Both the position numbers and the translations under genes were made by a program. This document shows positions 1 to 30,697 of a stretch of 30,697 nucleotides of DNA, in pieces; within the stretch, counting starts at the first letter, position 1; each line of letters begins with the position of its first letter. Origin of the DNA: an uncultured archaeon (GTDB lineage Archaea > Asgardarchaeota > Thorarchaeia > Thorarchaeales > Thorarchaeaceae); the NCBI GenBank assembly GCA_964354495.1, contig CAYHAA010000007.1:107859-138555 (forward strand). Reading direction: 5' to 3'. Below the pieces are notes generated by a model. That model ran no database searches. It had not been told where the DNA came from and was given only the letters and a program-made list of their open reading frames with translations.

Positions 1-429
1 CTGGTAGTGCTCCTTGTCCTTCAATCCAACGATCTCAAGGAGTCTATCGGCCCGCCGGTTCAGCTCATCCTCGGGAATGCCATAGAAACCTCCGTAGTAG
101 ATAAGGTTCTCGCGCGCAGTGAGCCTCTCGTAGATGCCTGCCTCCTGTGGTAGTAGACCGACACGTTCCCGCACATAGTCGACATCCTCTGTCACATCCT
201 TTCCCAGAACGAAAGCTCTGCCCTCAGTCGGTGTCAGCAGCCCCACAAGCACTCGGATCAGGGTGGTCTTCCCGGCACCATTGGTTCCCAGGAGTCCGAA
301 GACCTCACCCCGCTTGATCTCGAGGTCTACGTTATCAAGCGCCCTGACCTCACGCTTCTTTCCTTTCTCGAAGATCTTCGTGAGTCCTTCGGTTCGGATG
401 ACAATATCTCCCTCAAACTCCATGGTCAT
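1..429 (-). CDS. ABC transporter ATP-binding protein (runs off the left edge; absent from the ORF track)
   Basis: Manual translation MTMEFEGDIVIRTEGLTKIF...GEVFGLLGTNGAGKTTLIRVL...VGLLPQEAGIYERLTARENL: Walker A GTNGAGKT and Q-loop. ATG at 429 preceded by AAGGAG. Confidence 0.93.
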   Translation of the reverse strand, partial: MTMEFEGDIVIRTEGLTKIFEKGKKREVRALDNVDLEIKRGEVFGLLGTNGAGKTTLIRVLVGLLTPTEGRAFVLGKDVTEDVDYVRERVGLLPQEAGIYERLTARENLIYYGGFYGIPEDELNRRADRLLEIVGLKDKEHYQ

Positions 430-448
430 TCGCTCCTTGTTCGAAAAG

Positions 449-1216
449 TCATTTCACATGGTCGACCTTCGGGAAGGGTGGTTCCCCTTTCAGGTCCTTG
501 AGATACTCATAGGCTTGAGCAACATCCTCATCATCACCCTCGATGAAGAACGTGACAGAGCCCTCTGCACCATTCACTCCGCCCGCTGAGATTGGTATCG
601 CCTCAACCGAGAAGAGCGTCTCAAGTGCCTCGATCTCTGTATATGCTATGCCCTCTGGCACAGCAATTGCACCGACTGGGGTTCCAATCGTATAGTCCCA
701 GTCATCAATCCCGAACAGTCCACCGAACTCATCATAGGATGCTGGAATGCATTTCTCAAGGCCAATCGGCATGACAATGGTGATGTTCTTTGCTGCGGCA
801 GGACCAAGAAAACCGCCCACCGTGCCTGCTGTTGGGCCTGCGAGGAGTACGATAGGAACGAAGTCCGCGTCCAGCGCGTTAGCGCCCTTGATGATCACAT
901 CCTTAGGACCGAGTTTGTCCATAATATCAATGGTCTTCGTGTTCTCGATGTACTCTCCCTTGTAGAAGATGGCATCTGTGAACCTCTTCTTTGCATCTGT
1001 GACTGCAAGACCCTTTGGAACAACAATGCCTGCAACATGTCTGGTCTTATCATACTCTCCCAGTATCTCCTCCACAAGGTATGCAGAGGTTGTTCCCATA
1101 GGTATACAGAGGTACCCGTTCTTGAGAACGTCTTGGATGAGTTCAGTTGCTAAGAGGCCGCGTGCGATGAGCCGCTTTCCCTCCGCTGGTGTCAATGTCA
1201 CTAACAGTTTCTTCAT
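449..1216 (-). CDS. Conserved hypothetical protein (255 aa), possibly NagB/RpiA/CoA-transferase-like fold
   Basis: Host-like codon usage; 6 nt from purB and 19 nt from the ABC gene (operon spacing). Motifs LTPAEGKRLIA, GTTSAY, IKGANALD, PIGLEK resemble an uncharacterised family I recall; fold is inference. Confidence 0.7.
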   Translation of the reverse strand: MKKLLVTLTPAEGKRLIARGLLATELIQDVLKNGYLCIPMGTTSAYLVEEILGEYDKTRHVAGIVVPKGLAVTDAKKRFTDAIFYKGEYIENTKTIDIMDKLGPKDVIIKGANALDADFVPIVLLAGPTAGTVGGFLGPAAAKNITIVMPIGLEKCIPASYDEFGGLFGIDDWDYTIGTPVGAIAVPEGIAYTEIEALETLFSVEAIPISAGGVNGAEGSVTFFIEGDDEDVAQAYEYLKDLKGEPPFPKVDHVK

Positions 1217-1222
1217 GCGTGT

Positions 1223-2578
1223 TCACTCCTGTGTCTTACGGAATTCTTTCTCGGCGTCGCGTACTATGCGTTTCGACACCTCTCTTATGTTGTTATGGTA
1301 TTCGTTGATATCGATCTTGTCCATATCAAGGACTTCAGAGAGCTCTGAGTCCTCTCGAACGGTCTCGAGCAAGCATTTGCCGCTCTCATGGGCGTGCGTG
1401 CTAAGCGTCCTCAGTTTCTGATGAGCCTTGGACCGTTCAAGTCCTGCGGCGGTCAGCAGATTGAGGACGTACTCGCTCAGAATGGACTCTTTAGAGAGGC
1501 CGAGGTTGTTCTCTACTGCATCTATGTGGATCTCAAGTCCATCAATCACTCGTGACAGCTCTCTGACAAGATAGTCTGTAAGAATGAAGGCCTGTGGAAT
1601 AACGAACCGTTCTGTAGAGGAATGCGAGATGTCCCGTTCCTCCCAACTGACAACATCCTCGAGTGCAGGTGGAACAAGGGACCGTATCACTCTGGCGAGA
1701 CCGGATATCTTCTCGCAGGTGACAGGATTCTGCTTGTGGGGCATGGCCGAAGAACCCACCTGCTCACCTCTCGCAAATGGCTCTGAGGTTTCGGCTATCT
1801 CAGTCCTCTGCAGGCTCCGGAGGTCGGTGGCGATCTTATCAATGCTCGATGCCAGATTTGCGAGGGCAGCGATTGCTTCTGCAAGCCGGTCGCGCTGGAT
1901 AATCTGGGTCGTGGCAATCGGCACGTTGAGCCCCAGCTTCTGCAGGACTCGCTTCTGAAGGTCAATACCCGGGGGTCCGAATGCAGCATGACTACCCGTC
2001 GCTCCTGCAATCTTCCCGACGACCGTGCTCTCTCGGGCTGCATGGATGCGTGTCTTGTGCCTGCGCATCTCGTCAAGCCACACTGAGAACCTGATGCCGT
2101 ATGTTATGGGAACCGCATGTTGACCGTGTGACCTTCCCATGGCAATCAAGTCCTGAGTCTCCTTGGCTCTCTTGAGAAGCGATTCGCACAGGCCGTCTAT
2201 CTGCGGGATGAGTACTTCAAATGCAGCCTTCAGCTGGAGACCCAGTGCAGTGTCCTTGATGTCGTTGCTTGTGAGCCCGAAATGGACCCATCTCGCCCCA
2301 GGTCTCTTACACTTCTCTGCAATGGCCTCGAAGAGGGCTACCACATCATGCCGTGTTTCGCTCTCGATCTCCATGGTGCGTTTGAGGGTTACAATCTCTG
2401 GCCTTGCTGTCTTCTTGATATCTTGAGCCGCCTCTGGGGGAATCAGCTTCATCTCAGCCTGAACCTCGGCAACTGCCGCCTCTATCTCCAACCAGAGCGC
2501 GTGACGTCTCTCCTCTTCGAAAACACTCACCATCTCTGGATGGCCATATCTTCCATAATCAATCGGACTGACGGGCAT
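1223..2578 (-). CDS. purB: Adenylosuccinate lyase
   Basis: Fumarase/ASL signature GSSAMPHKQNP, plus TRHDV, HFGLTSND, GRSHGQHA and ERDISHSSTERF. Confidence 0.96.
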   Translation of the reverse strand: MPVSPIDYGRYGHPEMVSVFEEERRHALWLEIEAAVAEVQAEMKLIPPEAAQDIKKTARPEIVTLKRTMEIESETRHDVVALFEAIAEKCKRPGARWVHFGLTSNDIKDTALGLQLKAAFEVLIPQIDGLCESLLKRAKETQDLIAMGRSHGQHAVPITYGIRFSVWLDEMRRHKTRIHAARESTVVGKIAGATGSHAAFGPPGIDLQKRVLQKLGLNVPIATTQIIQRDRLAEAIAALANLASSIDKIATDLRSLQRTEIAETSEPFARGEQVGSSAMPHKQNPVTCEKISGLARVIRSLVPPALEDVVSWEERDISHSSTERFVIPQAFILTDYLVRELSRVIDGLEIHIDAVENNLGLSKESILSEYVLNLLTAAGLERSKAHQKLRTLSTHAHESGKCLLETVREDSELSEVLDMDKIDINEYHNNIREVSKRIVRDAEKEFRKTQE

Positions 2579-2648
2579 GATAGTTCAATCTCATCTCTGT
2601 TTGAATTCTCTCCCTTGATATGGTTTACCTTCGGCGAGCATCAGGCTC

Positions 2649-3650
2649 ATGAAACAGCTTATCAGTACTAAGCACGTTGGAACTGCCATGGACAGCAGGA
2701 CAGTCACAGAGATACTTCGCATTGCCTCAACCATCGACAAGGATGGTTTTGGTGCAGTTGCAGAGGACCTTGCAGGCACCGAGGTTCTTGGCAAGATGTT
2801 CCATGGAGCCACATCTCGGGACGCGCAGATCTGCAACCTGACAACTTCAAGGCTTGGGCTGCGCTCTGTCGACCTCAGTTGGGCCAGTGTTGACGCCACA
2901 GAGTCTGCCTTGCTGTTAGATGAGCTGAGCATGGCAAGTAAGGCGGTCGACCTCCTTGTCACAGCATTCTCCAGCCATGAGACCTTTGGAGATGGCAGGA
3001 AGCTTACAATCAAGTTCCCTGAGTCTTCTGCAGTACCGGTCATCAGCCTACATGATGACTTCTACGACTGGCAGTCTGCTCTCTCGCACCTCCATGGATT
3101 TCAAAGAGAGCTGGGTGACCTTAAGGGAAAGCAGGTTGTGATTGCCTGGGGATTCGGGTCCTCGTTCATCAGTCCTGCCATAGCACACGGGCTCTTGGTC
3201 ACAAGCGCACTGCTAGGCTCAAAGGTCCGTGTAGCGTTTCCCCCTGAGTTCTCGCTTCTGAAACGTGTACTCAAAGAGACCAAGGAAGTCACAGAAGAAA
3301 CAGGCTCTACATTTGAGGAGACCACGGACTTCACGGATGCCTTTCAGGATGCAGATGCAGTGTTCTCCCTCAACTGGCTGAGGCTCGATGACTTCAATCA
3401 TCCGGAGCGAAATACGCAGCATGCAGGCAAGTACAAGGACTGGTATGTGACACAGGACACTCTCTCCAGACAGTGCATCTTTTCGACTGAGCCTCCTCTT
3501 CAACCTGATCTGACGTTCAGCCCTGATCTTCTTGAGGACCAGCGAAACATATCCTCATCCTGGTTGGTTCGTCGGGTCCACGTACTTGCAGCCTCGATTG
3601 TCTATGTTCTGCGTGAGAGCGGGAATGATGGTATCTTTTCTATGGTCTAG
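2649..3650 (+). CDS. Aspartate/ornithine carbamoyltransferase-family protein (YgeW/AOTCase-like) with degenerate catalytic motifs
   Basis: Segments VPVISL, LKGKQVVIAWGF, VRVAFPPEF, AFQDADAVF and RVHVLAAS match the transcarbamylase layout. STRT reads TSRD, HPxQ reads YDWQ and HCLP reads TEPP. Confidence 0.75.
   Translation: MKQLISTKHVGTAMDSRTVTEILRIASTIDKDGFGAVAEDLAGTEVLGKMFHGATSRDAQICNLTTSRLGLRSVDLSWASVDATESALLLDELSMASKAVDLLVTAFSSHETFGDGRKLTIKFPESSAVPVISLHDDFYDWQSALSHLHGFQRELGDLKGKQVVIAWGFGSSFISPAIAHGLLVTSALLGSKVRVAFPPEFSLLKRVLKETKEVTEETGSTFEETTDFTDAFQDADAVFSLNWLRLDDFNHPERNTQHAGKYKDWYVTQDTLSRQCIFSTEPPLQPDLTFSPDLLEDQRNISSSWLVRRVHVLAASIVYVLRESGNDGIFSMV
3514..3650 (+). repeat. Copy A of a 137-bp direct repeat (3' end of the carbamoyltransferase-like gene); copy B at 5411-5547
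   Basis: 3514-3620 vs 5411-5517: 8 mismatches in 107 bp, ungapped; the last 30 bp have 10 mismatches. Confidence 0.95.
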
Positions 3651-3840
3651 CCTCTGATTGTGTCCAGTATGTTGCGGCAGTCAATGGATGCGTTGAAAGA
3701 GTCAGAGCTGTTTCTCTTCTGCTACATTCTTCTAGAGTTACTGAACGGACTCCTGAAGCCCCATCCCCCAAAGGTGTGGAGCCCACTATTGGTTTTCGAG
3801 GTACCACAATCCATCTGTCATTAAGTAGTTGTAGAAACGA

Positions 3841-4060
3841 CTGGCTAATACTTTCATCAAGACTCTTCTACATCTTATCTTCTCCATCGACTCTGTCCCG
3901 GATTTTCATCATTGATTGACCAAATAGAGCGGCTCCAATATGAGCAGTGATAGATGCCGCGAAGGATAAACTTCTCAACTGTGGTGTGAAACTCAGGCCA
4001 TGGTCCTGCCCACCAATTGACTGTTCTTAATAGCTGAACCTCTGAATGTGGAGTGCTAGT
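3841..4060 (-). pseudogene. Decayed fourth hinge/C-terminal cassette fragment
   Basis: Minus-strand translation TSTPHSEVQLLRTVNWWAGPWPEFHTTVEK (WWAGPWP at 3995-4015), frameshift near 3961, then AASITAHIGAALFGQSMMKI (aligns to the AxDLLG block), then an in-frame TAG at 3868-3870. Boundaries approximate. Confidence 0.6.
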
Positions 4061-4089
4061 TCAGCAGAATGCTTCGTATTTGCATCCAT

Positions 4090-4440
4090 CTACCCAGAAT
4101 ATTGATTATATCTAATCGCGCGAAGCTCCCGTAGTTTCGGATAAAATACAGATACAATCGGAATCAGTATTGACAAAAATGACCCTAAGAGGAAGACAAA
4201 CTCTGTGTTGATATCAGGAACAATCATTACTAGTGTACCGAATATCAACCATAGACACCCCGTCACTGCAACACCAACGAATAGAGAAATACCAATCGCT
4301 ATGGAATTATCGACAGCAGGTGTTTTGGACTGTCTAAAATACGCTGATGATTTCCATGCAGCAGATAGCGTCATTACTGCAATAACCAGCCACATACCAA
4401 TGAGGAAGAAGATAGCCTCCATATAGTTAATAGTCTGCAT
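4090..4440 (-). CDS. Small ~3-TM membrane protein, candidate immunity/partner protein of cassette 3
   Basis: 116 aa, three hydrophobic segments, basic loop and tail; GGTGA SD upstream; lies directly downstream of the 4570-5619 ORF. Function inferred from position. Confidence 0.7.
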   Translation of the reverse strand: MQTINYMEAIFFLIGMWLVIAVMTLSAAWKSSAYFRQSKTPAVDNSIAIGISLFVGVAVTGCLWLIFGTLVMIVPDINTEFVFLLGSFLSILIPIVSVFYPKLRELRAIRYNQYSG

Positions 4441-4569
4441 AACTCTTCACCGCGCCAACAGGATGTAGAATCGATTGAAAGAATCATTGCGAGAAACGCC
4501 ATCGAGATTCGAAAAAAGCTTCCTACGAATTCTGTTCTGAATTTCTCTCATTTCGTCTTTCCCTTTCTT

Positions 4570-5619
4570 CTAGATGAGTTCAAGTAGTGTATAAGTGAAA
4601 AACACTGCAGCAGTCAGAAACACCCAGCATACAAGAAGCAATTTGATGCAGAGGAATATTAACGACATATCAGTGAAACCATGTATGAGTCGAGCAAAGA
4701 GTCCCGATGTTTCACTTGCAGCTTTTTCTGCCAACGACAATGCAACTCCAGGTTTTATGAAATCTAGGCACGTAATCGTAAGGAGAAGCCCCAATCCTAT
4801 GACTACGATCATCCAAAATCGATTGAAGGCATTGTCTGTGATTTCGCAGATATTGTTTATAGTAACCGCCATATCAATTACAAAGAGAGCACAATACGCT
4901 ATAATAAGACCTGCCGCAACGGGCCATAGCCCCGGGAATTTCTCACAGGCCATGCAAGCGATTGACGCGCCAACGCCTGTGAGAAAGACAAGATTATGGA
5001 GGAATTGTTCTAAGAACCATTGCTGTACAACGTCCTCTGCTAGAGCATCTAGATATCCCTCATTTTCAAGAGGATCATCAGGAGAGTTAGTTTCGAGTGA
5101 TGCATCTTCCACCTGCGAAAATCCTAGAAGGTCTCTTGCTACCTGATATCTAAATGTAAAGCCCTCGGAAGTTGTCTGTTCAATTCGAACATGTAGTACC
5201 GGCCATGGACCAGTCCACCAACTTTCTACCTCATTCATCAAGTCTTCTGGAGGATTTATCAAACCCATTTGCTGGTACTTGAGAGCTAACTCATCATTAG
5301 AATCAGTTGCAGTTCCATCCTGTCCCTCCGGCTCCGGCACTGACGTGTCCTGGCCAGCATAGAGCCCAATAGCGTGGAGGCGCAGGTCGATGAGGTTGTA
5401 GGAGCTGTACCGTTCAGCCCTGATCTTCTTTAGGACCAGCGAAACATATCCTCCTCCTGGTTGATCCGTCGGGTCTACGTACTTGCAGCCACGATTGTCC
5501 ATGTTCTGCGCGAGAGCAGGACCGCTGGAATTGTTTCTGTCGTCCAGTCTTATTGCACTAGGCAAGAAGGAAGAGAAGAGCCCAGCAGCGATATCTTGGA
5601 TTACCGCAGGAAGCCACAT
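4570..5619 (-). CDS. Orphan C-terminal cassette 3 (hinge plus variant hydrophobic tip); first ~66 codons are not homologous to the large protein and partly derive from an antisense gene fragment
   Basis: From ~5420 reads IRAERYSSYNLIDLRLHAIGLYAGQDTSVPEPE, near-identical to the large protein, then WWTGPWPVLH and YQVARDLLG, then a divergent region with ~4 hydrophobic helices. Confidence 0.85.
   Translation of the reverse strand: MWLPAVIQDIAAGLFSSFLPSAIRLDDRNNSSGPALAQNMDNRGCKYVDPTDQPGGGYVSLVLKKIRAERYSSYNLIDLRLHAIGLYAGQDTSVPEPEGQDGTATDSNDELALKYQQMGLINPPEDLMNEVESWWTGPWPVLHVRIEQTTSEGFTFRYQVARDLLGFSQVEDASLETNSPDDPLENEGYLDALAEDVVQQWFLEQFLHNLVFLTGVGASIACMACEKFPGLWPVAAGLIIAYCALFVIDMAVTINNICEITDNAFNRFWMIVVIGLGLLLTITCLDFIKPGVALSLAEKAASETSGLFARLIHGFTDMSLIFLCIKLLLVCWVFLTAAVFFTYTLLELI
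5314..5420 (-). repeat. Hinge repeat shared with 8294-8400 and 6812-6861
   Basis: 91/107 identical to 8294-8400, ungapped; most differences are synonymous. Confidence 0.95.
5411..5547 (+). pseudogene. Displaced 3' fragment of the carbamoyltransferase-like gene (copy B)
   Basis: Translates FSPDLL*DQRNISSSWLIRRVYVLAATIVHVLRESRTAGIVSVVQ vs FSPDLLEDQRNISSSWLVRRVHVLAASIVYVLRESGNDGIFSMV*; GAG changed to TAG. Confidence 0.92.
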
Positions 5620-5689
5620 GCAAGATAGACGAAGTAGATGAGTTCCACAACGAGCTAGTGACTTTGGTCAAACAGCAGTGACCTAAGGC

Positions 5690-6025
5690 TCAAGTGGACT
5701 CTATCCTAAAGGGAAGCGTGAGAGCCGTAAACAGTACAAGCAACAGCCCCGGCAATGACGCGAGAAATGCAGGAACCAAGAACTCCGGCTCAAAAAACCA
5801 TTCCCACAGGTACCATGAGATAAATGGAAGAGTAAGGAAGAAGCCAAAATACGCTGCTCTTCTTTTCTTTGTTTGTACATGCAGGGCGAATCGCCTACCA
5901 AACCCCTCCGGCTCCCGATGACCAAGTTCATTCATTCTTCGTGAAACTGTATGTCCTCTACATGCATACCCACTTCCTGCCAACATAAGAACTGTACCTA
6001 GCAATATAGCCCAAAGCAATGTCAT
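5690..6025 (-). CDS. Small ~3-TM membrane protein, candidate immunity/partner protein of cassette 2
   Basis: 111 aa: N-terminal hydrophobic helix, Arg/Lys-rich loop, two more hydrophobic segments; GGAG SD; starts 42 nt after the cassette 2 stop. Confidence 0.7.
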   Translation of the reverse strand: MTLLWAILLGTVLMLAGSGYACRGHTVSRRMNELGHREPEGFGRRFALHVQTKKRRAAYFGFFLTLPFISWYLWEWFFEPEFLVPAFLASLPGLLLVLFTALTLPFRIEST

Positions 6026-6067
6026 CTAGTCACGCTCCAAATCCCAGCCCTGATTCAATGTTGAAAG

Positions 6068-7009
6068 TTACCACCATTGTACAGTCATTCCATAATAAGT
6101 TACAATGCACATAGCAATCAGAACTAGCATCGTAAAGAAAACGATGACGTTTGCCCTGCCATGATATCCATCGAGACTATTGAGTCTTGCCCAACCACCA
6201 CTGAAGTAACGATAGGCTTTCAGGAAGCCAAGAGGACTCCAGTGTAGAAACAACACGTTCATAATCCCAATTCCTAAGGCGGTTAGGGCGGCAGTGAGAA
6301 AGGTCCAGCTTGCTTCTGTATTCGACATCTGCATTTGCCGCACAGCGAAAACCATAGACCACATCAACCACATAAAGAAGCTAATGGTAATCAAGCAAGA
6401 AGTAACAATAAGCGCGTTTGACAGCACAACAGGAAGCATGGCCAAGATTTCTAAGATAAGCAGCATTGCCCAGAAAACGACAAGCTGGTATTGTACGACA
6501 TCGTTCCAGAATGAGTTGGCTGAGGTTTTCTCAGCCACAAGCGCGATAAAACCATTCGCTTCATCTTCCGACAAGTCCTCGAAGCCGTCCATCTTGAAGT
6601 CAACGTATTCGATTGAAGCCGAACCAAGCAAATCCGCAGCCATGGCAACTTCGACAGACACCTCACTGGAGAGAGTCCTTTCTAGTATCAAATGCAACAC
6701 AGGCCATGGACCAGTCCATTGCGCAGTCAATGAGTCATTTGCTTCAAGTATCATGTCTTCAGATTCCTGTTCACGCTCTTTTGATAATGACTCTAGCATG
6801 CTATCGCTGGTTCCATCTGCTTCCTCAGGCTCCGGCACTGACGTGTCCTGTCCAGCGTAGAAACAGATGGCACGGATGTGCACGTCCAACAGGGGATTTG
6901 ACCCGTACCGCTGGCCGATGATGACCACGTACTTGACCATCTGGGAGGTTTTTTGGTCAGGTACTTCACATAACTCGCATATTCGATTCTTGTGACTATT
7001 GTGGCTCAT
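6068..7009 (-). CDS. Orphan C-terminal cassette 2 (hinge plus variant hydrophobic tip)
   Basis: VKYVVIIGQRY matches the last strands of the repeat domain, then YAGQDTSVPEPEEADG, WTGPWPVLH and AADLLG, then ~4 divergent hydrophobic helices. No signal peptide. Confidence 0.85.
   Translation of the reverse strand: MSHNSHKNRICELCEVPDQKTSQMVKYVVIIGQRYGSNPLLDVHIRAICFYAGQDTSVPEPEEADGTSDSMLESLSKEREQESEDMILEANDSLTAQWTGPWPVLHLILERTLSSEVSVEVAMAADLLGSASIEYVDFKMDGFEDLSEDEANGFIALVAEKTSANSFWNDVVQYQLVVFWAMLLILEILAMLPVVLSNALIVTSCLITISFFMWLMWSMVFAVRQMQMSNTEASWTFLTAALTALGIGIMNVLFLHWSPLGFLKAYRYFSGGWARLNSLDGYHGRANVIVFFTMLVLIAMCIVTYYGMTVQWW
6812..6861 (-). repeat. Hinge repeat, third copy
   Basis: 43/50 identical to 8294-8343. 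Confidence 0.9.
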
Positions 7010-7581
7010 AAACTGGAAAGCCTCTCCCTAGCAAGTTCACCCAGTTTATCCTCCCGAGAAGAGAAGTATTCAAGGAATCCTCGTTCGGTTGCAGCTGAAC
7101 AATTGGACCCCAAATCATTCACTAGTGCAATTGCCTCCTCCAGGCCCCTCTCCGGAACCTCATCATACTCGGCGTTAGAAGCTGCAACGTGGTAAATCCT
7201 CCTTGCATGTTTCATATCTAATCCTAGCCTCTGGTATCGAAACACGTTAATCAACAATACTCCAATCATGAATAGAAACCCTGGGACCATCCTTTCTATC
7301 ACTGTTGGGAAGACCTCTATCAGGAAGGGGTGTTGACTCTCTTCTGTGAAGAGAGGGAAACCAACAGTGACAAGGATAGCCACGATTTCGTATAGGGCTA
7401 AATTGAGATTAGGGGAAGTAGCAATCCGGGTAAATGCTTCGTAAAGAGATTTCTCTCTCTGAAACCAGACAATTATCTCCATAAACAATAGCACAATGAA
7501 CAGTGTTAATGCTCCGAGTAACAAAGATAGACCAATCATGATTATCACACCATGTCTAGTATCCCTGAATCCAGAACCCAT
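7006..7581 (-). CDS. Membrane protein (~3 TM plus soluble C-terminal tail), candidate cognate immunity/partner of the full-length protein
   Basis: Immediately follows the large gene; real start more likely GTG 7548 or ATG 7539. Hydrophobic N-terminal half and charged helical tail. Confidence 0.75.
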   Translation of the reverse strand: MGSGFRDTRHGVIIMIGLSLLLGALTLFIVLLFMEIIVWFQREKSLYEAFTRIATSPNLNLALYEIVAILVTVGFPLFTEESQHPFLIEVFPTVIERMVPGFLFMIGVLLINVFRYQRLGLDMKHARRIYHVAASNAEYDEVPERGLEEAIALVNDLGSNCSAATERGFLEYFSSREDKLGELARERLSSL

Positions 7582-10500
7582 ATACTCTAACTAGCATCCC
7601 AAGTATAATGGCTATAAACATCATCTTCACACAAAAGATCACCCAAGACATGAAGCAAAATCTCCTTGCCAAGAGATTCTTACCTGCCTGCGTGTAGTGA
7701 TTCCACCATTCTTTAAAGATAAACCATCCGTTTATACCTGCAATAATGCCTTCGATGATGAGGGTGCTAAGTGTTAGAACCAAAATCCCAAAAGCAGCAG
7801 ATGCAGACACTCTCCCAGATAATACTCCATCCCAGAGCGCCGCGAGTCCCAAGAACATAGCAAGAGTATATGCTATAACAAGGACAGCTAGTAAAGCTAG
7901 CTGTGGCGGAGTAGGAAGTTTGGTGACTAATGCAAGAAGTATGTCAATTGCACCCATAACAATCGCCGCTCCCCAAAGAATAGCAGCATCAACAGTGAAT
8001 GCTTCTGCAAAGAGGTCCAATACTCCAGTCTGAGCCATCAGAGTGATTTGGCCATCAGTCAAGTGGTCATCTACTGGAGTATCTACAGCAAAATCCTCCA
8101 AAACGGTGTTTCCAAGGAGGTCAACTGCCATCTGATATGCATATGTAGCACCAGATTCAAGTGTACCCGTCGTTCTTGAGTGCAGCACAGGCCACCACCC
8201 CGTCCACCATGAAATAGTGCCGGCGATTGCAATGGCAATCAGCATGTCAACAAAGCTCACGGCCGCAGGACTGGGGCTGTATCCAGAGGATGCTCCATCT
8301 GCCTCCTCCGGCTCCGGCACCGAGGTGTCTTGACCCGCGTAGAGCCCGATGGCGTGGAGGCGCAGGCCGATGAGGTTGTAGGAGCTGTACCTCTCAGCCC
8401 GTATTGCCAGATACTTGATCTGCCTGAAGGGATTCGCCACAGCCCCGAGGTCCCCGGACTGGATGGTACTGCTCAGGTCCTTGATCTTGTACGTGATGTG
8501 CTCATTTTCTACCTTCAGCTCGCCCATTCTCCAGAAGGAACTTGAGATATAGCCCGTAGTGTCTGATGTAGGGCTTCCACCCTCAGGGTAGTAGACTACG
8601 TGGAAATATCCACGATAGGACTCTATCAAGTCATCGCCCCAATGGATCGATAGCACAATATTCATGTTCACATCAAAGAGGGCAACATACATCTTGCCTA
8701 GGCTTCGATATTGCTGAATCAACTCGCTCTGTATGTAGAAGAGGCGAAGATCATGCAGGATGAACGGATTCTCGAATTCATGCACGTAATTCGGTCCATG
8801 CCAACCTGGAGGACTACTAGGTATTCCTGTTGGTGTCATATATTCTGTCCCGGGAGGTACAACAATCTCACCGGTTGTCACCACGCCCCAGTTGAAATCG
8901 GGATCACATTCGAAATTATCCATGTCATGGCACGAATCCAGCAGTGTGACTGCTCGCTGGGACCACTTCAGGTCGGCCACCACATTGATGTCATGTATCC
9001 TCATCTCGACGAGGGCGTAGTGAGAGTACCTCTGACCTGTAAGGACCACGTACTGTATCACACGCGAAGCATTGTCACACTCGCCCAGTCTGACCATAAC
9101 GCCACCGATACTGGAGAATATCGAGCCCTCGTCTCCTGGGTAGGAGCCCCACCAGAGCTTGCCAGTCTTCATGAAGGAAGAATAGATGTACTCCGGGTAC
9201 TGGGTATAACTAGTCCCATTCTGCATATAGTAGGTATAGAAATAGCCCTTCTTAGAACCAACCCACGAATCACCCCAGCCAATCTCCATAACAATCTGTT
9301 TCTTCTCATCAAACAGACCAACGAACGTCTTTCCCATGGTCGAGAGACTCTGAACCAATTCCCCAACCACAGAGAACTCACTGAGCTGACACAGCCTGAA
9401 CGGTCTGTCCAAGACATGGACGAAATTCGGACCATGCCACCCTGTTGGACTGGCTGGAATATCTGTAGGAGTCATATAGCTCTGTCCAGAAGGGACTGTG
9501 AAGTTGCCATCAGAGACCGTGCCATATCCGAAATCCAGGTCTTTATGGAAATTGTCCATATCATTACAATTGTCGTGAAATACTGTATAGTCAGAAGCTG
9601 CATAATTGAGTTGCACATTATCGATATGTGCATCATTCATCATATAGGAAGAAGAACGGCAGCTCTGTATCACTATGTATTTGACAATACGGTCTGTATT
9701 GATATCAGTCCACTTGAATAGCCGTGTTTCATTCATCTCCGGAACATTAGCATAGATCCCCTGGTGGGGGTCGTATCTAATCTGGACAATTCCTGAGCTA
9801 TCGCCATAGATTGTTGGAGAACTCAGGCTTGCCGACGTGGTGCCATCTTCAAAGTAATATCTTGCTTCAAACGCCTCTCGCTGGTCGCTAACATAAATGG
9901 AAGGCCAGAAGTCGACTACTCTGAGATAGAGCACAATCCTCATTCTATCATCATAAAGACTGACTGAAGTAAGACTTACCTGACCTTCGTCCACCTCATG
10001 GTAGATTGAGAGGTTTGTTGATATGGAACCCATATCACCTATCCTGAAGTATGATGGGAGGGTTCTGACAAACGAGGGACCGTGCCATCCAGTACCAGTT
10101 GGAATGGAGTTGACATAGATGTAGTCGCCAGTGGAGTGAATCGACCCAGTGCTCGTTGTTGCTCCAGGGAATGGAGGCCAAGTTGACTCATATTCATAAT
10201 CAGCTTTCGTACAGGGGTCGGTCCACGATCCCCCAGTCCGCTTAGGGTTGCGTCCTACTATCGGCTCTTGCCAGACTTCATCAACCTTCTGTTTCTGTAT
10301 GTATGTTCCTCCTGCATCAATCTGGCTTAGAGCGATTGAGTCAACTAGCGTTACATTATTGCCGTCAAGAGTGGGTCCGCTGGCAGTCACATTGACAACC
10401 ACTTGCAGGAACTCATGCCCATCGCCTGTGTACTTTAGCCAGCCTGAATAAGTTCCACCAGTGAATACTGGCGTTGAGTTTACCCATTGACCTCCTGTGA

Positions 10501-11515
10501 TATATAGCGCGGTTGTGTAGAATTCGCTGAATAGACCAGATGACTGCAAGTCATATTCGAGCCAATCAGGAGGCAGTGACTCACCCCCCCCGGGAACATA
10601 GGATGAATTGATGTAGTAGTTCTTTGTGTACGTAATATGAAGTACGCCGAGTTGCCGAACAGTCTCAACACCATCGATGTCAACATAGAATCTGTAGTAA
10701 TGCTCAATCTCCGCTCGCAAATCAGCAGGCAGCAAATAGAAGTCGGCAGGTGAGAAGTAGGTTTGAACAACTGCTTCTCTATAGACCATTGAATCTTCTG
10801 TATAGGTTGAGTTGTAGGTATCATCAATGGTCTCAATCTCGTTCAGAATAATCTCTTCAAAGTCCATAACATGAACGCTTTTGCCAGATTCAATGAGTTC
10901 TTTGGCTTTTGTGAGCTCTTCTTCCCTATATTGACTTGCAGCATCCTCATCAAATCCGAATGCCAACATGATAGTCGTAACGATCTCGACATTTGTGACC
11001 TCAGCCGGTCTTGCTCCGGGAACCGTATACAATTTCTTGCCCGAGTCTTGGTCACCATGTCGAATGATGTTTCTGCTGGAGCAAGAAGTGAACAGATGAA
11101 TTGTGGCTACAGAGTCGTCAATAATCTGTGCCATGGTCTTCCAAGCAGTGATGCGACTACCTGTGACTATTCCAAGAGGACCACCATGCGAAACATAGAT
11201 TATGATGCCATCTGTGACTGATTGAGCAACATGGGGATCATCAGTTTTGATTACACTAATTCGGTTTGGAAAGAACGGGTCATCATGAATGAACTTGGAT
11301 AAACGGTTGATGAGGTCCTGTGTTGCCCAATCCGAGTCACTGTCTTGAGACAGTTGAATGATAGTCACCCCGGGACCAGCATTCGCGTCATCAGCAGTCC
11401 AAGCAGTCGCAGCGACGAGCTGCATTGAGAGGACTGCAGTCACAAGAAAGGCACACAGTAATAGCACATGTCTTCTATCGAAACGACCTTCGAATCTCAT
11501 GCTCAATCTCTCCAC
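7556..11515 (-). CDS. Large secreted multidomain protein, candidate polymorphic toxin or recognition protein
   Basis: 1319 aa (ATG at 11500 with upstream GGAG is a likely start). Signal peptide RRHVLLLCAFLVTAVLSMQLVAA; YVSHGG...HLFTSCSS; three GWHGP repeats; hinge shared with the downstream cassettes; ~4 C-terminal hydrophobic helices. Confidence 0.9.
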   Translation of the reverse strand: MERLSMRFEGRFDRRHVLLLCAFLVTAVLSMQLVAATAWTADDANAGPGVTIIQLSQDSDSDWATQDLINRLSKFIHDDPFFPNRISVIKTDDPHVAQSVTDGIIIYVSHGGPLGIVTGSRITAWKTMAQIIDDSVATIHLFTSCSSRNIIRHGDQDSGKKLYTVPGARPAEVTNVEIVTTIMLAFGFDEDAASQYREEELTKAKELIESGKSVHVMDFEEIILNEIETIDDTYNSTYTEDSMVYREAVVQTYFSPADFYLLPADLRAEIEHYYRFYVDIDGVETVRQLGVLHITYTKNYYINSSYVPGGGESLPPDWLEYDLQSSGLFSEFYTTALYITGGQWVNSTPVFTGGTYSGWLKYTGDGHEFLQVVVNVTASGPTLDGNNVTLVDSIALSQIDAGGTYIQKQKVDEVWQEPIVGRNPKRTGGSWTDPCTKADYEYESTWPPFPGATTSTGSIHSTGDYIYVNSIPTGTGWHGPSFVRTLPSYFRIGDMGSISTNLSIYHEVDEGQVSLTSVSLYDDRMRIVLYLRVVDFWPSIYVSDQREAFEARYYFEDGTTSASLSSPTIYGDSSGIVQIRYDPHQGIYANVPEMNETRLFKWTDINTDRIVKYIVIQSCRSSSYMMNDAHIDNVQLNYAASDYTVFHDNCNDMDNFHKDLDFGYGTVSDGNFTVPSGQSYMTPTDIPASPTGWHGPNFVHVLDRPFRLCQLSEFSVVGELVQSLSTMGKTFVGLFDEKKQIVMEIGWGDSWVGSKKGYFYTYYMQNGTSYTQYPEYIYSSFMKTGKLWWGSYPGDEGSIFSSIGGVMVRLGECDNASRVIQYVVLTGQRYSHYALVEMRIHDINVVADLKWSQRAVTLLDSCHDMDNFECDPDFNWGVVTTGEIVVPPGTEYMTPTGIPSSPPGWHGPNYVHEFENPFILHDLRLFYIQSELIQQYRSLGKMYVALFDVNMNIVLSIHWGDDLIESYRGYFHVVYYPEGGSPTSDTTGYISSSFWRMGELKVENEHITYKIKDLSSTIQSGDLGAVANPFRQIKYLAIRAERYSSYNLIGLRLHAIGLYAGQDTSVPEPEEADGASSGYSPSPAAVSFVDMLIAIAIAGTISWWTGWWPVLHSRTTGTLESGATYAYQMAVDLLGNTVLEDFAVDTPVDDHLTDGQITLMAQTGVLDLFAEAFTVDAAILWGAAIVMGAIDILLALVTKLPTPPQLALLAVLVIAYTLAMFLGLAALWDGVLSGRVSASAAFGILVLTLSTLIIEGIIAGINGWFIFKEWWNHYTQAGKNLLARRFCFMSWVIFCVKMMFIAIILGMLVRVYGFWIQGY
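8330..10160 (-). repeat. Three tandem ~213-aa intragenic domain repeats
   Basis: GWHGP codons at 10076-10090, 9428-9442 and 8792-8806 (spacing 648 and 636 bp). Shared V(S/G/A)L(Y/F)D...IV and (V/I)(K/Q)Y(I/V/L)..R.S.Y motifs; repeats 2 and 3 begin D.C.DMDNF. Boundaries approximate. Confidence 0.9.
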
Positions 11516-11929
11516 TCAACCACGTAGCGCCCAAGACAGGTACGAGAACCCAATTGGTCTTGGGGCATATGGTATCCCTTACTCATGGCGGCATATAACA
11601 TGCAGTGCAGAGTGGGGCTCGTGCGTAGACCTCAACCAGAAGGACTATTCGCAGATTCTAAGCCACTTGGCACCGAGGGCAGTATTCCCGGATCCGAATC
11701 AGCTCCGAGCTCACGGGTGAAAAATAACAAAAACAGCACTCTTATCTTAACAAATGGCCACGGAATGTAAATGTACCATTCCTTATTCTATTCGCTCGGG
11801 CATCTGGATGATGAAGAGAGAGTGAGCTCGGCATGGACATAGAACCGGGAGCACATAGACATGGACAGTTGAGAGTGGTGCATGTTCTTCATAGAGCTTT
11901 TATCGAACCGCAGCTGTGTGGCTAGTGAG

Positions 11930-13033
11930 ATGTGGAGATATATCAGGCCTGACGCTTTCGGAGTGTGGAAAGACCCTGAGACCCTACGCCGGTTGCCACG
12001 CTATCGGTCGATCATAGACCAAGAACATCTCGCCAAGTATCTCCTCGCAAGAGGCACTGACTATCATGGAGACCTCTCCCAGACAACAGACAGTCTCTGG
12101 AGCGACCATCGAGAGATGTCCATGAGGTTTCACGAATATGTGCGCGCACTAGACCGCGGCGATGCTGAACCAGCCGGTGGAAATGTCGCACGCCCGACGT
12201 TCCTCGACTTGAAGGTGGAGCTGGCTCATCGCATACTTGAGAACTGTCACTTCTGTGAACGGAAGTGCGGTGCTGACAGGACCCGGGGAAAAAAGGGATG
12301 GTGCAAGCTCGGCCCTGACTCGCGAGTCTCATCCGCATTTCTGCATACAGGAGAGGAGGCTCCCCTTGTTCCCTCTGGAACGATTTTCTTCTCGTCGTGC
12401 TGCTTCGGCTGTGTATTCTGCCAGAACCAGGACATCTCAACAAATCCGAATGCCGGTCACACAGTGAATCCTGAGGGACTTGCCTCCATTGCCGAGTCCC
12501 TGTATCGCGAGGGTGCGTTGAACATCAACTATGTCGGGGGTGACCCAATCCCTAACACACACACGATTCTTGCCTCCATGACACACCAGCAGTCGAACGT
12601 GACGCAGCTCTGGAACTCCAATCTCTATTGCTCCGAGGATACCATGGCACTGCTGGCCGATGTCATCGATGTCTGGCTGCCTGACTTCAAATATGGAAAT
12701 GACGCATGTGCTGAGCGCCTGTCGGGGGTGAAGAACTACTTTGAGGTGGTCTCACGGAATCATCTGCTTGCTTATGAGGCAGGGGAGGTCATCATCCGCC
12801 ATCTGGTCCTACCCAGCCATGTGGAGTGCTGCACGATTCCCATCCTCGAGTGGATTGCAGGGCACATGCCCAATTGCATGGTGAACATCATGGACCAGTA
12901 TCGCCCGGAGCACAGGGTTCTCAAGGAACGCGAAGGGTTCTCCGACATCGCCCGGGGTTTGCATCGCGACGAGATCGACACTGCCCGTGCGAAGGCCGAC
13001 GAGCTCGGTATCTGCTGGCGCCCGGTCAGTTAA
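11930..13033 (+). CDS. PflX-family radical SAM protein
   Basis: CHFCERKC N-terminal cluster, radical SAM CFGCVFC, VGGDP, WNSN, PDFKYGN, IIRHLVLP and MDQYRP. ATG 11930 preferred over 11882. Confidence 0.9.
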   Translation: MWRYIRPDAFGVWKDPETLRRLPRYRSIIDQEHLAKYLLARGTDYHGDLSQTTDSLWSDHREMSMRFHEYVRALDRGDAEPAGGNVARPTFLDLKVELAHRILENCHFCERKCGADRTRGKKGWCKLGPDSRVSSAFLHTGEEAPLVPSGTIFFSSCCFGCVFCQNQDISTNPNAGHTVNPEGLASIAESLYREGALNINYVGGDPIPNTHTILASMTHQQSNVTQLWNSNLYCSEDTMALLADVIDVWLPDFKYGNDACAERLSGVKNYFEVVSRNHLLAYEAGEVIIRHLVLPSHVECCTIPILEWIAGHMPNCMVNIMDQYRPEHRVLKEREGFSDIARGLHRDEIDTARAKADELGICWRPVS

Positions 13034-13091
13034 CGGTGGACAGGTCACAACATTCTAATGCTGACGCACGATGTCTTCGCTGTGGAATACT

Positions 13092-13331
13092 ATGTGCCTA
13101 GCTGTTCCTGCCCTAGTCCTGTCGATTGATGGGGACTTTGCAATGGTGGACTTCGGGGGCGCTAGCAAGAAGGTCTGCGTCACCCTGCTCCCGGGCCTGA
13201 AGGTCGGAGAGTACGTCATTGTCCACACAGGGTATGCCATCGAGAAGATGAAGGCTGATGAGGCACAGAAGACCCTCGCCCTCTTCGAAGAGATGGCACA
13301 GATGGAAGATGAGATGAAGAGCCTAGAGTAA
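13092..13331 (+). CDS. hypC: HypC/HybG/HupF hydrogenase maturation chaperone
   Basis: MCLAVP N-terminus and VGEYVIVHTGYAI; true start is ATG 13092 so that Cys2 is exposed. Confidence 0.95.
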   Translation: MCLAVPALVLSIDGDFAMVDFGGASKKVCVTLLPGLKVGEYVIVHTGYAIEKMKADEAQKTLALFEEMAQMEDEMKSLE

Positions 13332-13418
13332 CATAACTGCCATTGACCGGCTCTCGGCTCACCACAACTGCGTCGTTCGCTTCTTATTTCAGGTTTCGAA
13401 CAAGATATCGAAGAGCCC

Positions 13419-13859
13419 TCAAATTGCAGTCCGGTTTTCTGAAAGCACATCATCCTCCAGCACTTCACGCCACACTCGACGATACTTCCAAGTGACTTCT
13501 ACCAACAGGACACACATGACAACTGTCGTTCCGATTGCAGTGAACTGCGATGCATAACCAAACATGATTACAAAGAGTGGTGCAACAAGAAGAGCACCCC
13601 AATAGTAACTGACAACGAGCGCTGGAGTAAGGGAAATCACGCAGAACAGAGTGTCAAGAGTCCTCCGATGAGTTCTATAAGTCTTCAGAATGTCAGCTGA
13701 TGAGCCCATCAATCTCAATGACAAGGCCTGAATCAGTATAGAAATGGATACTATGAGGATACCAGTAAAGAATAGAACAACAGCACACACAATCATCACG
13801 ACAAAGACCACGAGTGGATCTAGCATCCAGAAAACCCCCAATTCCATGCTGAGCTGCAA
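13419..13859 (-). CDS. Small 3-4 TM membrane protein of unknown function inside an insert flanked by hypC 3' repeats
   Basis: 146 aa, hydrophobic segments separated by a basic loop (KTYRTHRR); lower GC than hypC; start may be ATG 13847 or 13826. Confidence 0.65.
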   Translation of the reverse strand: MQLSMELGVFWMLDPLVVFVVMIVCAVVLFFTGILIVSISILIQALSLRLMGSSADILKTYRTHRRTLDTLFCVISLTPALVVSYYWGALLVAPLFVIMFGYASQFTAIGTTVVMCVLLVEVTWKYRRVWREVLEDDVLSENRTAI

Positions 13860-13956
13860 GTGACAGCAACGGTAGACCAGTCAAATTAACACAGATCCTA
13901 CTGCAATTTAACTTATCGTCAAGAGGCTGACAGGCCGCTGAGCAGAGTCTGTTTCT

Positions 13957-14042
13957 AGAAGATGAAGGCTGATGAGGAGAAGATTCTTGTCCTCTCCGAA
14001 GAAACAATTCAGATGGAAGCTGAGATGGATAGCAAGCAGTAA
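13957..14042 (+). pseudogene. Displaced, degenerate 3' fragment of hypC
   Basis: KMKADE-EKILVLSEETIQMEAEMDSKQ* vs hypC KMKADEAQKTLALFEEMAQMEDEMKSLE*. First 21 bp identical to 13243-13263; 68/86 overall with one 3-bp gap; the stop codon aligns. Confidence 0.9.
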
Positions 14043-14172
14043 TCTGAATGTCAGCAGAGCACCTCCGATTGGTAACAAGGCTGCACAGAGAATCTCAATT
14101 GGAGCGCTAATCTGTTTATGAGAGCTGTACAGAGTGCAGCATTACTCGTGGTCCTCATAGTTGTAGTAGGAC

Positions 14173-14676
14173 TTGACTCAGGAGCATTTGGGTGACTTGA
14201 GTTCAATAGGTCTGTTTGCGGCAGTTGTTCTCATTTGTGCTGTATCTGTGTTTCTTATTCGGGCAGTATACGAGGATAGATTGCTTCCGTGGAGGGACAG
14301 ACATGGGAATGCCTCCATACTGCTGGACTTCCTCCTGATGTCTATCATCCTTAACATGTTTATTATCACCGTACTCGATACTGCCGGCCAAGAGCTATGG
14401 AGCAGCGACCATCTATCCGCAATGATAGTGTCTGTCGGGCTGCCATTACTCTCGGCTTGGGACTCTTGGAGAACACGATGGACTAAACAAGACCAAAGCA
14501 GACAAAACAAGATACACAACATATGGGTTCGCGTGCGGCCTCTATTGATGGGGGTCCTTCTCTGCTTGATGATATGGCGCTTGGGAAGTTGGGATTTCGG
14601 GAACGCCGCAATCTATGCACTACTTGTCCTCCTGCTCTTCATTCAAATCCACAATGAGAAAGGCAGACAGACCTGA
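14173..14676 (+). CDS. Hypothetical multi-pass membrane protein (167 aa)
   Basis: About five hydrophobic segments with one basic loop; TTG start uncertain. Confidence 0.6.
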   Translation: MTQEHLGDLSSIGLFAAVVLICAVSVFLIRAVYEDRLLPWRDRHGNASILLDFLLMSIILNMFIITVLDTAGQELWSSDHLSAMIVSVGLPLLSAWDSWRTRWTKQDQSRQNKIHNIWVRVRPLLMGVLLCLMIWRLGSWDFGNAAIYALLVLLLFIQIHNEKGRQT

Positions 14677-14741
14677 AACAGTGTTGCGCCGTACCGTTGA
14701 AGGAATGGTCCAAAGCGGAAAGCCGCCAATCTATGACTCGA

Positions 14742-15335
14742 CTATCCGAGGCCTTCGAACGTCCATTGACTCCCGTATCCATTCAGGAGAAAGGCCTTGA
14801 GTTCTGCATAGGATGTAAAGCCATATTTCTTGTAGATCTTGCGACAGGCATCCATGAGGTACTCAAGGTCTTCCCGGTCCCATACCTCAATGAACTCCTC
14901 CCGAAGAAGTCCAGGTTCAAGATCACGTAGCGCTGTGACCATTGCGGTCTCATAGATGATGTAGCCGCCCTTCGTAGCCATATCCAAGAAGTACGATGCG
15001 TAGATATGTCCAACACCTTCCAGGGCCCATATCGCATCTAATCTCTCAGCCTCTGTCTTCTTGGCATCGTAGAGTATCTCAAAGGCCTCTCTGACTTGCT
15101 GTATCGTGTTGTTCTCCATGACGTATCTGATTCCAAATTCGTCCATCTGAGGGAGTTGCCCGATGTATTCGCTCAGCCTCTGTCCGAGCTGGTCATCTGG
15201 CACTGTGTCCAGTATCTTCTTGACCTCTTCTCCTGCGGTCTGCTCCATCTCGAGATATCGATTGATATCGTTATCATGGATCCAGTGCTTTCTGAACTTC
15301 TCAAGTGCCTTCTTGATGTCTATCTTCTTGCCCAT
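14742..15335 (-). CDS. Hypothetical helical protein with a helix-hairpin-helix-like motif
   Basis: 197 aa, host-like codon usage; IWALEGVGHIYASYFL fits the HhH LxGVG consensus. Confidence 0.7.
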   Translation of the reverse strand: MGKKIDIKKALEKFRKHWIHDNDINRYLEMEQTAGEEVKKILDTVPDDQLGQRLSEYIGQLPQMDEFGIRYVMENNTIQQVREAFEILYDAKKTEAERLDAIWALEGVGHIYASYFLDMATKGGYIIYETAMVTALRDLEPGLLREEFIEVWDREDLEYLMDACRKIYKKYGFTSYAELKAFLLNGYGSQWTFEGLG

Positions 15336-15522
15336 TGTATACTCTCCTTAGTTTCCAGAAGATTCTGCGCTGCTTTGTATCGCAGCTTATTAATGCACTG
15401 AGACGAGTCCCATCATGAATCTGCTTTTTCATATCGAAGCTAGGATGCGAATGACCGAGTGAATTCTGCTGCAGCATAGACAAGGCTTTTGAACAAAATC
15501 CTCCTTTGTTAGCAGGAGAACA

Positions 15523-16386
15523 ATGCCCGAGACACTGGAGTCTATCATGGCCGAACTCCGCAGCCGGATCAATACTGAGGATACTACAACAAAGGTGTAC
15601 CGGAGAGAGGTTGAGGCACAGAAGGCAAAGACTGTGATTGTGATGCCTGCTGGCGGAACCGGGACACGAATTCGTAGCGAGACCCACAGCGAGGGTATCC
15701 ACAAGGTCATGATCCCCATTGCTGGGAAACAGAGCATGATCGAGAAGACAGTACAGGACTATGCAGACTGCGGCTTCGACAAGTTCGTGGCCCTCACGGG
15801 ATTCCTCGCCGAGAAGGTGGAGGCGCATCTCGGTGATGGTTCGCGTTGGGGAGTTGAGATTCGGTATTCCCGTGACCCTGATGGAAGGAAGGTCGGGAAT
15901 GGTGGGGCAATTCTGAATGCGCTGAACAATGGCATCATCGATGGCCGGTTGACTGCCATCGTGCACAACCCTGATGACCTGATCATTGGCATGAAGCGAC
16001 CCTATGGTGAAGTCTTTCTCGAGGGGTACGTCAAGGGGCGAAAGAATCGCTGCATTGGCACATTAGTGGTTGTTCCAGAGTCTCCGTTCCAGTACTCCGG
16101 GATGGTCATTGAACGGGGGAAGGTGCGGGATATCACGAAGTACCCACCCATTTCAGTCCCTGCGCACACTGGCATCACCGTGTTTGGTCCTGCGGTCTAC
16201 GAGTACTTCAGGAGGCTAGTCTCTCTGGAGGTCGAGTTGTCGTTCGAGAATGTTGTGTGTCCGGTGCTCGCAAGGGAGGGTCGGCTGTTTGCCATCAATA
16301 TTCCCTCCAAGACTTGGGTGCCCGTCAATGATCTGAAGGGGCTTGAACATGTCACTGAAGCACTCAAGGCTCTTGAGAACAGGTGA
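15523..16386 (+). CDS. Sugar-phosphate nucleotidyltransferase (NTP_transferase family)
   Basis: VMPAGGTGTRIR, K.MIPIAGK, HLGDGSRWGVEIRY; substrate not assignable. Confidence 0.9.
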   Translation: MPETLESIMAELRSRINTEDTTTKVYRREVEAQKAKTVIVMPAGGTGTRIRSETHSEGIHKVMIPIAGKQSMIEKTVQDYADCGFDKFVALTGFLAEKVEAHLGDGSRWGVEIRYSRDPDGRKVGNGGAILNALNNGIIDGRLTAIVHNPDDLIIGMKRPYGEVFLEGYVKGRKNRCIGTLVVVPESPFQYSGMVIERGKVRDITKYPPISVPAHTGITVFGPAVYEYFRRLVSLEVELSFENVVCPVLAREGRLFAINIPSKTWVPVNDLKGLEHVTEALKALENR

Positions 16387-16392
16387 AACCAC

Positions 16393-16614
16393 TTGCGTGT
16401 ACGGCCGGACTTGCTCCGAGGATTGGCTGTCTTTGGTGTGTTCCTTGTGCTTGTTGTAGTCGTGAGCTATCTCCAACCTTATTCCATTGTGCAGGATGGA
16501 TTCACTGTTTGGCTTAACTTCTCTCCTTTTTGCGCTGGGTGTTCGCCAATTATTCTCTCTGTTTCAACGCTCAAAGTACCAGTAAAATTTGACGTAAATC
16601 ACTCTCAGGTCTGA
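16393..16614 (+). CDS. Short membrane-protein ORF, possibly frameshifted or truncated at the island edge
   Basis: AGGTGA SD before TTG; one TM helix; a second hydrophobic helix is encoded in the +1 frame (16499-16585). Confidence 0.4.
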   Translation: MRVRPDLLRGLAVFGVFLVLVVVVSYLQPYSIVQDGFTVWLNFSPFCAGCSPIILSVSTLKVPVKFDVNHSQV

Positions 16615-16684
16615 CGAAGATTTAAGTGCCTAAAGGATGCTATGATTCCGGGGCTGCACAACTACAACTCAAGAAAATACCTGA

Positions 16685-17830
16685 TTGGGGCTGCGTGTCA
16701 TTAGAATATCACATATCTGTCCTTTCGTGGGCGAGCAGATGGGAGGGTCTGAAGGATATGTGTGGACTCTCTCAAGGGCACAGTCCAAAGAACATGATGT
16801 CCATATCTACACCACAACTAGACATCTAGAAAGATCAGGAACGAGTTTCCACGAAGGTGTAACTGTTCACAGGTCTTATGCTCCTATTACTATCTGGAAT
16901 ATCAATCCGTTGACTTACATGCTGCCTGCTTTGACCAATTCGGAAGCTGATGTATTTCATATTCATTCTCATCTCTACTTGACATCCAATCAAGCAGTTC
17001 TTGCCAAGTTGATGAGAAAACGGAAAGCTCTACTCCATCTTCATGGTGGCGTAGGCATACCCCCATACATGATGAGTTGGCCAAAGCTCTCTGCAAAGAG
17101 ATTCTATGACCGCACTCTCGGAAAGTTCACCATCGAAAATTGTGATATTATCGCTTCTGTCTCTCATTCTGATCTCAAGATAGTAGCAGAGGATTATTCT
17201 ATCACTCAAGACAGACTCCGCTATATTCCTAATGTGGTTGACACGGAGAAGTTTAAACCCAGAGCTACTGAAATCCAGGAAGAAAAGACACTGCTTTATC
17301 TTGGTGATCTTGAGCCGTGGAAGGGTATTGGATCACTTCTCAAGTGGGTGCTGAGAAGTAGCTGGAGAAATCGTGAATTCAAATTGCGCTTTGTAGGACA
17401 AGGTAGCTACTTGCGGGCCTTGTTGGCCTTGCAGAAGAAGCTATCTGCATCTGGAAACGGTGTTTCATTGGAAGTCCTAGGGCCAAGAAACCACGATGCC
17501 GTCCCTGCTCTTCTCAATGAATCGAGTGGCCTAATCCTTCCTTCCTATTGGGAAGGAATGCCAACAGTGGTGCTCGAAGCAATGGCATCCGGTGTTCCTG
17601 TGATCTCGACACGGGTTGGTGACGTGCCTCAATTACTTGAGCATGGAAAAACGGGATTTCTTATTGATAGGTCAGTGTCGAGCTTTCGGGAGGCTGTCGA
17701 TTCCGTACTATGTGATACATCACTTGTAAGAAGCATCGTTCGGAACGCACGCAAGCTTATTGAGCGCGAATACACTGTGACCCATGCGCAACGAATTTCG
17801 AATAATGCTTATTGCAGGATTGCCTCTTAG
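16685..17830 (+). CDS. Glycosyltransferase family 4 (GT-B)
   Basis: GGSE N-terminal motif, FHIHS, YIPNVVD, KGI, LPSYWEGMPTVVLEAMASGVPVIST (EX7E). Confidence 0.93.
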   Translation: MGLRVIRISHICPFVGEQMGGSEGYVWTLSRAQSKEHDVHIYTTTRHLERSGTSFHEGVTVHRSYAPITIWNINPLTYMLPALTNSEADVFHIHSHLYLTSNQAVLAKLMRKRKALLHLHGGVGIPPYMMSWPKLSAKRFYDRTLGKFTIENCDIIASVSHSDLKIVAEDYSITQDRLRYIPNVVDTEKFKPRATEIQEEKTLLYLGDLEPWKGIGSLLKWVLRSSWRNREFKLRFVGQGSYLRALLALQKKLSASGNGVSLEVLGPRNHDAVPALLNESSGLILPSYWEGMPTVVLEAMASGVPVISTRVGDVPQLLEHGKTGFLIDRSVSSFREAVDSVLCDTSLVRSIVRNARKLIEREYTVTHAQRISNNAYCRIAS

Positions 17831-17865
17831 TTGATATTGATTTGTTGAGAGCGTGTCGAAATATA

Positions 17866-19014
17866 ATGAGAATTCTGATTGTTTGCGAACACTATCCTAG
17901 ACTTGGTTCTCGGACAGTCCAAGGCTTAGTCCACGCTCTTTCCAAAATGGGGCATCAAGTTATCGTTGTTACCACGAATATTGATCCCAATGGCAGATCA
18001 ATTCTGGACGAAGATGACGGACACGAGAAAGTCATACGCTTCGGTTCGATCAAACTACCCAGAGTTCCCTATCTGTACACACATCGTGCACGGGGTATGA
18101 TTCAATATCTGGTGCAAAAATATCGTCCGGACATTGTTCATTCCCATTTCTTGATGTACTGGCTTCCTTTGATGACTTACTCAATTCCGAATCTGGGTAT
18201 TCCTGTCATTGTTACTCTTCATGGACTCACTTTGCCCTCCGAATTTGGATCTCTGATTACGAAGTTCCTGCTACGCCTTATCTATTTGACATTTGCCCCA
18301 AGACTGTTACGGAATGCAGCACGAGTCATCTGTGTATCTAATGATACCAAGAACAGACTGCAGACTGTGTTTCCATATGCAACTCTCAAGAGTTCTGTAA
18401 TTCCCAATGGCATCGATCCGCTAATTGAAAATGGACGTACCAGACTATCAAGGCAGGAGTGCCGAGATAGCCTTCAACTATCTGATAGGCTAACATTTCT
18501 ATATGTTGGCCGCATTACAGCTGATAAGGGAGTAGCCAATTTAGTCAGAGCATTCAAACGATTAAATGCGAAATATCGGAATCTCTCTTTGCTGATCGTC
18601 GGGGATGGACCTGACTTGGCACACTTAGCTTCTGAGTATAGTGATGATTGCAGTATCCATTTTCTTGGATATAGAAGTGATGTAGGCACATATTATCAGG
18701 CTTCAGACGTGGCCATTATCCCTTCTGCACGAGAGGGTATGTCTACATTTGTACTTGAAGCCATGTTCCACGGACTACCAGTCATATCAACTGAAGTCGG
18801 TGGAATTGAAGATCTTCGACAGAAAGGAGCCGCAATAGATATTATTGGTTCAAGAAGTGCATACGAGATATATTTGGCTATCGAAAGATTTGCTATTATG
18901 GGCTCTGAAGAATTGAAAGCTTTGGGATTGGCGAATCGAAAGGTAATCCTGAATTACTTCAATTGGGAGAAATTGGGATGTCAAACTGTTGGAGTCTATA
19001 GGTCAGTATTATAG
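17866..19014 (+). CDS. Glycosyltransferase family 4 (GT-B)
   Basis: MRILIV start (ATG 17866), PDIVHSH, IPNGID, YVGRITADKG, EGMSTFVLEAM. Confidence 0.93.
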   Translation: MRILIVCEHYPRLGSRTVQGLVHALSKMGHQVIVVTTNIDPNGRSILDEDDGHEKVIRFGSIKLPRVPYLYTHRARGMIQYLVQKYRPDIVHSHFLMYWLPLMTYSIPNLGIPVIVTLHGLTLPSEFGSLITKFLLRLIYLTFAPRLLRNAARVICVSNDTKNRLQTVFPYATLKSSVIPNGIDPLIENGRTRLSRQECRDSLQLSDRLTFLYVGRITADKGVANLVRAFKRLNAKYRNLSLLIVGDGPDLAHLASEYSDDCSIHFLGYRSDVGTYYQASDVAIIPSAREGMSTFVLEAMFHGLPVISTEVGGIEDLRQKGAAIDIIGSRSAYEIYLAIERFAIMGSEELKALGLANRKVILNYFNWEKLGCQTVGVYRSVL

Positions 19015-19098
19015 AAGCCCCTACTAATGGGCATGATTTGATGATTTGCTCTGTCAATACATGCAAACCACTGCCTTTTGATTTTCGATTAGCTGTCT

Positions 19099-21618
19099 TC
19101 ATGCGTTTTCATAGATGATAAAATAGTCAATCTCTATGTTCCAGTTGTTTTCCGGACTAGTGAACGCAAAACCAATGGATTCGAAACCATTTTCATTGTG
19201 ATCATTGAAATCCTCTAATTGTAGCCAAAGTGTCTGCCACTTGTCTGAAAGATATATCCAATCCGAGTAGCTTCTATCTCCTTGAGCCTCATCTTCAGAA
19301 AACGTGACTATCCAACCCGCCAAACCAGAAGTATTGCATCTGATTCTTGTTCTTATGTTCAAACCATTTGATGAATCAAATGATGGCGAATCTGAGTATA
19401 GATAGAACCACTCTGAATCATTTGCAGGATTGTACCAGTGACAGACTCCATCTTCTATGTAGATTTCGTTTCCTATATTCGTCTTCCAAGATGTAGCATT
19501 ATCGAACTGCTCATTGAACAATATTGTGATGTCTTGTTTTTGGAGTATTTTGAGTTCGCCGAATTCACCAACTATTCTATACTCAGGGCCATTGAATTTA
19601 CTTAAAGCGGGATCGTCTTCCTGTATCCACTGAGCATAAGGAGCATAGATACCTGATTTTCCTGTGCGTTCAATGCTAAGCCAGGCTGCAGTCCTCGGTG
19701 ATATAACAATGTATGATACTCCTTTTCTATCCATTTCGATTGCATGATACGCCTCGTTTTCGTTCCATGAACTTGCGTTAAAGAAATCGAAGACACTATT
19801 GTATAACTCTACATAACGTCTTGGCGAAGGAGTCCGATCTTCTTCGATAAATGATGTCGAGCAATTTCTCATCGTATATCCGCGCATAATGAGTCCTGTC
19901 GCAGGATCAGTCAGAATATACCCTCCAACAGGAGTATTCGACTTCAACCATTCGAACGCCTGAAATTCATCTGGGTTGGGTTTATAGTCCTCCCCCAAGT
20001 ATGTGCGATCCATCATAATCGTTGTTGGCACGATGCTTAGCATTAGCAATAAAGAAACAGATATGAGAGTTCTCCCCTCCGGTTCCATGTGCAAATGAGT
20101 AGCGCTTTTTATTAGTCTTAACCGTTTCATCGTTTCCAGAATTGAATTCCCTCCAATGACCATGCAAACGAATATGAGAGGACGAATATACACTTCTACA
20201 CGGAGGGCCACATCGATTGGTGAAAAGTACAGGAAACTATACAAACTAAGAGTCATCAAAACAAAATGATCAATTCGGTAATCGCCAAGGAGCGGCGCTG
20301 CTATTTTGCGCCTATTTGAAACTAGCTTCAGGAAACCAATTGCGAAGAGTACCCCTTGAGGTATTGAATATGCAATAAAGAGAATACGCACCTGACGGTC
20401 AATAGTATATGAAATTGCTAGCTGTGCTATTTCAACATCAATAGAAATCCTTCCCAGTCCAAAGAGTGGGAGAATCCCGTAATAAACCACAAACAGGCCG
20501 ATGCATAGGATAATCCCCATCCAGAACAACCAGTCTACAAAACGTTTAGCAAGTATTGAATGTGTTTGAAAATAAATGCCAATGAAAAGAAAACTCGTCA
20601 ATGTTCCTAGGATGATATACGGATATGTTATGAAAATAACACTATACGATAAAATACATAGATAGGTCACTCGAATGTTGAGCTTGTATGATTTTAGTGC
20701 TGCCAGAATGACCAATGCTACAGTGAACGCATAGAGCGATGGATAGGCATACTGAGGCCCCAATAGTGCCCCGCTTTCGTTAACAAACCCGATGAGCAAA
20801 GCACCGAGTAGCGATAATCTGATTTGCCCAGTTAGTGCTCTCAAGAATAAATACGCTGCAATGAGCAATGATGGACAGGATATTAGAGGACCATATCCTA
20901 TTATCACATATGGCTGCAATCCACATGTAATCGCAAAAGATGCTACTAGTTCATGCCAAACATAGGGATAAGCTCCGATAACTGATGACGTGCCTCCATC
21001 ATTGATGATTATCTCCGCTACAGCTATATGCGTAAAGATGTCCGTTCCATAGACCTCCGGACAAATCAGATACGAGATTCTCCACAGCACAAGGGAAATC
21101 CCAACACTAATCAGAATGAATAGGTAGAATGCATCTTCTCTCAAAGATACTCCCACATTTATCTCCAATTCTGTTATTGCTTCTTCACTTGATTTTTGGA
21201 GAGTTAGGTATGTATCAGCAAGAATAGTGATGATTGTGATAACTAGATATGTGGCTCCGATTAGTCTTATGAGTCCTAATGTAATCAATACTGCTGACGT
21301 TATTGTCGTACTCAGGATAATATCGATAAGCACTCCGGATAACGAATTAAACATAGGATTAGTTTGATTTAATGACTGGAAGAGGGCAGGCTTCAAAGAA
21401 TTGCCCACTACCAAAAAGAGCAATACAAAATAGAAGAATGCTGAGAGTGGTTCAAGATGGAGAATTGGCAGAATTGGAATAACGGCAATGATAAACAAGT
21501 GATGAATTATCTTCTTGTACCGATTGTCCCCCAGTGCACGCCCTTTGATTCCTTTTTCACAGGCTATAGAAGCGCCATTGTTGATTGGTAATCCATTGGC
21601 ACTGAAGGCACAATCCAT
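19099..21618 (-). CDS. Multi-pass GT-C-like membrane protein with a C-terminal beta-sandwich/carbohydrate-binding-like domain
   Basis: More than ten hydrophobic segments; GTDIFTH in the first large loop; AFEWLKSNTP...ILTDP start of the soluble domain; Trp-rich acidic beta-type C-terminus. Family assignment is from motif recall. Confidence 0.65.
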   Translation of the reverse strand: MDCAFSANGLPINNGASIACEKGIKGRALGDNRYKKIIHHLFIIAVIPILPILHLEPLSAFFYFVLLFLVVGNSLKPALFQSLNQTNPMFNSLSGVLIDIILSTTITSAVLITLGLIRLIGATYLVITIITILADTYLTLQKSSEEAITELEINVGVSLREDAFYLFILISVGISLVLWRISYLICPEVYGTDIFTHIAVAEIIINDGGTSSVIGAYPYVWHELVASFAITCGLQPYVIIGYGPLISCPSLLIAAYLFLRALTGQIRLSLLGALLIGFVNESGALLGPQYAYPSLYAFTVALVILAALKSYKLNIRVTYLCILSYSVIFITYPYIILGTLTSFLFIGIYFQTHSILAKRFVDWLFWMGIILCIGLFVVYYGILPLFGLGRISIDVEIAQLAISYTIDRQVRILFIAYSIPQGVLFAIGFLKLVSNRRKIAAPLLGDYRIDHFVLMTLSLYSFLYFSPIDVALRVEVYIRPLIFVCMVIGGNSILETMKRLRLIKSATHLHMEPEGRTLISVSLLLMLSIVPTTIMMDRTYLGEDYKPNPDEFQAFEWLKSNTPVGGYILTDPATGLIMRGYTMRNCSTSFIEEDRTPSPRRYVELYNSVFDFFNASSWNENEAYHAIEMDRKGVSYIVISPRTAAWLSIERTGKSGIYAPYAQWIQEDDPALSKFNGPEYRIVGEFGELKILQKQDITILFNEQFDNATSWKTNIGNEIYIEDGVCHWYNPANDSEWFYLYSDSPSFDSSNGLNIRTRIRCNTSGLAGWIVTFSEDEAQGDRSYSDWIYLSDKWQTLWLQLEDFNDHNENGFESIGFAFTSPENNWNIEIDYFIIYENA

Positions 21619-21641
21619 AGGTTATTCCGATCTCCAGATTC

Positions 21642-22961
21642 TCATTTGATATTACTGATTTCACAATCAATCATTAGGACGTATTTCCAATAGGCACTAA
21701 TCTGTTTTATTGCTGCGTTCTCCCAAGTGAACATTTCCTGAGCTCGCGTGCGTGCAAGCTTTGAGAGTCGATTCCTAACACTTGGCGACTGTGCCATGTA
21801 GTTGATTGCCTTCGCGAGGGCATCTATATCGCCCACAGGTATTGTCAAGCCTGAATCTCCTACCATTTCGTGAACAGATCCAACTTCAGAAACAATGCTA
21901 GGAAGACCAGTAGCCATTGCTTCGAGAAGTGCGTTCGGGAACCCTTCGTGATGTGATACTAGAATGAATACATCTGCAGCCTTGAGAATATCAGATGTAT
22001 TATGTATATATCCCCAAAAATGAATCCTTGTTTCGAGTCCATGCGTTTTGGTGAATTCCTGTATTTCATCTTTAAAAATGCCATCGCCAGCGAGAAGTAG
22101 CTGAACGGATAAATCAGACGAAACCAAAACCTGTTCCAAAGCCACAATTGTATCAATTACGCCTTCGACCTTTTCCCTCAAGTCAAAGTTACCGACCCAG
22201 ACAAGAACAATCTCTGAAGGAGCAATTTTAAGGCCCTTTCTAATAATTTCTCTTCTGTCTTTGGTTCCTGCTGGTCGGAAACGATTCGTGTCGATTCCAT
22301 TACCTACATTTTGTATCCTTGGGTCATCGACTATCTTTTCAATAATAGGCCGATAATCCTCCGAAACAGTCATGATAAGGCTCGATTGCCTGAGAACCAC
22401 TTGCTCTGTAATCATATGTCCAAGATTACCATCGCTGCCGCTCCATGGCAACTTCGGTCCACAAAGTCCGTGTACTGTGTACACAAGTGGAATCCTTAGA
22501 ATTTTGGATATAATTAGACCAGATATACCTGCGATTGATGGACTATGAGCGTGGACAATCTTCACTCTTGCTTTCGAGAATACGAAGATTCCGTAAAGAG
22601 TACTAAGAAGCAGATAGGACATTGAAAACAGCGCTTTGCAGAGTATATTCGCTGCTTCTTTGGGTGCCCTGACCGGAATCAGGTGAATCCAGGGTTCTTG
22701 AGCAGCACAACTTCTTTCCCCATGATTGCATGCAATGATGTGATTCGGAAATCCAAGCTCGTTTTCTGACTTGGAAATACTGTATGCGTGTTTTGCAGGT
22801 CCCCCTTTATCAGGATAAACTCTTGTACTCAACCGTCCAATGGATATACATTTTCCTCGATTACATGGGGACATCTTTCTCACGATTCGTGTCACTGGCA
22901 CCGCTGCATCAGACCTCATCGATATATCAATAGCTCGTCTGTTCCTATGTGCAAACCACAT
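21642..22961 (-). CDS. Glycosyltransferase family 4 (GT-B)
   Basis: GGPA, IVHAHS, VGNGIDTNRF, EGFPNALLEAMATGLP; true start probably downstream of 22961. Confidence 0.93.
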   Translation of the reverse strand: MWFAHRNRRAIDISMRSDAAVPVTRIVRKMSPCNRGKCISIGRLSTRVYPDKGGPAKHAYSISKSENELGFPNHIIACNHGERSCAAQEPWIHLIPVRAPKEAANILCKALFSMSYLLLSTLYGIFVFSKARVKIVHAHSPSIAGISGLIISKILRIPLVYTVHGLCGPKLPWSGSDGNLGHMITEQVVLRQSSLIMTVSEDYRPIIEKIVDDPRIQNVGNGIDTNRFRPAGTKDRREIIRKGLKIAPSEIVLVWVGNFDLREKVEGVIDTIVALEQVLVSSDLSVQLLLAGDGIFKDEIQEFTKTHGLETRIHFWGYIHNTSDILKAADVFILVSHHEGFPNALLEAMATGLPSIVSEVGSVHEMVGDSGLTIPVGDIDALAKAINYMAQSPSVRNRLSKLARTRAQEMFTWENAAIKQISAYWKYVLMIDCEISNIK

Positions 22962-22974
22962 TGAAAATCACGGT

Positions 22975-23799
22975 TCACTCAGAAGAAACCTTTGAAGCTC
23001 TTGCAACAAAACCAATCCTATGTGCACAAAACTCTAGAAGAAATGAATTGTTTATTGGATCATGAAGCAGCTTCAGCATTTGATAAATCACTGATTTGGA
23101 TTCCTTTCGGGATTCTGAAGATGTTTTCGATTTTGGGGATATGCGTTTCTGAAACATCAAGTACAACCTGTCTATGTATGGCAATTCCCCAAGCAGTCCC
23201 CAAATGGCATCCGCTTTAAAGACCCTGATAATCTCAAACCAGTTTGCTCTAAGTATCTTCGAGAGTTCCCTCTCCTCGAAGTAGTATTGATAGAATGGCA
23301 AATCATCACGAATCTTCGTGTAGGATCTAAGGATTCTTCTAAAGCCTGAGTAATATGGTACCAAGAGAAAAAGCAAACCATTTGGCTTTAAGACCCTTCT
23401 CGCCTCTTTGACACCCTGGATGAATTTCCCCTCAAGGTGCTCAAGAACACCGAGCGAGAGGTATACATCAAAAGAGTTGTCGTCAAAGGGCAGATTCAAT
23501 ACATCACCCAACTTCCATTCAATATCCGGATATACCCTGCTCAATCTCTGAATCGTTTCTGACTCGAAGTCAAGTCCAACAACGTCATACTTCTGCTCCT
23601 TCAGGAATATAGCCCATTCGCCAATACCACAACCAGCATCAAGGATTCTATTCTGTCTTGAAAGATGTTTGAGAAGATTTCCTTTCAAGGGATTGTTGCT
23701 GTCAGAAATAGTATTCACTCTCGCATCTAGATCAAGCTCGGACCAAATTGACTGCCAGAAATGTCTTGTAGGCCTATGGCCATACTTTATGTAGGGCAC
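22975..23799 (-). CDS. Class I SAM-dependent methyltransferase
   Basis: Motif I ILDAGCGIG, VVGLDF, GDVLNLPFDDNSFD, RRVLKPNG. Confidence 0.92.
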   Translation of the reverse strand: MPYIKYGHRPTRHFWQSIWSELDLDARVNTISDSNNPLKGNLLKHLSRQNRILDAGCGIGEWAIFLKEQKYDVVGLDFESETIQRLSRVYPDIEWKLGDVLNLPFDDNSFDVYLSLGVLEHLEGKFIQGVKEARRVLKPNGLLFLLVPYYSGFRRILRSYTKIRDDLPFYQYYFEERELSKILRANWFEIIRVFKADAIWGLLGELPYIDRLYLMFQKRISPKSKTSSESRKESKSVIYQMLKLLHDPINNSFLLEFCAHRIGFVARASKVSSE

Positions 23800-23878
23800 T
23801 AAGAGTCACTTGTTTCATTCGAAACAATTCATCCTTATCAATGAATTCCAAGCATCTATGAGATTCTATGACTATGAT

Positions 23879-25441
23879 TCAATCTCGTGGTTTTGCAACT
23901 AAGCGTAAAATCCTAAGGAAGGGACTTGCAGCTTTTGGGAAGTAGTCTTCTATCAAAGCAATATCACTCTGATTTACACACGATAGAAGGCGAAGCGAAG
24001 CTGCATAACATATCATGCCAACCAGAACACGGATTAGCAGAAATTCAATGCCAGGAAGAATCTGGCGCGAAATAATGAGACCAACCATCATTAGAATTGC
24101 TGCAGGGAGTGGTTTCCACTCATCACCACGTTTCAAGTTCATTCTTTCCTTTCGTGTGAAGATGATAATGAGAGTGGCGAATTGTACAGATATCATAGCA
24201 AATCTGGCAAATCCCGCTCCAAGAATGCCGAGATGGGTTAGTAGCATTACGAGAATCACGAAGTTCGAAACTACTGCAATCGAGCTGCTTAGAAGTATCA
24301 TTTTGGTTTTTCCCATTCCAAAAAAGGCGCTTCTAATTATATAATACTGCCCTGCGATTATTGTGCTAATTGAAAGGATGGCGAAGGTCATTGCAGCATT
24401 TGAATAGGCTGGTCCTGCAATGAGGTTCAAGAAAACATCTGACTCAACTGCCAAACCAAGACCTATTGGTGCTAGGACCAACATGACCCACTTTGATGAT
24501 CTTTGAGCTAGATGTAGAAGCAGTTCTCGGTCGGACGAACCTTCGACACTTGAGAATCTTGAAAGTAAGGGCCGAGAGATCGAACTTGCTAGATTTAGAA
24601 CAATCGCGGCTCCCGCAATAACAGGAGTATACAAACCAAGTGCCACTGCACCAAGAAACAGGAAAATCAAGAACTTGTCTCCATTCACTTGGATATAGTC
24701 CAAAATCCCCGTAAGATACAATGGCGCAGAGAACTGCATCAGATTTCTAAGGCTGGGTGGTTTGCCTGTTGCACCAAGGAACGTTCGGCGAACTGCTGAA
24801 AAGAGAATCATACATTGGAGAACATCGCCTATTACCCAGGAAAAAACGATCATAGACAGGCTACCATTCAGTAGGAGTGAAATGATTGATAATCCTGTTT
24901 TCGCAGTCGACCCTGCAGTTCCTGAGAATCCCACCTGTTTGAATTTTTCAGCTCCCATCAAAGAACCTGCTAGTACTTGAATCATCATTACTGGCAATAT
25001 ATCTAGAGTTACTAGTTTCACTGCATCAGCTATGTTTTGACTGCCAAGATGACTGGAACTCAGGCATGTTCCGATAAAGACAAATATAGTAAGCGAAAAG
25101 CCTGAGATGAAGACAAGCTTCGCGGTTTCAAGATATGTAGCTTTTGCATTTGATATTTCGCCCTTTCCTCTATACCTAGCTACGAAGTGAATGGTTGCCT
25201 GCGGGAAGCTGATTAGTCCAAATGTAGCAACTAATCCTGGTATCATTAAGATGAAAGCAATCAAACCAATATCCTCTACAATCAGAACTCTAGCTGCTAC
25301 AATGAAGAAGATCATGAAACCGAATTGCTCCATATGTGTTCCAAGTGTAAGCCAAGTGGCCCCGCGAACAAGTTCGGTACCTGTATTGCTATTCTTCATC
25401 GCACCAAACGTCCAAGCTACTACTCGATCTATCCCAAGCAC
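23879..25441 (-). CDS. Oligosaccharide flippase (Wzx/MOP family)
   Basis: About 12-14 hydrophobic segments; ELVRGATWL, ARVLIVEDIG, DKFLIFLFLG, GILGAGFA; start possibly ATG 25399. Confidence 0.88.
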   Translation of the reverse strand: MLGIDRVVAWTFGAMKNSNTGTELVRGATWLTLGTHMEQFGFMIFFIVAARVLIVEDIGLIAFILMIPGLVATFGLISFPQATIHFVARYRGKGEISNAKATYLETAKLVFISGFSLTIFVFIGTCLSSSHLGSQNIADAVKLVTLDILPVMMIQVLAGSLMGAEKFKQVGFSGTAGSTAKTGLSIISLLLNGSLSMIVFSWVIGDVLQCMILFSAVRRTFLGATGKPPSLRNLMQFSAPLYLTGILDYIQVNGDKFLIFLFLGAVALGLYTPVIAGAAIVLNLASSISRPLLSRFSSVEGSSDRELLLHLAQRSSKWVMLVLAPIGLGLAVESDVFLNLIAGPAYSNAAMTFAILSISTIIAGQYYIIRSAFFGMGKTKMILLSSSIAVVSNFVILVMLLTHLGILGAGFARFAMISVQFATLIIIFTRKERMNLKRGDEWKPLPAAILMMVGLIISRQILPGIEFLLIRVLVGMICYAASLRLLSCVNQSDIALIEDYFPKAASPFLRILRLVAKPRD

Positions 25442-25685
25442 GAACCTCTAAGAATGATAAACGATGGGAGCTTCGTAGACAATTGAGCACTATTCTTCAC
25501 GAAGCCGCTGGGTACACGTAAATCTTCTGGTTCTAATGCAAAGTCTGCCCATTTCAGGAGCTCCGATTCTCATAACCCAATATCTCATAATATCACATTG
25601 CCGGTTTCTCAATGAAACTAAACAGGTTATGAGGCCACCTGTGATGCACAGCAGATTTTTCTTTAGTGAATACATTGTTTTTAGC

Positions 25686-26846
25686 ATGCGTGTCAAATCC
25701 GGGAAAAGAAGAATCAGAGTTGCTTTCCTTCATCACTCTCTACGGAGCTATCGAGTTCGCCTTTTTGTCTTGCTCTCAACTCAATACGATATACAGTTCT
25801 TCTTATCCTCCAAACCAAAGAAAGATATGGATACAGATGGTTATTCGCGCGTTGAAAAGCAAAGCACAATTCTAAAGGAATTTAGGAATCCTCTCTTCTC
25901 CAACGGTTTTGCGCCAGGTCTTTTCTTCAAGCTAATACGGTTTAGTCCTGATGTCATAATTGCGTCGACATATTCATCGTACTTCACGCATATCGGATTT
26001 ATCTATTCACGTCTATTTCGTGTTCCGTTCATTGTCTTTTCAGAGGATTGGGTATGGCCACAATCCTTATTCATGAGACTTTCTTTCCCGTTCATTAGAC
26101 ATATCATCGTGAAATCGGATGCAATAATCGCAGCTGGGACAAAAGCCAAGGAGTTTGCTGAGCGTCATGGAGCTTCTCGTGTTTTTCTGGGGTTCAACTC
26201 TGCTTTGGACCTATCAAAAATAAAACTAGACACGCAAAGGATGAAACAGCTCAGAGATAGATATCGGGAAAGAAGAATCATTCTTTATCAATCTCGGGTC
26301 GTGAAATACAAGGGTTTGGACATTCTTCTGAGAGCATTTTCAGCTCTTCTTAAGAAAGAAGAAAACGTCACTCTGCTAATTGGTGGCGATGGCGATTTTC
26401 TAGACGAGTGTGTAACACTAGCTCAACAATTGTGCTTGAGTAACTACGAGTTTCTAGGTTTTGTTCCCAAGGATGAAATTGCATATTATTTCAACTTATG
26501 CGACGTGTTTGTGCTTCCTACGCGCTATTTTCCTGAATCCAATGTACCTGCTGAAGCATGGGGTATGGTTGTGAATGAAGCAATGTCAGTCGGAAAGCCA
26601 ATCGTTGCGACTTCAGCAGTGGCTGCTGCTTATGATTTGATTGAAAGAGGAGAGAATGGCTTTATGGTTCCCCATTCCAATCCAAACGATCTTGCAAGAG
26701 CATTGCAGATTGTGCTGCAATCACCATCATGCTTTGGGCAGCAGTCCCTTAGAATCATACGCAAGGCGACTGCTGAGCGGCAGCATGCTGCATTCTCTAA
26801 TGCAATAAGCTATACATTGCATAAAACAGGAAAAGACAGAAGATAG
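25686..26846 (+). CDS. Glycosyltransferase family 4 (GT-B)
   Basis: KYKGLDILL, CDVFVLP, EAWGMVVNEAMSVGKP; start at ATG 25686 preferred over 25536. Confidence 0.92.
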   Translation: MRVKSGKRRIRVAFLHHSLRSYRVRLFVLLSTQYDIQFFLSSKPKKDMDTDGYSRVEKQSTILKEFRNPLFSNGFAPGLFFKLIRFSPDVIIASTYSSYFTHIGFIYSRLFRVPFIVFSEDWVWPQSLFMRLSFPFIRHIIVKSDAIIAAGTKAKEFAERHGASRVFLGFNSALDLSKIKLDTQRMKQLRDRYRERRIILYQSRVVKYKGLDILLRAFSALLKKEENVTLLIGGDGDFLDECVTLAQQLCLSNYEFLGFVPKDEIAYYFNLCDVFVLPTRYFPESNVPAEAWGMVVNEAMSVGKPIVATSAVAAAYDLIERGENGFMVPHSNPNDLARALQIVLQSPSCFGQQSLRIIRKATAERQHAAFSNAISYTLHKTGKDRR

Positions 26847-27072
26847 TCCGGAGAAAAAAAGAGGGGCAACTCTCATGATCTGGAAAACCTGAAGTGCTTG
26901 CATCCTTGAATACCTGTCAGGATGGCAACCATGCTTGTTAACATGTCAATGCCATTATTTGTTCTAATCATTTCAACATGCGTTCCTCTAGAATGTTCGT
27001 TCCGGTTGAGAATAGCGCTTCTTGGTATCTCGACCAAATATCATTTAGTGCCTTTAATGGTTTGACGACTTC

Positions 27073-28029
27073 CTACCCAATATTCTTCTGAATCCACTCT
27101 ATTGTACTAGCTAATCCCCTCTCGATGTCCCATGATGGGACATATCCTAATTCTCTGGTTATTCTCTGTAAGCCAGCAAGGCTATCTCTAACATCTCCCA
27201 ATCTAGCAGGTCTATATACTCTGGCAGAAGTAGAACCTGTTTCTGAAATAATCATATCTGCAAGACACGCAATAGAAATCTGTGCTCCTCCTCCTACATT
27301 ATAGATTTTGCCTTTTGTGTTCTTTGAGGTTGCTGCAAGAATGTTGGCGTTCACAATATCATCAATGTACGTAAAATCACGCGTTTGTTGACCATCACCA
27401 TCAATTGGAAGTGGTTTGTTTTGCAATGCCCTAGTCACAAAAACCTGAATGACTCCAGCATAGTGTCCACCTCTCTGACGTGGTCCATAAACATTGAAGT
27501 ATCTTAGTGCAACAATGTCCATTCCATAAGTGCGAGCACAAGACATTGAGATGCTTTCCTGCGCAAGCTTTGATGCTGCATATGGAGAAATCGGATTCGG
27601 TAGCATATCTTCAACTTTTGGAAGCACCGGTGTATCTCCATAAACGGATGACGAGGATGCTACTACTATCTTTTTGATATCTGAACGTCTTGCTTCGTCA
27701 AGAACCAGACTTGTCCCCATAACATTTACATCCATAACAAGATGAGGATTCTCTATAGAAAAGGGAATACTTACTTTTGCAGCCTGCAAGAATACAGTAC
27801 TGATATCCTTGAGCGAATTTCGTACAATTTCTCGATTTCTCATATCTCCTTGAACGAATTCGAATCTGCTACTGCCATTCCATCTACTAATGTTTGTCCG
27901 GATCCCATTGCTTAGGTCATCGAGGACTCTTACTCGGGCTCCTTCCTCCATCAATCTATCAACGATGTTGGAGCCAATGAAACCTGCGCCTCCAATCACT
28001 AGCACACTTTCTGATTCAAAATCCTTCAT
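27073..28029 (-). CDS. NAD-dependent nucleotide-sugar epimerase/dehydratase (extended SDR, C4-epimerase-like)
   Basis: GGAGFIGS, ASSSSVYG, YAASK, LRYFNVYGPRQ, GDGQQTRDFTY. Confidence 0.94.
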   Translation of the reverse strand: MKDFESESVLVIGGAGFIGSNIVDRLMEEGARVRVLDDLSNGIRTNISRWNGSSRFEFVQGDMRNREIVRNSLKDISTVFLQAAKVSIPFSIENPHLVMDVNVMGTSLVLDEARRSDIKKIVVASSSSVYGDTPVLPKVEDMLPNPISPYAASKLAQESISMSCARTYGMDIVALRYFNVYGPRQRGGHYAGVIQVFVTRALQNKPLPIDGDGQQTRDFTYIDDIVNANILAATSKNTKGKIYNVGGGAQISIACLADMIISETGSTSARVYRPARLGDVRDSLAGLQRITRELGYVPSWDIERGLASTIEWIQKNIG

Positions 28030-28182
28030 ATGGAATGCTCCATTTGGAATCTTCTAATGCGACTCATCATACAGCAACATCATGATGAATTGGCCAATTG
28101 GTGTTGGCTCCTCCTCCCCATAAAACTGCATCTCGTAGAGTCATCTTCAATCTATTGCGAATAATGGAAAGAGCACAGGCTC

Positions 28183-29571
28183 TCAGCGGGCTCTCCCAAT
28201 ACCTGCCTTTCCAACACTGCGATACTCGAATCCCTTGCCTTCAACCGTCTTAGCATCGAAGACATTCCGGCCATCCACTATGGTAGGAGTCCTCATGACC
28301 TTCTTGATGCTTTCCAAATCCAGTGAGAAGTACTCTGAATGCTTCGTCACAAGCGCAAGACAGTCCGCACCCTTGGCGGCCTTCATGATGTCCGACTCAA
28401 CCTTCTGCGGTCCAAACTCCCACTCTTTCACATAGGGGTCGTGCAGTCGCACTTTGGCGCCCCGGCCCAGCAGAGTAGCCGCCAGAACTGCAGCGGGAGT
28501 GTTCCTCGTGTCATCCGAGTCCTCAAGATAGGCAATACCAAGGATAACGACCGTGGCCTCATGTATCGAAATCCCTCTTGCCTGAAGCGCATTCTCCACA
28601 AGGTCCGCCATGTGAACGGGCATGTGGTCGTTCACACGTCGAGCAAGTGAGATGAACTCTGGCTCAATCTTCCACGAGCCATACTCATACAGCCCGAATC
28701 TCAGGAGCCAGGGGTCCTTTGGAAGACAGTGCCCACCGACGCCAGCACCCGGAATGTGCATATGCCTGTCATGTCGCGCGTTGATGAGCCCGATGATCTC
28801 GTACACATTCACCCCAAGACTCTCACATACCAGTGCCATCTCGTTGGCAAAGGCGATGTTCACGTCGCGATAGGCGTTCTCAATGGTCTTGGCGAGTTCT
28901 GCGCTCAATGTGTCTGTGGTGTATATCTTCTCCTTGCAGATGGTCGAGTAGAGGTCGACGGCTCTCTTGGTCGCCTGTGGTGTGACACCTCCCACAACTC
29001 TTGGCATATTCACAATATACTCAATGAGCCTGCCGGGCATCACACGCTCATAGGAGAAAGCAAGGTCGAAGTCGACACCACCCTTGAGACCTGACTCCTT
29101 CTCGATGATTGTCTGAACAAGGTGTTGTGTCGTTCCTGGAGCCACCGTAGACTCAACCACAACGAGTGTCCCCTTCTTGATTCGCTCCCCTATGTTCTTG
29201 CTCACCTCCCTCAGGGAGATGTACTGGGGCATGTTCTGCGAGTCGGTCGGCGTCTGCACATCGATGAGGATGATGTCCGCATCCTTCAGCACTTCGATAT
29301 CGTCGGTCGCCCTGAATGTTCCCTTCTTCACTACTCGTGCAATCAGTTCATCAAGACCGGGCTCGATCCCCTCAAACGGCGATTTTCCACTGTTCAGAGC
29401 ATCAATCTTCCAGCCTGACCGTTTTGACCGCCGTTGAAGTCCTGTCACGGAGTGACCTTTCACGTCTGCCAGGAGGGCGGCAGCGGGAATGCCTACATAT
29501 CCAAGTCCGATAACGACAATCTTTGTCACCATGTCAGCGACCCTCATCGACCTAGTGCAATCAACTGACAT
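28183..29571 (-). CDS. UDP-N-acetylhexosamine/nucleotide-sugar 6-dehydrogenase (WecC/WbpA family)
   Basis: GLGYVG, ESTVAPGTT, ERVMPG, KTIENAYRDVNIAFANE, catalytic GGHCLPKD; start likely ATG 29532 or 29547. Confidence 0.93.
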   Translation of the reverse strand: MSVDCTRSMRVADMVTKIVVIGLGYVGIPAAALLADVKGHSVTGLQRRSKRSGWKIDALNSGKSPFEGIEPGLDELIARVVKKGTFRATDDIEVLKDADIILIDVQTPTDSQNMPQYISLREVSKNIGERIKKGTLVVVESTVAPGTTQHLVQTIIEKESGLKGGVDFDLAFSYERVMPGRLIEYIVNMPRVVGGVTPQATKRAVDLYSTICKEKIYTTDTLSAELAKTIENAYRDVNIAFANEMALVCESLGVNVYEIIGLINARHDRHMHIPGAGVGGHCLPKDPWLLRFGLYEYGSWKIEPEFISLARRVNDHMPVHMADLVENALQARGISIHEATVVILGIAYLEDSDDTRNTPAAVLAATLLGRGAKVRLHDPYVKEWEFGPQKVESDIMKAAKGADCLALVTKHSEYFSLDLESIKKVMRTPTIVDGRNVFDAKTVEGKGFEYRSVGKAGIGRAR

Positions 29572-29621
29572 GTTGACTCGGTGAAGGCTAGAAAAGGGTT
29601 ATGATGCTAGGATATCTGTAC

Positions 29622-30697
29622 TCATTCGACAAGGTCCTTTACATGGAACACGCCAACAACGTTTGTCCTGCCGGGCATCCTCTGGACCCCCGAGGTGAAC
29701 ACGATGTCCTTGTCCTTACTGATATATCCCATATCATAGACCATCTGGGTCGAGGTCTGGATGAGGTCGTCCATCTTCTCAGCGTGCTGCTCCCGCGTGA
29801 TGGGGTGCACTCCCCACAATAGCCTTGCCTTTCTGGTCACCTTGAGATTTCCGGTCACCGCGAAGACAGGCACTGGAGGTCTGAACTTGGAGACCCATCG
29901 TGCAGTGTACCCGCTCCTCGTCGAGCTGATGATGGCCTCGACATTATCCGGAATGAGACAGACCGCGCTGTAGGCGAGATTCCCGATGATCTCCACTATC
30001 ATCTTTTGTGGAGACGTGACACTCAGCGGATCCTGCCGCGGAAGTATCTTCTCTGCCCGTTTGATGATGCGGTTCATCATTGCCACTACACCTGCCGGGT
30101 CCACACCGACTGCGGTCTCGCCACTCAACATTACTGCGTCTGCCCGTTCCAGTATGGCATGAGCCACATCACTCACTTCTGCTCTTGTGGGTACGATCTC
30201 TGTGGTCATGGACTCAAGCATGTGGGTCGCAACAATGACTGGCTTTGCCCAGATATTTGCTCGGTGGATGAGGTCTCGCTGGAGGATAGGGACGTCCTCG
30301 ATGGGTACCTCAATGCCTAGGTCTCCTCGCGCGACCATGACTCCGTCAGACTCCTTCAGAATGTCATCGAAGTTCTTGATTGCGAGGGTGTGCTCAATCT
30401 TGCTGATGATTTCAGTGTCCTGCAGGCCTCTCTCATCCATGCTCCATCTCAGCCGTTTGACATCGTCAGCACAGGTGACAAAGGACAGGGCGACAAAATC
30501 AGGTTTAAGTTCAGCAGCCAGGTCGAGGTCTATCAGGTCCTCGTCTGTGGGAACTTTGCACGAGAGTTTGATTCCTGGGATATTCGCTCCTTTTCTGCTT
30601 GATATTGGGCCGCCATGCACCACTTCAGTGATGACATCCCCGCCCTTGACAGACTTGACCTTCAGCCTCACGATGCCGTCATTGAGAGCAATGATGT
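29622..30697 (-). CDS. pyk: Pyruvate kinase (5' part beyond the right edge)
   Basis: ISKIEH, DGVMVARGDLGIE, VATHMLESM, RAEVSDVA, MLSGETA; frame stays open to the window edge (IIALNDGIVRLKVK). Confidence 0.97.
   Translation of the reverse strand, partial: IIALNDGIVRLKVKSVKGGDVITEVVHGGPISSRKGANIPGIKLSCKVPTDEDLIDLDLAAELKPDFVALSFVTCADDVKRLRWSMDERGLQDTEIISKIEHTLAIKNFDDILKESDGVMVARGDLGIEVPIEDVPILQRDLIHRANIWAKPVIVATHMLESMTTEIVPTRAEVSDVAHAILERADAVMLSGETAVGVDPAGVVAMMNRIIKRAEKILPRQDPLSVTSPQKMIVEIIGNLAYSAVCLIPDNVEAIISSTRSGYTARWVSKFRPPVPVFAVTGNLKVTRKARLLWGVHPITREQHAEKMDDLIQTSTQMVYDMGYISKDKDIVFTSGVQRMPGRTNVVGVFHVKDLVE

Follow-up and report, generated by a model that had tools for sequence, protein, structure and literature searches.

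A fragment of a housekeeping gene embedded in a surface-protein cassette array of a Thorarchaeota genome: probable stacking of two diverged alleles at a microhomology junction

Introduction

Orphan arrays are known for the Rhs and CdiA toxins and for the T6SS effector-immunity genes of Vibrio cholerae (Jackson et al. 2009; Poole et al. 2011; Kirchberger et al. 2017, PMC5361080). In these systems a C-terminal tip that can be exchanged sits on a constant body, a small cognate gene stands behind each tip, older tips are retained downstream together with a stub of the constant region, and the arrays grow through horizontal transfer and illegitimate joining. Homology-facilitated illegitimate recombination (HFIR) is the proposed mechanism for the C-terminal displacement in these arrays (PMC5361080). 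It combines one homologous anchor with a join at few microhomologous bases and has been observed experimentally in Acinetobacter, S. pneumoniae and P. stutzeri (de Vries and Wackernagel 2002; Prudhomme et al. 2002; Meier and Wackernagel 2003; as cited in PMC5361080). In Archaea, the VARTIG module of Thermococcales comprises a large surface protein, the C-terminal part of which is, according to the abstract, hypervariable by recombination between genomes (Makarova et al. 2021, PMC8416519).

The locus described here belongs to a Thorarchaeota MAG (Asgard) and is an Asgard-restricted array of polymorphic surface-protein cassettes. It shares with the Rhs, CdiA and T6SS arrays the constant body, the exchangeable tip, the small gene behind each tip and the older tips retained with stubs, and probably also the mode of growth. 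It is, however, archaeal, its body is free of Rhs/YD, filamentous-haemagglutinin and T6SS parts, and all its tips represent diverged forms of a single membrane-helix module instead of unrelated toxin folds. In addition, the array contains a fragment of a neighbouring housekeeping gene, and one breakpoint is thereby pinned to within about 10 nt. VARTIG and the present locus are both archaeal loci with variable small genes following and a polymorphic-toxin-like organisation, but where VARTIG has Ig domains, the protein studied here has a caspase-fold domain, a membrane tip and three novel repeats, and the VARTIG abstract describes neither orphan arrays with hinge stubs nor embedded fragments of a flanking gene.

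Results

The window, i.e. the whole stretch of DNA that was analysed, comprises 30.7 kb of a 3.3-Mb genome; parts of it without cover by X5 or X6 were left out of the interpretation. The features of the array are compiled in Table 1. Their layout is symmetric, with OTC-A, cassette 3 and hinge 3 on one side and OTC-B, cassettes 2 and 1 and hinge 1 on the other, and the genome keeps three tip-plus-partner sets beside a whole OTC-like gene. The main surface protein starts with a signal anchor (residues 17-35) and continues with a caspase-fold domain containing the invariant H110 and C145, three repeat domains, hinge 1 (8294-8400) and tip 1.

Table 1 Features of the cassette array (positions within the window)
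Feature	Position	Strand	Description
OTC-like gene (carbamoyltransferase-like)	2649-3650	+	intact, 333 aa; match to Pfam PF00185 (OTCace)
Copy A	3514-3653	+	last 45 codons of the OTC-like gene, stop and few nt; functional 3' end
Stretch separating copies A and B	3654-5410 (1,757 bp)	- (all genes)	cassette 3 and an older relic
Remnant of a further, decayed tip	3841-4060	-	seen in three-frame translation; WWAGPWP at 3995-4015
Partner gene 3	4090-4440	-	116 aa; 3-4 predicted membrane helices
Tip 3	4570-5313	-	variable C-terminal module
Hinge 3	5314-5420	-	constant-region relic (IRAERYSSYNLIDLRLHAIGLYAGQDTSVPEPE)
Junction zone	5411-5425		hinge homology stops and OTC homology starts (three-way register alignment)
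Copy B	5411-5550	+	displaced, dead 3' end; apparently of a second OTC allele
Partner gene 2	5690-6025	-	111 aa; 2 membrane helices
Orphan cassette 2	6068-7009	-	hinge relic (6812-6918) and tip 2
Partner gene 1	7006-7581	-	191 aa; 3 membrane helices
Main gene (full-length surface protein)	7556-11515	-	1,319 aa

The main gene encodes a large exported protein with a conserved body, 45-62% identical among homologues, and a variable C-terminal module, for which identity falls to 18-47%. The tips form a single family: all can be aligned over their whole length and share invariant W-W-P-L-D positions, an invariant W-x-G-x-W-P motif and four long helices; a set of diverse, mostly unrelated toxin-domain tips was not found. 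In tip 3 a short beta-meander with the motif WWTGPWPVLH...DLLG precedes the four helices. The PDB, searched by Foldseek with the model of the tip, yielded no match at E <= 0.001, and a Pfam search with partner 3 returned no family. The predicted complex of tip 3 (alignment A3) with partner 3 scored zero, which allows no verdict either way. Small genes directly downstream travel with their tips: the pairs of tip 1 with partner 1 (tip 69-74%, partner 71% identity) and tip 2 with partner 2 (46% and 32%) both recur in G002, and a relative of tip 3, P0189 (47% identity), sits in a different array and is followed by a TM gene weakly similar to the partner (E 7e-5). Hinge repeats occur in the window and in the arrays L044, L045, L052 and L053, dozens of hinge-plus-tip proteins of 270-400 aa were found, and in this family downstream orphan tips as a rule keep a hinge relic as constant-region stub. 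In its make-up the locus resembles a system of conflict or recognition, and each cassette may consist of a membrane-active tip and its cognate membrane partner, acting between cells.

A sequence-only reading of this DNA had described an intact gene, a 1.76-kb insert of relic, partner gene, tip and hinge, and then the displaced 3' end of the same gene with a nonsense codon. All of these parts were recovered. The two 3' ends form a direct repeat (86% identity; E 2.7e-42 in a search against the own genome), and copy B carries an in-frame GAG>TAG change at 5431-5433 as well as a TAG>CAG change of the stop codon at 5545-5547. Between the copies the only ORFs are those of the tip and its TM partner; the further-tip remnant is interrupted by stops and has lost the membrane part and its partner gene.

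The 51 contigs of the MAG and a second OTC variant in the source sample (9 letters different at 3326-3427) speak for a false join of two co-occurring strains by the assembler, a reading we regard as extremely unlikely. Logan contigs assembled separately from two runs of one sample span the two borders with 0-1 mismatches, and their depth is even at about 5-6x (run X1: 3428-4670 and 5356-5963; run X2: 3454-3868 and 5329-6086). Hinge and OTC tail share only ~10 nt, far under any assembler k-mer, and therefore a false k-mer join is improbable.

The end of hinge 3 and the start of copy B both fall within CGTTCAGCCC. The word TCAGCCC at 5414-5420 is common to both parents in the junction zone, and it is present also at 8394-8400 in hinge 1 of the main gene and at 3517-3523 in the OTC-like gene, just where it had been placed from the sequence. 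In the same register cassette 3 reads GTACC-GT-TCAGCCC-TGATC, the hinge of the main gene GTACC-TC-TCAGCCC-GTATT and OTC copy A TGAC-GT-TCAGCCC-TGATC. At this point the antisense strand of the OTC tail encodes IRAER, as does the hinge. While the sharing of TCAGCCC at the switch point stands, the claimed microhomology of 7 bp is a proxy: the continuation of hinge 3 itself is lost, so the length had to be read from hinge 1, and it may reach at least 10 nt, since a hinge variant from another sample (X6, CAGCCCTGACC) would permit a match of 10 nt or more. Homologous DNA flanks the joint on either side, namely the OTC-like gene and the hinge and body of the main gene, but a crossover point was located in neither. 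The structure corresponds to HFIR in that non-homologous DNA is joined via a microhomology of 3-10 bp at one end and lies beside a conserved gene.

The ORF 4570-5619 reads copy B in antisense. We considered that selection holds this frame open and rejected the idea, because the antisense of the OTC tail is codon-aligned and stops arise in it from only three sense codons. Copy A has one such antisense stop (TCA), and copy B and both relatives have none.

The coding parts of copies A and B are identical at 119/137 positions (86.9%), hinge 3 and hinge 1 at 83/97 (85.6%). Both duplicated ends are thus equally diverged (OTC 13%, hinge 14%), which fits two parental alleles. Over the 137 nt and the two reference lineages compared, the two copies, L047 and L048 relate to one another as a star with 83-89% identity, and copy B is as distant from copy A (87%) as these sister lineages are. 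The 18 differences between the copies include 6 found only in A, 9 found only in B and 2 polymorphisms common to the relatives. The amino acid substitutions V/I, H/Y, S/T and Y/H are those listed in the sequence-only reading. The copy B residues I307, T316, H319, R325, V330 and V332 occur in functional relatives, and at T316, R325, V330 and V332 it is copy A that is unique, while B matches close relatives. Against functional orthologues copy B shows pN/pS values of 0.21-0.35, similar to gene-to-gene pairs. Copy B therefore looks like the end of a once-functional allele.

These data bear on an in-situ tandem duplication, in which unequal illegitimate crossing-over at TCAGCCC between sister copies would have doubled a unit of OTC tail, cassettes and hinge, with later replacement of the contents and decay of copy B. 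Such an event is able to produce the same junction geometry, the excess of unique changes in B (9 vs 6) resembles a decaying copy, and a second duplication nearby, that of hypC (see below), has lineage-specific Ala-Asp codons common to both copies, so that in-lineage duplication does happen close to this site. We nevertheless consider it unlikely. The units share nothing between the repeats (tips 24-37% identical, partners unrelated) and differ in length (1.76 kb vs 2.9 kb), so that complete later replacement would be needed; moreover, the differences of B from functional orthologues look selected, B has states of relatives that are missing in A, and the A-B distance equals that between lineages.

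The OTC-like gene is conserved throughout the genus (orthologues with 42-89% amino acid identity), and homology of the locus ends shortly behind it, ~14-18 nt beyond the stop codon for copy A with L047 and L048 and ~15 nt beyond it across all lineages. In L047, the OTC-like gene of which is 89% identical, a convergent gene for 148 aa overlaps the OTC stop by 17 nt and is directly followed by the main-gene homologue, with no orphan in between; the parental arrangement needed by a two-allele model does therefore exist. L048 has a different gene between the OTC-like and the radical-SAM gene. In seven genus relatives, and so in most of the genus, these two genes abut, which identifies the whole island as an insertion. 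The locus is polymorphic among relatives. Searched with the OTC-like protein, metagenome contigs yielded the two known close contigs and one at 68% only, and no strain-level parental haplotype.

The sample X6 from another study matches 6811-7137 at 99% and turns into unlike DNA exactly at the border of hinge 2, evidence that is limited to a single chimeric contig at 6811. The higher identity of X6 in cassette parts (98-99%) than in the OTC-like gene and the main body (87%) was not used as a sign of recent exchange, since this sample may hold two strains.

The observed structure would also result exactly from Campbell-type integration of an excised cassette circle of 1.9 kb, derived from a donor or a sister genome copy. 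A deletion between the TCAGCCC words of the OTC tail and hinge 3 would form the circle, and one crossover in the 137-bp OTC tail would insert it; the duplication would then be the OTC segment of the circle and the hinge/OTC junction its closing joint. Runs of perfect identity of 20 and 22 nt are usable for the crossover. The route requires two rare events and, in addition, that a small circle be transferred; crossover would be inefficient at 87% identity over 137 bp, and the contigs compared show neither circle nor deletion allele. We judge this route to be improbable.

The 3' end of hypC, 8 kb away, is duplicated too and carries a partner-type gene, which is 42% identical to a gene of the G002 array (E 1e-33). 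Both duplications start with the same 19-nt word (TCAGCCNTNATCTTCTNGA; 16/19 identity) in opposite orientation, a level that was reached by 2 of 3,000 random 46-nt genome pairs. The longest perfect identity between copies lies at the 5' edge in both cases (20 nt for the OTC-like gene, 21 nt for hypC), and the hypC edge block has 1 mismatch in 24 nt, followed by roughly 30% divergence. A single 8.5-kb replacement with the two duplications as its ends was rejected on their unequal decay: with ~30% in hypC copy B and 13% in OTC copy B the events are of different age, hypC being the older. Of 87 repeat pairs returned by a genome-wide self-BLAST for local duplications of this kind, 16 had their edges examined. 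Besides the OTC and hypC pairs, these comprised internal protein repeats, other cassette arrays, one C18 3'-end repeat (9850-9961 / 13611-13722, 90%) and a duplicate of a tRNA 3' end. That the same word recurs at the second duplication is not predicted by a purely random illegitimate join.

The shared word could point to site-directed capture. An unlinked recombinase or site-specific nuclease would act on the word at the 3' ends of both genes, and cassette DNA would be inserted there or copied in as the break is repaired, with the gene tails serving as att-like arms or repair template. The word and the edge identity at both duplications are in agreement with this, both inserts hold parts of one cassette system, and a degenerate form of the word is found nowhere else in the genome, a test that is circular. 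Several findings oppose it and make it an improbable explanation. The word was noticed post hoc, and it is missing from all examined loci of relatives and from the 13 other local repeat pairs with inspected edges. One junction lies at one end of the word and the other at its opposite end, and thus no single cleavage or strand-exchange geometry suits both. For the OTC-like gene the 20-nt identical block at the edge is likewise conserved in L047 and L048, and the identity of A and B over the first 43 nt matches this conservation. Neither the insert nor the ORFs examined by Pfam (449-22961 of the window) contained an integrase, transposase or nuclease, and neither the ORF list nor Pfam revealed a recombinase gene in or beside the insert, as would be found in an integrase island. 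It is improbable that Asgard archaea possess a dedicated process, integron-like or homing-like but without a linked integrase, by which tip or partner cassettes are placed behind housekeeping genes.

Some integrative elements bring along a new 3' end for the gene they target; examples are phage 21 and e14 in icd of E. coli and the integrases of tRNA genes. They resemble the present locus in the order of intact gene with new tail, insert and displaced tail and in the identity block at the 5' edge. The insert studied here differs by having no integrase, phage genes or recognisable element ends, and it terminates on its far side in a truncated coding hinge with homology to the main gene.

Discussion

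We propose that two diverged alleles were probably stacked by one microhomology join and a homologous exchange. Two versions of one hypervariable locus, ~13% apart in their conserved parts, would have contributed. Allele P would have consisted of OTC-A, the old tip relic, partner 3, tip 3, hinge 3 and a main gene, and allele Q of OTC-B, partner 2, tip 2, the hinge 2 relic, partner 1, tip 1, hinge 1 and a main gene. A single illegitimate join may have connected hinge-coding DNA of P to the OTC tail of Q at a match of 7-10 nt (TCAGCCC, possibly TCAGCCCTGA), and exchange in a conserved flank, either the OTC-like gene on the left or the main gene or radical-SAM side on the right, would have completed the event. 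As a result the cassette sets of P and Q would be stacked with none replaced and the OTC-like gene left whole, while the redundant OTC tail, copy B, could decay afterwards. The origin from two alleles is suggested by the divergence over 137 and 97 nt, and HFIR, as proposed for C-terminal displacement, would be the recombination pathway.

Due to the symmetric layout, insertion of cassette 3 is one of two equivalent readings. Cassette 3 may have entered with the anchor in the OTC-like gene. Equally well, the tail of OTC-B, cassettes 2 and 1 and the main gene may have entered with the anchor in the main gene or beyond, displacing the resident tip 3, which would be a classical C-terminal displacement. 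The sequence-only reading had a relative's allele recombine into the resident locus and add a tip and a partner gene without loss of the resident ones. Two diverged alleles, the microhomology and the homologous DNA fit our data, and so does the addition of a set instead of its replacement; the direction of the transfer and the choice of the resident set are not carried over. In comparison to HFIR as seen in experiments, the event is deduced here from a junction preserved in the genome of an uncultured Asgard archaeon, and the join lies inside a homologous region and leaves a 140-bp duplication instead of a deletion.

Growth by a homologous anchor and an illegitimate join has been proposed for arrays of orphan tips and immunity genes, yet the points of joining can seldom be recognised; here one of them can. 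The trapped OTC fragment is, on the best reading, a rare fossil of cassette-array growth in which two diverged alleles were stacked. Exchange between lineages and additive gain of cassettes would then operate in Asgard archaea, where genetics is absent, and the footprint offers targets for PCR and long reads to follow cassette turnover in natural populations of Thorarchaeota.

Results

The 3' end of the OTC-like (carbamoyltransferase-like) gene is duplicated, as the sequence-only reading had noticed: a repeat search found the two copies at 86% identity, a search against the own genome gave E 2.7e-42, and 119/137 positions of the coding part are identical (86.9%). Copy A forms the 3' terminus of the intact gene. 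In copy B, an in-frame TAG lies at 5431-5433 and the former stop reads CAG (5545-5547). The 1,757 bp separating them contain a decayed remnant of a tip (the variable C-terminal module of the large surface protein), partner gene 3 (for a small membrane protein), tip 3 and hinge 3, a copy of the constant region. The orphans 2 and 3 (hinge relic plus tip) repeat the last ~300 residues of the large protein at 35-37% identity. The first ~70 codons of the open frame of orphan 3 are antisense of the dead OTC tail and spacer. The MAG carrying the window (3.3 Mb, 51 contigs; window at C7:107859-138555) is 97.7% complete, and judged by the source names given for homologues it belongs to Candidatus Thorarchaeota, an Asgard lineage. 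In the window, 8 kb of minus-strand genes are convergent with the OTC-like gene, and the G+C content, 0.53 in the flanks, is lower within the cassette region (0.42-0.52).

Features of the cassette region and its surroundings (window positions)
Feature	Size	Position	Strand	Remark
OTC-like gene	333 aa	2649-3650	plus	Pfam PF00185
OTC tail, copies A and B		3514-3653, 5411-5550		repeat search
Motif of decayed tip remnant		3995-4015		motif WWAGPWP, stops all round
Membrane protein (partner 3)	116 aa	4090-4440	minus	
ORF (orphan 3)	349 aa	4570-5619	minus	
Membrane protein (partner 2)	111 aa	5690-6025	minus	
ORF (orphan 2)	313 aa	6068-7009	minus	
Membrane protein (partner 1)	191 aa	7006-7581	minus	
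Large protein	1,319 aa	7556-11515	minus	
N-terminal domain of large protein	residues ~45-215	10480-11400		
Hinge, three copies	107 nt	5314-5420, 6812-6918, 8294-8400		repeat search
Radical-SAM gene		11882-13033		
hypC tail and its repeat		13240-13331, 13954-14042		Pfam PF01455
Membrane protein between hypC copies	146 aa	13419-13859		convergent
Word shared by both duplications	19 nt	3517-3535, 13240-13258; also 5414-5432, 13954-13972		

In a three-way register alignment, cassette 3 follows the hinge of the main gene over 24 nt without mismatch up to GTACC, and past this point it matches the OTC tail from CGTTCAGCCC on. The heptamer TCAGCCC is present in both parents at this junction. By chance, the antisense of the OTC tail codes for IRAER, residues identical to those of the hinge, so that a similarity patch of ~10/15 nt surrounds the perfect 7-mer. 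With a hinge variant from another sample, CAGCCCTGACC before 8406, the perfect match to the OTC tail would lengthen to at least 10 nt.

A junction of this kind could be produced by a chimeric assembly, which is disfavoured by contigs assembled from separate runs. Words of 3300-5800 are present at 81-92% in four runs of one sample, and Logan contigs of two of these runs span both borders (X1: 3428-4670 with 0 mismatches and 5356-5963 with 1 mismatch; X2: 3454-3868 and 5329-6086, 0 mismatches) with coverage even at ~5-6x. The MAG itself was probably built from these runs, which thus provide an independent assembly, not an independent sample. Since hinge and OTC tail have only ~10 nt in common at the joint, it could not have been made by a k-mer assembler.

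In seven species of the genus (loci L009, L010, L011, L013, L017, L018, L019) the OTC-like and the radical-SAM gene abut or overlap, and in G017 and L051 the spacing is ~270 nt. The whole 8.2-kb island (3651-11881) has thus been inserted between two genes that are conserved. In every lineage compared, homology stops ~15 nt past the OTC stop. The relatives are polymorphic at this place, whereas one arrangement fixed in all of them would have refuted the earlier reading. Locus L048 (OTC 88% identical) has a plus-strand 1,061-aa CBM96 protein at the place of the island. In L047 (89% identical) a convergent 148-aa gene overlaps the OTC stop by 17 nt, a homologue of the large protein comes next, and orphans are absent between this and the OTC-like gene; this is the layout that a parent would need to have. 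Genome G002 harbors small minus-strand genes in an array and a tip behind its OTC-like gene. In contigs from two other studies, hinge DNA that is related or nearly identical is joined to different tip sequence, at window 6811 (X6) and 5332 (X5), and AGGAATTCCGGGAGCAA is contained in the loose ends of both. A single contig of X6 matches 6811-7137 at 99% but has no likeness to the window over its first 211 nt, a different tip being joined precisely at the hinge-2 border. Natural populations thus exchange tips at this border of the hinge.

In an alignment of the OTC-like protein with its close relatives (86-91% identity), each of the copy B residues I307, T316, H319, R325, V330 and V332 is found in functional proteins, while S316, G325, F330 and M332 of copy A have no counterpart. 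The tails of copies A and B and of L047 and L048, the two relatives providing DNA for this comparison, form a star with 83-89% identity; 6 of the 18 A/B differences are A-only, 9 B-only and 2 shared polymorphisms. Against functional orthologues copy B has a pN/pS of 0.21-0.35, in the range of gene-to-gene pairs, which argues that it diverged mostly as part of a working gene. The two disabling changes and a few more would have been gained later. Hinge 3 and hinge 1 are identical at 83/97 positions (85.6%), which equals the value for A/B; two parental alleles ~13% apart would explain both divergences at once.

Discussion

The structure is symmetric, A / X / H3 followed by B / Y / H1, with X and Y as cassette contents and H as hinge. 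It would result if allele P (A-X-H3-body) and allele Q (B-Y-H1-body) underwent a single illegitimate crossover at the TCAGCCC that H3 and B have in common. The process would be homology-facilitated illegitimate recombination, which has been proposed for just this type of array in T6SS clusters of V. cholerae and in Rhs loci (PMC5361080). Linear incoming DNA would require a second, homologous crossover. If this took place in the OTC-like gene, cassette 3 would be the newcomer, as the sequence-only reading had assumed; with a crossover in the main gene or farther out, the incoming DNA would instead comprise the OTC-B tail, both cassettes 2 and 1 and the main body, and tip 3 would be displaced in a classical C-terminal displacement. 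The microhomology join of two alleles is thus retained from that reading, its direction is not, since either side may be the newcomer. A circle integrated via the 137-bp OTC tail is a rival route. An in-situ tandem duplication with later cassette turnover would also place two tails in one locus, but is disfavoured because X and Y have nothing in common and copy B is allele-like.

The tail of hypC is duplicated as well (78% by BLAST, 3-nt deletion). The 622 bp between its copies contain a convergent membrane protein that shares 42% identity (E 1e-33) with a gene from the array next to the OTC-like gene of G002 (L043:6051-6488), so that this insert, too, carries a part of the cassette system. 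Past its first 24 nt hypC copy B is ~30% decayed, more than OTC copy B; it ends in AEMDxKx like the hypC of other lineages, and lineage-specific Ala-Asp codons are common to both hypC copies. One 19-nt word opens both duplications in opposite orientation (TCAGCCCTGATCTTCTTGA versus the reverse complement TCAGCCTTCATCTTCTCGA, 16/19 identity), a level reached by only 2 of 3,000 random 46-nt genome pairs (empirical chance ~7e-4). Elsewhere in the genome the degenerate word is absent, a circular result given that these very sites served to define it, and it is also missing from the relatives' loci compared. Although the word might suggest a site-directed mechanism, we consider this quite improbable: none of the window ORFs tested was recognised as a recombinase, and one cleavage or exchange geometry cannot fit both junctions. 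Elsewhere in this genome, a tRNA 3' end-like sequence is duplicated 7.2 kb apart on contig C27 (7083-7136 and 14290-14343, 83% identity), which looks like the usual footprint of an element integrated at a tRNA gene. Local direct repeat clusters with 75-94% identity (C10:102385-109764, C30:6-9879, C32:9248-13290) could represent additional cassette arrays from other families.

Homologues of the large protein are confined to Thorarchaeota and Promethearchaeia records; 30 are near full length, every one annotated as 'hypothetical'. Searching 1.8 billion proteins gave 187 representatives at E <= 0.001, many of them hinge-plus-tip orphans of 270-400 aa. Many orphans of the family are called as ORFs of this size with own start codons, like orphan 3. 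The large protein comprises a signal anchor, an N-terminal domain, three repeat domains, hinge, acidic linker and tip. The extracellular N-terminal domain models, at moderate confidence (pLDDT 59), as a caspase-fold (clan CD-like) protease, with the CHAT protease of 8tl0 as best PDB match (E 1e-4) and further matches to legumain, C11, the MARTX cysteine protease domain and caspases; in 12 homologues, His110 and Cys145 do not vary. As modelled (pLDDT 71.5), the tip consists of a four-stranded meander with an invariant W..WP.L...D motif and, after it, four helices of 30-45 residues; this model has no match in the PDB.

Tip and partner are found together across species, and arrays in unrelated genomic contexts (L052, L053) show the order main gene, partner, orphan, partner, orphan, partner. 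In L053 (7275-7493 and 9375-9649 versus 12974-13263) and L044 (1533-1695 and 4834-5194 versus 12183-12543) inverted hinge copies with 86-95% identity, each with a different tip, flank the main gene body. Recombination between them could turn the body around and connect it to another tip, and might thus serve as an inversion switch. All tips have diverged from a single module, which sets them apart from classical polymorphic toxins. Most likely, a membrane-active or membrane-embedded specificity module would act with its cognate membrane partner in cell-cell conflict or recognition. In organization, VARTIG is the closest archaeal analogue (PMC8416519). The locus preserves an unusually clean fossil of cassette gain by addition through microhomology joining, a process of known kind in a new setting, an Asgard-specific polymorphic locus.

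Follow-up and report, generated by a model that had tools for sequence, protein, structure and literature searches.

Organisation of the island

The window analysed here, a 30,697-nucleotide stretch of DNA from an uncultured Thorarchaeaceae archaeon, contains a minus-strand array of about 8 kb between a carbamoyltransferase-like gene and a radical-SAM gene. It consists of a 1319-aa gene (the carrier), two intact copies of its C-terminal part, of 313 and 349 aa, and a remnant of 23 residues, with a small membrane-protein gene downstream of each intact copy; ORF calls confirm the gene set that an earlier, sequence-only reading had recognised, a 1319-aa gene and three downstream fragments. All copies have in common an acidic hinge, a WxGxWPxLH...DLLG beta block and a four-helix membrane tail of about 160 aa. 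The features, by position in the window, are:

2649-3650, plus strand: carbamoyltransferase-like gene, left flank of the island
3654..11863, minus strand: the whole island
~3841..4060, minus strand: degenerate, frame-shifted remnant of a fourth cassette, in which the core of the W-block survives (3987-4012)
4090..4440, minus strand: partner 3, an ORF of 116 aa with about four predicted TM helices and a relative in another genome (G037:C16)
4570..5424, minus strand: orphan cassette 3, the true cassette portion of the 349-aa ORF at 4570-5619
5411..5550, plus strand: relic duplicate of the carbamoyltransferase-like gene's 3' end, matching 3514-3653 at 86% identity
5690..6025, minus strand: partner 2 ('type 2'), a small TM protein of 111 aa, 45% identical to the gene after a cassette in genome G025
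6068..7009, minus strand: orphan cassette 2, an ORF of 313 aa with its hinge at 6812-6859
7006..7581, minus strand: partner 1 ('type 1'), an ORF of 191 aa with about three predicted TM helices and a cytoplasmic tail, paired with tip cluster 0
7556..11515, minus strand: full-length carrier gene, an ORF of 1319 aa with Thorarchaeota homologs
7559..8293, minus strand: cassette 1, residues 1075-1319 of the carrier (model pLDDT 90; tip cluster 0)
8111-8122, minus strand: DLLG of cassette 1, in a four-stranded sheet
8180-8206, minus strand: WTGWWPVLH of cassette 1, in the same sheet
8294..8341, minus strand: hinge of the full-length gene, YAGQDTSVPEPEEADG, residues 1059-1074, placed by a DNA repeat and a drop in identity
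~10886-11368, minus strand: caspase/CHAT-like alpha/beta domain, residues ~50-210, placed by invariant residues, look-alikes and a structure model
11882-13033, plus strand: radical-SAM gene, right flank of the island

The two flanking genes are only 5-70 nt apart in three congeners, which identifies the island as an insertion, and a 112-kb contig from a relative of ~93% identity (X5) links position 3653 to position 11864 via 3811 different letters. The island contains no mobility genes. The relic copy at 5411-5550 is a scar left when cassette 3, partner 3 and the remnant were added. The 349-aa ORF opens with ~65-70 codons (above ~nt 5424) that are the antisense of this duplicated 3' end and were rejected as part of the cassette. 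In the remnant the match to the family profile is limited to 23 residues (NWWAGPWPEFH...), with a score of 14.5 bits and an E value of ~1e-6 over three searched frames. All of the named homologs belong to Thorarchaeota or Promethearchaeia MAGs, in agreement with the archaeal host that had been proposed from the letters alone.

The cassette, the carrier and two partner families have no match in Pfam, NCBIfam, PADLOC, PHROGs or PDB sequences, and the same collections reveal no recognisable toxin domain in the tails; the initial impression that this is not a known family is borne out to that extent.

The carrier protein

The homologs of the carrier at 45-62% identity are all from Thorarchaeota. 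The protein is arranged as a hydrophobic signal-like N-terminus, a caspase/CHAT-like domain, a beta domain, three concanavalin A (ConA)-like lectin repeats of ~210 aa each, the hinge, and the cassette. It has no Pfam match whatever, and TPS, FHA, YD, LXG and PAAR domains are absent, as are Ig and CARDB domains. A lectin repeat matches 5ly8 with a Foldseek E value of 1.3e-7 (VIA Z 18.6, rmsd 3.1, 199 residues aligned), and calreticulin, GH16 and L-type lectins score Z values of 11-13; the modelled repeats have the jelly-roll concanavalin A-like lectin/glucanase fold.

Clan CD cysteine peptidases (caspase, CHAT, gingipain) act as releasing peptidases in some polymorphic toxins. Like these, the N-terminal alpha/beta domain of the carrier has a His-Gly after one beta strand and a Cys after the next; H105, G106 and C140 are invariant in 25 sequences, and the order of strands and helices in the model fits the clan. 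Its nearest Atlas neighbours by sequence features (0.90) are CHAT, DUF6345 and Peptidase_C25, and by shape Peptidase_C14 and CHAT. Unlike established members of the clan, however, the domain falls below every Pfam threshold and its structural matches are weak (TM 0.2-0.5). The caspase-like domain of the sequence-only reading is plausible, and the domain is a candidate clan CD cysteine peptidase with putative activity. Were it active, the carrier's own caspase-like domain might cut at the near-invariant Asp of the hinge, and it would then be a candidate in-built releasing peptidase of the sort present in bacterial polymorphic toxins.

Exchange of cassettes at the hinge

The hinge YAGQDTSVPEPE..DG is common to all three long ORFs and coincides with a 107-nt DNA repeat at 5314-5420, 6812-6918 and 8294-8400 (69-85% identity); a second repeat of 26 nt spans the W-motif in four copies, at 3987-4012, 5192-5217, 6693-6718 and 8181-8206, and together these account at the DNA level for the sharing of hinge and W-motif that had been seen in the translations. 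The border motif is D-G-(T/S) preceded by an acidic Pro/Glu-rich linker, the D-G is near-invariant across 45-50 cassettes, and the hinge is disordered in the structure model. When the carrier is compared with its orthologs, identity falls from 55-75% before the hinge to 15-35% after it, and the hinge evidently marks the border between constant and variable sequence.

Several observations concern movement across this border. Among 26 full-length proteins, N-domain identity and tail identity are uncorrelated (Spearman 0.065), and one pair (P0007 and P0008) has 97% identity in the N-domain and 19% in the tail, with the break directly after ...YADAT. A contig from another sample (X6) matches the window to nt 6811, exactly at the D-G codons of cassette 2, and is then unlike it for 211 nt. 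Tails borne by a full-length gene in one genome occur elsewhere as orphans. Sequence comparison thus indicates that modules are swapped at the hinge through recombination, both within and between genomes.

The cassette is present in 28 of the 76 other genomes of the window's Thorarchaeota-type family and in none of 224 genomes of the phylum's other families; within the family it occurs in only 3 of 24 genomes of the window's own genus, yet in 12 of the 16 genera (13 with the window's genome). We recognise 271 cassette clusters with linked partners, and no relatives were found in viral contigs. A full-length gene followed by cassette/partner pairs is found in the window and in at least 12 other loci, arrays reach nine cassettes, and in the library orphan-sized proteins outnumber full-length ones by ~10:1. 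The arrays with variable tips and adjacent TM genes that the sequence-only reading proposed to look for in archaeal genomes recur in many genomes, with the architecture it had likened to polymorphic toxin loci (a full-length gene, orphan C-terminus/partner pairs and a shared recombination anchor). Because variable tips and partners recur across genomes, homologous loci are not of the invariant kind that would count against such a reading.

The orphans are maintained, with dN/dS values in their tails of 0.08-0.36 (purifying selection). Many start at an ATG of their own, in tight coupling with the gene before them, and may therefore be made as short membrane proteins, which would be unusual for toxin orphans and counts against a toxin reading.

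The membrane tails

Cassette 1 is modelled as a helix, a four-stranded sheet, an amphipathic helix and four long hydrophobic helices. Some bacterial polymorphic toxins have membrane-depolarising tips with TM immunity proteins, and the tips of the island were at first described as different sequences of 130-150 aa, possibly pore-forming. The size does not hold, and the tips are not unrelated folds. A single profile aligns across the entire tail in 233 database clusters (E <= 1e-10) and tail length is near-constant (~155-175 aa in most of 46 intact cassettes), so that the tips, though divergent, all represent a single homologous 4-TM domain of ~160 aa. The hinge and W-block carry a net charge of -12 and loop 3 of +1.4, a pattern that fits an N-out 4-TM topology; the tail accordingly resembles, in its predicted topology, a resident N-out membrane domain that would be Sec-inserted into the producer's own membrane, and pore formation is not supported.

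An alternative proposal, which we regard as distinctly unlikely, is that the carrier is an ordinary anchored lectin or adhesin, and that a small membrane protein serves its 4-TM anchor as a dedicated chaperone or stabiliser. Gene conversion and duplication would have left the arrays behind, and the diversity would have another driver, for example viruses or membrane-targeting agents for which the juxtamembrane block or the anchor is the point of attack. The anchor-like appearance and N-out topology of the tail are as expected from it, and type-1-partner-like genes are conserved as stand-alone genes in cassette-free congeners, which hints at a housekeeping origin of the partner family. Against it, the orphans are under purifying selection, arrays reach nine cassettes, the exchange border is sharp and conserved with tail and partner strictly linked, and viral contigs yielded no relatives. 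Nor does a plain anchor have reason to vary most while the exposed body stays 55-75% identical.

Partner genes and their pairing with tails

The gene for partner 1 shares 26 nt with the end of the carrier gene, and the protein has the motif S-x-R-(D/E)-D-x-(I/L)-G in its cytoplasmic tail; it is 43% identical to the partner of a 48%-identical tip in another genome (G007). The ATG of cassette 2 in turn overlaps the stop codon of partner 1 by 4 nt, and the tip of cassette 2 is 60% identical to an orphan in G025, the genome with the relative of partner 2. For partner 3 a single relative was found (30% identity, E 4e-8), inside the array at G037:C16.

Across genomes, tip cluster 0 is followed by partner cluster 0 (BLAST) in 13 of 13 cases, 12 of which are type-1 proteins of 175-234 aa, and tip cluster 4 by partner cluster 1 in all four. 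All nine pairs of tips with at least 48% identity have similar partners (~42-78% identity). The match weakens at lower tip similarity; for the cassette 3 tip, the best match in another genome has 31% identity and an unrelated partner. None of 2000 permutations reached the between-genome association, although covariation of neighbouring genes is also expected from plain co-inheritance. At high similarity, then, tail type predicts the type of the downstream partner, and module and partner appear to travel together.

The pairs could also be selfish, loss-resistant elements of the addiction type that accumulate in an island, in which the tail is a cis-acting membrane toxin and the partner is antitoxin-like, with no intercellular role. 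The tight gene coupling, with some stop and start codons overlapping, the lack of mobility genes in the island and the partner-only remnants present in one genome without a detected cassette are in keeping with this, but it explains neither why the cassette is fused to a conserved extracellular lectin body of 1000 aa that starts with a signal-like segment nor the exchange at a hinge inside the carrier gene, and we consider it highly improbable.

Relationship to known systems

Polymorphic toxin systems (CdiA/CdiI, Rhs, MafB, LXG) are taken here as defined by Zhang et al. 2012, in the form in which that definition is cited in PMC6393860 and PMC8416519. The island resembles the bacterial systems in its long, putatively secreted protein, whose body is conserved while the C-terminus varies and is exchanged at a conserved border motif, in the small cognate-type gene that lies directly downstream and covaries with the C-terminal module (a genomic linkage), and in the arrays of orphan C-terminus/partner cassettes after the full-length gene, with exchange between genomes. 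It differs in that the carrier has no homology to any of theirs, the tips form one homologous 4-TM family and the host is an Asgard archaeon. There is no dedicated secretion system: the island has no secretion or delivery apparatus and the carrier no dedicated trafficking domain (T5SS, T6SS, T7SS and others). In Pfam and NCBIfam terms it also lacks the TPS/FHA repeats and VENN border of CDI, and the YD repeats and DPxGL border of Rhs.

The closest archaeal parallel is VARTIG, a Thermococcales module described by Makarova et al. 2021 (PMC8416519), with a large arCOG07710-type protein that has Ig/CARDB domains and a hypervariable distal Ig domain, and for which no counterpart outside Thermococcales was reported. 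In both systems a large signal-peptide protein heads the array, its C-terminus is hypervariable through recombination with shorter downstream homologs, and certain variants are followed by small membrane proteins of their own; neither has yielded a toxin domain, and three kinds of hypotheses are common to the two. This is an organisational analogy only, and no sequence relationship was detected. The variable unit of VARTIG is an extracellular Ig domain with a putative sorting signal whereas that of the island is a beta block with a 4-TM tail, and the VARTIG body is Ig/CARDB-like whereas that of the island is ConA-like lectin and caspase-like.

Proteus mirabilis IdsD/IdsE, to which the tips had also been compared, pair a large protein with a smaller one in the membrane, and the variable, membrane-associated regions of the two would have to match. 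The pair fits the 'one fold, many alleles' pattern of the island, a likeness by description, but IdsD is delivered by type VI secretion and is not arranged in orphan cassette arrays, and in the Pfam search the proteins of the island show no homology to the pair.

Interpretation

The polymorphic-locus architecture is well supported by the sequence comparisons, and our best guess for the tail and its partner is a membrane effector/immunity or identity pair. We put a probability of roughly 0.45 on the whole reading, in which the island is a polymorphic system of C-terminal cassettes, specific to its lineage and arranged in the manner of toxin/immunity loci. Each tail would bind its cognate partner in the membrane and be harmful, or signal, on meeting a membrane without the matching partner; the pair would act as an effector/immunity couple, or a milder identity couple, that separates strains, and spare partners would guard against the tails of neighbours. 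Vesicles, membrane contact or fusion are conceivable ways for a tail to reach another cell, though no delivery route is evident. Against this reading are the constant length and single homologous family of the tails, where classical polymorphic toxins have unrelated toxin folds, together with the strongly hydrophobic helices, the charge pattern of a resident domain and the lack of a delivery apparatus in the island.

The evidence from architecture, recombination and covariation applies to non-lethal kin recognition as well, in which the lectin body would make contact and the membrane module and partner would set compatibility for adhesion, fusion or exchange, in the manner of IdsD/IdsE or of the third hypothesis put forward for VARTIG. 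Every variant keeps the same fold and length, as recognition determinants typically do and toxin repertoires do not, and the conserved body has lectin-like, adhesion-type domains. On the other hand, the outermost lectin domains, where contact is expected, are the conserved portion, the variable part is membrane-proximal or embedded and not obviously exposed to another cell, and the purpose of spare partner genes is less obvious than under immunity; we find this alternative fairly unlikely.

The cassette system shows every genetic hallmark of a polymorphic effector/partner locus, yet all of its components are undescribed and it is confined to one archaeal family. Almost nothing is known of conflict and recognition systems in Asgard archaea, and the predicted polymorphic toxin systems of archaea had no experimental characterisation as of 2021 (PMC8416519). 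As the variable unit is integral to the membrane, either membrane proteins move between Thorarchaeota cells or such arrays can evolve for a purely cell-autonomous purpose, and the 271 cassette clusters with their linked partners offer a natural specificity matrix for tests of protein-protein recognition in membranes. It is a speculative and, in our estimate, unlikely extension that the Thorarchaeota lineage of Asgard archaea has its own home-grown form of allorecognition or contact-dependent competition, built from a lectin-like surface protein, a swappable membrane identity module and a cognate membrane partner. If true, a module could act on a neighbour only where membrane material is transferred from cell to cell, by vesicles, protrusions or transient fusion. 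Such a system would open cell-cell membrane exchange to genetic study in the prokaryotes most closely related to eukaryotes.

Organization of the cassette island and its insertion site

Six ORFs and one remnant lie between positions 3654 and 11863 of the window, all on the minus strand, and the module they form is confined to this locus within the whole 3.3-Mb genome. They are listed here with the gene at their left border.

Features of the cassette island and its left border
7556-11515, minus strand: large carrier gene, 1319 aa
7006-7581, minus strand: partner 1, membrane protein, 191 aa, overlapping the carrier stop by 26 nt
6068-7009, minus strand: cassette 2, C-terminal copy of the carrier, 313 aa, its ATG overlapping the partner 1 stop
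5690-6025, minus strand: partner 2, membrane protein, 111 aa
4570-5619, minus strand: 349-aa ORF containing a second C-terminal copy (cassette 3)
4090-4440, minus strand: partner 3, membrane protein, 116 aa
~3841-4060, minus strand: frame-shifted remnant of a fourth copy
2649-3650, plus strand: carbamoyltransferase-like gene (Pfam OTCace, E 1e-10)

The sequence-only reading had described a full-length gene followed by three C-terminal fragments, the intact ones with a common hinge and all with a W-motif, and both the ORFs and the repeat families bear this out. In a repeat search the hinge forms a family of three 107-nt copies (5314-5420, 6812-6918 and 8294-8400) and the W-motif a 26-nt family of four copies, one of them at 3987-4012. 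In the fourth remnant just 23 residues still match the family profile. The downstream copies taken to be intact do contain real cassettes, but the start of the 349-aa ORF is of other origin. The segment 5411-5550 is 86% identical to 3514-3653 and is a relic copy of the 3’ end of the neighbouring gene, so the initial ~65-70 codons of this ORF, which read the relic in antisense, are not cassette sequence. From this relic it follows that an event of its own delivered cassette 3 together with partner 3 and the remnant, and also gave the flanking gene a new 3’ end; the final ~140 nt of the carbamoyltransferase-like gene are those exchanged, the relic being its old 3’ end. The hinge and relic homologies overlap at 5411-5420, which suggests a microhomology junction.

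The island between the carbamoyltransferase-like and radical-SAM genes is, on comparative grounds, an insertion; these flanking genes are 5-70 nt apart in three congeners, in the same purB-to-hypC neighbourhood. A 112-kb contig of a ~93%-identical relative in public sequencing run X5 covers the left flank, omits the 8210 nt of the array, has 3811 other letters and resumes at 11864. At the position of the island (joint 3653 to 11864) this relative has another insert, of 3.8 kb, and the site is thus a variable hot spot. No integrase, transposase or tRNA gene was found in the island or the window by ORF survey and a tRNA search of the window, and a promoter and terminator scan of the window gave chance-level results with bacterial-type models that are not applicable to archaea. 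Elsewhere in the window, the segment 16685-28029 has low GC (0.40-0.43 versus ~0.50 elsewhere) and encodes three GT4 glycosyltransferases, a Wzx-like polysaccharide flippase and an 839-aa protein without a Pfam match; it is probably a second accessory island, concerned with surface glycans. Small membrane-protein ORFs of 137 and 146 aa are also present on the minus strand at 13055-14042, adjoining the hypC-like region.

Architecture of the carrier and the cassette

The N-terminal 660 residues of the carrier are modelled (pLDDT 79) as a long hydrophobic N-terminal helix followed by an alpha/beta domain and beta sandwiches. A caspase-like domain had been proposed here from the sequence, and a candidate clan-CD domain of this type is plausible given that His105-Gly106 and Cys140 are invariant in 25 homologs, after consecutive strands, and that the closest Atlas neighbours of the alpha/beta domain are CHAT, DUF6345 and Peptidase_C25 when sequence features are compared (score 0.90, no more than a lead) and CHAT and Peptidase_C14 when shapes are compared (TM 0.2-0.5). 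The remaining body consists of three ~210-aa repeats with a ConA-like lectin/CBM/GH16 jelly-roll fold, for which a phage Dit protein supplies the top structural match with its CBM2 (5ly8; VIA Z 18.6, rmsd 3.1, 199 residues), followed by calreticulin, L-type lectins and GH16 at Z 11-13.

The model of the C-terminal 460 residues (pLDDT 90) runs from the last lectin repeat through a disordered acidic linker and one helix to a four-stranded sheet, which bears WxGxWPxLH and DLLG, and then to an amphipathic helix and four long hydrophobic helices. The net charge, taken over 45 cassettes, is -12 ahead of the helices and +1.4 in the loop between helices 3 and 4, the pattern of a predicted resident membrane domain with its N-terminus outside. 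In the shape searches (PDB Foldseek, VIA wide and Atlas) the lectin domain present in both models dominated the match lists, which therefore do not cover the tail, and the Atlas feature search returned nothing usable for the tail or the 191-aa partner.

Distribution and maintenance of the cassettes

Full-length homologs of the carrier are 45-62% identical to it, and all named ones are from Thorarchaeota or Promethearchaeia metagenome bins, in agreement with the archaeal host suspected from the sequence. A search of 1.84 billion representative proteins with the cassette profile A6 yields 271 clusters, of which 233 reach E <= 1e-10, and the matches cover the entire profile, tail included. The tips had appeared to diverge into different types; a reading of them as unrelated domains is rejected, as one profile spans all of the tails. 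Profile searching of archaeal genomes, as proposed in the sequence-only reading, found arrays with variable tails and adjacent membrane-protein genes elsewhere. In a sample of the phylum, 28 of the 76 other genomes belonging to the window's family have the cassette, against none of 224 genomes of 29 other families. It is patchy within the family, occurring in 12 of 16 genera (13 with the window's own genome) and in 3 of 24 genomes of the window's genus, with copy numbers per genome reaching at least 8-16. Viral contigs gave 37 pattern matches with no relative among them. In one NCBI contig (L005) the array is divergent, with some orphan cassettes downstream of the full-length gene and others upstream of it and on the opposite strand. 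The direction of an array therefore need not be that of the carrier.

Orphan-sized proteins (100-560 aa) outnumber full-length ones by ~10 to 1 among the library matches to A6. The possibility that they are decaying pseudogenes is ruled out by dN/dS values far below 1, the fourth remnant in the window being the exception. Compared between two genomes, one pair of orphans gives a dN/dS of 0.08 for the tail and 0.24 for the partner, with dS above 1; other pairs have values of 0.13-0.36, and recent within-array duplicates 0.5-0.7. In many orphans the ATG abuts the preceding gene. About a quarter of the orphan-sized library proteins have their called start at one conserved Met in the last lectin strand (...VDMRIHDINVVADL), at profile position 23, which may be a shared internal start or merely the first ATG after upstream decay. 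Among the public runs listed as containing the locus there is no RNA run.

Exchange of tails at the hinge

Comparison of the carrier with its orthologs shows 55-75% identity over the body, falling to 15-35% directly after the hinge, and among 26 full-length proteins the identities of N-domain and tail are uncorrelated (Spearman 0.065). For the full-length proteins P0007 and P0008, identity is 97% over the N-domain and 19% over the tail, and the two can be aligned as far as ...SAPMYADAT with nothing shared beyond. A D-G-(T/S) at the border is near-invariant in 45-50 cassettes while its flanks diverge. Some tails are found on the full-length gene in one genome and as an orphan in another: the full-length tail of G020 is 67% identical to an orphan in G016, and the carrier tail of the window shares 48% identity with an orphan in G007. 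In a contig from an unrelated sample (run X6, depth ~5), the match to the window extends from where partner 1 ends through the first 66 codons of cassette 2; it ends exactly after the D-G codons, with 211 unlike letters following. This coincidence with the predicted border is a hint only, as it comes from a single low-depth contig.

Tails and partners are linked

Of the 48 cassettes in 13 loci whose tail is at least 80 aa long, 45 have a small membrane-protein gene on the same strand within 260 nt downstream. Two kinds of partner recur. Type 1 partners, including the 191-aa protein of the window, are 175-235 aa long with ~3 TM helices and a cytoplasmic tail bearing a conserved R-(D/E)-D-x-(I/V)-G; type 2 partners, including the 111- and 116-aa proteins, are 105-150 aa with 3-4 TM helices. 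When tails and partners are clustered independently of each other, tail cluster 0 is paired with partner cluster 0 in all 13 of its cassettes (12 of the 13 partners being type 1, 175-234 aa), and the 4 cases of tail cluster 4 all go with partner cluster 1. All nine tail pairs that are at least 48% identical have partners ~42-78% identical, and the between-genome association exceeds that in all 2000 permutations. Each of the window's three cassettes falls in a different tail cluster, and two of the cassettes have clear cognate pairs elsewhere: cassette 1 and its 191-aa partner have a counterpart pair in G007, and cassette 2 and its 111-aa partner have counterparts in G025, G023 and G007. The foreign tail nearest to cassette 3 is just 31% identical with unrelated partners, and the 116-aa partner 3 has one weak relative, located in another array.

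Since neighbouring genes are co-inherited, covariation alone is no proof of binding. A complex prediction for the full-length tail and the 191-aa partner (12-row alignment each; score 0.01, mark 0.32) counts neither for nor against it. Partner-like genes are also found apart from cassettes. Two congeners with no cassette found (G050 and G040) have conserved stand-alone genes of 190-197 aa with the type 1 motif AER(E/S)DWIGT, adjoining small TM genes (L053 5092-5664 and L054 5127-5720). These may represent the housekeeping stock from which the partner family arose, or else loci that provide immunity only. In G010, where no cassette was detected, partner-like genes at 4188-4559 and 8605-9048 of locus L056 are 59% and 72% identical to array genes elsewhere; their retention would suit an immunity role but is no proof of one.

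Relationship to known systems

The family had not been recognized from the sequence, and this is sustained by the searches: Pfam, NCBIfam, PADLOC and PHROGs give no meaningful match to any of the six proteins, and profile searches of PDB sequences with the N-part, tail and partner give nothing below E 0.27. Full-text searches of the literature, the 2019 survey of archaeal polymorphic toxins aside, turned up no description of such a system in Thorarchaeota or other Asgard archaea. In its organization the locus follows the genetic logic of polymorphic toxin/immunity loci and of the archaeal VARTIG module (PMC8416519): the secreted carrier and the border motif are conserved, the C-terminal unit is hypervariable and comes with a small membrane protein specific to the variant, spare units form arrays, and exchange takes place between genomes. 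By this shared logic the locus reads as a polymorphic cassette/cognate-partner system for telling strains apart.

Of its possible versions, the most probable single one is an effector/immunity mechanism that acts on the membrane, with a probability that we put at roughly 45%. A non-lethal identity system ranks second, with appreciably lower odds. Three features count against a classical toxin, namely that the tails are all of one fold family, that they resemble resident membrane domains, and that a delivery route is not visible. The same features keep two other explanations in play: that the tail is an anchor and the partner its chaperone, which we consider rather unlikely, and that the two form a selfish pair, which is more improbable still. 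The novelty lies in the cassette, the partners, the carrier and the lineage; the organization itself is one already known.
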